DNA of 64,000 bases from assembly GCA_964188305.1 (NCBI GenBank), contig OZ076887.1. One strand, 5' to 3'. The notes under the pieces are model-generated. The model saw only the letters and a list, made by a program, of their open reading frames with translations, had not been told where the DNA came from and ran no database searches. Made by a program: the position numbers and the translations under genes. Positions 1 through 64,000 of the stretch are shown one piece after another. The stretch is from Podarcis bocagei. Its lineage: Eukaryota. Every line of letters begins with the position of its first letter. The stretch's first letter is position 1.

Positions 1-1014
1 GACCATCAAGCCACTTGACTTTAAGCCAGTGAAATCTCAGCCTGACCTGCTTTACACAAGAAAGCATGGGAGAAAATGGAAATGGGAGAAAATAACCCTT
101 TGTATTTTGTCCAGAGGATTTTGGAAGAAAGGTGGAACACAAATATAATGAGTAATAATAAACAGCAAACAGAATACGGTCCGCATTGTGGTATAGGACT
201 CAAATAATCATGAGTACTGTACAGTATTGAGAACAATCCACAGAGTTGCTCAGAGTTACCTTCAATAGACCTTGATACCAAAGGTATACTACCCACCATC
301 CTATCTTATATTTCAGAAACACCCACCCTCTTGTCTTTTTCTAATATGGTTTATTCCATTCTCCACCCACACCTTTTCCTTTCTGCCTAGTCCCACAGCC
401 AGTTTAGAAGAATCCTTTGTTTGTGGTGCTGTACCTGTTACCATAGTAACTAGTTATGCTTTGTCCTCAGATATTGCCCGCAGAGCCCCATCCTATGTAA
501 AGTCAGGAGTGCCTTTGAAATTAATGGGCTTGGATGTACTTAGGACTAGGCTGGTACAGAGTCAGAAGAGGGTTATTGGAAACTAGTTACATAACAAGGG
601 AGAAGAGGTCCAGTTCCATTCTTACAATAACTACCTTGTACTCTCCTGTCTGTACAAGTCCCCATCCACATAACTCTCTCCTTTCAGTACATTTGTACAG
701 TTAAATGTTTGCCTGATCATTTTAGTGAGAGAAATGGACAGGCAGCAAACCACTATGGGGTTGGAGATAATTCCTCACCCCCCCCCCTGCATTCATTACT
801 GAGCTTAGTGAAGTATTCAAAGATTTATTCACTGGGCCATCTCCTCTCCCAACTCTGTTAAAGAAGTCTGGGGTTTGTAGCAGCCAGCCAACAATGTGTA
901 CATACAAGTACATGGACACTGTGGAGGAGCTGAAACCAGCTGCTAGATTCACAAGCATCCTCATTATAAAATATACTTTCCCCCCTTTTGTTTTTCCTTT
1001 CTTAATGATTTATT

Positions 1015-1357
1015 AAAGGTAAAGATAAAGGGACCCCTGACCATTAGGTCCAGTCGTGACTGACTCTGGGGTTGCGACGCTCATCTCACTTTATTGGCCG
1101 AGGGAGCCGGTGTACAGCTTCCGTGTCATGTGGCCAGCATGACTAAGCCGCTTCTGGCGAACCAGAGTAGTGCATGGAAACGCCGTTTACCTTCCCGCCG
1201 GAGCAGTGGCTATTTATCTACTTGCACTTTGACGTGCTTTCGAACTGCTAGGTTGGCAGGAGCATGGACCAAGCAACGGGAGCTCACCCCGTCGCGGGAA
1301 TTCGAACTGCCGACCGGCAAGTCCTAGGCTCTGTGGTTTAACCCACAGTGCCACCCC
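1015..1357 (-). mobile_element. Sauria (Squam1-type) SINE
   Basis: tRNA-like head GGTGGCACTGTGGGTTAAACC on - strand and (ACCTTT)-type tail; homologous to copies at 22241 and 23362. Confidence 0.8.
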
Positions 1358-1443
1358 TTTCACCATTGCTTGCAAGGGCCTGCCATATACTGTACTTCAA
1401 TTTATCTCCACCTCCCACCTCTCAAAGTTAATAATAGACAATT

Positions 1444-1446
<3 letters not shown>

Positions 1447-1499
<53 letters not shown>
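1447..1499. repeat. (TA)n microsatellite, left flank of the Penelope palindrome
   Basis: Direct reading. Confidence 0.95.
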
Positions 1500-1501
<2 letters not shown>

Positions 1502-2601
1502 TTTCGTAGATTTTCACGGGTACAGGAATGCAGGTTTTGGTGTCTTCGGGTGTCTTCCCGTGTAAGAGTTGGGGTGTCTAGGCGACGTTTCGACGAGGTC
1601 TCACTCGTCATCTTCAGGCTGGTGCTTTCGGCTTCTTGTTACTAGAACAGAGCAGGATCTCAGTGTTTGAGTTCCTATAAATACTGTTGAGGGGGTGTGG
1701 TGTATAGCCTCCAACGTTCTGGGCAGAGAGGGAGTTCCCAGATTAGTGTGCCTTTTCTTCTTTTGTTCCTTAATTACTTGAGGGATATCTTGAGTGATTT
1801 CTTGAGTGATATTCTGAGTACCACTTAGGAGGGTCATTAGGTGTGGATTAGTTGCTAAAGCTTTCGTGTCTTGACCTCTTGAGCTTGTGAAAAGTTTTTC
1901 TGAGAAGATGGCTGTACTGCACTTAGTTGTGCTCTGGCTTGGCTTCGTGTATAGGGGCGAGCTGTGGTTTTGTGCCCTGTGCCAGCCAGATCTGTGTAGG
2001 GATTGCAGGGGGGTGCAGCATCCGGAGGTGCCAATATGGTTTGGCTACTGGATGGTGTCTGTACTTTATCTGTGGAGAGGGTCTGGGTTTGGGTCTGGTG
2101 TGGTTGATTGGAGATGGCGTTCTGTGTGTCTCTGGTTCTGGTGTCGGTTTTTGTGGGGAGGGCTAATTTCCAGATGTCTGGCAGGCGGGACGTGTCGTCA
2201 CGCTTGTTCATGTTGTGAGGGTGTTTCTCTATCTCGATGGCTTCCATGATTATTCTCTTGTGGTGATGTTCCATGTTAAAGAGCAATTTGGAATCTGCAA
2301 AATTAATTTCGTGTCCTGTTTCTTTCATGTGTTGGTAAAGAGAGGAAGTTTTTTCTTCTTTTTTGACGGCATTCTTGTGTTCTGCGATACGTGCATTTAT
2401 TCGTCTGTTTGTTTGTCCAATGTACGTGGCTGGGCAGACTTTGCAGGGTATTTCATAGACCCCTTGGTTTTCTAACTGGATTTTATCTTTTGGGTTTCTG
2501 AGGATATTGGCTATTTTTTGGTTGGTGCAAAAGGCTGTTTTGATATTGTGTTTATGGAGGATTTTGCTAATTTTATCTGTAGTGCCCTTGATATAAGGAA
2601 G
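1500..2601 (-). mobile_element. Penelope-like retroelement, 5'-truncated (GIY-YIG endonuclease end plus 3' UTR/pLTR), left arm of palindrome
   Basis: Open frame 2601->1855 reads LPYIKGTTDKISKIL...GVYEIPCKVCPATYIGQT...HMKETGH...EAIEI...NMNKRDD, a PLE GIY-YIG domain; mirror image of 2602-3662. Confidence 0.9.
1582..1619 (-). ncRNA. Minimal hammerhead ribozyme motif (PLE-type), left copy
   Basis: Reverse complement of 3571-3608. Confidence 0.7.
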
Positions 2602-3662
2602 AGGGCACTACAGATAAAATTAGCAAAATCCTCCATAAACACAATATCAAAACAGCCTTTTGCACCAACCAAAAAATAGCCAATATCCTCAGAAACCCAA
2701 AAGATAAAATCCAGTTAGAAAACCAAGGGGTCTATGAAATACCCTGCAAAGTCTGCCCAGCCACGTACATTGGACAAACAAACAGACGAATAAATGCACG
2801 TATCGCAGAACACAAGAATGCCGTCAAAAAAGAAGAAAAAACTTCCTCTCTTTACCAACACATGAAAGAAACAGGACACGAAATTAATTTTGCAGATTCC
2901 AAATTGCTCTTTAACATGGAACATCACCACAAGAGAATAATCATGGAAGCCATCGAGATAGAGAAACACCCTCACAACATGAACAAGCGTGACGACACGT
3001 CCCGCCTGCCAGACATCTGGAAATTAGCCCTCCCCACAAAAACCGACACCAGAACCAGAGACACACAGAACGCCATCTCCAATCAACCACACCAGACCCA
3101 AACCCAGACCCTCTCCACAGATAAAGTACAGACACCATCCAGTAGCCAAACCATATTGGCACCTCCGGATGCTGCACCCCCCTGCAATCCCTACACAGAT
3201 CTGGCTGGCACAGGGCACAAAACCACAGCTCGCCCCTATACACGAAGCCAAGCCAGAGCACAACTAAGTGCAGTACAGCCATCTTCTCAGAAAAACTTTT
3301 CACAAGCTCAAGAGGTCAAGACACGAAAGCTTTAGCAACTAATCCACACCTAATGACCCTCCTAAGTGGTACTCAGAATATCACTCAAGAAATCACTCAA
3401 GATATCCCTCAAGTAATTAAGGAACAAAAGAAGAAAAGGCACACTAATCTGGGAACTCCCTCTCTGCCCAGAACGTTGGAGGCTATACACCACACCCCCT
3501 CAACAGTATTTATAGGAACTCAAACACTGAGATCCTGCTCTGTTCTAGTAACAAGAAGCCGAAAGCACCAGCCTGAAGATGACGAGTGAGACCTCGTCGA
3601 AACGTCGCCTAGACACCCCAACTCTTACACGGGAAGACACCCGAAGACACCAAAACCTGCAT
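2602..3662 (+). mobile_element. Penelope-like retroelement, 5'-truncated, right arm of palindrome
   Basis: Open frame 2604-3335 (GVY..CxxC..YIG); the ORF translations in the two arms are identical; ends in (AT)n. Confidence 0.9.
3571..3608 (+). ncRNA. Minimal hammerhead ribozyme motif (PLE-type), right copy
   Basis: CTGAAGA (3573-3579), T, stem II GACGAG/CTCGTC, GAAA (3599-3602), then CGTC; ACGT palindrome in place of stem III; stem I is weak (2 bp evident). Confidence 0.7.
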
Positions 3663-3690
3663 ATATATATATATATATATATACTATATA
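3661..3690. repeat. (AT)n microsatellite, right flank of the Penelope palindrome
   Basis: Direct reading. Confidence 0.9.
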
Positions 3691-4290
3691 TGATTTTCTT
3701 TTCTCATAACAAATATCCAATATCATTGCTTAACATTCATTTTCCAGTTTCCCCCCTCCCTGTTGACTTTCCCCAAATTCCATTTCTGGTTTATTACAGC
3801 AAATGTTACATTCTGCTGTTTGTACATAATATTATGTTGTCACCTGCTATATTTCTTGTTCTCTGTAAATAAAGTTGAAAATGTTTATTTAAATTCTGCC
3901 AACGAGTCCATTTTTGTTGTTGTTACTGCAAATAAGTTGTAAAAGGTTCTCATTCCTTTTCAAAGTCACTATTGTCCTTTTCACACAGTTTATCCGTTAA
4001 CTTTGCTAACTCTGCATAGTTCATCAGCTTTTCTTGCCACTGTTCTTTTGATGGTACTTCTCCAGTCTTCCAATTTTGTGTTATTAAGATTCTTGCGGCT
4101 GTTGTAGCATAAATAAATAATGTCTGTTTTTCATCTGGCAAGTCTTGTCCTAAAAAACCTAACAGAAAAGCTTCTGCTTTTTTAACAGAACTTGTTTCAA
4201 ACATTTTTTAATTTTTTTTTTCCAATTCATTGTATATCATTTCCCAATTTTTTAAATGATCTTGCAATTTTACATGTGGTAAAATGTACA
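3691..4290 (-). mobile_element. L1-clade LINE 3' fragment (ORF2 C-terminus plus 3' UTR)
   Basis: ORF 3950-4204 (-) EAFLLG...YATTAARILITQNWK...W..KL..YAELAKLT resembles reptile L1 ORF2 C-termini; boundaries approximate. Confidence 0.65.
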
Positions 4291-5749
4291 ATTCTTTGCC
4301 CAATGCAGACGCCCTTCACAGTAAGAACAGTTGAACAGTAAGATGAGTATTAGCAAAATGCATGCTTAGAGGTCACTTCAGGATTTTGGAGACAAAGCAG
4401 GGAGGTTCCAGCAGTTTATAGCAGAAGCCCTAGAAAATTAGTATTCTGATGAGGAGCCTCTGCTTGGAATTTCAGATTTTGTTGCAAGTGGTTCATAGAC
4501 CTCAGGAGGCTAATTTGCTGAATGGGTGCTGTACTTGCACGACTCCGTTGGCAATCTTATACATACTTACCTATGAGTGTCCTATTGAACTCAATTATAC
4601 TTACTTCTGAATAGGTATGCATAGGACTGAATAGGCACACATACCTAATTTCCAAGTCAGATTGCAGTATTGCTCAGTTTGTTATTGCAGGTGATTTTAG
4701 TGTCATTTGAAACAACCCCCTGAATTACTTTATTCTGTCAGAATTACATTCATGTGGGTTCTCCTGAAGGATGCTCCTGACATGTGATTATGAAAGAGCT
4801 GGTCCTGGTTTGGTAATCTTCCCCCAGGGCAATGGGCAAGGCTATGTAGATCCTTTTGGTTGTTCAGAGACCCTTCTTCAGAAAACTTTTCAGGCTGTAG
4901 ACAAAAATTACTTGATGGGAAACGATGCAGGCAGAAGTTTATTATTGCATTTCAAAAGACTAACCTGTGTATTGTGGCAGGATATATTGTGGACTAGTCT
5001 TCTTGATCAATAGCATGAAATGTTATCCCCAGTTTGCAGGAAAGAAATAGGTTAGCTAGCCAGTATTGATACTTCATTGGTTTACTCTGGTCTTTTGACA
5101 TTCCCTGATATTTTAATACCAGATGTTATTGATCCTTCGATTGAGCAGTTATCTAATTTTTATATTATTGTTGGGTTCAGTGTGTTTTAAATTATAATTA
5201 TATTTACATTATATTTATATTAAATTATAATTATATAATTATAAATTATAATTAAATTACAGTTATAATGTATACTGCCTTGGTCATGTTTTGTTTAAGG
5301 ACAGCATATAACTGTTTAAATAAATGAATGAATAAATTAAAGCGCGCTGCAAATTCAACAAAGTGATCCAGCTGTTTACTTGGACATACGTTCCACACCA
5401 CTTCCAAGTAAACACACTTCAGTATTATTCCCAAGCGTGCAGAGGATTGCAGCCTGATGCTGTAGCCTTACAATGCAATCCTATGCCTCCTAATACGAAG
5501 CAAGCACCATTGAGTTCAATAGGACTTAACATGAGGTAAGCAGGATTGCGCCCTTAAGCCCTCTCACCGAAGGAGTACCTGATTCATTTAGACTTAACTA
5601 GCTTATTAAATATTGCGCTGCAGAAGTAATGCGTGACATGTAGAGCCGCCATAAATAAAAAAGCATTTATTATTGAATATATCACCACCTTAACTAAAAC
5701 ACAAAAAAAATCATTTAAATGTGTTGACAAGCCTACAGTTTGCCTCAAG

Positions 5750-6420
5750 ACTCGCCCCGCCCGATTCCACCCATAGCAAAACTTGTTTTTTCTTCTTCGT
5801 GTTTTATTTCCTAAGGTCGCCGCCTACCTTTCCCCATCCTCCACTTTCCCCGCTGTCATGGTAACCCTCCCAACGCCCGGCGCGCTCTCTCCCTCTCTCA
5901 AAATCATCCCACCCGCTCCTTCGCTCTCGGTTTGATGATGATGCAAGCGCGCCGGTACGTGGGGATTCCGCCGGATTACCCGGCATGCCCCGCGGCAAAA
6001 TGGCGGCCTGAGCCGAGCGCGCGGGTCCCGGCTGAGAGGGGCGGGGGGCAAAGTTTTGCGGCGGGCAAAGGGCGCTTTCCAACCGGCTCGGAACCGGCCT
6101 CAAAGTTACGGGGGTTCCCCCAGGGAAGCCGGAGCGCGGGGTTGGGCCCCGGTAGGTGGAGGCGCGGATCCGAAGCGGGGAGCCTGTTGCTGAGATCCGG
6201 AGCCCCTCGGTGGGACCACGGGGCGCCCGTGGTTGGGGCCGGGTCGCCAGCCGCCTCTTGGCCCTGGGCTGATGCGGGGTCGTCCGTAGGCAGCAGCAGC
6301 AGCGGGTACCGGCGGGCGGGGCTGACCTGCATCCTCCGTCGGGATCGCGGCTGAGTTGCAGGGAGTGGGCAAGCCGGCTAGGTCTGGGGGTGAAGCGGAG
6401 CGGTGGGCTCTCTTGGGGCT
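5750..6420 (+). promoter_or_regulatory. TJAP1: CpG-island promoter and probable non-coding exon 1 of TJAP1
   Basis: GC/CpG-rich island in an AT-rich background; GC boxes (~5755, ~6039); YY1 motif CAAAATGGCGGC 5996-6007; candidate donor G|GTAGGT at 6152. Confidence 0.7.
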
Positions 6421-9400
6421 GAAAGTTTGATATAAGTGAGCCACGGGGGAGCTGGCTTTTGGGGGACAATTGGAGCAGGAGTTGGGGGAATTGAGAATGG
6501 ATATTAATAGGTGCGGATTTAAGAATTGATTTAGATCTACTCTTGGGGCAGTAATTTCTTGCCCGTACTGTGTGCACAACAGAGGGGGGAATAAGTAAGA
6601 CTGAAACTTACTGCTGGAGGAGAAATCGCCTGCCTGAGGGACAAAGGATGGAAACAGTGGAGATTAGTACATAGTACTAAAAGGAGCTGCTGGAGCAGGT
6701 GAGAGTGAAATTCATGTAGTGTAATTTAACTTTACAGTATCTTTATTCCCATTATTTGTGATGATAAAACTTGTTTCTGCTGTACTTATAGGAATTGGAA
6801 ATCTTCAGTGAAAACAGCTCCAGACTGAGAGTTATTCTAGGTTATTTATGTTTATTTATGGTTATTTGTTTTGAAGATTTATATCCAGCCTTTAAATCTA
6901 ATGAGTCTCAAGACGGGTTACAAGAAACAGGTGACAGTGTATAGTCTCATGGATGCTGGCATAAGTGATTGATTGTGAACAAGAAGTCTAGCTAAGGAAG
7001 GTAGTAAGATACAGTATGTGAAATAAAAGGGAAAGATGATATTATTTGACATTTCAGTGATAGGCAAGAGTGAATGGACAAAGTATTGAATGGCCATGAC
7101 CTGAGAGAAGCTGGAGCAAGTGAGAGGCTTCTCCGTAGTTGTTTGTGACTCTCAGCACTGCACATCTGTCTTGCAGAATTGCATTTGTTGTGGATACAGA
7201 TTTAAGTGAAGTAATGAAAGAGGAAATTTGTGGCTTTAGACTGTGTCATCTGCGCTGACACAGCTTTGTCTGCCAGTTGGACCAGCAGGGCTCATAAATA
7301 AGAGTTTGTGGTTTTTCTTGGCATATAAACAGGATTAAATTAAATATGCACAATTTGTGGATACAGTAGAAATGGATTTGGTTTCTGAAATGGATTAGTG
7401 TTGTCCACGTACACACAAATTTAGCTGAAATCTCTTTGTTTTCCAAAAAATAAATTGATTGCTGTATAACAGAACCACAAGGCTGTCAAGCAAAATGGAC
7501 ACAGTCTACCAAGATCTGCGAGAGGAGTTAAAATGATCATTTGTATAAGTAATGTAATTTGCTTGTTTTCACCAAAAGGATGGGAAACTACCCAACTAAT
7601 CTGTATCAAGAAGCTGTTATACCCCTGGCATCTAGGTACCGTTGGTGAGCACCAATGACTCACATAATCCCTGGTCATTGTAGCTGTGTCTAATGGGAGA
7701 TGGAGGCCAACAAAATCTAGAGGACCATAGGTTAGTATATACTGATCTAAATGCTAGAATGGAAAGATCTCTGCCAGCTGCTTCATTTTGAAGAGGAAAA
7801 AAGTGACACTTCCGCTTACAATTCAGCTATGAGAAAATATCCCAAACAAACCAAATTCAAGAATAATGTGAGGGAAAGTACGTTAGAGGGGATTAGTATT
7901 AGTATCCATTTCTCATCACTATACAGGAGATAGAAGTAAACTAGGATGGAGTTGTACCAGAGAAGGCTTGACCTAGAGTCTTCCTTGCCTTGAGAAGAAT
8001 AGGAAGTTGAATGTAAGCACTGAATTGCCTTTCCTTGAGGAGACATTCTAGCACTGGAATATAGAAAGCAGTACATTCCAAGGGTAGTGTTCTTCCTCTT
8101 TCCCCCTCCCCTGCCAGCAACCCTGCTAATTGCAGAACCTCTATGATCCATCACCCAAATACACCGTTAGTGGAGACAAACAAGCCTGTCTTACAATGCC
8201 TCATAAAAGTATACCCAGAGACCTACGTGACCATGGTGTGGAAGTCACAGGTCCCTTTTACCGAATGATACAGGAAGTCACTCAGCACTTGGAGGACACT
8301 GGATTTCTAGGTCAAAGAAATGATTTCCCTAAGCCAGGGATACTATGAAGACCACCTTGCTTGGAACAGATTTCTTGAATGAAACAAAAAGGGGTTATGT
8401 GTTGCATTAGGGGCTGCCTATGCATTTCCTGAATGTCCTGCATAAGCCTAACATGTGCTTCTCTTCCAGGGAGTAGAAGATGTGGGATGAAAGGAATATG
8501 GGAGGCTGCTTTATGCAGAGTCCGATAATTGGCCTGCCTAGCTCATTATTGACTACAGTGAGTGGCATTGCCTCTCCAGGGTTACTTTTAAATGCCAGGG
8601 ATTGAACTCAAGACTGCCTGCCTGCAATTTGCAAAGCATGTTCTCTATCAATGATCAGTCTTAAAAATCATAAAATGTAGCAAAATCTGTTATACTTTTC
8701 CCACTTAGGGGAGAGTATAAAGGGATTGAGATGGATAATGTGGCAGTCAAAGGCTATGTGAATAGGCAAGGAAGAGAGAAACTGGTCCCTCTCCTGCAAA
8801 TAGCCCTCTTGATTTTCTCTGGCAAGAACGTCTGAAAGGTATATTTGTGGCCATCATGTCTAACTTATTAGCTTGCAGAGCACCTGGCTAGTTACTATAG
8901 ATTGCTAGATTAGGCTGATGTTGGTTTGCTTCAGCAAGGAAATTCTTATGAAAGAAGTCTAATCCGTATGGGTAATTCCTAGATAGCTTCGGCCAGTGCT
9001 TTTCTTCTGGGGGTACACATACCCCTAAACATTTTGTGAATCTAAATATGGCTTCATTGAGGGGCAGTATTTCAATATGAGTAGAAAAATGAGAATACCC
9101 CTAAGCATTTTTTTTTTTGGGGGGGGAAGCATTGACTTCAGCTGATACTTTGCAAATCAGGAGTGGGGAACCTCCAGCCCCTGCACCAAACGTGGTCTGA
9201 CAGGTTCAAATTTGGTCTGCAAGACTATTTCCCCCAAATCTTGTCCAACTAACATAATATGTGCCATCAGGTGTGTGGCAGGTAGTGATGTGGCTGCCTG
9301 TGCACAATTGAGAGCCTTAAAGTATGCTCCTAATTGTGCACTGGCAAGGGAAAGCAGCCATTGGCTCTACCACCCATCAGTGGCTCAGCAGTAGAGTTGG

Positions 9401-10539
9401 AACTTGATGGATTGACTGTATATGATTCTTTGATGTCTGACTTTGGGACTTCAAAGCACCCAGTCACCTGATATTGTGATTGACAGGTGCGGAGCCCTCC
9501 CAAATTTGGCCTGGTAGGCTTGATCCAGGATCTGGCCACAGAGCTCATACCTGCTTTAAATAATCGCTGTAAGGAAGACTTTCTCAAAATGCCTTATTAA
9601 AATAGTTCTTAAGAGCTATGAGGAAGTGACAAAGGTGAATACACAGCAACCTTTATTTTTAAGTCCATTCTTTTATATAAAATTTTTGTAAGCCATATCC
9701 ATTTTATATGAATTTTGGCTAATTGCCTATTTAGTGCTCAAAGTAAACTGCATGTAAACACAATGGCAATCAACGGGTCACAAATCTGGATATTTTAGAG
9801 GCGTGAGTTGCACAACTAAGGGTATACCTGTTGCCTAGCCCTAAGTGTTGTTTTTGCACTAAAGACTCCTGCCAGGCTTGGATATAGTTGTGTCTGATCT
9901 TCAGGAACACTGAGCACACTTTTTCTTAGTCACTGCTCGGAGAATAAAAGTATGTGGAATTTGGTCCCTCCACGTCGCAGGCCCATAGTGAACTTTAGTC
10001 AGAATGATACGGGAAACTGTGCTGCCTTGTGGGAAGGAGATCATAAGACTATTCTAGCTTGATCTCATGCCTCCTTCATCCTATTCATACTGATGTCTTT
10101 GACCCATTATGCACCGAAGACCTGCTCATAATTCAGGATTGTCTCTTGTGCTGTCCCTGGTTGGAAGAGCTGCTGATTGATTCAGAAGCTAATAAAGGAG
10201 GAACTCTGGTAAGCAGGACTGTCTGACGTTCTTAATATGGGTTCTCTGAAGCCTGCTGGAGAAAGCATATTAAGTGTCGAGTCTTCTGATTTCCATTTAA
10301 TGTGAGGAAGATCAGCCCCCTCTCAGTTCAAAGGATCTCTTGGAGGGATTCATAGTGGGCTCCTTTCTTCCCCACTTTAGCCACTTCCCTGCTTTACCCC
10401 CTGTACAAGACTTGTTGGAAAAACATCATGTCGTTTCCTGCCTGTGCAGGAAATCCATTGGTGTCTTTCTCAGGGAAGGGGTTGGCCTGCATCCACTACA
10501 GTTCCTTGAATTATGAGGTAGGCATGTGAAGTCCACGTG

Positions 10540-10801
10540 AGAGAGCCAGTGTGGTGTAGTGGTTAAGAGCGGTAGACTCGTAATCTGGTGAACCGGGTTC
10601 GTCTCTCCACTCCTCCACATGCAGCTGCTGGGTGACCTTAGGCTAGTCACACTTCTTTGAAGTCTCTCAGCCCCACTCACCTCACAGAGTGTTTGTTGTG
10701 GGGGAGGAAGGGAAAGGAGATTGTTAACCGCTTTGAGACTCCTTAAGGGGAGTGATAAAGTGGGATATCAAATCCAAACTCTTCTTCTTCTTCTTCTTCT
10801 T
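10540..10801 (+). mobile_element. tRNA-derived SINE (Squam3-like) with (CTT)n tail
   Basis: A box TGGTGTAGTGG, B box GGGTTCG, CORE-like TGGGTGACCTT, L2-like tail, CTT repeats. Confidence 0.75.
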
Positions 10802-13369
10802 GGGACAGGTGTCCTTTCCCTCCCACATGTTGACTTCTGGTCAAAGGTGGAACTGGTCTGTTGGCTGATTCTCTTCAATTGAAGCCACCTGGTAACTGAG
10901 GGCCCTCCATTGCCAGGTCTCCATTGTTGTATGAGGGAAGCATGTGTTAAACAGTCAGCCTTTGGTCTTCAGGAAGTTTTAACAATAGTTTGCCTTTGTA
11001 TCCCAAGTTTCCCCAGGTATGGAGGAATCACTTACCCTTACCCAAGTCCTGTTGGGGCACCCTCCCAATTCTCACACAGTATACCCACTTGAATATTATA
11101 TGGAATGATATGCTAAACTGTGCATCTCACTTTGCACACCGTTTCTGGCAAGTTCTCTAAAGTCAGTAGTGTGTGTGCCTGCCTTGCTTCCTGTACTGCC
11201 TTTTCAAATTGTTTGCTTACAGTTGTTTTTGCATGGGAGTAGAGTAATCAACATATCCTGAAATGCAGGGAAAATGAAATCTTTGGTAAAATTGGCCAGA
11301 AAGAGTAAACAAAGTGGTTATGCTTATGATACTGTTGCAGATTTTAAGTATTGGGGAGAGTCTATAATTGTATACTGTATATGTTGTTGCCACAATTCAT
11401 TTTCAGTGGCTTGAGTTTGGGGGGTATATAGCTCTTGTAAAATAGTTTACCTTAGACCCCCTTTTCCCACAGTGCTTTTAATTTAGGCCTGGGAAATAGT
11501 GGATAAATATTAGTAATTTTTTTTCAGGGTCGAGGACTTAGTAGTTCAAGTTAAATCAGAACTGCAGTATAGCCAAAAGAAGAGGGATTTTGGAGCTGGA
11601 AAAGGATTTTAGGTTATTTGAAGCTTCCATGCATAGTTCTTGCGAAACTTCGTTAGGAATTATGTGCATGCAAGAGCAGAGTTAAGTCTTTAGTCTATAT
11701 AGTATATAAATCTGTCTGGGGATCAAAAAATAAACATCTCGGTTTAGCTAGTTTGAAGAGGTTGAAGAGAAAAGCAGCCATTTTCCTTGGGACATGACCT
11801 GTGACTGGTTCACTTCAGCACCAGGTTGGAGCTTTGATTTGACTAACTGGGATGGTAACTTAATGCAGTGTTAATGATCGTTTCAATGCCCAGGGATCAA
11901 CAGAGTCAGACTTTTGCTTCCAGCAAGGTCAACATCTTATGCCTGAGGCTGCTTTATCATAGCCAAGCTATAAAGTTGGATTCACAGACACCTGCTGCAG
12001 GAATTGCCATTGGGAGTTCTGGCTTGCGTGTTTTAATGTTTCAGTTCTAAGCTTTCTTTAATGTGCTTTTGTTTCTCAAAAGGATTAGATCAAACATACA
12101 TTTTCACTGGGTTTCTTTTAAATGTTCAAGTGAGCACAGCCTACTACTCCCCCCACCCCCATGTCCTTTAATTTAACCAATATATATGTTTTACATCCCT
12201 AGTTCAAACAGTAGTTGTGCCTTAATTTTGGCTGTTCCTGAACCTGAGTTATGTTTTTTTTTTTAATTATTATGATTATTTTGTGATATAGTTCCCTCCC
12301 CTGAATCTTAATTTTCTTTTTTCTTTATAAATAAATACTATCAGCTTGAAATCAAATTCTTTCAAGGAAGAGGCAGGAAGTACTCAGTGGCACTTGGTAA
12401 TTTGAGAGGGCTTCTTTTGAGCGCTGGTTTAAAATTGCATTCATATCACACTATTGTTTTTGTCTCTATTTCCTTATTTTCACCTTTAAGTAGACATGGT
12501 TAGGCTTGCAGCCTTCATCCTTCTAATGAAAGCATGTAATACTTGTTCATTAATATGCCTTCAAATGTGGTGATGGCAGTGATTTCCAGGACATGGATTT
12601 TTAAGTTGTTGCAACTTAAAGGGCACATAATTTTAAAACGGTCTGTTCGTGATTATTCAAAATAGCAGTCTTTAAAGGTCAAAAGAGTTCGCACACACAT
12701 TTACATATTTACCTGCTGCCTCGCAGGACATCTTTGGGAGGAAAAAAGGCTAAGGAGTAAACCCTATACAAATTCGGAGTGGAGTTCCTAAGTGTTGGAT
12801 GGCACATTGTTCTCCTCCTTTTGGCAACTCCTGTAGCCAAACTGGTGCTAAACATATTGCTCTGCTTTCCTTTGGACCACGTCAGTGAGGGGGTTCTTTT
12901 CATCTGGGCAACCCAGGACCTCTATACACGCTGCCAAGGCTTGTGGCTCAGAGAGAGTTCACTTTGGTGCTGCTAATGCAATAAAACCAACGTGGGAGGC
13001 AGCAGTTACCAGTCTCTGCAGCCACAGCAGCTGCTGTGATTCTACAATGATTTGTAGTCCATCGTCTCAAGACAGACAGATGTCAACAACAACAAAATTT
13101 GGATTTATTTGTAATTATATATTAGTTTGTAAAGAGTTGGTAACTACAATCTTTAGAAATAACTAGTTGTTGAAATATTGAAGTACCTTGATCCGGAAAC
13201 GCATCATTTAAAAATACCCACTATAAAACCAGAACACAGTTTGTACTGTTAAGACATTTAGCATTTGTTTTAAAATAGGTATACAGTGTTTTTACTTTTG
13301 GCTAGTGTATGGTGGCAGCTGTAGAATTTCTACACACCTTGTATTGATATTGAACAATTTTCAGTCTTG

Positions 13370-14006
13370 TGTTGGAGTGTATATCTATTGCTATATAAAT
13401 TCCAGCCCTGAGAAATTTAGACTCTCCTGCTTAGATGTGTCTCGGGGGCAGGAGGAGGTTGATTTGAAGTTGTGTTGAAGTTACCACCATTTCCTTGTTA
13501 TGGTCGGATCCCTGTTCTAAGAGACCCTTCACCTCTGTGGAGGGGCCTAATTCACTAAGAATCCTAACAGGAAAGGATCCAATACCCCTTCCCTTTCACT
13601 GGAGGAGAAGACTATATTCTTCGAGAAGAGTATATTCTTGGTGGCAAATGGGGGTCATTTCACAGTTACCTATATATAAAGTATATGAAGAGGGAATTTA
13701 GTAAACTCCTCTCCTTTCTGCTCTTTTGTGGGAAGCTGAAAGGAAACTCCCTTTTCTCTCGCCTGAGGAGAGGAGGATTGTGTCCCAATGTAAATTTCTG
13801 CATTGTTCTCCATTCCAAACCCAGCATCCCCCCCCCCCCCGGAAGGCTGGGAATAAGCACCACAAGCAACATTGCACATCATTGCTTAGTTCTTCAGAGC
13901 CTATAATTCATAAATAAGTAAATAAATGTTGTCTGATCATCTTTGTTGTTGAGACAAAGTCTGTCTGGGTCCTTAGGAAATTTTAATCTGAAAATCATCC
14001 ACAACA
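13370..14006 (+). mobile_element. Possible solo LTR
   Basis: TGTTG...CAACA termini, TATA-like runs and AATAAA near 13921; no TSD found. Confidence 0.25.
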
Positions 14007-14417
14007 GCAGTAACTGGTGGAACTACAGCCTTTTTTTAAGCTTTGCTATGCTCACTTAATACTTAAAGTGTAGAGAAACCATTGTGTTTGAGGCCTTTAG
14101 GAAATAGCATCATCAAACTTACTGATAAATTTTAATTGAGCAACTGCCCGTTGGAATTTTCATTTCATTGAAGAGTAGTGATTTTAAGGAGAGCAGCACG
14201 GTGTCCTCAGAGACTGAAACACCGTTCCAAAGAAACAAAAGGCATTTTTCTGAGTTTGTAGAAAGTCTTCAAGAGAAGAGTTACTTCTGTGTTCTCTCTA
14301 GATCAGCTGAAAAATTTGACTATTAAGATTGGGATGGGCATTTAATTATGTGTGTGCATCGTGAGGCTACCTATGAATAAGCAATGGTCTCATGCCAACT
14401 GGGAACCCTTGAAAGTA

Positions 14418-14772
14418 CAGTGGTGCCTCGCAAGACGAAATTAATTCGTTCCGCGAGTTTTGTCGTCTTGCAATTTTTTTCGTCTTGCGAAACACGGTGT
14501 CGGGAAAGTTTTGGAAAAGCTTCAAAAATCACCAAAGTCTTTAAAAAACTCAAAAAAGGCTACCACACCGCGTTCTATGAGTTGCTCCTCGAAGTCAAGT
14601 CGCAACTGTATTAACGGTGTTAAGAAAAAGGAAACAAACTTGCAAGATGTTTCCGTCTTGTGAAGCAAGCCCATAGGGAAAATCGTCTTGCGAAGCAGCT
14701 CAAAAAACAAAAAACCCTTTCGTCTAGTGAGTTTTTTGTCTTGCGAGGCATTCGTCTTGCGAGGTACCACTG
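14418..14772. mobile_element. Tc1/mariner (Tigger/pogo-like) MITE
   Basis: TIRs CAGTGGTGCCTCGCAAGACG / CGTCTTGCGAGGTACCACTG, TA TSD on both sides. Confidence 0.85.
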
Positions 14773-17700
14773 TACAGTGATGCTGCAGAAAGTAAGCCAA
14801 GTTCTTTGTAAGATTCTAAAACTTCTAAAGGGTATATTTACAAGGATCAAACCTCCCAGCTCCCAACTTGTAGCTTTAGAAATAACTCTGATAGGATTTA
14901 GCGTAGTCAGTGCCCCGGCTGGGTGTGGAGAATGTATTGCCATGTAGTATTTAGTATTGGATTGACAGCCTGTAATATAAACATTAGTCCAAACACGATC
15001 TTATACCGAAACTCCGCCCATGCAAGGAGCCAGCCGTCTTCCTGCCACGCGCCATAAATCGTTTACGGTTTGCTCGTGCCAGTGCATTTGAGAAACAGCT
15101 GCACACTGGGATTAGCAGTTTGTAGAGAGCCTCTGCTGAGCTAAATTAGGGCCTACTGCCCTGGTTGTCAATGCTGGTAATGGGGGGGAGTGAAATAGCA
15201 GAAGTGTTTCTCTGCACCAAAAGGCTATTAGTTCAGGGAATGAGGGTGGGGATTTGCGTAGTAGAGGGCAGTGAGTAATGGTGTTTTGGGCTGATAGAGT
15301 AGCTATGTGCTGACATACTTCTTGCTCATGAACAGAGCTGGAATGCCTGATCGATGGTTGCCCCGCATCATGGGGAGATTAGTCATTAAATGGAACCAGT
15401 ATGCCATCAAGCTTTTTTCTGTAGCATGGCAAATGTGCAGGTAAATGTTAACATGCTGAGGAAGAGAGTAGCTTGGCAGTAGGGATGTTTCGTTGGGATT
15501 GCTTTGTTCTCATACAGAATGGCCACCCTTTCCAGTTATTTGGAAGGAGACTTTGTGCCTAATATCCGAAAGATATTTCTGTGTAACTCTTAGGTCTTCC
15601 TTCTGTCCAGTTCTCTTTTCTCATGACCTGTACAGTTTTTTTATTTTTTAATTGCTCTTCTAAACTGCCCTTTACTCAAATGAATTCCCTAAAATATAAA
15701 TGATAGACTTCAGGACAAAGATTAGCAGCAATTACAGATAAAAAATTCAGCAGCAGACATAATACTCCTCAAATTCCCAAACCTTGGAGAGTCTAATCAG
15801 TGCCAACAAAAGCCTGGGTAAACAAGTGTGTTTTACTTGGCACCAGAAACCCATCAGTGTAGAGGCTAACTGCACCTCTGTGTCAGGGAATTCCTTAGTT
15901 AGGGTCTTCTCTGTAGTGGCACCCCATCCCCTGTCACTATACAGTGTTTTATCCCCACTGAAACAAGGAAGAAAGCCTCTTCTGCTGATCTCAGGTCAGC
16001 TTGTAAATGGAAACAGGTATTTTGATTCTGGGCTTATTTCGGACTTTGTTTCTCAGCATTGACACCTTAAATGGGAGCCAGAAATTTATAGGGAGCCAGT
16101 GCAGGCCACACCACTAGCATAATCCTGCATAGATGTTCCAGGCAACAGCCTAGCAACAGTGTTCTGCACTAGCTGGTGTTTTCAAACCATCTTAGAAGGC
16201 ATTTCTGAGTAGGAAAAGCATCATGTTTGGAACAGCTTTGACTTGCACTATGGATGCTGGTCTGATATTAGAATAGCTCCATAATTTCTGTGGGATAAAA
16301 TGTTGGGTGAGATCACATGGAACCTCTTTAATATTCTGTCTTTTTTCATTCTGCAGTTGAGTAAGTGGGCAAGAGGCCACTATATTGTTGGTTACAGAAA
16401 CAGAACAAAAATGATCCATAAATACACACATGCACAAACAAAAAACTAGCCATTTTTTGGAAACCATGTTGCAGAGTTTGGGGTACTTTGCAGAATGTAT
16501 TATTTGTTTATTAAAAACACCCTCAATTCAAATGATTATTTGGAGGATCAGAAATTAGTTGTGCATTAGTGACTTCCTTTTCCATTCCCTGTTTCAACAT
16601 GAACCATAGTTTGCTTTGTTGCCTGCATCAGCAAATTGTGCTTTGTGCTTTCTCTCTAAATCAGAATTAGAAACCTACTTCAAACTATGGTTTCAGATTC
16701 CAGTTTGGAGGGCAAGTTCTAACCAGAGATTGCCAATTCAGACATCACAATACATGATTGTTAGTGCTAAATGGGAAGCAGAGATAGACACTGCATGCAA
16801 GAGGCAAGGAGAGGATGTACAAGTCTGTGGCTTGTACATGGTCTTCTAAAGCACCATTTTGCAGAGCTATCTGATTTTTTATTCATTCTCTTTTCACTTA
16901 ACGCTGGTTGTAAATCCACAATTTTGCTACTTGTGCCCAAGTATTAACCTTAGGACACATTAAAAATTCAGCCTATCACAGATGGACTTCCCATGCTGTT
17001 TGGTAAGTAAAACAGTATTTTATTTACCTGTATGTAGTGAGCTATGCTTGGGAACGACCATTTTAAAATCTTGTAGTTTTATCTGTTGCCATGTCTCTTC
17101 AGTTAGCTCCACTGAGTATTGAACATATTGATGTTCGTATTATATTTATTTTCTGAACCAAAAGGACATTGATAGGGAGGAAAGAAAAAGCCCAATTATG
17201 GCCTGGTTCCCATGTTATGCTAAGCCATGGTTAAGCCAAAGTTTATAAACTGGTAAGAAACCATGGTTTGTGAGATGGTTTGTTCATGATTAGTAAACCA
17301 TGGTTAAGCTACTGGGCCAGGTTCATAAAATGTGGTTTATAAACTGTAGTTAGCATTGCATGCAAACACAGCCATAAAAATATTGAGGTGGAAGTACTTA
17401 GACATAGGCCTTGTTCCCATCTCACTGGAAACCAAACTATTGCTTACTAGAACTGCACAAACATACTGCTTCCTGCACAAGAGCTTATATCCACTTTGCT
17501 GCTCCCTGGTCCTTTTAGCATAGCACTCTGCTGCAGCTAAGCCAGGGTTTGACTTAGTGTGTTGTCTGAACCAGGCTAGAGTCTCTTTTTGCCCATGTTC
17601 CGAGAGCCAAAATAGTATGAACAAAAGGCCATGGAAGGCCCAGGAGCACAGCTCTAGGTTTACAGGGCTTGATTGTGTTCTGTGACAACAAATATATGCT

Positions 17701-18430
17701 TTTTGCAAAAACCTAAATTTCTCAAACTGATGACATTGCTATGACAGGGTCATCAACAATGGGTTGGCTAACTGTATGTATCTGAAAACTTAGTGAATAC
17801 CTGTATCCACAACCTTTTCACCTAGGCACAGTCCCACCACACAAGTTCAAAGGAGCCCACTGATGGCATCCTCTCCAGCACTGTGGGAGGTATTGAAGTA
17901 GGGTCTACAGTCACCGTAAGAGTACTTTGAGCAACACCACCTGAATTCTGGCAGAGGTAGAGAGGAGGTTTAGTCCAAATCGAGTCCCCACAGTTCTCTT
18001 CAGTGCCTATGTCCAGATCACCTTCCCATATAGTTCCCACCAGTGATAATTGGTATATCTGGGAGGCCCCCCTTGAGCTTTCCATCTGGCTGGATGAGGA
18101 AGTACTCATAAACTAACTGTGAGTAGATACCATCTCAACAGCTTCCACACAATGACCTCACCTGGGCAATGCATATTTCTACTTTTGCTCAGAGTGAAGC
18201 CTTGCTGCAATTTGCTGCTAGACACTGTTTTGTTCTTAAGAAACAACTGGAGAGTGGTATGCAAATATAACAAAATGATTGATAGGCATAAATTCAAAGT
18301 CCCACCTCCCCAGCCCATTAGTGTTCCTAAGCAACCATGAGGGCTAGTAACTTTAGTAAAGCAATATGTACTGAAATATAACAGGGTCTCACGAGCTGTG
18401 TCTTGCAGTGCCTTTCCCCAAATAAGTATC

Positions 18431-18505
18431 ATAGAATCATAGAATCATAGAGTTGGAAGAGACCACAAGGGCCATCGAGTCCAACCCCCTGCCAAGCAGG
18501 AAACA
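18431..18505 (-). mobile_element. CR1 LINE 3' end
   Basis: (ATTCTATG)n tail on - strand; near-identical reverse copy at 49030-49097. Confidence 0.75.
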
Positions 18506-18518
18506 CCATCAGATTGTA

Positions 18519-19129
18519 CCGTATTTTTCGCCCCATAAGACGCACCGGCCCATAAGACGCACCTAGTTTTTTGGGGGGGAAATAAAGGAAAAATTTTTTT
18601 ATTTCCCCCCCCAGGTGCGCTGCGCTAATCCCGAAGCTTGGGGCGTGCGGAGCTCAGCACGCCCCAAGCTTCTGGGTGCCGGCAAGGTCTCCGCTAGCCG
18701 TGGGAGAGCCGGGCGCCTCTCCCAGTGCTAGCGGACAGCTGCGCTAATCCCGAAGCTTGGGGCGTGCTGAGCTCAGCGCGCCCCAAGCTTCTGGGTGCGC
18801 GCAAGCAGTCCGCTAGCCCTGGGAGAGCCGCGCGGCTCTCCCATGGCTAGCGGAGCGCTGCACTAATCCCGAAGCTTGGGGCGTGCGGAGCTCAGCGCGC
18901 CCCAAGCTTCTGGGTGCAGGCAAGCTCTCCGCTAGCCCTGGGAGAGCTGGGTCTCCCACAGCTAGCGGATAGCTTCCTGAAGCCTGGAGAGCGAGAGGGG
19001 TCGGTGCGTACCGACCCCCCTCGCTCTCCAGGCTTCAGCGAAAGCCTGCATTTGCCCCATAAGACGCACCCACATTTCCCCTTCATTTTTGGAGGGGAAA
19101 AAGCGCGTCTTATAGGGCGAAAAATACGG
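18519..19129. mobile_element. Tc1/mariner MITE with internal 119-bp palindromic minisatellite
   Basis: TIRs CCGTATTTTTCGCCCCATAAGACGC / GCGTCTTATAGGGCGAAAAATACGG, TA TSD; three units starting near 18625, 18744 and 18863. Confidence 0.85.
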
Positions 19130-21654
19130 TAAATCAAGATTCTTTGTTTGTGTAGAGTTCAACCTACATATAAAGCATGGAGTATTATCCCTCCACTGTG
19201 TGTGTGAGAGATATATTTCTAACCCTCTCTCTCCTCCTGCTGGGTGTTTGTTGTTGCTGCTGGAAGTGATTTTCTTTCCACCCTCACCCCCACCCCATTA
19301 AAAAATCCAAAATAGAGTGTTAGCTTTCTGCCTGAAAGGAGTTAACCTCATGTTGACTGATGAACCTTGGATATGCTTATTTCAAGGGATTGCATGTTGT
19401 CCACCGCACCTGTGTGCATCTACACTCACTGACTTTTAAACTGGGGATAATTCATTGTAGGTCATGATAGTTCTTGGTTTGTTGCTGGCTACTTTTCACA
19501 TGGAAATGTTTTGGAGATACTGTGAATAATTTGGGGGGGTGTTGAGGGGAGGGATTGGACAAGGGAGAGCTGATGGACATGCAAATAAGACTTTAATTCT
19601 CCTTGTCGTATTCTCTTTGCCCAGCTGTATATAGTAACTTCACAGTACGTGTCTCTTCCTATTCCTATGAAAGTAGACTTTGTTCTCTGAAGACTGCTAA
19701 TCATGCCCCATGGGGGTGTAATCAGTTATAAGGTATTTAATATATGCAGGCAGGAACAGGCTGCCTGGCCAGGCTGGCAGATTGCAACACTACAATTATA
19801 AAGGGCCCCTTTCCCCTGCTCTGCCCGCCCACCAGTGGCAGGATGAGGGCTTTGCCCTGAGATGCTGTAAAACATACAAAGGATAAACGTGGGCGGGAGC
19901 TGGGTAAGCGCAGAGACACCTCCTTTGCCTGCCTGCTGTTTTCCTGCTTATCCGAATGCTGGGAGAGACAGTACTGCTGAGACTTCTGGAAGCTGGGAGC
20001 AGTTGGAGGGGGGTGGCTGGTAAAAGGGCTCCCCCCCTCTTTCTTTTGGTGGAGCCTAAAGGGGCTTTTCTTCATGGGCATGTGCTTGGAAACGAGGAAA
20101 CTCATTTCAGTATCTTTGAAGAGAATGGGATTTTTGTTGCATTTCTCTCGCTTGCAGTGCGAATGTGGCACACCCTGCTGCCTCATCGGTCTTTACTTCG
20201 TATTGCCTCTCTATGTTTTTGGCACTTTCCCTGCCCATTTTCATTTTTGTAGGCCGTCCCCCCCCCCCAGTTTTAATTAAAACCATGGTAGCAAACCTTC
20301 CACAACTTTCCAGGTGCTCCCTGTGTTCCTTGATCGTTTACATGAAGCCAAACCACCCCTGGATTGTTGAAGAGCGTTTGCTAAAAAAGCAAAACCAAAC
20401 CGATTGTGCTATAAAATGGAACAAACAAGGCGTGAGCTGTTTGTCTTTGCCTTGCAATAACACTTGGTCTGGGGTTCTAACAAGCTTCTACCTGTAAGGG
20501 GAGTGGGGCAGAAATTGTCTTGGACAATCTCAAGGCAGTCCTGGATTTAAGTTCAGTGCATTTGGAGAGAGAATGTGATTCACACTTTTAGTTTCCAAAA
20601 GCAAACTTGAAAGCAGAACATTTGTGTGAGACAATTAAGAGGGAAGGCAGTGGCCTTCAGCTTGATCTAGGCTTGTCTGGGAAGCTGGCAACAGCTCTTT
20701 TTGAGGTAAACCGTCTCCTATTTCAGTAATGTCCTTTAACTGTATATTATTAGCACAATCCATTCATATTAGTCCTACATAGTGCACACCACGGACAGCT
20801 GCTTGTACTTGACAAAAACTGGCAACCGTTTGAGTTTGATGGAGACATAAGGTTACCTGTTCATATTGTCCACTGTTACTGTACGACGTCACTCATGTCA
20901 GCGCATAAGTGGAGTGGAATTGGCTTTGCTTGTCTTCACAACAGCACTGTAGGGAGATAAAAGTTGTAGTACTGTATTCTGCTTTGCACGTGGGCACTTG
21001 ACACTAAGCCATAACATAGCCAAGGTGGTCCTATAGCTGAAACAGAATCAGAGCTTCTCAGTCTGGAGAAGTTGAATAGGTTGGAGTCTCAGAATTCACT
21101 GTTGCCTTTGTGAAGGAGAAGCAGAATTAGAGAACACTTCTGCCTCTGAAGACTTTGTGGGTGCATAGCATGTATGTAGCTCCACCCTGTGTGGGCGGCT
21201 ATAAGAGCAGGGTCCCCTCCATGTTTACCAGGCATCTGAGACCTTTGCCTTGATTTCTGAGGCTTCCTGTTGTGGCAGGTGGCTCTGAGAGGAAGAGTTC
21301 AGTAGAGCAGAAATCATATCTGCCTTTGCTGACTTTTGGTAGTGTATTTGTGTGAAAGGGTGTTGAGGTGGAGAAGAGAGAGAGAAATACCCTGCGGGGG
21401 GGGGGGGAGAGGATGGTAACCGGCTTTGAAAAAGGGAGTTGTGTTAAACCAAACATTAAAGGGTAGTTTAGCAGTTTCTTTCAGCTTCCTTCTGTTAAAC
21501 CGAGATTTTTAGATGGTTGAATACTGGCTGTTTTGAGCAAAAGCTGGGTTGGCAGGGAGGAAGGGAGAAGCTTCTTACATATTTCTTAAAACCATTCTTG
21601 GCTAGAAGGATCCAGCTGCTTCCCAGCTAGCCCAGTGTACAGAAACAAATGTGC

Positions 21655-21671
21655 ATGCGTGCGTGCGTGCG

Positions 21672-21704
<33 letters not shown>
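21655..21704. repeat. (GT/GC)n(CA)n alternating purine-pyrimidine microsatellite
   Basis: Direct reading. Confidence 0.9.
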
Positions 21705-22240
21705 GAAAGTTATCCTTATGAATTCCCCTTCTCACCCTATTTTGTTTGCTTCAGTGCACTTGGTAGTGGCTCCAGTACTCCTCTGTCTGGGTTCACGGCT
21801 AAGGCAGTGGTGGAGGTCTGTAGCTGGCATAGTTGGAGGGACTGCGGAGGCCACGTGGGCTTGGCTGCTTGTTTTTGTTCTCTGCTTTGCGTGGAATGCA
21901 GTGTGTTTGTCTTTCTTGGCCTGTGGTTTCAGCCTGCATTCCTGCGCATAGAGTCAGCCTGGCGGCAGGCGGCGTGCTGTTCATGCCCTGCGGCTACATG
22001 CTTTCAGCTCCACATCAAAGGTGTGTTTAGTGCGTAGCTTGTGCCGTTCTTGGCCACACCTGGTGGCCTGCAGGCACGCAGGTAGGAGGGGCCTGGATTG
22101 TGTTTGCAGACGGTGTTTTAAGGTTTAGACTTCTTCGCTGTACTTATGAAAGCAGAAGAGCTGAGTTTATGTTAAACAGTGGGGGGGAAATCCACATCCA
22201 TGGTAACTGAGGAACTCAGCAGGGAGAGACGGTTGCTTTA

Positions 22241-22555
22241 GGGTCGGGTGGCGCTGTGGTCTAAACCACTGAGCCTGCGATGGGGTGAGCTCCCGTTGCT
22301 CGGTCTCAGCTCCTGCCAACCTAGCAGCTCGAAAGCAAGTAGATAAATAAGTACTGCTCCGGCGGGAAGGTAAACGGCATTTCCGTGCGCTGCTCTGGTT
22401 TCGCCGGAAGCGGCTCAGTCATGCTGGCCACATGACCTGGAAAAACTGTCTGCGGACAAACATTGGCTCCCTTGGTCAGTAAAGCGAAATGAACGTTACA
22501 ACCCCAGAGTCATTCGTGACTGGACTTAACTGTCGGGGTCCTTTACCTTTACCTT
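22241..22555 (+). mobile_element. Sauria SINE
   Basis: GGTGGCGCTGTGGTCTAAACC head, CTTTACCTTTACCTT tail. Confidence 0.8.
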
Positions 22556-23361
22556 AACCAGCAGCAGCACCTAAAAGCCTACAATAACTGTTGCCTGTTC
22601 CCTTCAAATGGACTAGCTTGTGCTCAATTCAACTCCAGTTAAGGTCAGTTGAGGTGGGTCCACTCCTGCATGTTACTGTTTGGATCCCTGATGACTGGAT
22701 TAGTTGCTTGAGCTATCAGACTGTACCTTCTGAACTGAAGGGGAAATTGGGACTCATCCTACTTCTGCTCTCAGGAGAACAGCCATGGATACCTTTGGTC
22801 CAAATGTGTGGCGTGCTTGGCATCTGCCTGTTCCTGCCAGTCTCCACAACAGAGGTAACTCACATCAGTGTGGTTGTGGGGCTGTTCTGGAAGGAAAGGT
22901 TGACTAGGATGCTTTCTTCCTGGTTGAGTGTGCTCTCTCCAAGTACAGATGATTTAATGCCTTTATAATTGAAGATCTTGCCTGTGATTGAAAGCCCATA
23001 TTTTGGGGTGTTCTTTGAACTGTGGGGGAAAGAGTTTCATGGAAACTGCTTTTCAGTGGGTGCTTCCCATATTCCCAGCTGCGAGCTACAATACTTTGCC
23101 TGGTGTGTGAAAAACTGCTGTTTAGAAAAGTCCTTGTGGTCAGAGGTTTCCTTGTTCTGCAAAAGCACTACCAATTATTTTCTTCCTTTATTCTCCCAAT
23201 CTCGTTGACCTCCCTGGACACATCCCATATACCCAAAGGGTATACATATTTTAAAAGTGCACATAACGGATTGTTAATAGCATATGGTCAGAAGAGCTCA
23301 CCTGTTCCCATTGGCAGGTGGTGGATCTCAACAGAGACCGCAAGTAATACTTTCATTTAGA

Positions 23362-23706
23362 GCGGGTGGGTCTGTGGTCTAAACCACAGAGCCTAGGGCT
23401 TGCTGATCATAAGGTTGGCGGTTCAAATCCCCATGACGGGGTGAGCTCCTGTTGCTCGGTCCCTGTTCCCGCCAACCTACCAGTCAAAAGCACATCAAAG
23501 TGCAAGTAGATAAATAGGTATCAATCCGGCGGGAAGGTAAATGGTGTTTCCGTGCGCTGCTCTGGTTTGCCAGAAGCGGCTTAGTCATGCTGGCCACATG
23601 ACCCAGAAGCTGTATGCTGCCTCCCTCGGCCAGTAAAGTGAAATGAGCGCCGCAACCCCAGAGTCGTCTGTGACTGGACCTAACAGTCAGGGGTCCCTTT
23701 ACCTTT
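23362..23706 (+). mobile_element. Sauria SINE
   Basis: Homologous to the 22241 and 1015 copies; GTCCCTTTACCTTT tail. Confidence 0.8.
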
Positions 23707-26493
23707 AATGTTCACATTGCAATTTGTGAGCTTTAATGGTAGGGTTATGTGAGGATACGGAGACTTGCTACATAGCCATTACTCAATATAGTGCAAGGTG
23801 CACTTACAGATTTTTATTCTGAAGCTCTGTCATGTTCTTCGTCCAGAGCTATGTGCGGGATGCTCCTAGGAGTGGAGTGGTCTGGAATTGTAAGGGTTGT
23901 AGACAAGGCTTTTAGGGTTGAAAAGCCAGGTTTGTCTTCTGCAGTGCAACCTCGACTCGTTCTGGCTTGTCCCATGTAAGAACATAATAAGTCTTTCTGG
24001 ATCAAGGCCCATCTAGTCCGGCATCCTGTTCTCACAATGGCCAGCCAGTCGCCTGTGGGAAGCCTGCAAGCAGGACTGGCATGTGGCCATTTGTGAATCC
24101 CAGAAAACGGCGTTCAGAGTCATATGATCTTGTTCAGTGGAGGCAGAACGTATCCATTGCGGCTAGCAGCCACTCCTAAGTAGAATGTGGTACTTGTGTG
24201 TTCTCTAGCCTCCTCCCCACTCTACTTGTTTGTGGTGATTGACAGTGGAAGGAGCTGATGGGGCAGCACACTATTTTAAGCAGGCTTATAAATAAAAGAG
24301 AGACGAAGGATTCATCTAATAAAAATATATATAAGTTTGTGAGAATCCCCGTGACAACACTACTGTTCTCTGGCTAGAGCTAAAGCTCCCTCTCCTGGAC
24401 AGATTTGCTTCACTGCAGTCATTTAACAAGGCACAAACTATTGATGTAGTGCTGGACTACATATTAAATTCAGTTGTGTGTTTCATTCCTCTGACTTTTT
24501 ATCTTTTCTCCACGGAAAAGTAACTGTGGAAACCATCATCAGGACCATGCAACTTCCTCCCCAGCCCTCTGCCCCCCCGTAGGAAAGCAACATTTTCCCT
24601 GCCATTTGTCTACCCTGAGAAGAATTAAAAGTGTGTATTCCACTCCCAACAACAGCCTCAAAGTCTGTTTCATTGAATAAATAGAAAAGCCAGGGGAACG
24701 TAGCATACAATTTCATGCCATTTGTTGACTGTCCCAACATTTACTTAGCTTGTCAAAATTTTTGATAGAGTCCCTCTTCACTGGTTCTAGGAAACAAAAT
24801 AATGTACAAGATAATGAAGGTTCGGTTTCTTTAGATTTGTAGAATTAACTTTGCTGCAGTACAGAATACTGACTGCTGAAGGCAGGAATGACAACCGTGT
24901 ACCAAAATAATGCTTAGGGGTTGAATCTTAGACCTCAGTCCTTTAAGGACCCAGGAATCAGTTAAGTTGATTCATCTCATTTTCCAGTGGTGTGAAAATT
25001 GTTAGGCATGCTCAGCCGTAACACTTGTATTATGAAATTAGTATTGGAAAGGTGAGGAAATTGAGCTTCTACTCTCTGAACTGGCCATAATTAAAGCTCT
25101 CAGAAAAACAACAGCAAAAACTGCTCCCTGCTTATTTGGAAACCTGGTTATCTAAATCTTCAGCTTCCTGTTGTAACCTGTTTTTTTCTCCGCAGCTGTG
25201 CAGCAACATAATGAATCTGCTTGTGTTTTGGTGGCAGCTGAGTGGTATTGGGAACAGTGATTGTGTGTTGTTGATAAATTTTATAAAAGGCTTAGGATAG
25301 AAGGTGGTGAACAAATGGAAGACAATAATCCACAGTTCATGGAATAATTGATGAGTTTGTTTAAGAATGGAAGTGCATGTATGTGTGTTTTGAACAGAAG
25401 AGGAAAAATGGGCAGTTTGGGGAATGTGGTTTGTTTTTTATAGTTTCTTCCTCCATTCTTTTTAATGCCAAGTTTTCTTAGCCAGATCTTCCGAAGGCTG
25501 CATTAATTTTCTCAAAACAATTTTATCAAACGATGCGCAAACAAGGCCTGTGAGTTCGACTCTGAACTAAATCCAATTTGTAGCTAAATTTCATTGGTGT
25601 TTTGGCATAAATATGAGAACTAATTTTGTGGAATTGATGTTGCTTTTTAAGCCTTAACATGGGTAAGCTGTGACTGTGCTAGTGAACTAGAAGAGGGAAA
25701 GCTGTGGGAGATTGGCTATTTCACATGATCCCTGATAGCATGACTTAGAAGCATCTTATGATATGACTAATCCAGAAAATAACGTAACTTAAAAGTGTTG
25801 AGGCTTATTAGATTCCCATGAATGTGGCTTCCTTATAAGTTATAGAGACCAAGCTTTTTAAAACCAAGCTACTTTTTCTTTTTACCATTATAAAGCTAAC
25901 TGTAAACTATCCATTGCTGTCACTTGACTGTGGCTTTAAACTTTTAAAAACCTGTTTCTCTCAGGGAGCTGCTATTCTCCAGTTACTCTAGTTGTCCTTA
26001 GATAAGATTACTTCTCAAAACCGGATGGAATACCGAATTGCAGATTGTATTGACCTGCTGCTCACTGAGCTCTTAACAGCATCCAAGCCTCTCTGTGGCC
26101 AAGTGAGGGACACCCCGCACAGAAGATCTCTCCTCTGTTTCACAGCAAATTAGGTTGGGCTGTTGTGACTGAGGTGGAATAATGAAAGTATCTGCATAAT
26201 TCATGGCACTCTTCTACTCCAGAATAAATGCCTGTTCAATAAGTACATCAAAGAGTTGAATATTCCTGTCATTTTTTCTTTTTTAAAAAAGGGGGGTAGT
26301 TTTAAAAGCCTTTCCAGTATGCTGTGGAATTGTGGCCTGATGCTCAGGTTCTGTGATACTCATTGAAAACCTAGTTAGAATACTCTGTGTCCAGTGCTGA
26401 CCGTGTTCTTGCCTGTACTGTGGTTTTCTTTGTGTGCTCCTGCGTGTCAAGCCGATTGGTAACTCTCACAAAGTTCCCTTTCTCCGGTTTCAG

Positions 26494-26588
26494 AAGCCGT
26501 TGCCCAGATGCTGTTGGATGTGGTGCGGATACCGCAGACTCAGAGCCGGGAGGACGAACATGTTTGGACAGGACATCACTTTGGGTCT
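26494..26588 (+). other. TJAP1: Candidate TJAP1 5'-UTR exon
   Basis: Polypyrimidine tract and TTTCAG acceptor, strong GTAAGT donor at 26589; not verified by transcript data. Confidence 0.45.
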
Positions 26589-26648
26589 GTAAGTCCCTTA
26601 TTTTATGAGAGGCCTATGTGGGGAATGTCTGCAAGGGGTTGTGCACTG

Positions 26649-26795
26649 CAGTGGCGTAGCGTGGGTTGTCAGCACCCGGGGCAAGGCAAGTAATTTGTGC
26701 CCCCTAACCCGTGGATTTGCGCCCCCTAACCCTAACCCCCAGATGTTGCGCCCGGTGCGGCCGGCCCCCCCTGCACCCCTTACGCTACGCCACTG
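26649..26795. mobile_element. hAT-type MITE with CCCTAA motifs
   Basis: TIRs CAGTGGCGTAGCG / CGCTACGCCACTG; 8-bp TSD GTGCACTG/GTGCAGTG. Confidence 0.8.
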
Positions 26796-26904
26796 GTGCA
26801 GTGGTACCCTGGGTATTTTGTCATGTGCAATGGACGGGAGGAAGGGAGCTGAGCAGGGGACGTGTATGTTGTACTCTAGAACCCAGCAGGACACAGGAGA
26901 AGCT

Positions 26905-27110
26905 GGTACCCCTGGTTGCGAATGGGATCCGTTCCAGAGGCCCATTTGCCACATGAAAAGAGCACATCCTGAAGTGCCGTATCTGCGCAGGTGCGCGGCG
27001 TGATTTGGCACTTGTGTGCATGTGCGAAGCAGCAAAACCTGGAAGTAACCCTTTCCGGTACTTCTGGGTCGCCGCGGGACGTAACCTGAAAGAACGTAAC
27101 ATGAACGTAA
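26905..27110. mobile_element. Tc1/mariner-type MITE (degenerate reverse copy of 63687-63899)
   Basis: Shared internal sequence (GTGCGCGGCGTGATTTGGCACTTGTG...) in opposite orientation. Confidence 0.6.
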
Positions 27111-28060
27111 CATGTAAATAAAAAAGTGAAATTCTCAGTCTGCTGAATTTTGCACCTGATGAAAATAATTGTCCTGTTTCTGTGTGTGCATGGAATTGGA
27201 GAGTATGCTGAGCCTTCTTGGAAAGCCTCTCCCCACCCCCACAAGTCTATTCACAGGCACCGTGCTGCGTTCCTGTATTGTTGGACTTGGAGAAGTGTAG
27301 ATCTAGTTATTGCTCTGTGGCCCTGGAACAGAATAGCTATGCTATTGTGAGATTGTTTGTTCTGTGCTAGTTGAGGCCCGAAGAAAACACTGTAGTAAGG
27401 AAAGGGGCCAACAAGCTTGTTGGGGCAGGGCCAATCCTAGGGCATCTCAAAGACTTGTTTCAGCAGCTCTCTTGCCCAGCACAGGCCCTCCTGGCTTCCT
27501 GTTACACTAACTTTGTTTATGGCTCTGACTTAGGGTGTGGAGTTTTTGTACACATAATGTAACCCCAACTCCAAGGTTGGGTGTCATTGATAGAGGAAAG
27601 TAGCTGGGAGGGCCAGGTAAGACTTCAGCAATGCAACCCCACCAGATTGTGTGAGAGCTTGAGTGGAAATAGCAGGCCAGAATCCTATTCTCCGACCTGT
27701 TGTTCTATCCCTCTGTTCATAGTTCCCTGACCTTGTGGGCATCCGGTTGTATATATGCCATACCTGTACATTTTAGGCTCATTTTGCTCTGAGAGCTAGG
27801 CATGGGAGAGATGATCTGTGGTAAAGAAGGTGAGGGACATTCTCTTAAGAGGGCCAGCAAATAGTTGGTACAGATTTCAAAAGCATTCCCCCCCACAATA
27901 CATCTTACAATTCCTTTCAGAAATAGAGGACAGTGTAGTCTGTTTCATGGGAATCTGCTGCCCACCTTCATTTTGACTCCTGAGCCTTTTATGAATCAGT
28001 GCCTGAACTCTTGTTTTCTGATGGATCAGTGCAGCAGCAAATAGTTGTAAAATCAAAATA

Positions 28061-28263
28061 CAGTTGTACCTCGGTTCTCGAACGGAATCCGTTCTGGAAG
28101 TCCATTCGACTTCCAAAACGTTCGGAAACCAAGGCGCGGTTTCCGATTGGCTGCAGGAAGCTCCAAAGATAGTTCACAAACCAGAACACTCACTTCTGGG
28201 TTTGCGGCATTCGGGAGCCAAAGCGTTCGAGAACTAAGCTGTTTGAAAACTAAGGTACGACTG
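28061..28263. mobile_element. Tc1/mariner MITE
   Basis: CAGTTGTACC...GGTACGACTG termini with TA TSD; same family as 36724-36968. Confidence 0.75.
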
Positions 28264-31152
28264 TACTCAGTATTACCCTTTGGTGTACATGGGAAAATAT
28301 GCTCTACCAGAATGTTTTGTTGACAGTTTTGAGCTTTATTTAGGTATTTGCAGCTATTCCCCCCACCCCCATCTGACCTGTGATCCTACAGATTGGGCAT
28401 ATTTCGGGTGGGGACTGACATAAGTGTTTATTCCTTGAGCTGGAAAAGAGAGGAGGAGCTGAGCTCCATAGTAAACCGTCTTTGTTTTCCTCACTTTTTA
28501 GGTTGTTGGGTTGAGTGCCTTCTTCATGAGGCTTCAAATCTGAATCCAGGCTGGTAAGTTCTTCAGCACATCTCTTATAGGCTTAGCTGTGGGGATTGCC
28601 TCATACTTAGGCATTGCACTGCTCCACATTTGACCTTCCTTTAGTGAGAGTCGGCCAAAGAGGCCTTACCCAATCCCCTTTATGAACGAGATGTACATAA
28701 GAAGTCATCATATATCTGGTCACTACTTACCCATCTAGTCCAGTTTAGCCTATTTGTTGAGGCCCCCCAGGGAGTCTCACTCGTGTCATCTGCTCTCTGG
28801 TCCTTTTACCTGGAGATGATTCAGCCTGGGGCCTTCTGCATTCAAAACCATAGCTACTACTGAGCTAGGGTTCTCCCTACAATGAGAAATGTAGAGCGCT
28901 GAGGAAGCCCTTCTCAAGACTGACCCCAGATAAATAGAATATTACTTCCAGTAGGTCTCTTAAATAGCCAGCCTTCTTGTTGTTGTTTTTAGAAAACCGT
29001 AAGTCATTTCTGTTTAAACTGGTTTTCAAGAATATACTAGGACATGTTTAATTTGCAACGACTTATCTTTGCTCATTTTTGTGCTTGCTGTTATGATTTA
29101 ATTAATGGATAGTTTTTACAACCTCCTTTGATTAGCAGAGTAGCATGTTTTAATTCAGCGGGTTCAATACTGGGGAGGAGGTAGCAAAAGGCACGCACTT
29201 TCACCCATGAGTCATCAGGTTACTAGAGGCCTCACAGAAGCTTTGACTGCTGCTGTCTGGAAGACGTGGTGCCTGCAAAACATTGTCATTGGTATTGTAG
29301 CTGCCCTGCATTTACCTCCAGCTGTACAGATATGTTTTGACTTGTGTGTAATGGAATGCTGGAGGGAACCATGGGAGTAATGGGACAGTTCCAGGCAGTT
29401 TAAGCACAAAGGTCCTGTGCCTTCTTTACCCAAATTGTTATTGACTTGATAAGAACCCAGTGGCTCTACAGAGCAAAATGCCACAGAGAACCTGTGCTTG
29501 TTTCTTTGTCTTCGTTTACCTCTTGCTCTGCTCTAAGCAGGCATTACAATAGGCTGACTCTTGAGGGCTGCAAAACCTATGATGTTGGGGTTTTTTTATT
29601 GCACATTGGCTGAAGGAAATGCATTCCTTGTAGAGGAGGAAATGGACAAGAAACCGCTTGCTTGAAATGAAGGTGCCTTCAGCAAAGCATTCCCTGAAAT
29701 GTCATACTCTGGCCGTGTCTGTGCTTCCTGGTCCTTTAGCAGGTCTGACCTTTTCTGCCCTGACTGACCTTTGCTGTGAGCATGTGCTTCTCGTCACTTT
29801 CCTGCAGTGCCAAGCCTGTTGTTTGCCCTTGATATATGTCAGTAGTAGAAGTACTTGATGCTGTTACATCATTCTAGCGTAGTACTTAGAAACGGAAGCA
29901 AGCCAAGAGCTGTGCCGAATCCAGCACAGGCAAGTTCTGCGTGCAGTCCTTGTCTGTAGAGGAGTATCATCTGTTGAGGGCGTTCTAGTTGATGAGATTT
30001 CACAGAGCAACATTCCCTGTATCCTTTTAGCTACCTCGGGAAATGCTGTTTGTGGGCCACATGGTTTGTGAACTTTGCAGGGGTTGTGAGGACTGAAAGG
30101 CCCGAGGAAAGCTGTTTGATTCCAGCTCCCTTGTATATCATAGAAGGATTTCATGGCTGAGCTTCTGTCAAGCCTGGCTGCCTGATTTCTGGAAGGGTTT
30201 TGGACACTTGCATTTGTTGACAAGTTTATAGTCTTGGCCGGCAGCAGCATGATCACTGCCTTTGGCTAATTTTTTACCTACACAGCAGAAGGCAGAGGCC
30301 TCTTGTCTGTGCTTTCAGGAACATTTGCATCAGTCCTGATCCCCCCCCCCATCCCCATTATAAATTGCCTGCTGCCTCTGGCGAATGCTGTCCTGGAACC
30401 TGACACAGGTAGGTGCTGTTCATGGCTCATAGCTTTTACAGAATGTAGGCCTGAGTTGTTAAGCCCTGATGCATCAGCATAGCTCAGCAGCTTTCAGCAG
30501 GGTTCCTTCTGTCCTAGAAGTGCCTCCAAGCTTTGCCCTTAGAGAGAGTGGCAGCGAAAGTGTCTCTCTCTGCCGTTTTATCCCTGACACACTTGGGAGT
30601 AATTTGGCTTTAACTAATACAAGCACATAATTCCTCCAGCCTGTCGGCATGCTTAATGCCTGCCGTTCTCTCCCATGTAGTCCCTCTTGGCAGCGACAGC
30701 ACAAGATCAATAGCTCCTGCCTGGCCTGTCATTCCCGCCTGCAAGGTTTTCAGTTTCCATATCGGAAACGGCCTTTCCTAAAGAGCCCAATCAATATGCC
30801 GCTCTGAGGCCTGTTCTCGTTTGCTATATATAATCTGGACACACACTGTATGTTAGTGTGTGTATGTGCATAACACACAGAGAGAGAGGATGAGCCAATC
30901 CTCTGCTCTTGCTGGCTGGGAGGACGCAGCTGTGCTTTTTCTTCTTCCCTCCTTTTTTACTACAGCTGCTTTCCAAGGCTCTGGCCTGCCTCTTTCCTCG
31001 GTTCTCTGGATGTTGGGCTGCTGTGGGACACAGGATATCTGACTGCCTTGTGGGAACGTATCTGGGCTGAATGGGGCATATGTGACTCTCTCTCTCCTCT
31101 GCAATTTCTGCTCTCGGCAGGTGACCTTTTGTGCAAGTCAAGCGAGGGGACA

Positions 31153-31278
31153 ATGACGAGCACTGCACCTTCCAAGAAGCCTTACCGCAAGGCTCCTCCG
31201 CAGCACCGCGAGATCCGGCACGAGCTGCCCATCCTGCGTGACGACCAAGATGGTGTGATTTTGGCGGAGCAGAGTCAG
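31153..31278 (+). CDS. TJAP1: TJAP1 (tight junction-associated protein 1/Pilt) coding exon 1, short form
   Basis: Acceptor at 31120; MTSTAPSKKPYRKAPPQHRE matches the TJAP1 N-terminus; CAG|GTAACT phase-0 donor. Confidence 0.9.
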
Positions 31279-32610
31279 GTAACTGAAAGCCGGGCAGCTA
31301 AGGGCCTGGTCCCACTTCGTCAGCCGAAGGGGTTTAGTTACCCCAAGGCAGGCCAGCCCAAACAGCAGGTGGATGGGTATGAGGTTTGCAACGTTAACTT
31401 TTCTTCCTGGTCTCTGGAGTCGAGCAGCGACAAGGAGCTAGCAGGGTGCCGAGCAGAGCTGAACCTGAAGAGCCGGACTCTGTCGCCTGTGCTGCTTCAC
31501 AGCGGGAAAACGGGAAGGCGGAGTGTGAGGCACTGTCGGCACCCGAGCCGCGGGCGGCTCAGTAAGTTCATGAGTCGAAGCGTAGAGACGGTAGTGGTTT
31601 CTGGGGACGAAGGCCGGAGGCCGACTTGCTCCTTCAAGAGTAGAAGCCTGGAGCGCTCCCTCATGTTCAAAGAGCCTGCTGAGATCTTAGCACCTAGGAA
31701 GTTCCATGTCCCATCGACCCACCTGCCCCTCAAGGGCATCTTGAAGCAGACAGACATGCTGGAAGTGCGGCCTGAGAGCCTGCGCAAATCTCGCTCGGTG
31801 GAGACCCTGGCCCGTGGCCGCCGCTCACGGAAGTACAGCGACCCTCAGCTGTGCCTGAGCAGGCAGGACAAGCGCGGCTCTGAGCACAACAGCGGGAGCT
31901 GCTCCGACTCTGTCAGGCGGAAGGAGAAGATCACAGAGGAGAAGCTCCAGTTCTCCAAGTTCCTGGACGAGATCACCCACCGGGTGCTGAGCCCTGTCCA
32001 CTTGCACTCCTTGGGGGAGGGCAGAGCAGGAGAAGGGAGCCAGGACTCCCCCACTTCTCCCAGGTGCTCCACACCAGAAGGGCAGAAGGAGAGCCAGCCT
32101 GAAGGCACCAGGAGGACCGCTGAGAAAAGCCCTCGGCTCACTAGGAGGAAAGCAGAGCGGAGGCGCGAGGGTCTCGATGTGGCACCTTGCCGTAAGAAGC
32201 TGCCAGAGGAGATGGAGAGGGCTTCCAGGCTAAGGAGGAAGCCCGTCTTGGTGAGGGCGGACAGCAAGGAGAAGTTCCTCTCCATGGAGAAGCGGGTGGT
32301 GGATCTGTGTCAGTATCAGCTGCAGCACCTGGCAGAGCTGGGCTTGGCAAGGGTGTCTTCTGAGCAGCAGCATCTGCCTCCGTGGAAGACGCTGGGTCAG
32401 GAGGGAGGGAGGGACGAAGGGCAAGACCAGAGTGAATACCCACCGCGGCTCGTGTGGCTACAGCCCCTGGGCTGCAGAACTAGCCCGAGGCCAGTGCTGG
32501 AGCCGAGCTACTCGGGAAAAGGGTCCTTCTCCCCTCCCTCACGTTGGAGCCAGGAGGAGGGCAGTGCCTCACCCAGAGCCTCCCCTTCCTTCAGCTTAGC
32601 GCTAAACAAG
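31279..32610 (+). CDS. TJAP1: In-frame alternative extension of TJAP1 coding exon 1 (444 aa)
   Basis: Stop-free continuation to a second phase-0 donor AAG|GTAGGT at 32611; exon-like GC3-rich codons. Confidence 0.65.
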
Positions 32611-34288
32611 GTAGGTGAGTGAGGGACAGATGTTTGTCTGCCAAGTTTTGTCTGTCGTAGCTTAGAGCAGATCTCCTTAAGTCTCTGTGAGGTTTGACCA
32701 AAGGGGTTTTATGCCCAAATATTATCCACCCAACATGTTTCTTATCAGCTCATTCCCTGCTTGTGTTGATCCTTAAAATCGGAAACTGAGCCCACATGCT
32801 TGAATACTAAATACGTCATGCTTTCTGAGTAGCCCATTGATTTTCCTTCCTTCCTTTTGGCATCCAGGTTGCCCTGGGTTTGCTTCTTTGGAGATGCTTA
32901 CCTGTCGAGTGCCAGTATATGTGTTTGTGGCAGCTTACCTGTTTTGCTAAACTGCCCGGTAAATTCCTCAGGCACCTTTGTATGAGGCACAGTTCTTGAG
33001 AAAAACTGCCACTCACTCCCATCCATCACGGAAAGAGGTTCTTAAGCTGAGTGTACCCTAATGAAAAGGCGTTTTGTCTTTGCCCAGATATCTCTCCTGC
33101 CCTCTTATATCAGGCATTGCATGCTGGGAGATTGCCAGTTGCCCCATACTGTGTAATCTGATAGGGCAAATCTTGCTACAGTCAGTATGTTCAGGACCAC
33201 TGTCTTAGGCTGGCATGATTGGGCACCTGCCAAGGCCCTTTGCCCTAGCAAGGGGCCCATCATTGAAAGCCCCCTGGAGCTAGAGATGCAGTGAGCAAGC
33301 AAAAAGTAGCAGAGACACGGACAAACTGGTAGATAAGCAGGTGGTAGCAACAAAAATAAAAAGAATGGAATCAGGCAGTTGCAGTTTGCTGAGGGTGTTT
33401 TGCTCAAGGGTCCTCCCCAAAATCTGAACTCAGCAGTATTTGTCAGTATTGTTTAGGTATATTAAGTCGGTATGGTGTAGTGTTTGATTAGGTCTGGGAA
33501 GACCAGAGTTCAAATTCCTACAGAGGCACTAAGCTCACAGAATGACCTTCGACTGCTAACACTCTCTAGGCCTAACCTACCTCAAAGGCCTTTTTCTGAG
33601 GAGAAATTGGGGGGTGGGGAGAGGCCCTGCATGCTCCCCTGAGCTCCTTGGAGGAATAGCTGGTTGGGAGGGGGCCAGGAAATGTAAGAAATAATTAAAA
33701 ACAAAACAATGGCATGTAACTTGAAGTGTCTTCCTATACGATGGGGATTGTTTTAAGATTGTTGGTAGCGGTCTCATTTGTGTGGTGCTTTACCTACATG
33801 TATGGTGGCCTGAGCAGTATAGAGTACAGTATACAGTGTTTGCTGGCCAGTGGGTATCCTAAATGCAGTGTGGATGCTCATGGGCAGTAAAAGAGAACCA
33901 AAAAAGTGGCTGGGAGTATCTCCCTTGGTCTGTTCATTAACGAAGGATCATATTCACCACAGAGCAGGTCTTCGGTTTTCATAGTGAACACTGTAATGCT
34001 GTCAATTTAAAGCTGTCTAGTGACTGAGATAATTTAGGCTGGTATAGTGCAGGATTGAATCTTAACCGCCCTGAGATCTCTGGGTATAGGGTGGTATATA
34101 AATTCAATAAATAAAAAATAAATAAAATTAATCCCATCTGGGTGTGGTTGGACCAGAGCTCTTTGTATGAGAATTAGAGGGTGCTGTGGGTTATATCCAT
34201 CTGGCACTTGTATGCTTCAGTTTGCCACGCTGAAAACTTGCCCATATTTTTCAGTGAGATTCTTGCTTCTGTTTCCTTTTTTGCACAG

Positions 34289-34317
34289 GAGCCTTTGACG
34301 GATGCAGAAAGGATGAG
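34289..34317 (+). CDS. TJAP1: TJAP1 coding exon (EPLTDAERMR, 29 nt)
   Basis: CAG acceptor, AG|GTAAGT donor, matches TJAP1 EPLTDAERM. Confidence 0.9.
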
Positions 34318-36000
34318 GTAAGTATCCTCGTCGCTTTCGTTATGCAAATCTTTATTTTCCAGGCTACTACGTTTATGCTCATTCTCTGAACTTATGTGAT
34401 GGCTTTCCTTGCCTTTAAGGCTCTACACCAGGGCTGGGGCCTTTTGGGTTGGATGGGCCAGATCTTCATCTTCCCCCACCCTGATGGGCCAAGCTTGGTA
34501 GGTGGGTGGGACCACCTACCTGCCAATCATCTGGTGTCATCGTGACACCAGGTGATTGATAGGTGGTGGTCCTGCCCACCTGTTAAAGCTGGGGTGGGGG
34601 AGATACTGCCCAAGTGGGATTAAACGCATATCAGCTAAAAATTAAACCTGCATTCTGCAGCCATGTTTCTACCTGCCCTACCTGCCATCACACATTATGT
34701 CAAGCGTGGAGAAGGTGGGTTTGGTTTTGGGACCAGAAGTTGTCACCTGGCAGGTCAGGTTTACCCTGGCCTTTGGCATCTGAGATACTCCTATTATTGG
34801 CACCTATTATTGTGACTGAAATTTGTTTTAATGGTTTTTAATACTAAATTTCAAATTTTTGTAACCTGCCCTGGTAATAAATTTGATGATGATGATAATT
34901 TGCAGGCCAGAGGTTCTCTGCTCTGTGCCCATCAGGAAGCGTTATCTCACAACCTTGATGGTGCAGTGGCTGAAAGGACGGTCCCGGAACGGATATAGCT
35001 GCCTCAGGCATAGATGCCAAAGCTAGTATAGGTGGAGACCCAGCTGTACAAGCACAAACAAAGGGTCCAAACTCTACATTAGGTTTTCAACTTGCTGTTC
35101 CAGCAGGAAGAGTGGATAGGCAATCATTCCTTCCAGCAGCAGGCATCTATTTTAATTTCTTGAAAACACGTTTTAAGAGCTATTATTTGAATGTGATCTG
35201 CTGTGCTTGGGATATGTCCTTTGTGCAGTCTCTCTCACTATGAAAGTTGGATGTGTACAAATATCTGCAGGAGGCAGCAATTTTTTGGATTGCTCTTAAA
35301 TCAGTGAAGAAGAAACCCAATACAGTAGTAGCAGAACTGTTGGGAGACTTTGTGCATGCAAGCAGGTGTATGGCTGGGACAGCAGAAGACTTCTGTGCCA
35401 GTGAGCCGTTACGCAAACATAGGCTGTATCTTCCTCCATGGACTGATTCCACTCACTTGCTTGGAAACTGGGTCACTTTTCCTCTGTGAGGGTGGAGATG
35501 GGCCAATGTCAACTAACCCGCCTCCCTGCATCCTTGCTAGATGTTTCATGGCAGCACGTAAATTATTGAGTGAGTCTCATCTTCCAGTGGAGGACACCTA
35601 AACTGCACAGCCCCATCTGGCTACTGTGTTTAGTACAGATACTGTAAACTGAGACGCTGCTGGCATGGATGAGTGGCGGGCTACTGAGAATAAGGCTCTC
35701 TGTCTCTGCTCTGGTGGCAATATGATCAACTGACGTGACCTTTTCTTATCTACAGCAGATTCCCGTATGTGCTCAGGCCTCTGCTCAAAGCGACTCGCTA
35801 CTCATAAACAGAATTTAGTGGCGCAAGATCCAGAAAAGGCTTTACTAGAACAGCTTTGCTATTCCTAACCACCAGAATGCACCTTATTACCCATCTTTCC
35901 CAATCTCTGCTGATCCTCTTCTTCCTGGTGTGCAGATATGCCTTCAGAGTCCTCCTCCTGGAACTCGAAGGCACTGGCAGGAATCCAGTAGAGCTTAGGG

Positions 36001-36136
36001 CAGGCATAGGCAACCTTCGTCCCTCCAGATGTTTTGGACTACAATTCCAATCATCCCTGACCACTGGTCCTGTTAGCTAGGGATCGTGGGAGTTGTAGGC
36101 CAAAACATCTGGAGGGCCGAAGGTTGCCTATGTCTG
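36001..36136. mobile_element. Palindromic hAT-type MITE
   Basis: Long internal inverted repeat, TIR CAGGCATAGG, 8-bp TSD GCTTAGGG/GCTTGGGG. Confidence 0.8.
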
Positions 36137-36366
36137 GCTTGGGGGATACCTGAAAACCTCTGTAATAAAATGTACTGTAATTCCTTGTTGAACATGAAAA
36201 TTTAAGAGTGAATAAACTGTTTTTTTTGCTCATTCATGCATTTGAAGTTGCACTGGGTCTAGTGCTGAGCATGCCTCAGCACTATGAAATGGAGGTTTGC
36301 AAATGGGGATTTTAAATTATTATTATGTTGGAAACCTGGGCTTTATTTCCTCTCTTGTGGTGAATG

Positions 36367-36526
36367 CAGTGGCGTAGCGTGGGTTGTCAGCACCCGGGGC
36401 AAGGCAAGTAATTTGCGCCCCCTAACCCGTGGATTTGCACCCCCTAACCCATGGATTAGCACACCCTAGCCCTAACCCTCAGATGTTGCGGCCGGCCCCC
36501 CCTGCACCCCCCACGCTACGCCACTG
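36367..36526. mobile_element. hAT-type MITE with CCCTAA motifs
   Basis: TIRs CAGTGGCGTAGCGTGGG / CCCACGCTACGCCACTG; perfect 8-bp TSD GGTGAATG. Confidence 0.85.
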
Positions 36527-36723
36527 GGTGAATGGTTGCTGGGGGCAGGGAAGATCTGTAAACTCATCCCGAGATTTTTTCACAACACAGTCATTTTCTC
36601 TAGATGTCTTTTCATGTCCTGTGTGCCGCTTTGCACCTGAACAGAGAAGGGGAGGGGTTGGCAGAACTGCCGGAGTGCGTCTTGCTGCAGCTCTCTTTCA
36701 GAAGTGAGGCTGTAAGTGTTGTA

Positions 36724-36968
36724 CAGTCGTACCATGGAATGGAATTCGTTCCGGAAGTCCGTTCAACTTCCAAAACATTCAGAAACCAAAGCGCAGTTTC
36801 TGATTGGCTGCAGGAAGCTCCTGCAGCCAATCAGAAGCCGCGGAAACCCCGTCAGACACTCGGGTTCCAAAAGAATGTTTGAAAACCGGAACACTCACTT
36901 CCGGGTTTTGATCATTTGGCAGCCAATTTGTTTGGGAACCAAGGTATTCGACTTCCTAGGTATGACTG
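36724..36968. mobile_element. Tc1/mariner MITE
   Basis: CAGTCGTACC...GGTATGACTG termini, TA TSD. Confidence 0.75.
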
Positions 36969-37028
36969 TATGGAAGACTGCAGCACTTGTAGTTTTTATT
37001 CAGGATGTTGTTGCTTTGTTTGCATTAG

Positions 37029-37190
37029 GTTGTTGCAGCATGAGAATGAGGAGCTGCGTCGGCGTCTGGCTTATGTCACCAACAAAATGGAGGCAATGGA
37101 AAGGGAGTTGGAGTCTGGGCAAGACTATCTGGAGATGGAGCTGGGCCAGAATCGTGAGGAGCTGGAAAAATTCAAGGACAAGTTCCGTAG
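37029..37190 (+). CDS. TJAP1: TJAP1 coding exon (coiled coil LLQHENEELRRRL...KFKDKFR)
   Basis: TAG acceptor, AG|GTATGT donor, phases consistent with neighbouring exons. Confidence 0.92.
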
Positions 37191-38466
37191 GTATGTCAGC
37201 TTTAAGAAGCTCTGGGGTGCTGTAAGAGAAGGGAACCAGCTGGATAGAAGGACACATTGCTTCCTAACAATCTGAGATGTACGTCCTTGCTATTTGCAGA
37301 TTTTTGGGGGAAGCAATAAATGTGTCATTGCACAATATATTTTGTCCCCTCCCTCCCCGCTGACAGTCGTATGAATCATTCCGTGCACGGGAAATGGTTT
37401 AGTGTTAAGTGGGTCCATGGGATGGGGGCCATGAGTGGGGTGGAAACATTATTTTAAAAGCCAAAATTCGTCCGTCAGCATTTTTCATGCTATGACTTGC
37501 TGGCTTAGTGTTCCCTGGGACTGATATGTTAATATGTTTATGACTACCACATGGCACAATCTGAGAGGTGAAACAGGTATGATGAAGAAGATTAGGCCTT
37601 GCCTCATCTTTGCTAAAAACTAAAAGCAGCTGAGTATCTCAAAGGGATTTTCCTTCACCCTGCCTCAAGGGAAGGGTTCTGCATTTAATCATCGTAGGGT
37701 AGAGGGAAGGCAGGCACAATTGTCAGAAGATGCGTTCATTAATCCTCCCCCATGGTATCATTTTTAGCTGCAGCATTTTGTTCCAGTGAGCAAAACTACT
37801 AGCATTTGTTGAAGCATTGAGGTGATGACCTATAGATGGAAGTTTGGAGGATTCTTCCCCTGTCCCCAGCAACCTTGGAGGTTTACCAGATGGAACTGGA
37901 CCTGAGACTTAGGTTCATACCATGTTCAGCTCCTGATTTCTTGAGTGCAGAGAGCATAGACAAGTTGACTGTCCTCAGCTTAGAAATAAGGATAATGGTG
38001 ACAAGTTCATTATGAAGAGGGATGCAGTAATTATTGTAAAGGTCTTCATAGATAGAAAAGAAGATGGGAAATGGAGAAAGGGCGATGGGATTGACACTTG
38101 TTGGCAAAGCTTTCCCTCCCATTAGATAAAACTAGGTTTAGGAGTCTTCTTTGAATCTTCTGATTCCTTTAGCATCCTTTCTGCAAGGCTGAGACCAAGA
38201 CCAGTTTTGGTCCTCTGCAAGTTGGTCAGGCTTGTTTTTTCTTCCATCTCTTCTATCCATGAACATATCATTCCTCCCTCAACTTAAACTTCTTGGGCTT
38301 GCTACAAGGAAAGGTCAACTGCTCATCTATGGACTGGAAGGTGTGAAACTATGGCTTGGAGCCATGGCACACGGCTTCTTGAAATATCTCCACCTTACCT
38401 AACTTCTGAATTGCAGGGTGTCTGGTGTCACTTTAGTAACCTGAATGATCTTGTGTCTGTCTATAG

Positions 38467-38533
38467 GTTGCAGAACAGTTACACAGCCTCACAGAGAACC
38501 AATCAGGATTTGGAGGAGAAGCTGCACACCCTG
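38467..38533 (+). CDS. TJAP1: TJAP1 coding exon (LQNSYTASQRTNQDLEEKLHTL)
   Basis: Canonical splice sites, TJAP1/BEGAIN-family sequence. Confidence 0.92.
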
Positions 38534-38990
38534 GTAATTGACCTGCTGAGTCTATAAGAGGGAAGAGCGGGTGGGCCACACTCTTGTCTAATGGCTTGAC
38601 TCTGATTGCAGTGTAGTAACACCAGGATGTAAGTCAGGATTTGAGGCAGAATCTCAGCATGAAGTTGCCCAGAGGGAGCTTTGCATTCTAGATCGTCTAT
38701 GTTGCCTGCACCAGAGTTTGGGTTCTTCTGCAATGTAGCTACTTGTAGTATTTGTCTCACATCAGCTTTTTAAAAACCCAGAGTGCTGGAAATTTGATGT
38801 GCTGCTTTTTGTAGGATCCGGGTGGGGAAAACTCATCATGGGGTTGTGGGAGTGGAGCCAACATTTGTGTATTGTGTGCATTCATAACACTCATGGCTGT
38901 TTCTTTTCTTTCCTTTTTCTCTCTCTGTCTCTCTCCTTTTCTTTCCAATGCTGCTGCTGCTGGCAAATGCTGGGTGCACTCACCTCTCAG

Positions 38991-39020
38991 GCCTCGCTCA
39001 GTCAAAGCTGGATTTTTGCA
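38991..39020 (+). CDS. TJAP1: TJAP1 30-nt alternative microexon (ASLSQSWIFA)
   Basis: CTCAG acceptor, weak GTTGCG donor, phase 0-0; resembles mammalian ASLSHSWIFA. Confidence 0.75.
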
Positions 39021-39844
39021 GTTGCGTCTTTTCGTTTGTGTGTTGTTGTTTTTCTATCTCCTCTGCACATGCCTCAGCCTGTCCAGTTTCATTGTTGGTC
39101 GCACATTATTCAGCCCTACTTCTGTCCTAGATGGGGTCCCAGCAGTTTGGGTTTTGCAGGGGAAAGATTATCCTTGGGAATCCGACCAGTTCTGACCCGC
39201 ATGTTCTAGCATGGGCTGCTCCTTCTTACTTTCAGTTATTGTCTAGCTTGGGAAAGAAATGTCCTCTGCTTAGAGAAACCTGGAACTCATGAGACCCTCT
39301 CTAGAGTAGTGCTCCTCTCTAGTCATCTGGATGCAGCTCCAGTGATTAGTATGTTGGCCACCAGCTTGTATTATAAGGCACTTGGGATCTCTGTGGATTG
39401 TGAACAAATTCCTGCAGAACTTCATACAATTTTAAAAAAGACGTGCCCTATTAACATTTAAGCCACTGAAATTGGATGTGGTAGTTCAGCCATCTCTGCC
39501 CTGTGGCATTCCCCTATTCATCTCTGTTGAATTTCAGAGAAGCAGAAAAACTCTTCCCTGGCATCCTGAATATGTCTCTTTAATTATAGCTCTTAGGGAC
39601 CAAGTTATCAAGTCCCACAGAGGTGTGCACACTCAGGGCCATTCATGTCAGTACAAATTCAATCTGCATCCTAGATCATTTTTATAGGCTACCTGCATCC
39701 TGCTGAGGTCATCCGCGCCCTCTATTTTTCTTGTAGAAAGGCAAGTGTGGAGGAAGTTCGGCTGTTATCTGAGCCTAGTGAAATTTGCTGCTGAGGCAGG
39801 TGTTTGGTGGGATGGCCTTAGGACTCTTCTGTGTGACCCCCATC

Positions 39845-40010
39845 ACATAGCATAGCATAGCATAGCATAGCATAGCAGAATCATAGCACTGTGGAGTTGG
39901 AAGGGACCCTGAGGACCATCTAGTCCAACCCCCTGCAATGCAGGAATATGCAGCTGCCCCGTACAGGGATTGAACCTGCAACCTTGGTGTTATCAGCACC
40001 ATGGTCTAAC
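39845..40010 (-). mobile_element. tRNA-derived SINE with CR1-type tail plus (GCATA)n microsatellite
   Basis: B box GGTTCAATCC and CR1-like GTTGGACTAGATG...ATGATTC on - strand. Confidence 0.65.
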
Positions 40011-41767
40011 ATGAAGGATCTGGGGGAAGGCAGAGGGCTGGGACCTTGATTCTTGGAGCAAGGGGTCTCTAGTTTCATTCATTTTAAATCCAGTTTCTGT
40101 AACTGGAGGGGGGACGGGACTTGGATCCAGACAAGTTAATTGGACTTCATGTCCATTGAAATCAATGGGACAGGTTAGTCATGACTTAAATTCCATTGAT
40201 TTCAGGGGAGACGCAAGTTCAACTAACTTTGTCTGGAGCCTACCTTTTTTGCAGTGTATTCTGCAACTCTCTGATTGCACCACACTGAATGCAAAATAAG
40301 CACCTGGAGAATCTCAGCTTTCTTGTTAATACTTAAGGCTGCCGTTTTATGCACACTTCATTTGATGTAAGCCCCTTTGGAGACAGTGATAACTTACTTC
40401 TGAGCAAACATGCATGGTATTTGACTGCATGTCTGTGAAGAAGATAGGTTTCAGAATGAGCAAGAAAATGCCTTTTGAATTTCCAGAACTGGATTTCCCC
40501 TTCACAGAGCCCTTCCCTTCCCTGTGACTGGAAGTAACAGAATATTTTTTGCAAAATAAGAATTCCACCCCCTACTTGCTTCTCTTCCATAACATACACA
40601 ATTTCCAGTATTCTAACTTTCTTGCTTCTGAAGTTTTATTCTTTTTTTAGAAAAAAAAAACAGCTTGCATGTACAGAGCTCTGTATCTGTATACTTTGCT
40701 TAAAATTCTCATGTCTTGATCAAGTTTCCAAATTTGGCAATTCTGCAGAATCTCTCCCACTCTTTTTTTGGTGGAGAGGCTAGGAATTGCAAGGAGTGGG
40801 GGGGAAATAAAAGCCTGGTGAAATTAGGGGAGCAGGAATTGAAGCTTATGAATCAAGCACTGAGTGAATGTGTGCTGCTCTTGTATATGCTAGGAAACCT
40901 GCCATGATTCTTTGTTTTTTTAAAAGTGTGTAACTCTGGCCACATGCCTCCAAGGTGCCCCCCCCATTCTCCAGCTGTGTGGGCTAGAAGCATATTCTTT
41001 GGTAAAATGAAAACTGAGATTTTATTGGAATTTGCAGGAGGTGCATAGTTTGTTTTACAGTCATATTTTACTATCAATGAGGTGCAAGCAGATTGCTGGA
41101 TCCCTACCTATAGTGTCAGAAGTGTCACTATGTATTGCCATTATCCTTTGTAGGATAAAGTGTTAGTAATTTCTGTGCTGGGGGAGAGAAGGTTTGCTTA
41201 GGAGACCACATTACTCAATGGGAGCTGGGCTGTGTACGCTTCCAGTTGTTTCGGTTGCCATCCATCCCTTGGATAAAGAGGTCCTACACTAGCGGTTGTT
41301 GTTGTTTTTTTAACTGAGTACCCAAGTGACGGATGTGCTACAGGTATGCTAAGGATATCTCTCAACAGGCTTCACACAACTAGGGAGCATCTTCAAAGCC
41401 CAATGTCACAATATTCCCTGTTGGCATGTCCAAACCCTGACTACTTAAGGGACAGTGTTCACCCTCTGCATGATGTGCTTGCCAAATAGCTATGAAGAGC
41501 AGCTGCACCAGTGAAGGCTCCAAGTGCAGATTGCTTTCATAACTAGTAAATGTGTCTTAAGTCCTCCAAGCAAACAGATGCAGAATGACTGATTCCATGT
41601 GCTGTTTGAGCCCCATCTTCCTCCCTTGCTTAAGGGCAAAAAGGGAGCTATGAATTGATCGGCGTTGAGTGGGGTTGGGTTTCTTTCTTTGAAGGGAATT
41701 GGGCAGGGAGGAAGTCCAGCTGCCGCTGACAAATTGGACTCACCCCCTATATATCCCTGTACTCCAG

Positions 41768-41875
41768 ATTAAAAAAGCCGAAATGGATCGCAAGACTCTT
41801 GACTGGGAGATTGTGGAGCTCACTAATAAACTATTGGATGCCAAAACAACCATCAATAAACTGGAAGAGCTTAAT
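41768..41875 (+). CDS. TJAP1: TJAP1 coding exon (IKKAEMDRKTLDWEIVELTNKLLDAK...)
   Basis: CAG acceptor, GTAAGT donor, 108 nt. Confidence 0.93.
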
Positions 41876-42005
41876 GTAAGTACTCCTTTCCCCCAGATTA
41901 TGAATTCACTGCAAGGAAAGAAATGAACTAAGAGGTTTCATTTTCCCTGAACAAAGGACCTGTATAATCACAGTTGGTGTTGGAACTTTTGCCGACTATG
42001 TAGGT

Positions 42006-42209
42006 CAGAGCTTTCCAAACTTTTCATGTTGGTGACGCACTTCTTAGACATGCATCATTTTGTGACACGGTAATTCAGTTTTATTAGCAAATCAGGGGTT
42101 AAACTAACCCCTTTCCAGGCCCAGGAGGAGCGTGGGGAGTGTTTGTGTGACACACCTGCACACTGCAGCCACCACTAACATGTCGCAACACACAGTTTGG
42201 AAAGCTCTG
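42006..42209. mobile_element. hAT-type MITE
   Basis: TIRs CAGAGCTTTCCAAAC / GTTTGGAAAGCTCTG, perfect 8-bp TSD ATGTAGGT. Confidence 0.85.
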
Positions 42210-42801
42210 ATGTAGGTTATCTTTTGCTGGATGGGAAGAACTGTTTCCTTAGCACACCTACTGTCTAGGAATGTTATCTTTAACAATAAATGGGCATCTC
42301 CTTCTCCGTCATGCATTTTGGTGCAATGGTAGTGAGATTATCCCACATTTTTTGGGCATCTCAATACTGAAAATCCTGTGTTTTATTTTAAGACATTCAA
42401 GGGATGAACAGCAAAGAGAATTAAATTAGATTAAATTCTTCATTAGAATTAAATGCTCAGGGTGCTTGACTTAAGAAAGCAAGATCTGTGTGTTCCTACT
42501 CTTACTGACCAGTTCATGAGCCATTTTAATCCAGAACATTTGGATTGGAATAATACTATATTTCGTTGACGCAGATGATCTTAAATCTTGTTTAAACTTA
42601 AATACTCTGGTTGTGGGTGGAGGTGAAATATAGCATAAAAGTTGGGGGGGGGGGTTGTTGAAATTCAGTAAGTCTGTAAAACTTAACAGACATACAGGAT
42701 AGATTTGGGAGGGTGCTCTGCTTCAAATCTTACAGCATTTTCTTCTGTCCAGATGAATGTGAGTTAGAAGCTAGCTCATTTTACAGGGCTGGCAGGGAGG
42801 A

Positions 42802-42864
42802 TTATTATTGCTATTATTATTATTATTATTGCTATTGCTATTACTATTATTATTGCTATTATTG

Positions 42865-42932
<68 letters not shown>
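42802..42932. repeat. (TAT)n microsatellite
   Basis: Direct reading. Confidence 0.95.
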
Positions 42933-42933
<1 letters not shown>

Positions 42934-43142
42934 TTATGTGATGTAATCAGAACCATTCCTACTGCTAGCCTGAGTCAGCTGACTTTCTTTAAAGTGGCGG
43001 ATTCTGAGGTACCATTAAAGCTCTCAGGTATCACCATGAAGCAACTTTTGGGGGGGTCTTTTTCATTTTTTGCCTCAGGCCCCAAAATGTCTTGGGGCAT
43101 CTCTGGATGCGATTTGCCAATCCCTGCATGTTGTCTTGACAG

Positions 43143-43226
43143 GAGCGATATCGGCAGGACTGTAACCTGGCAGTGCAGCTCCTGAAGTGCAACAAGTCTC
43201 ACTTTCGGAATCACAAGTTTGCTGAT
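43143..43226 (+). CDS. TJAP1: TJAP1 coding exon (ERYRQDCNLAVQLLKCNKSHFRNHKFAD)
   Basis: CAG acceptor, GTGAGT donor, 84 nt. Confidence 0.93.
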
Positions 43227-45433
43227 GTGAGTAGAAATCTTGAGCTGGGTGGTTGGTTGGGGGAACGTTGTCCCAGGCTTCTCTCTCATCCAATACATAG
43301 AAGGTGTAGGAGGAGAAAGGGGGGGTATGGGGAAGTCCCAGAAAAGAGGTTTATGAAAATATGTTATGAAATTATACGTGTATGTTTGTCTTTTTAAGTG
43401 TTTGTTTGTTTTCTAAAAAAATTTGTAAAACTAATAAAAATTTTATAAAAAAAAAAAAGAAGGTGTAGGAGGAACTGCTTTTCCTCATTCTGCAAGGACT
43501 CCCATGGGGGACAACAAAAGACAATGAATGCCTTGTCATCTTCTCAGTTGCGTTTCTGTAGGTGGGAAGGAGGGAGGTTGTTGTCATTGCTACACCAGCC
43601 TTGAGCTTGATAGCCTGTTAGCGCCCTGAATGGAGCCTAGAGAATTGCAGGTCTCCTGCTGAATCGTCTCTTTCTTCCCCGTTGCGGCAAAGGAGTTAGT
43701 GAATGAATGAAGAAGCCTGTTAACTCCAGGGGCTCTTGACTCATCATGATGGAGGAAGTTTTGTGTAGTGTCAGGAGAGAAAATAAAAGAGACTAGGTGG
43801 GCTGGGATGGCTGGCAACCCTTGGGTGGTTTCTAGCCTTCAGGAAGATAGAAGGTCTCTTAAGGCTGTTGTGATGTGGTGCCCAGTCCCATCTTCAGGGC
43901 CACTTGGCATGTCAGTTTATCATCTCACAGCTATCCCAGAGTTCAGCACATCTTACAATGGGCATATACTTGTATAGATTGCAGCTTATTTTATACCCAT
44001 GTGTGCTTTGCATGCATTATATGCTCAAAAGAGGCTCCTGGACACCAGTAGCAGTCAGGCAAAGAAGGCGGGAGGAGGTTTACATTGCACAAGGAGTAAC
44101 CTTGTGCTGACAGCGCATTCATTTTAGTGCTATTGAATACAACCTCCTCTACCTTAACTGGATTTATGTCCTACCAAGTCTGTGCCTCTTCTCGTTGCAA
44201 AGCCTCAATATAGGTAGGCAACATGTTAAATGCCAGAAACGGTAAAGCAAGAAACAAAATTCATACAGTCGTCTCCTTGCTGTATTGACTGTGGAAAACA
44301 CTGAGGCTTGGACTTCAGCAAAAAAGAGAAAAACGAATGTTCTTGCCTTTCAAGCAAAGCGCTCTGATGGTCCTATAAAGGATTGCACCTGCTTGGTCCA
44401 TATTACTGGTTGTGATGGGACACAGAAAAAGAGGTGCTTGCTGAGGACTATGGGGTTGCTCAAGCCTCTTGAGGACTGGAATTCATTTGTTCATTCATTG
44501 CCAAAGCCAGTTAGGCAATTTAGGGCAAAATCTCCCACTGAATTTCTTATGCATTTCGTGCCATACAAATGAGTACTTGGTGTGTCCCTCACCTGACAAT
44601 CCATGCATTCATGAAGCAAGGCTGAGGTCTTTGCCTGAACTTAGCATGGAAATGTAGAAGGCTGTGTAGCTAAACCCCTCCTTCTAATCTAGTTCCTTGC
44701 TGTCAATCCATGGGGCAGAGGTATATCTAAGGTCCTGTGGAGTATACGCCTAAGCCCAGGGCACAGTCCTGCAGCCGCTCAACCCTGGGAAGAGTGGGAT
44801 GCTGCTTCTCTACATTAACAACATGGTTCTGATGCAGGTGGACCACCTCCATGTTCCTTGATGCAATGGGCTTGAGGTGGTTTCAGGAGCAGTGGGAGTG
44901 TCAGGCTGCTTCTGCCTCCGGAGCCGGCAAGTGCCAGGATGGCAATTGATTCTTAGTCTAGGGCAGGCTGCCAAGGCAGTGCCCTATAATTACTACAAGC
45001 TTCCTGGGAGCCTCAGATTCTAGTAGTGGGGGCTGGTCACTCGATTCAGCGCAGCCACCAGCTAATTTTTTCCACTAATCAATAGCATTATGCTGGCCTA
45101 ACATGCACCAGCAAGGCTCTCTTGTTTAATGTTCAAGTTTGAGCATATGCTTCTCCCTGTTTCTTCTGAAGGGGCCTTGTTTGTCAGGCCCAGAGCCAAG
45201 GCAGGAGGGCAGAACCACATTTTTTCCTCAGTTACTGGGACACAAATGGATCTTTTGAATTTATAGGTGGCTGGTGGTTTGAAAGATGCTTTTAATGACA
45301 TTGTGTGTCAGGACAAGAAGTTAGAGCTGGGCAAACAGCACCTTCCACATAACTGCATCATCCATCTGTCCTACCCTATTAGCTCAGTGGTTCTCTTAGT
45401 TCCAAGATAACACCCTTTTTCCTGTCTCCGTAG

Positions 45434-46753
45434 CTTCCCTACGAGCTGCAAGACATGGTCAACAAGCACCTGCATAGCACTCAGGAGACCTCCGGCCCCG
45501 GCCAGGAGGCCCCTCACACCTTGGCTCCATCGGACGTGGTGCCCACCTCCGTGATCGCCAGAGTCCTGGAGAAGCCAGAGTCCCTGGTGCTCAACTCGGC
45601 CAAATCCAGCAGCGGCAGTTGCTCCATCGCCGAGGACGTCTTTGTGCACGTTGACATGAGCGGCGCTCCGCCCGACGCTTGCCCAAGCCCAGGCCAGCCC
45701 GGGAGCGAGGGGGCGGAGGGAGCGCGGCAGCAGAACGGGGGCTGCAAACCTCCAAGCGGCTTGGAGGGCCTCCCTGGCGAGGTGCCCACATTTGAGAAGC
45801 TCAGCCCCTACCCCACTCCGCCCCCGCCCCACCCCATGTACCCGGGGCGCAAGGTGATCGAGTTCTCGGAAGACAAGGTGCGGATCCCGAAGAACAGCCC
45901 CCTGCCCAACTGCACCTATGCCACGCGCCAAGCCATCTCCTTGAGCCTGGTCCAGGGGGAGGATGAGAACGGCGACAGGCAGCGCACCCTGCCCAGCAGC
46001 CCCACCTCGGAGGGCCAGCGCTCGGCTTCCAGCTGCTCTTACCAGCCGTCCCCGAAGGTGAGCCGAGCTCACGGCTCCTCGCAGAGCAGCCCCTTCAGCA
46101 GCCCCCCGCAGGTGCCCAGCACCTTTGCCAGCTCGGCCAGCTCCGAGGAGGACCTGCTGGCCAACTGGCAGCGGATGTTTGTGGAGAAGGCTCCCCCGAC
46201 CACGGAGCGGGTGCTGGTGAACCGCACCTCCTTCAGCCGCGACACGGCCCAGGAGCTCCAGAAACGTTTCAGCCGCTCCATGCAGGAGCTCGGCCGGGCC
46301 GCCTCCACCTACTCGGATGGTGAGGAGTCGGTGCAGAGCTGCAGCTGGACAGTGAGCAGGGACTCCAGCACCGACACCGACAGCACCGAGTCCCGCGCTC
46401 GCCGGGGCCACCTCTCCTCCGACTACGGCACGGACTTCTCCCAGGACGAAGCCCACAAGCTCCTGCAAGGGGGTGGCGGAGAGGGGGCGGCAGAGCCCAC
46501 CAGCTCTTCCCCAGAGAAGCACAAAGACTACGTAGACCTCGACTCGTCCGGGAGCCCGGCCGAAGAGCAGGAAACGCTGCTGCAGGGAAGCCAGGAAAAC
46601 AGCCAAGAGGGCAGCTCCGAGCAGAGCAGGGAGTGCAAGAGCAAGCCTCCTCCGGGCCGCCCCCACCGCAGCCCCAAGAGGATGGGGGTTCACCACCTCC
46701 ATCGGAAAGACAGCCTGACGCAGGCCCAGGAGCAAGGCAACTTGCTCAACTGA
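45434..46753 (+). CDS. TJAP1: TJAP1 final coding exon (Pilt domain; ...HRKDSLTQAQEQGNLLN*)
   Basis: TAG acceptor; VPTSVIARVLEKP, PGRKVIEFSEDKVRIPKNSPLPNCTYATRQAISLSLV and DLLANWQRMFV motifs; short isoform about 641 aa. Confidence 0.95.
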   Translation, partial: LPYELQDMVNKHLHSTQETSGPGQEAPHTLAPSDVVPTSVIARVLEKPESLVLNSAKSSSGSCSIAEDVFVHVDMSGAPPDACPSPGQPGSEGAEGARQQNGGCKPPSGLEGLPGEVPTFEKLSPYPTPPPPHPMYPGRKVIEFSEDKVRIPKNSPLPNCTYATRQAISLSLVQGEDENGDRQRTLPSSPTSEGQRSASSCSYQPSPKVSRAHGSSQSSPFSSPPQVPSTFASSASSEEDLLANWQRMFVEKAPPTTERVLVNRTSFSRDTAQELQKRFSRSMQELGRAASTYSDGEESVQSCSWTVSRDSSTDTDSTESRARRGHLSSDYGTDFSQDEAHKLLQGGGGEGAAEPTSSSPEKHKDYVDLDSSGSPAEEQETLLQGSQENSQEGSSEQSRECKSKPPPGRPHRSPKRMGVHHLHRKDSLTQAQEQGNLLN

Positions 46754-49029
46754 GGGTAGGAAGGAAGCTGGCCAGGTGCAGCGTTGCACCCAGCTCCCAA
46801 GGGCTGTTACTCTACTCCTTAGGTTGAAAGGAGGACCGTCATGGGACTCCTTCCCAGGAATTCCAGGCCATTTTTATATATTTATTGTCTTTTTTAATGC
46901 ACACTAAGAATGGAGGCAGCTCTCCTGCTACAGCACCAGGGCAAAACACTCGGGTTCCCACCAGCACAGGTGCTTTGTGTCCACAGCTCAGTTTGCACTC
47001 ATGCCCTTCCTTCCACAGCTCAGTTCTGCCTTCACACTCCAATTCCTTCCTGCTAACATCCCATCCCATTGTTGGTTCTGAGTTACGCCCCTTCGGCATC
47101 TCAAGCCTCTATTCCTACGTGCCAAGAAGTGGGAACACGCTGTCCCTATTTTCCTTGTGTGAATCTTCCCCCAGGTGAAGGCTGCGGGTGAGGTGCGACG
47201 GCTTCTGTTAGGTGGCCGTCCCCAGATGTGTGAGCTTCGCTGCTTTCTTTTCCTGCATTCTGCTACGTGGATGTGCGCTGGCATGAATAGGTGGAACGAT
47301 GCTCAAAGGCCACCTCCAGAGTTCCCTTGCTTTCTGAACCCAGCATGGTTACTCGTTGGGAGGAGCGCCACTCGGGAGCCTGCCAGAATGGGCTTTGGAG
47401 CTTCCCTGCTCCAGCTAGCCAGCAAAATGGAGGCTGGTCCATTTGCCATAATGGGTTCAGCTGTGTGTGACTGTCATGTTGGCTCTTTCTTGGGTGGTCT
47501 CTGTCTCATTTGAATGACGTGAAGCTATGTGTTCTTTTACTTGCTTTCTTATAGGTCTTTGTCTTTTGAAATGTGCTTACCTCTTCCTTTTGTGAACGAG
47601 CAAAGAATGTGCAGGGGTGGGGTGGGGGGATTGGTCAGAGAGCATCTGCTCTGCAAGAAGAGGCTCATCTCATTGTCGCTGTTGCCCTATGGCCACCACC
47701 CGCTGGGGAGTTGCTAAAGCCTAAGCAATGCGGCCATCTTGCTTCTGTAGGACCATCCTGTTTGCCCCTTGGAGAGATGGTGGAGTGAGGATGAGCATCC
47801 TATTGGGGCTGTGATCCAAATCGATACTAGTGCCTTCCCAAGGCCTTAGGCAAGGTCTGATATTCCCCCTCCTCTACTTGCTTTGTTTTTTTGTATGTAT
47901 TCAGTGTTGTATTTTTTCCCCCTCCCTTTGCAGTATGTTTCTGTGTTTTGCGTATATCTGTGCACGCACCTGGGGAGGAAAAGGTTGCCAGTGTTAGGAA
48001 TTTTTCACTGAATGATCACGTTCCATAGACGCTGTTTCCTAGCCTGCCCTTGGTGCAGCCAGTGCAATCTTCAAGAAAACAGTGAGAAGACTAGGCTGCT
48101 GAGCTTGGTTGCACTGCCAGCTGCTTATGTCCGGATGGAGTCTGTGTGATCTTCTGCTGGAGAGTACCCTAAAGCCTTTCTTCTCAGCACAGGGAGTCTT
48201 CTCCCTTGCAAACACCAGCAAAGCAGCAGCAAGCTGCTCAGAAAACCCACTCATAGCCCTGCAGGACCAAGAACTTTCCCCAAAACCTTCCAGTATCCAT
48301 TGGATGGCTGCCATGGCCTATCTTGTGTTGATCTGCTTGCCTTTTGTGCTGTCCCCTGCTGCCTCCCATTAGACCTAACCAGGGTCTGCTGTGTGTTAAT
48401 TGTGGAGCAGTCTGGCCATAGCTAACTTTTTGATGTGGCCTTCTTCATTGGCCACTTCTCTTGCTGATAAGCTGCTGGCGGTTACATCCCAGCATTGGGG
48501 TGTGACTCAGTATTTTCAGTTTAGCTATGCTAATAAATTGGTGCTAAATATGGACACCCTACATTTTGCCTATGCGGCACTTAACCCGTAATGATCTGAC
48601 TTCTACAGCTGGCAGCTGCTTGCTTTGCTCAGCCACTCTCCTCCTTCAACCCTTGATTCCTTGGAATTTCCTTTGCTCTTCAAAAGGTAGAATCCAAGCT
48701 GCCACATGTTCCTGCTCCAGCACTGCAGTGCTCTCTTTCTCGCTGCAAAGGCTGCTGGAGCTGGGAAGGCTCTGGGGCTTCCTGGTGACCTCTCGTTTGT
48801 GGTCAGTATTGGACAGACATGGTGCTGGGTGAAGCCTATCCCATAGAATCTGGGCCCTTCTCATGAGCTTGGCGAAAATGGAACTGATTTTAGCACATCC
48901 CACCGAGACAATTTTTTAGTCTGGAGCCGAGGCCTCTTTTCTGTGGCTGGGCTGCACAACTGCACATAAGGCAATCTGAAACTGTCACAATTGCAGCCAC
49001 CAAACGGACAATTCCAAGCAGTTACTACG

Positions 49030-49097
49030 ATGTTCCTGCTTGGCAGGGGGTTGGACTCGATGGCTCTTGTGGTCTCTTCCAACTCTATGATTCTATG
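49030..49097 (+). mobile_element. CR1 LINE 3' end, within the probable TJAP1 3' UTR
   Basis: TCTATGATTCTATG tail. Confidence 0.7.
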
Positions 49098-49485
49098 AGA
49101 CCAATCTCCATTTCCTTTAATTCTATTGTACTAAAGGTTGGGAGGAGGGGAAAGAAAGGAGATCATTCTCGAGTGCAACCGAACCATGCCATTTATTTCA
49201 CATGGGTCTGGGTGGCAGCGAAAACCTGCAGGAGAATTGAGGGTCAGGTCTGTGTTAGTCCTGCTGCTGCAGCCTTCCTCCCAGAGCTCCTTTTGTGCAG
49301 TCCTGCATCTCAGCCCTTTGCATCCTTCTCCTCTCTGGCAGTATTATGAATTCTCTCTCGGGGAGCTTGAGTTGCCTTCTTTGGCTGCCCCGTATTTTAC
49401 AGTGTCCCAACTCAAGACTGTTAATCTGCGACTAATGTGTTTTTTCTGAGATTTTCAAACTGATGATGTATATTTTAAAGCCAGA

Positions 49486-49491
49486 AATAAA
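49486..49491 (+). terminator. TJAP1: Candidate TJAP1 polyadenylation signal
   Basis: AATAAA preceded by a U-rich/TGTA region and followed by GT-rich sequence; an alternative AATAAA lies at 48532. Confidence 0.5.
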
Positions 49492-51315
49492 CTATTTTAA
49501 AAGTACGTCTGAAGCTGACTGTTGTGCTGGTAGGAGCTGAAAGGGGGGCACAGGAAGCCACAGAAACTGGAAGATTTTTAGGGTATTCAGTTTTTTGACC
49601 TGCGGCTCTGCATGGCTGCAAGCAAAAGGGTCTTCCCTTTCATTCTTTTAACTCAGGGTTGGTGAGCCTGTGGTCCGGACACTGTAGGATAAAAATTCCC
49701 ATCAGCCCTTACTATTGGCCATGTTTCCTGGGGCTAATGAGAATTGGAATTTCAGCAACATGCAGAGAAGGCCCCAGGTTCCCGATCCTTGCTTTAATTT
49801 GAGATGCATGGAATTGAATCTTGAACCCTTCTGCAGGCACAGTGTGTGCTGCGTCCATGATCTACGGCCCTCCTTGTAAAGGTACACCCAGACTTGACTG
49901 GTCTTCTCAGTGGGTCACGTAAAACTGGTTGTGCTAGCGGAAGCCAGCACATGGACTCCTGCTAGCTGTGAGTATCTTCCCATGCTTGCAATACTCTGCC
50001 CCACCCTCAAGTCTTTTTGTGCAGGTTTAGGGGGATCCACAAGGGCAGAAGAGGGTGAGCTTGCCTTCCCAAGGAAAAACAGCTATGTTGAATATAAGCC
50101 ATTGTCATGACTGTGTTTACACTGCCAATTTGCTTCTGGATCTTTTAGCAACTGTGCTACTAATGTAGGGTTTATATTTGGACCTCTGTAGGATAGAAAG
50201 CAACCTCTTGCTATATGACGAGGCACCTGCCTCTGTAAAATGGAAGTAGATTGTCCACTTTCACGACATAATATTCCCTCTCCCCCTGTTTATGTAGCTG
50301 TCCCATAAATCATGCGGTCTGTGGCAGCCACAATATCCTAATTAGAAGCTGCATGGCATTGCTGCCTCCTGGTGGTTCTCTTGGCTTTTGTGATTGACAC
50401 AGAGGAAATAATTTATTGGTTTTGTTTGTGTGGGGCTAGGAAAATAGTCCAAAGCAAAACAGAGTCCTGCTGTCCCTAGAATCCTGCATGGAAACAACAG
50501 AGGCACTGTGAACTCTTTGGAGGAGGAAGGGGTACCATTGTAACAAAACACATTTCCACAAACTGCCTTACATGGCTGAGGCCTTACGTCATGGATGGAG
50601 AACTTGTGGCCCTCCAGATGTTATTAGACTGCAGCTACCATTAGCCCCAGCCAGTATGGCCAGGGGTTGGAGATGGTGGGAGCTGTAGTGGTCAACAATT
50701 GCTGGAGGGCCACAGTTCCCAACAGGAGAACAGGAGGTATTTCTTGTTGCCCCATTTTGCAGCCCTTGTGCATATTATTCTACAACAGTTTCCCTGCAGT
50801 GAAGTGGCTGTTTACACAAAAGAAGCAACGTCAGTAGTTGTCCGCATATAGCACCTTGGGGTTTGCTTGAAGTTGGGTTTGTGTGCTTAGAAGTACACAT
50901 ATCTTCAAATGTAAAAATGGAGCAGATTCTGAACAACAGAGCAGAGTCAATGCTCACTGCCTTAGATCTTGCTTGTCACTGGACTGCAGAGCGGTATGAA
51001 CATCACAACCAGACCAATTTAGTCCTCTGAGAGGGTTGAATGAGAGGTGCTTGTGTGCATAGATTGATAGGGATGTGGCCACCTCCACTGCTGGCATGTG
51101 GCCCAAATTATTATCTTCAAGGTAATGCAACCTTCTGAAATTAGGGGTACTTCAAGAGCACCCAAAATGTGCACTCTGTCCCTATAGGATTTTATTCTCC
51201 TGGGTATTTCTGGTAGCACCTGTGACTGCCTTGAGTGTCTTAGTACAGTCAAGGGCATTCACTACAACTTATTTGGGGAAAATAATTATTTATTTATTTG
51301 GGGAAATTAATTTAT

Positions 51316-51637
51316 TAGGGTCAGCAACCTTTTTCAGCCGTGGGCTGGCCCACTGTCCCTCAGACCTTGGGGGGGGGACTATATATATATATATATATTG
51401 GGGGGATGAACGAATTCCTATGCCCCACAAATAACTGAGAGATGCATTTTTTAAAAAAGCACACATTCTACTCATGTAAAAACACCAGGCAGGCCCCACA
51501 AATAATCCAAAGGTGCATTTTAAATAAAAGGACACATTCTACTCATGTAAAAACACGCTGATTCCCGGACTGTCAGCGGGCCAGATTGAGGAGGAGATTG
51601 GGCTGCAATCCCACGGACTTTAGGTTACCTACCCCTG
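51316..51637. mobile_element. hAT (Charlie-like) non-autonomous element
   Basis: AGGGTCAGCAACC...GGTTACCTACCCCTG imperfect termini; internal tandem duplication (ACACATTCTACTCATGTAAAAACAC x2). Confidence 0.55.
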
Positions 51638-51827
51638 ATTTAGGCTATGTAAGGCCTGATTCACAGGAGCCTTCTGCTAACAGAAATCAGCTTTCTCTTT
51701 GTGGGGGTTGTAGACTTAATTATCAAGTGCTAAGTTGCTTTCTCAGCCCGTTAGAGGCAGCGCAACAAAAAATGCATTACTATAAGGTTGCATTGTCTTT
51801 GTCACAATGCAACCTTATAGTAATGCA

Positions 51828-51898
51828 CCGAAGACAGGAGTGCCTGGCGTGCTCTGGTCTGTGGGGTCACGAAGAGTCGGACACGACTAAACAACAAC
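51828..51898 (+). mobile_element. BovB/RTE LINE 3' terminal fragment
   Basis: GGGGTCACGAAGAGTCGGACACGACT followed by (CAA)n tail; 13-bp TSD ATAAGGTTGCATT (51782-51794 / 51899-51911). Confidence 0.75.
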
Positions 51899-52452
51899 AT
51901 AAGGTTGCATTATTTCCCTTAGTGAAGCTGCCTTGCTGATGTGTAGTTAGAAAGGAAAGAGCCTCATGGCCACAACTGGGCCATTTCTGTGAACTTTATA
52001 TAAAATTCTACTTAAGACATAGGTACAAGCAATAAAAAGTATCTGTTATACATAAATATACACATCTGAATAAATACAGCCTCCCGCAAAGATTAGTCAA
52101 GAATGGATGGTGCGACCTAAGAATACAGCAACTGGACAATCACAAGCAACTGACAAGTTGTGTGACACAGACATTGAGATTAACTTGGGTCACATCCCAG
52201 TGTGGAGCTAAAAGTGACTTCAGTAAGACACAGTGTGTGGATCTGCACTCAGGGCAGGCGCAGCAATTACACATAGACATTAGGCTTTCACACCCATCTG
52301 TTTGCCTAGTGCATACACTCACTTGCAAACACACAAGCACAGTACACATTCACACGGGATATATGTGTGAACGCACTTTTTTTTAAAATAAACACAGTCT
52401 TTCCACATACATGGAAGTGATGTTCTCATCAGAGGCAATGGGAGTTTCCTTT

Positions 52453-52523
52453 TCACATCTCTGTTTCTGCTAGAAGACTTTCTCCAAGGCCCGAAGTTAC
52501 CAAGACCATCTGGGAACTAGAAT
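52453..52523 (-). CDS. LRRC73: LRRC73 final coding exon ((N)SSSQMVLVTSGLGESLLAETEM*)
   Basis: TTTTCTCCATTTCACAG acceptor, phase 1 matches the upstream donor at 60449; matches the LRRC73 C-terminus. Confidence 0.88.
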
Positions 52524-52545
52524 CTGTGAAATGGAGAAAAGGTGG

Positions 52546-53299
52546 TGTCAGAGCTGCTTCAAAATCCTAGCTCACAGAGGATCACGCTAGCCAGCGGTCA
52601 TTAAGTAAAAGTCTTTATTGAATTACAGTTTCCATTCTCACGCTGCTGTCTGCAACTCTACGTCTACTAGCTAGATCGGCGAGGCTCCGTCTGAGTCTCC
52701 GCCCCGTGCGCACCAACTTAATATCCTAGCCTTGCTCCACCTTTTCCTCCTGACTGTCCTCCTCTGGGTCCCTCTACCCCCCGGGGCTTCTTCCTTCCGG
52801 GATTCTTCTGACGCTGACCCGGACCCTTCTGCCTCCTTGCGCCGGGCTTTAGGACCCGGTTCCCTTTCGGGGCTGCTCACTGCGCCGCCCTCCTCTGCAT
52901 TTGAACTTGGCGCGCGCGCCCAACCTTCCACTTTCCTCTTAACCGTTTCTTCGCTCCCCGATGGAGGTGTGGCCACTCCTGACTCCTGCCCTCCCTCCTG
53001 TGGTGAGCTGCCAGCGCTTCCCCCCTGGCTCCTTTCCTCTTCCCTGCTTCCTGGCGGTGACGCTGGTCCCGATTTCCAGCTGCTCCCCCCTGAGTCTCCT
53101 CTGGCTCTATCTTCCTGGGGTGCCTCCCTAGACCCCCCCCCCTGCCCTGGCCACTGGCGCTCCTTTCTGTGAATCCTCTGATTCACTGGAAAGACTGGGA
53201 GATCTCGGGTCGTCGTCATCACTCATCCTTTCCTCTGTCTCCTCCCCTTCGCTCTCTGCTTCCTCCCTTGCCCGTGCCTCTGCACCTAAACCCCTGACA
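52546..53299 (-). repeat. 3' LTR (754 bp)
   Basis: Direct repeat of 58339-59091; AATAAA at 52614-52619 (-); PPT at 53300-53340. Confidence 0.95.
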
Positions 53300-56200
53300 T
53301 CCATCCCCCCCTCGAAGCCCCCCAGTCCCCCCTCCCCTCCTTCCGGTGCTGGAACTGGGGGCTGCTGTTGCAAAGGGACGAACGTCGGATATCGGTCGCT
53401 TCCCGTGGCAGGCCTCCAGCGGAACTCTTCCAGGTCTTCCTCTCTGCTCTCGTTGACGACAGTCACCTCCTCTTCCATCTCTGTGCCGCCGTGCTCGAAA
53501 CCAGGGTCGTCCCCGAAAATGTCCATGTCCGTCTCTCCCGCACTTCCTCCAGGCGGCGTTGCTCGGCCGGAACAGTCCAGCCACTTCCTGCGGAACTGCT
53601 CCTCCGGCCTATCGTCCCACCAATACGAGGGTTCTGAGACAGATCCCGAGGGTGACCCCTCCGGGGAACGGACGACTCGTGTTGGTTCCTCGTCCGAGTC
53701 GAACCCCCTGAACGTGCTGTCCGAAAGCGTGGGCGTGAAAAGCCAGTCGTCGAAAAAGTCTGCTGGCATAGGTCTATGTGGGAAGAGGGCATGAAACTCG
53801 TCTTTGAGCAGAGGTTCGTCTAAAGCGTAGTCCGGCACCCAGCTGTTCGCACTGGCCGGGGTGCCCTCCCTGGCGAGAAAGTATTCTACTCCCTCTTCCC
53901 CCCATCTGGAGTCCAAAATCTCCGTGACTTCGTTGATGCGCTCCTCCTGTGCCACTCCCGCGTGCCCCGTTCCTTCTCTGAGCGGACTCGGCGCCGTTCC
54001 GGGTTCCTGGAACCTGTGCGGTGCCTTGTAGGGAGTGAGCACCGATCTGTGGAACACCGGATGCATTCTGGAACCCTCCGGAAGCGCCAGCCTGAAAGCC
54101 ACCGGGTTGACCTGCTCTTCGACTTGGTAGGGCCCCAGTTGTTTATGCCCTAGTTTCTTCTTGGCCAACGACCTGGCCGGCACTGCGTGGGCTGCTAACC
54201 AGACCCAGTCTCCCACGTGGAGCTCTTCGCCAACCCTTCTGTGTTTGTCCGCTTGTACCTTGTATGCGTGTTTAGCCAGCTCCAGGTGGCGCCGCAGCTG
54301 ATCGTGGACTTCCTGCAGCTCCGACGCGAACGCATCTGCTGACTGCGGCTCCCCGTCTCCCCTGCATTCCAGTCCCGGAAAGGTTCTAGGGTGCCGCCCG
54401 TTGTTGGCGAAGAACGGCGTGACGCCCGTGGATACGTGCTTCGTGTTGTTGTAGGCAAACTCTGCAAGCGGCAGGTAATCCACCCACGTCGCAGGCTGTT
54501 GGTTTGCATAACATCTCAGGTACTGCTGCATGATGGCATTGGCTCGCTCCGCTTGCCCGTTGGTCTGCGGGTGTCTCGCCGACGCCAGATTGATCTTGAC
54601 GTTTAGGAAGCCCATCAGTTTCTGCCAGAAGTTCGAGATGAACTGCCGCCCGCGGTCGGACAGAATAGACCGTGGCAGACCGTGAACCTTGAACACGTGG
54701 TCTATGAACAGTTTGGCGGTTTGTTCCGCCGTGGCCACCTTAGCACACGGAATGAAATGCGCCATCTTGGAGAACAGGTCCACCACCACCAACACTGCCG
54801 TCTTGCCCCTTGAGCTGGGCAGATCCGTGACAAAGTCCAGAGCCACCCTTTCCCAAGGTTCGACCGGAGTTTGCAGCGGCTCCAACAGTCCAGCCGGCGG
54901 TTTGTGCACCGGCTTTGCCCTCTGGCAGGTGTCACACCTCGCTACGTAGTCTGCGACCTCCCCTCTCAATCCAGGCCACCAGAAATCCCTGGCTACTAAC
55001 TCCACCGTCTTCTCCTTGCCAAAGTGCCCGGCCGTGGGTGCGTCGTGCAGCTGCTGTAGCACCTTGGCTCGAAGTTCGTCACCCGGCACGTAGATGGCCC
55101 CTTTACGGATGAGCAAGCCATCTCGTAGCTGGAAACCGTCGGCCGCTGCCTTGCCCCCTCGCACCTCTGCCATCTTCGTTTGTGCGAAGGAGTCCCCCTG
55201 CAACGCTCGCCGCACCGCCTCTAGGTCCACGGTCGCCGCTGCGCACGCCCACACTGTCGGTGCAAAGATGTGCATGGCGGCCGCTGGTGTTGCGTCCTCC
55301 AGATACTGTGGCTTGCGGGAGAGAGCGTCTGCCATGATGTTGGTGTCCCCCGGGACATACTCTATTCGGAAGTCGAAGTCCGCAAAGAACTCAGCCCAAC
55401 GTATCTGCCTCTGGTTCAGGAACTGTGCCGTGCGCCAGTGTTCCAGATTCTTGTGGTCCGTGCAAACCTGCACCGTGTGCTTGGCGCCGATCAGAAAGTG
55501 CCTCCACGCCTTGAACGCTGCATGAATGGCCAGCAACTCCCTGTCCCATATGGTGTAGTTCTGCTCGGACTTGCTGAGCTTCCTGGAGTAAAACGCTCCC
55601 GGCCGCCACACGCCCTGCGGGTCCTTCTGCAGCAGGACCGCCCCCACTGCTCTGTCCGAAGCGTCTGTCTCCACCCTCATCGGCATGCTGGGGTTGACAT
55701 GAAGCAGCTGCTCTTCCGACGCGAAGAGACGCTTGAGGGCCTGAAAGGACTGCTCCGCCTGCTCTGTCCAGATGAACTTCTTCTTCTTGGAGCTAAGGGT
55801 GTCAGTGATGGCCGCCGTCTGCATCGCGAAGCCCTTGATAAACTTGCGATAGAAGTTCGCAAAGCCGACAAACCGTTGGACCTCCTTCCGGTTGCGTGGG
55901 CTCTTCCAATCCAACACCGCTCGAACCTTGGCGCTGTCCATGGCGAGCCCCTTGGCAGACAGCTTGTAGCCCAGAAAATCCACCTCCGGCACGTCAAATT
56001 GGCACTTCTCCAGCTTGGCGTAGAGCCTGTGTTGCTTTAGCCTGCCCAGCACTTCCTTGACGTGCTTGTCATGTTCTTGCTGCGACTCCGAAAAGATCAG
56101 GATGTCATCCAAGAAACAGACGCACGTCTTGTAGAGAAGTCCCGCCAACACGTGATGCATAAATGCTTGAAAAACGTGAGCGCCATTTTGCAGTCCAAAA

Positions 56201-57318
56201 GGCATAACTCTGTATTCGTAGGTACCCAGTGGCGTGAACATGGCTGTCTTCCACTCATCACCTTCCCGCATGCGAATGAGGTTGTACGCCCCCCGCAGGT
56301 CCAACTTGGTGAACACCTTTCCCTTCCGTACCTTCGCCAGGAGGTCGTCGATGCGGGGCATGGGGAAGTCCGACGGCTTGGTCACACTGTTCAAAATCCT
56401 GTAATCCACTACGAGTCTTTTTTGGGGCGTGTCTCGCTTCTTAACAAAGAATACAGGACTGCCCCCCACTGCCTTAGACTCCCGGATGAAACCGCGCTCC
56501 AAATTATGATCGATGAAGTCTTTGAGTTCCTGCAGTTCGTCCTCAGACATGGAATACAGCTTCCCTTTAGGCAGCGCCGCCCCCGGCAGCAGGTCAATTT
56601 TGCAGTCATATGGTCTGTGAGGGGGTAGCCTGTCCGCCTCCTTCTCGCAGAAAACTTCCAGAAATTCTGCGTACTTGTGGGGAATCGCTTGCAGCGTGCC
56701 TAGCAGCAGCTGTGACTCCTCTTCCTCCCCTTCCTGCCTGGGTACGATGCAGTGTTCAGCACAAAAGGAAGAGCCGAAGACCAGCTGCCTCTGGAACCAA
56801 GCCATCGTTGGGCTGTGCTTGTCCAGCCAACTCATACCCAATACAATGGGCGTGTCAGACAGTTGAGTGACGTTGAAGCTGATGACTTCCCTGTGATTCC
56901 CAAGTCGCATCACCATTGGTGGCGTCTGCTTCACCACTTGCCCCCCTAGCAGCTCCCTGCCATCCACCGTGACAACCTGCAGGGGCAGTGTGGCCGGCAG
57001 CAACTGCACAGCGTGCCTGTCGACAAATTCCTGCCCTATAAAGTCCGCGTTGCTGCCGGAGTCGATGGTGATTGGCACGTCCATGGTGATTCCATTGGGC
57101 AGCTGGAGAGATGCTGTGAGCCTCACTACTGGTTTGGGCGGGAGGGGGTTCACTGGCTGTAAAATTTCTGGGGACTGCGTCACTAACACGTCTGGCTGGG
57201 CCCCAGTGCCTCTTCCTCCAGCCAGACCTCGTCGTTTCCCTGCTGTGGTCCTCCCTGCTGCGTTGCTGCAGTCACCATTGCTGAGGCTGCAGTAAGCTTG
57301 TGGGGCCTCTGGGGACAC
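53128..57318 (-). CDS. pol: Gypsy Pol (protease, RT, RNase H, integrase, GPY/F, chromodomain-like, acidic tail), entered by -1 frameshift near 57234
   Basis: IDSGS; MPFGL and FLDD; ETDASD/RELLAI/DHKNL; H-H-C-C and D-D-E; GPYQV; uninterrupted 1396 codons. Confidence 0.95.
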   Translation of the reverse strand: MSPEAPQAYCSLSNGDCSNAAGRTTAGKRRGLAGGRGTGAQPDVLVTQSPEILQPVNPLPPKPVVRLTASLQLPNGITMDVPITIDSGSNADFIGQEFVDRHAVQLLPATLPLQVVTVDGRELLGGQVVKQTPPMVMRLGNHREVISFNVTQLSDTPIVLGMSWLDKHSPTMAWFQRQLVFGSSFCAEHCIVPRQEGEEEESQLLLGTLQAIPHKYAEFLEVFCEKEADRLPPHRPYDCKIDLLPGAALPKGKLYSMSEDELQELKDFIDHNLERGFIRESKAVGGSPVFFVKKRDTPQKRLVVDYRILNSVTKPSDFPMPRIDDLLAKVRKGKVFTKLDLRGAYNLIRMREGDEWKTAMFTPLGTYEYRVMPFGLQNGAHVFQAFMHHVLAGLLYKTCVCFLDDILIFSESQQEHDKHVKEVLGRLKQHRLYAKLEKCQFDVPEVDFLGYKLSAKGLAMDSAKVRAVLDWKSPRNRKEVQRFVGFANFYRKFIKGFAMQTAAITDTLSSKKKKFIWTEQAEQSFQALKRLFASEEQLLHVNPSMPMRVETDASDRAVGAVLLQKDPQGVWRPGAFYSRKLSKSEQNYTIWDRELLAIHAAFKAWRHFLIGAKHTVQVCTDHKNLEHWRTAQFLNQRQIRWAEFFADFDFRIEYVPGDTNIMADALSRKPQYLEDATPAAAMHIFAPTVWACAAATVDLEAVRRALQGDSFAQTKMAEVRGGKAAADGFQLRDGLLIRKGAIYVPGDELRAKVLQQLHDAPTAGHFGKEKTVELVARDFWWPGLRGEVADYVARCDTCQRAKPVHKPPAGLLEPLQTPVEPWERVALDFVTDLPSSRGKTAVLVVVDLFSKMAHFIPCAKVATAEQTAKLFIDHVFKVHGLPRSILSDRGRQFISNFWQKLMGFLNVKINLASARHPQTNGQAERANAIMQQYLRCYANQQPATWVDYLPLAEFAYNNTKHVSTGVTPFFANNGRHPRTFPGLECRGDGEPQSADAFASELQEVHDQLRRHLELAKHAYKVQADKHRRVGEELHVGDWVWLAAHAVPARSLAKKKLGHKQLGPYQVEEQVNPVAFRLALPEGSRMHPVFHRSVLTPYKAPHRFQEPGTAPSPLREGTGHAGVAQEERINEVTEILDSRWGEEGVEYFLAREGTPASANSWVPDYALDEPLLKDEFHALFPHRPMPADFFDDWLFTPTLSDSTFRGFDSDEEPTRVVRSPEGSPSGSVSEPSYWWDDRPEEQFRRKWLDCSGRATPPGGSAGETDMDIFGDDPGFEHGGTEMEEEVTVVNESREEDLEEFRWRPATGSDRYPTFVPLQQQPPVPAPEGGEGGLGGFEGGMDVRGLGAEARAREEAESEGEETEERMSDDDDPRSPSLSSESEDSQKGAPVARAGGGV
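57176..57240 (-). promoter_or_regulatory. -1 programmed ribosomal frameshift signal
   Basis: G GGA AAC (57240-57234), 6-nt spacer, 10-bp stem GTCTGGCTGG/CCAGCCAGAC. Confidence 0.85.
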
Positions 57319-58247
57319 TCTTTCGCCATATGCCCTGGCTGCTCACAGACGTAACACTTCCTGGTCCCTCTAGGAGGCTTCGCCTTCACTGCTGCCGGTG
57401 CTAGGGCTCTGGTTGCTGACTGAGCCCTTGCACCTCCAACCTCCATAGGTTCGGCTCCTCCTCCTGGCGGAGGCGTGGATTGCGCTCGCGCTGCTTCTCT
57501 GGGAAAGAAGGGGGGGCCCCCGGCTGGTTCGCGTCCTCCACGTCCTTCGTCCTTGCTCCACAGACGTCCTTCCAGCCTCACCCCCACAGCCAGTGCCCTC
57601 TGAACGACCTCCTGGGTGGTTCGGGGTCTCTCCCCCCTCGCTATCTCATCTTTAATCGAGTTGTGCAGTCCCTCCCAAAAGAGGTCTCTTACAGGAGCCG
57701 AATCCCTGTCCCATTCCAGGGCGCTGACCAAGGCGAAAAAGCGGGCATGATACTGTCTGACGCTGGCCCTCCCTTGTCTCAGCCCATGCACCTCCTTCCG
57801 TGCAAGATCAATGTCAATACTTGATAAGAAACACCCATCCATCGCTTTAATAAAGGCATCCGCATTCTGGAGCGCCGGATCGTTATCTCTCCATAAATTG
57901 CGCAACCATGCTTTCGCCTCCCCATGCAGATGGGACATGATGAACCCCACTCTCTCCTGTTCATCTCTAAAGTCTTTATGCAACAGTTGCAGTGCGCACA
58001 GTACGTCGGCTCTAAAGTTGGGATACTGTTGCAGGTTCCCATCGAAGTGAGAGAGCAGCCCGCCTGTCCGTCTCGCCAACCCAATTCCCTCCTGCCGGGG
58101 TGGTTGCTTTGCCAGTACGTCTAACCTGACCTGGAGATCCCTGCAGGCGGCAGCTGCCTCGTCCTCTCTCTTCCTGGATGCGAGAACCTCGGCGTTCAGT
58201 TGTGCCACTGCTTTTCTGAGGTCCTCTATCTGCTGCTCAGCCGTCAT
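57183..58247 (-). CDS. gag: Gypsy Gag (PEG10/RTL-like capsid plus CCHC knuckle)
   Basis: N-terminal coiled coil, LRQG motif, EPMEV, CYVCEQPGHMAKEC. Confidence 0.93.
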   Translation of the reverse strand: MTAEQQIEDLRKAVAQLNAEVLASRKREDEAAAACRDLQVRLDVLAKQPPRQEGIGLARRTGGLLSHFDGNLQQYPNFRADVLCALQLLHKDFRDEQERVGFIMSHLHGEAKAWLRNLWRDNDPALQNADAFIKAMDGCFLSSIDIDLARKEVHGLRQGRASVRQYHARFFALVSALEWDRDSAPVRDLFWEGLHNSIKDEIARGERPRTTQEVVQRALAVGVRLEGRLWSKDEGRGGREPAGGPPFFPREAARAQSTPPPGGGAEPMEVGGARAQSATRALAPAAVKAKPPRGTRKCYVCEQPGHMAKECPQRPHKLTAASAMVTAATQQGGPQQGNDEVWLEEEALGPSQTC

Positions 58248-58326
58248 GTCTCCTGCCGTTCGTGAGCTCGCTAGTGGGCGCCTGTTTCTCTCCCCTCCTC
58301 GAGGCTGCAGATGCCCACAATGTATG

Positions 58327-58336
58327 GACGGAGCCT
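58327..58336 (-). promoter_or_regulatory. Self-priming PBS
   Basis: AGGCTCCGTC, 2 nt after the 5' LTR, is complementary to GACGGAGCCT at LTR 58484-58475; no TGG tRNA-type PBS. Confidence 0.75.
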
Positions 58337-58338
58337 AC

Positions 58339-59091
58339 TGTCAGAGCTGCTTCAAAATCCTAGCTCACAGAGGATCACGCTAGCCAGCGGTCATTAAGTA
58401 AAAGTCTTTATTGAATTACAGTTTCCATTCTCACGCTGCTGTCTGCAACTCTACGTCTACTAGCTAGATCGGCGAGGCTCCGTCTGAGTCTCCGCCCCGT
58501 GCGCACCAACTTAATATCCTAGCCTTGCTCCACCTTTTCCTCCTGACTGTCCTCCTCTGGGTCCCTCTACCCCCCGGGGCTTCTTCCTTCCGGGATTCTT
58601 CTGACGCTGACCCGGACCCTTCTGCCTCCTTGCGCCGGGCTTTAGGACCCGGTTCCCTTTCGGGGCTGCTCACTGCGCCGCCCTCCTCTGCATTTGAACT
58701 TGGCGCGCGCGCCCAACCTTCCACTTTCCTCTTAACCGTTTCTTCGCTCCCCGATGGAGGTGTGGCCACTCCTGACTCCTGCCCTCCCTCCTGTGGTGAG
58801 CTGCCAGCGCTTCCCCCCTGGCTCCTTTCCTCTTCCCTGCTTCCTGGCGGTGACGCTGGTCCCGATTTCCAGCTGCTCCCCCCTGAGTCTCCTCTGGCTC
58901 TATCTTCCTGGGGTGCCTCCCTAGACCCCCCCCCTGCCCTGGCCACTGGCGCTCCTTTCTGTGAATCCTCTGATTCACTGGAAAGACTGGGAGATCTCGG
59001 GTCGTCGTCATCACTCATCCTTTCCTCTGTCTCCTCCCCTTCGCTCTCTGCTTCCTCCCTTGCCCGTGCCTCTGCACCTAAACCCCTGACA
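58339..59091 (-). repeat. 5' LTR (753 bp)
   Basis: TATTAA at 58516-58511, Inr-like TCAG with A at 58485, AATAAA at 58412-58407. Confidence 0.95.
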
Positions 59092-60165
59092 GGTGGTTTT
59101 AGCCGATGAACAGGATATGGAGGGGGACAACCGTGATTTGTAGCTGGATCCTAAGCACAGGGCTAGGAAGACTATTATAAAGGAGAACATGAAACGTTAA
59201 GTACAATTCAAGAAAGTACCAGCTTGAGTACTCCTGAAGTGAAGCACTTGGCAATTAAATAGATTCATTTTATGCCTAAAGTGTATAGCACAATACTAAC
59301 CATGTCTACGCAGAAGTGTCTCTTACTGAATTCAGTGGGGCTTACTCCCAGATAAGTGGGATTGCAATTGTAGCTGCAGACCATGACCACATAGAGTCCC
59401 ATCCCCTCCCTTCCTCCCCAACTCCATGGATTCCTATGTGCTGTTTCTGCAGACAGGCTGTGTAGTTCCACTAGTCTTCCTTAACCTAGTGCCCTCCCTG
59501 TTTCCAGCATCTGCCAGTTTGGTCAATGGTCAAGGATGATGAAAGTTCAAATAAGCACCAGGTTGGGGAAGGTAAGGGCTACACAAGCAGGCAGCTCCTC
59601 TGTTGTAATTATTGGGCTCCAAGTGCAGTATCCGAACACCCATTAGGATGTACTGCCTCTTCGTTTGAAGTCTGCACACAACAAAGTTTCCTTTTCCAAA
59701 ATACACAGTTAAAAAGGAGACCTGCTAATGTGAAGCTGGATTAAACTCTGTGCTTAGGCATCCACAGTTATCTTGCTCTAGTCTTTTCCTTTTCCTTTTG
59801 CTCTAGTATTTTCCTTTAACTCCTGGGAACAACGGTAGCTCTCTGCTTGATAGGCACATGAGATGTGCTTTGCAAAATCTTCGGGTTTCCATTTAAGGTT
59901 TTACCCTATAATTACACAAAAGAACCCAAATGGGATACCAGACTTTGGTTTTTGTTCAAACAGGAGATTACCACCCCTTCATAAGCCAATTTGTAGGGTT
60001 AATTTCAGAAAATCATCAGAGGCTGGATTGCATTTCAGTTTAGTGCTGCCAGTGCATTTGTGCCAAGGACTAGATTTCATAGTGTAGGAAAGTGTTTTCA
60101 TCCCTAACTAAGTTCTATTCTAATATCAGTACTGGGACAAAAGTATATGCTTCTATGTGTGCATT

Positions 60166-60304
60166 TTAGCTCAGCTGGTAGAGCATGAGACTCTTAATCT
60201 CAGGGTTGTGGATTCGAGACTCACAATGGGCAAAAGATTCCTGCACTGAGGGGGGTTGGACTAGATGATTCTCATGGTCCCTTCCAACCCTATGATTCTA
60301 TGAT
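60166..60304 (+). mobile_element. tRNA(Lys)-derived SINE with CR1-type tail
   Basis: TAGCTCAGCTGGTAGAGCATGAGACTCTTAATCTCAGGG head; GTTGGACTAGATG...ATGATTCTATGA tail. Confidence 0.75.
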
Positions 60305-60449
60305 GCTCTTAAATACCAGTACTGAAATTCTGTGACCTTCAATTTTTTGAGGGCCTGAATGTCATGGTTTCCCATGGTCAGCCTCCCCCTTCCAGCTACG
60401 CCCCCCCCATCTTCCTCCTCCTCCCTAGTGGAGGCCCCAGCAGACTTAC

Positions 60450-60633
60450 TGCTCTGGCAGATCCAGTTGTTCTTCTCTCTTGCCATGACTTCACGAGTCT
60501 CCGTCTCGTCGTCTTCCTCACCCTCAGAAAGAAGGTCAGAGATCTGCTGCTGAAGTTCAGGGCTGATGTTGTTCTCTGCCAGGATCAGCGTCCGCAAAGC
60601 TGTCGGGTAGTTTTCCACCATATCCAGCAGGAT
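60450..60633 (-). CDS. LRRC73: LRRC73 penultimate coding exon (ILLDMVENYPTALRTLILAENNISPELQQQISDLLSEGEED...)
   Basis: TTCAG acceptor, A|GTAAGT donor, 184 nt. Confidence 0.9.
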
Positions 60634-60847
60634 CTGAACAGAACAAGAGTCGAGAGGCTGGTTGGTAAGCAACTCGGCTTAGAGGCAAGAGAACCAAGGA
60701 AGGAGAATGCAAAGGGGCTCCAGTCTTCCTGGCAAAATGCCCCTGAGACAGTGCATTTGGGGTAGATAAAAGCAGACGACGCTAGTCTGCCCACTTCCAT
60801 GGCTTAGAAGGCGAATGGAAGACGGCAAAGGACCATGTTCTCCTTAC

Positions 60848-60948
60848 CAAGGCTGATTGGTTGGTGAGTCCCGTTCCTTCCAAGTCCAAAACCTCGAGGG
60901 TGCGGCTGGATGCCACAGAAACTGCCAGCATTCCTGCTATTTGGTCAC
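60848..60948 (-). CDS. LRRC73: LRRC73 coding exon (GDQIAGMLAVSVASSRTLEVLDLEGTGLTNQSAL)
   Basis: CTAG acceptor, GTAAGG donor, LRR motif, 101 nt. Confidence 0.9.
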
Positions 60949-62379
60949 CTAGATGGTAGAAAGTCAGGAGATGTTAGAAGACCTCACAGAGGCCATGTTG
61001 CATGCAGCCATTCCAGGAGTGGCAGAATTTGCTGGGCAGTACAACAAGCTCAACTCTACCAGCACTTCCCCCTGCCCCCCCCAAAATGAATAACCACAGA
61101 TGCATTCAACAGGTGCAGTTTTCTAATCTCACTCAAAGGTGCTGCACCTGTTTAATGTCTGCCTGTTAAAGGCACAAGACACTGGGGAAGAGTGATCACT
61201 TTATGCATCTGCTTTGCTGCTGCTGCTGCTTTTCTTCTTAAATTGGCTAAGGGGGAAAAAACGATACCTCTGCACCTGGGTCAGCAGCACATGACCTCTA
61301 GGCGAGCTTAGTCTTAATTAGAAGGTATTGCTTCTGGGTCAGAGAAGAAGCCTTCTGCCAGGCTTTAAGGCCCGAGCACCTCTCATTTTGCAGGGTAAAC
61401 CCTGACAGCGGAAAGGCAGAAAGAAGAAAGGCCTCGCCCAGTTTTGAAAGGGCAGGATTAGGTGGGGTGTGCTGAGGAGCGTCTCACATTTGCTTCCCTG
61501 AGGCAGGAGGGATGGGGAGAGGCGAGAGCTGCCTGGTCTAGTCTCTTCTCTCACCAGCTGCCAATTCTGCTCAGGCAGCGCAGCTGCAGAGAGAGGGAGA
61601 GAGGCGGTTTCCATGGCAACCACTGCTGGGGCTCCTCTCCTCTTTGCTGTATTTGGAAGAAGATGAGGAGGCAAGGGCGGGGGAAGAAGCATGGTCTGAC
61701 TCCCAAGCCCAGTGGCAGCAGCCTACATGGGGCTGCAAAGATAACATTCGGAGGACGGGTACTGCCACACTGTACACAGGAAGAGGAAGTGCACATAACC
61801 TAAGGCCTGTATGGTGGGCTGCTCTTCAGGCCTCCTCAGCTTGGAAGCAAGTCTCATCCCTTGCAGAACATGGTAGGCCACCATCTTATATTCTCCCTGG
61901 CCCAGGCTGGCAATTGTCAGTTTCATTTCGTATTTTGAATAGCCAGGTTCTTTAATAGCCTATTGCCTAGGCCTTTTTTTTAAAAAAGGCGCAAAGGTGG
62001 TAACTACTCCAGACAAAGGGGACACTAGTTTACACACATAGGCAAACTCTATCAGGAAAAGAAAGGGGTTGTAGCTCAAGGACAGATCACACAGGCTGGG
62101 AAACATTCCTGTCTGAAATCCTGGAGAGCTGCTACCTAAGTACAGACCAGGTGGATGGAGCACCTCTCTGACCCTTCAGGTGCCTCTGGACTACAACTCC
62201 CATAATCCCTTACCATCAGCCATGTTGGGTGAGCTGATGGGAGTGGAAGTCCAACTTCTGGAGGGTGGCAGATTTCTCATTCTTGGTGCAGATCGAGATG
62301 GACCGTGGTCTGACTCAGTAAAAAGCAACTTCCTATGTTACCTAACCATGAAGACACAATGGCCCTCTGCCAGTCATTC

Positions 62380-63240
62380 AGCAACTTCCAAACTGGACCA
62401 TTGTAAGGCGCTCTATGTGAGACAGGCCTTCAAAACTGTCCAGAACCTGCAAACAGGGCAAAATACTGTAGCCAGAGTGCTGACAGGTGGAATGGTGAAC
62501 TTGGGTACTACTATTATGGCAGCTTGTGTAAGGCACCTCCGTCACCCTCATGCTGCCTTCCCAAAGGCAAGAGGTGCGGGGGCTCTGGCAAGGTCTAGAA
62601 CCCTCCTACCTCCTTCCCAAAGCTGGGAAAGTGCTAACTAGGATTTAGGAAAGGGGGGGGGATAAGACTCTAGGACTCTCTCAGAGCCGTCACGCCTCCT
62701 TCCCAAAGCCCAATGCCTTTGAGAGGGCACCCCTCCTCAGCTCAGCACCCAGTGTGTGCACTTCTGACCCAGCCCTAAATCCTTGACAGGTGCCTGGTGA
62801 TTTGATTCCATCATATTGGTTTTCTGTTATCAGAAACTAATCACTGTGGATTAGTTTCAAGCTCGATTCAAGGTGCTAGGGTTGGTTTTAAAAACCCTTA
62901 AACAGCTTTGGACCTAGGAGCTGCCTCAACCTCAAGAGGTGAGCCTGCTTTAAAGCAGGGTCAGGACCTTCTCTGCTTTGGCACCCAATTATGTGGAATG
63001 CTTTGCCAAGTAAGATGTGCTGGGCCCCGTCATAATACTGCAGTTGCTCGCATAGCTTTTGACTGATTAATTTATTTTCTGGTAGCTTAGTACGATGGTG
63101 GTTTTGGAAACGTTAAATTAGCTTTGTGTTATATTTTCAGAGAGCATGTGCAATATTGGAATGGATACTTGTTTCACAGTGTTTTGTTATCTGCTCTGTT
63201 TGCCGCCTTGAGAAATTAAAAAAATACATAAAATAATGAA
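62380..63240 (+). mobile_element. Degraded L2-type LINE 3' fragment (interrupted)
   Basis: LDHCKALY...LQTGQNTVARVLTG resembles L2 ORF2; GCCGCCTTGAG and A-rich tail; boundaries approximate. Confidence 0.45.
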
Positions 63241-63325
63241 GAGGAAGGGCCGAGTTGGATTGTGATTGGACTTGTCCTAGATGTGGGCTCTTTAACTATC
63301 ATTAACCAAGCAACATCCCCATGTG

Positions 63326-63329
<4 letters not shown>

Positions 63330-63366
<37 letters not shown>
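63330..63366. repeat. (GA)n microsatellite
   Basis: Direct reading. Confidence 0.95.
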
Positions 63367-63370
<4 letters not shown>

Positions 63371-63400
63371 AGCCACGCACGATATCCATGCTCCTCTCAC

Positions 63401-63523
63401 CCAGTGGGTTGTAGTCCAAGTTCAACACTCGCACCTGGGAACTATGAGCCACTGCAATAGCCAGGCGCCCCCATCCTTTGGCTGTGATGCCAGGGTTAGC
63501 ACTGAGAGTCAACTCCTTCAAAC
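63401..63523 (-). CDS. LRRC73: LRRC73 coding exon (GLKELTLSANPGITAKGWGRLAIAVAHSSQVRVLNLDYNPLG)
   Basis: TTAG acceptor, G|GTGAGA donor, LRR motifs; upstream exons lie beyond the window. Confidence 0.9.
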
Positions 63524-63686
63524 CTAAGGGAAGCCAAGTGAGTTTACACAGTCACAAGATCTCACTCTTGTATTCAGGATTATATCAACTGCATATATAC
63601 TGCCCTTTCCTTCTCCCTGCAGAATCATGGGTGTGGATTAAAATCTCCACTCCGCATTTTACATTTGCTTTAAAATACTACTACTA

Positions 63687-63899
63687 CAGTCATACTTCAT
63701 GTTATGGACGCTTCAGGTTGTGTCCCGCAACGACCCGGAAGTACTGGAAAGGGTTACTTCTGGATTTCGCTGCTCATGCATGCGCACAAGTGCCAAATCG
63801 CACCGCGCACCTGCATAGATACGGCGCTTCAGGTTGCGCTCTTTTCAGGTTGTGAACAGGCCTCCAGAATGGATCCATTCGCAACCAGAGGTACCACTG
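63687..63899. mobile_element. Tc1/mariner MITE
   Basis: CAGTCATAC...GTACCACTG termini with TA TSD. Confidence 0.7.
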
Positions 63900-64000
63900 T
63901 ACTACTATTATTAATAACCCCTGAACACATTTTAACCACTCTTTTGGGCAAACTATCAGGATGGTTAAAAGGACAGATTTCTTAAGAACAAACTGTGGGA

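What the first reader, a model, noticed from the sequence alone, without database searches (positions are those of the whole stretch)
52524..52555. Gypsy element inserted 22 nt from the LRRC73 final acceptor, with its LTR end replacing the branch point at the same position
Seen: the 6.5 kb element sits in the last LRRC73 intron, in sense orientation, just upstream of the polypyrimidine tract. The reconstructed empty allele reads ggCTAAAA-ccacc-ttttctccatttcacAG; the filled allele reads ctCTGACA-ccacc-ttttctccatttcacAG. Both put a CTnA adenosine at -25, and the LTR version is a better yUnAy match. Inference: the LTR terminus rescues splicing, which could explain why the insertion is tolerated. 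However, two sense AATAAA signals (58407, 52614) may truncate LRRC73, and the 3' LTR promoter may fire into the last exon.
Basis: partly seen in the sequence, partly recalled or inferred. Interest (0 to 1): 0.7.

Follow-up and report, generated by a model that had tools for sequence, protein, structure and literature searches.

The report
Young Gypsy insertion beside LRRC73 acceptor
A very recent, full-length jumping gene (Ty3/gypsy) sits 22 bases in front of the last exon of a lizard's cilia gene LRRC73, and its end happens to carry a good substitute for the splicing signal it pushed away; whether that substitute is used could not be tested here.

Summary
The sequence facts hold. A 6,546-bp Ty3/gypsy element lies in sense in the last LRRC73 intron. 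It has 753/754-nt LTRs that differ only by one G in a G-run, a CCACC target-site duplication and open gag and pol frames. Its last base is 22 nt from the acceptor. Homology confirms the acceptor: the last exon encodes a C-terminal peptide conserved from sharks to mammals.

The LTR end gives CTCTGAC, a full nnyTrAy match, with the A at -25. So it is not shown that the native branch point was at -25.

New here:
- LTR AGs at -31 and -34 shrink the AG-free zone from 70 to 30 nt. Any correct splicing of the filled allele must therefore branch in the LTR end or the duplication.
- The other LTR end (TGTCAG|G) puts a new AG just downstream of the displaced native branch-point candidates. Using it would give a truncated protein.

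"Rescue explains tolerance" is untested. Identical LTRs indicate an insertion too young for selection to have judged it. The scan's first readers noted two similar LTR-near-acceptor cases elsewhere in this genome, both unchecked.

The parts
52546..59091 (-). Full-length Ty3/gypsy LTR retrotransposon, 6,546 bp, in sense with LRRC73
   Evidence: LTR pair and boundaries; Pfam domains of gag and pol; no other copy in the window; pol is 90% identical to Podarcis muralis Gypsy pol clusters
58339..59091 (-). 5' LTR (753 nt), starting TGTCAG. Its AG at 59087-59086 is the first AG downstream of the displaced native branch-point candidates. Sense AATAAA lies at 58412-58407
   Evidence: Splicing to this AG would give ...WICQS-R-V-stop
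52546..53299 (-). 3' LTR (754 nt), ending GCAGCTCTGACA. Sense AATAAA lies at 52619-52614. The G of each of two AG dinucleotides is at -34 (52557) and -31 (52554)
52546..52552 (-). LTR-terminal heptamer CTCTGAC plus the final A. Candidate branch adenosine is at 52548 (-25). It is the only full nnyTrAy match inside the 30-nt AG-free zone
   Evidence: motif definition from PMC8531310
52541..52545 (-). Target-site duplication CCACC, 3' copy (A at -20)
59092..59096 (-). Target-site duplication CCACC, 5' copy
59097..59112 (-). Displaced native intron end carrying the two TNA-type branch-point candidates of the empty allele: TGTTCAT (A 59107, formerly -33) and GGCTAAA (A 59099, formerly -25)
52524..52540 (-). 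Untouched polypyrimidine tract and acceptor ttttctccatttcacAG
   Evidence: 13 of 14 pyrimidines at -18..-5
52454..52523 (-). Last coding exon of LRRC73, coding part: (N)SSSQMVLVTSGLGESLLAETEM then stop; the 3' UTR continues downstream
60450..60633 (-). Penultimate LRRC73 exon, ending ...WICQS with donor A|GTAAGT (GT at 60449-60448)
   Evidence: Read-through ORFs of birds and snakes show the same donor position
57183..58247 (-). gag ORF (354 aa)
53128..57318 (-). pol ORF (1,396 aa; protease, RT, RNase H, integrase, SH3_Tf2-1). It lies in the -1 frame relative to gag and runs 172 nt into the 3' LTR

Best explanation
A very young, structurally complete Ty3/gypsy retrotransposon integrated between the branch-point region and the polypyrimidine tract of the last LRRC73 intron of a wall lizard (lacertid). 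It left a 5-bp duplication.

Shown:
- The tract and the AG of the acceptor are untouched.
- Every native branch-point candidate now lies 6.5 kb upstream.
- The LTR's 6-bp terminal inverted repeat places CTCTGAC, with its A at -25, inside an AG-free zone cut from 70 to 30 nt.

Inferred:
- Any correct splicing of this allele must branch at the LTR end. The best site is -25; TTTTGAA at -36 is possible. The weak adenosines at -23 and -20 are the only other options.
- The allele is most likely a hypomorph rather than neutral. Some correct mRNA would be made through the LTR-derived branch point. The rest would be lost to the two functional-by-design LTR poly(A) signals that are transcribed before the acceptor, to the new CAG|G at the 5' LTR edge, or to internal acceptor-like sites.
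- Its presence in the assembly is explained by youth and drift, or by heterozygosity, not by demonstrated tolerance.
For: - Structure.
- Gene and acceptor identity, and deep conservation of the last-exon peptide.
- Branch-point and AG-exclusion scan of both alleles. It was read with the published motif nnyTrAy and the 18-37 nt range (PMC8531310), and with the first-AG scanning rule including bypass of AGs closer than 12-15 nt (PMC1431707).
- Hazards: sense AATAAA signals, a cryptic AG at the LTR start that gives R-V-stop, and acceptor-like sites at 57499 and 53774.
- Youth: no substitutions in 753 aligned LTR positions.
- Priors: full-length LTR elements are depleted within 2-5 kb of exons, and about 77% of the mutagenic mouse LTR insertions with known orientation are in sense (PMC3088655). 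A splice acceptor plus a poly(A) signal is the usual mode of damage (PMC1794541). Lizard Gypsy insertions are mostly singletons (PMC7561263).
Against: - There are no RNA, lariat or population data of any kind.
- The branch-point scoring is a transparent heuristic (motif match and U2 pairing count), not a trained predictor, and it rests on mammalian rules.
- The sense strand of the LTR is purine-rich (67% A+G) and has no strong donor. The element may therefore be less disruptive than mouse ERVs.
- U1-dependent suppression of intronic poly(A) sites could let most transcripts read through.
- Fixation cannot be excluded.
Confidence: 0.45

Rival explanations
1. First reader's reading. The LTR terminus fully restores the branch point at the same position, splicing is essentially normal, and this is why the insertion is tolerated.
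For: - CTCTGAC at -25 is a 5/5 match to yTrAy, better than the host GGCTAAA at 4/5.
- The tract and AG are intact.
- The LTR has no pyrimidine tract of its own and no strong donor.
- The in-window LRRC73 exons are intact.
Against: - Two sense poly(A) signals that the element itself must use lie upstream of the acceptor.
- Identical LTRs mean selection has had little time, so intact exons say nothing.
- The native branch point may have been at -33 rather than -25.
- Full-length sense LTR elements this close to exons are strongly depleted in mammals.
Confidence: 0.2
2. The filled allele makes no correct mRNA and is a null for the conserved C-terminal peptide. Transcripts would end in the 5' LTR, either unspliced (...WICQS-SKSAG...RAS*) or spliced to the LTR's first AG (...WICQS-RV*). 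The allele persists only because it is new, rare, heterozygous or recessive.
For: - The first AG downstream of the displaced native branch-point candidates is now the LTR's own CAG|G, at 13 and 21 nt, followed by U3-R with AATAAA.
- The read-through ORF is listed.
- Priors come from mouse ERV mutations.
- Gypsy insertions in anoles are mostly private.
Against: - The cryptic acceptor has a weak pyrimidine tract: 7 of 14 at -18..-5, counted by hand from the sequence.
- The authentic acceptor keeps a strong tract and gains a consensus branch point.
- Intronic poly(A) sites are often suppressed.
Confidence: 0.3
3. The insertion is an assembly artefact: a repeat copy wrongly placed.
For: No reads could be laid on the junctions.
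Against: The site shows a clean 5-bp duplication, exact TG...CA LTR boundaries, and a flank that reconstructs a normal intron end.
Confidence: 0.03

Closest known systems
Intronic sense-oriented ERV/LTR insertions in mouse (ETn, IAP) that disrupt genes through a cryptic acceptor plus LTR polyadenylation (PMC1794541, PMC3088655)
   Same: A full-length LTR element in sense, very close to a splice acceptor, with LTR poly(A) signals and acceptor-like sites in the path of the host transcript.
   Different: This is a Ty3/gypsy element of a lizard, not a retrovirus-derived ERV. No transcript data exist here. The LTR is purine-rich and has no strong donor.
SINE insertions just upstream of acceptors that cause exon skipping: dog FAM161A c.1590-15_-16ins238 (PMC3976383) and dog PMEL merle (PMC7349775)
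   Same: A retroelement landed between the branch-point region and the acceptor of a coding exon.
   Different: Those insertions fall inside or next to the pyrimidine tract and bring a poly(A)/poly(T) tail. Here the tract is intact and the inserted end carries a consensus branch-point heptamer.
Transposable elements that donate splicing signals, such as Alu exonization (general knowledge, not tested here)
   Same: Element sequence would act as a core splicing signal.
   Different: In exonization the element creates a new exon. Here an element end would serve a pre-existing, deeply conserved acceptor.
Recently active, mostly private Gypsy insertions of Anolis carolinensis (PMC7561263)
   Same: A young Gypsy element in a squamate, with identical LTRs and open frames.
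   Different: The species (a lacertid) and the family differ. The frequency of this insertion is unknown.

Membership tests
Ty3/gypsy (Metaviridae) LTR retrotransposon | Two direct LTRs bounded by TG...CA and flanked by a 4-6 bp target-site duplication | tested here: met
   753/754-nt LTRs reading TGTCAG...CTGACA, with CCACC on both sides
Ty3/gypsy (Metaviridae) LTR retrotransposon | pol domain order protease, RT, RNase H, integrase (integrase after RT) | tested here: met
   RVP_2 at residues 83-182, RVT_1 at 292-453, RT_RNaseH at 543-648, Integrase_H2C2 at 747-803, rve at 821-917, SH3_Tf2-1 at 1036-1097
Ty3/gypsy (Metaviridae) LTR retrotransposon | gag with a Ty3-type capsid and a zinc knuckle | tested here: met
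   Ty3_capsid, Retrotrans_gag and zf-CCHC
Ty3/gypsy (Metaviridae) LTR retrotransposon | Polypurine tract before the 3' LTR and a tRNA primer-binding site after the 5' LTR | tested here: inconclusive
   A purine-rich run GGAAGGAGGGGAGGGGGGACTGGGGGG... lies before the 3' LTR. No TGG directly follows the 5' LTR; the first is about 20 nt in. No tRNA comparison was made.
LRRC73 orthologue | Sequence homology of the exons to proteins named LRRC73 | tested here: met
   Hits to python, crocodile, bird, shark and teleost LRRC73 at E 1e-28 to 1e-15; alignment
LRRC73 orthologue | Conserved C-terminal peptide ...SSQMVL(M/V)TSGLG(D/E)SLLAETEM encoded by the last exon, joined in phase 1 after ...WICQ(N/S) | tested here: met
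   The exons were searched and aligned separately; the joined model was not built.
LRRC73 orthologue | Synteny with TJAP1 | tested here: inconclusive
   Known only from a first-reader note (s1-335535). The 524-aa ORF at 31048..32622 has no Pfam hit.
Vertebrate branch-point sequence (nnyTrAy, U2-type) | Heptamer with T at position 4 and A at position 6, pyrimidines at 3 and 7, purine at 5 | tested here: met
   CTCTGAC matches at all five positions (motif)
Vertebrate branch-point sequence (nnyTrAy, U2-type) | 18-37 nt upstream of the acceptor with no AG in between | tested here: met
   The A is at -25 and the nearest upstream AG ends at -31
Vertebrate branch-point sequence (nnyTrAy, U2-type) | Actually used for lariat formation | not testable with these tools

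The most novel reading that the evidence does not exclude
The terminal inverted repeat of this Gypsy family (TGTCAG...CTGACA) reads CTGACA at its downstream edge in either orientation. It could therefore act as a portable branch point that makes insertions into the branch-point-to-tract interval of host introns splice-compatible. That would be a built-in property lowering the cost of genic insertions. Two other first-reader notes in this genome place LTR ends within about 28 nt of last-exon acceptors (s1-362179, s1-345280). If real, they might be further instances, though my rough estimate puts three such cases in about 45 Mb at chance level.
Probability: 0.07. Interest if true: 0.6.

Novelty: new member of a known kind. 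Interest (0 to 1): 0.33.

Why it matters
If the filled allele still makes normal LRRC73 mRNA, it would be a clean natural example of a retrotransposon end serving as the branch point of a deeply conserved constitutive acceptor. It would also offer a ready-made test of how much branch-point identity and upstream context matter in a reptile.

If it does not, it is a natural truncation allele of a conserved motile-cilia protein of unknown function (bioRxiv 10.1101/2025.03.18.643967). That allele would remove a 22-residue tail conserved from sharks to mammals. Either way, it is a single young insertion and not a new principle.

Tried and rejected
I did not resend that stretch, or parts of it, to any public search tool. 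Afterwards it was only read, translated and aligned locally.
The plan to fetch orthologous last introns and empty sites from contigs of the Logan and NCBI LRRC73 hits failed.
- The Logan ORF hits are genomic read-through ORFs of birds and snakes. None comes from a lacertid and none is a spliced or chimeric transcript, so they say nothing about RNA.
- A Pfam scan to confirm TJAP1 synteny gave nothing.
- A search for other copies of the element in the window, to look at target-site preference, found none.
- Integrase target preference or microhomology was considered as the cause of the CTnA match. The 6-mers share 4 of 6 bases on one side (about 4% by chance, my calculation) and 2 of 6 on the other. 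With one copy this cannot be told from chance.
- The literature search found no report of an LTR terminus acting as a branch point. The library is limited to open-access text.
- The spliced LRRC73 model was not joined. Exons were handled separately by reference.

Full report
**What is there**

The gene runs on the minus strand. Two direct repeats of 753 and 754 nt lie at 59091..58339 and 53299..52546. They begin TGTCAG and end CTGACA, and differ only by one G in a G9/G10 run. Each outer edge is flanked by CCACC, at 59096-59092 and 52545-52541.

Between the repeats lie two open frames:
- A 354-aa frame with Ty3_capsid, Retrotrans_gag and zf-CCHC.
- A 1,396-aa frame in the -1 frame relative to the first, with protease, RT, RNase H, integrase and SH3_Tf2-1.

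This is a complete 6,546-bp Ty3/gypsy element with a 5-bp target-site duplication. Its pol is 90% identical to clusters annotated in Podarcis muralis. No substitutions in 753 aligned LTR positions means a very recent insertion. With assumed squamate rates near 1e-9 per site per year, the 95% bound is roughly 1-2.5 million years, and the true age is probably far less; this estimate is inference.

**The host gene**

- The ORF containing the penultimate exon (exon 60633..60450, ending ...WICQS, donor A|GTAAGT) hits proteins named LRRC73 in python, crocodile, birds, shark and teleosts.
- Read-through ORFs of birds and snakes show the same donor position.
- The sequence after the acceptor at 52524/52523 encodes SSSQMVLVTSGLGESLLAETEM and a stop. 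This equals the python C-terminus and is nearly invariant from shark to mammals.

The exons were searched and aligned one by one. The joined model was not built.

**The branch-point claim**

The last LTR base is at -23. The duplication occupies -22..-18, and the untouched tract and AG occupy -17..-1. The filled allele reads CTCTGAC with the A at -25. The reconstructed empty allele reads GGCTAAA with the A at -25.

| Allele | Position of A | Heptamer | Match to yTrAy |
|---|---|---|---|
| Filled | -25 | CTCTGAC | 5 of 5 |
| Filled | -36 | TTTTGAA | 4 of 5 |
| Empty | -25 | GGCTAAA | 4 of 5 |
| Empty | -33 | TGTTCAT | 4 of 5 (5 of 6 U2 pairs) |

The motif is the published nnyTrAy, with T at position 4 in 92% of predicted sites and branch points usually 18-37 nt upstream (PMC8531310).

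The empty allele, however, has a second, equally good candidate at -33, plus a 70-nt AG-free zone with more distant options. That the native branch point was at -25 is an assumption. The register match of CTnA between host flank and LTR end has a chance level of about 2-6% per position and was noticed after the fact.

**What the tools add**

1. AG-exclusion logic.
   - The LTR brings AGs whose G lies at -31 and -34, among others further up. This cuts the AG-free zone to 30 nt.
   - Under the first-AG scanning rule, only AGs closer than about 12-15 nt to the branch site are bypassed (PMC1431707).
   - A branch point that still selects the true AG must therefore be at -25, -23, -20 or at most about -36. 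All of these are LTR or duplication bases.
   - So, conditional on correct splicing, an LTR-derived branch point is close to a logical necessity, and CTGAC is by far the best candidate.
2. The other end of the element.
   - The terminal inverted repeat also acts at the 5' end. The LTR starts TGTCAG|G, which is now the first AG downstream of the displaced native candidates, 13 and 21 nt away.
   - Its pyrimidine tract is weak, but it is transcribed 6.5 kb before the true acceptor.
   - It is followed by U3-R with AATAAA at 58412.
   - Its use would give ...WICQS-R-V-stop.
3. Further hazards in the sense strand.
   - Acceptor-like sites lie at 57499 and 53774.
   - ATTAAA lies at 57851 and 57656.
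   - A second AATAAA lies 95 nt before the true acceptor.
   - Use of the AG at -31 would add 30 nt in frame.
   - In mitigation, the LTR sense strand is 67% purine and has no strong donor.

**Interpretation**

Published surveys bear on how such insertions usually fare:
- Full-length LTR elements are depleted within 2-5 kb of exons.
- Most mutagenic mouse LTR insertions are in sense and close to exons (PMC3088655).
- They act through an acceptor plus a poly(A) signal or donor (PMC1794541).
- Retroelements landing 15-16 nt from an acceptor can cause exon skipping (PMC3976383).
- In the green anole, Gypsy insertions are mostly private and almost never reach high frequency (PMC7561263).

Against this background, one insertion with identical LTRs in one assembly is not evidence of tolerance. 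My best reading is a hypomorphic allele: some correct mRNA through the LTR branch point, with losses to polyadenylation and cryptic splicing. It would be kept by youth or drift. I give this 0.45, full rescue 0.2, an effectively null allele 0.3, and an assembly artefact 0.03.

**Limits**

- Splicing, polyadenylation, allele frequency and cross-species conservation of the intron end are therefore all untested.
- The branch-point scoring is a simple motif and U2-pairing count based on mammalian rules.

**Other notes of the scan**

Two first-reader notes in the same genome describe solo LTRs about 28 nt before the last GRAMD1B exon and at the last LRP8 intron's branch point. They are unchecked. 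A rough estimate gives a few such cases by chance, assuming about 5,500 acceptors and a few thousand LTR ends in about 45 Mb.

**Verdict**

The mechanism is plausible and partly sharpened, but unproven. It is an ordinary kind of event with a neat detail.

Noticed in passing
window 59086-59091 (minus strand): The LTR's first six bases, TGTCAG, create a CAG|G that is now the first AG downstream of the displaced native branch-point candidates (13 and 21 nt away). Splicing to it would give ...WICQS-R-V-stop and end at the 5' LTR AATAAA.
   Followed up: partly
window 52671-53222 and 58464-59018 (minus strand); pol ORF end at 53128: The pol frame runs 172 nt into the 3' LTR, and a 183/184-aa ORF fills most of U3 in both LTRs. 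This was also flagged by the scan as s1-335574.
   Followed up: no
window 52546-53299 (minus strand): The LTR sense strand is strongly purine-rich (A+G 67%, T 12.6%), so it offers almost no pyrimidine tracts to the host spliceosome.
   Followed up: partly
pol ORF 53128-57318 (minus strand): The closest relatives, Podarcis muralis clusters at 78-90% identity, lack the Pfam chromodomain that more distant relatives (40-58% identity) carry. The integrase tail of this lineage has been replaced or has diverged.
   Followed up: no
protein P0016 (Python bivittatus LRRC73, partial): The python gene model has 16 extra residues (SVEGYPTSYTVHLRNS) between ...WICQS and NSSSQMV. This may reflect an upstream alternative acceptor or a prediction artefact.
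   Followed up: no
window about 60160-60300 (minus strand): A squamate-type SINE-like stretch (catagaatcatagggttggaagggacc...) lies in the same intron, about 150 nt after the donor.
   Followed up: no
   Followed up: partly
other pieces of the same genome (s1-362179, s1-345280): Two further first-reader notes describe LTR ends within about 28 nt of last-exon acceptors (GRAMD1B, LRP8). Together with this case they could be checked for a common family or a target preference. A rough estimate puts the count at chance level.
   Followed up: no
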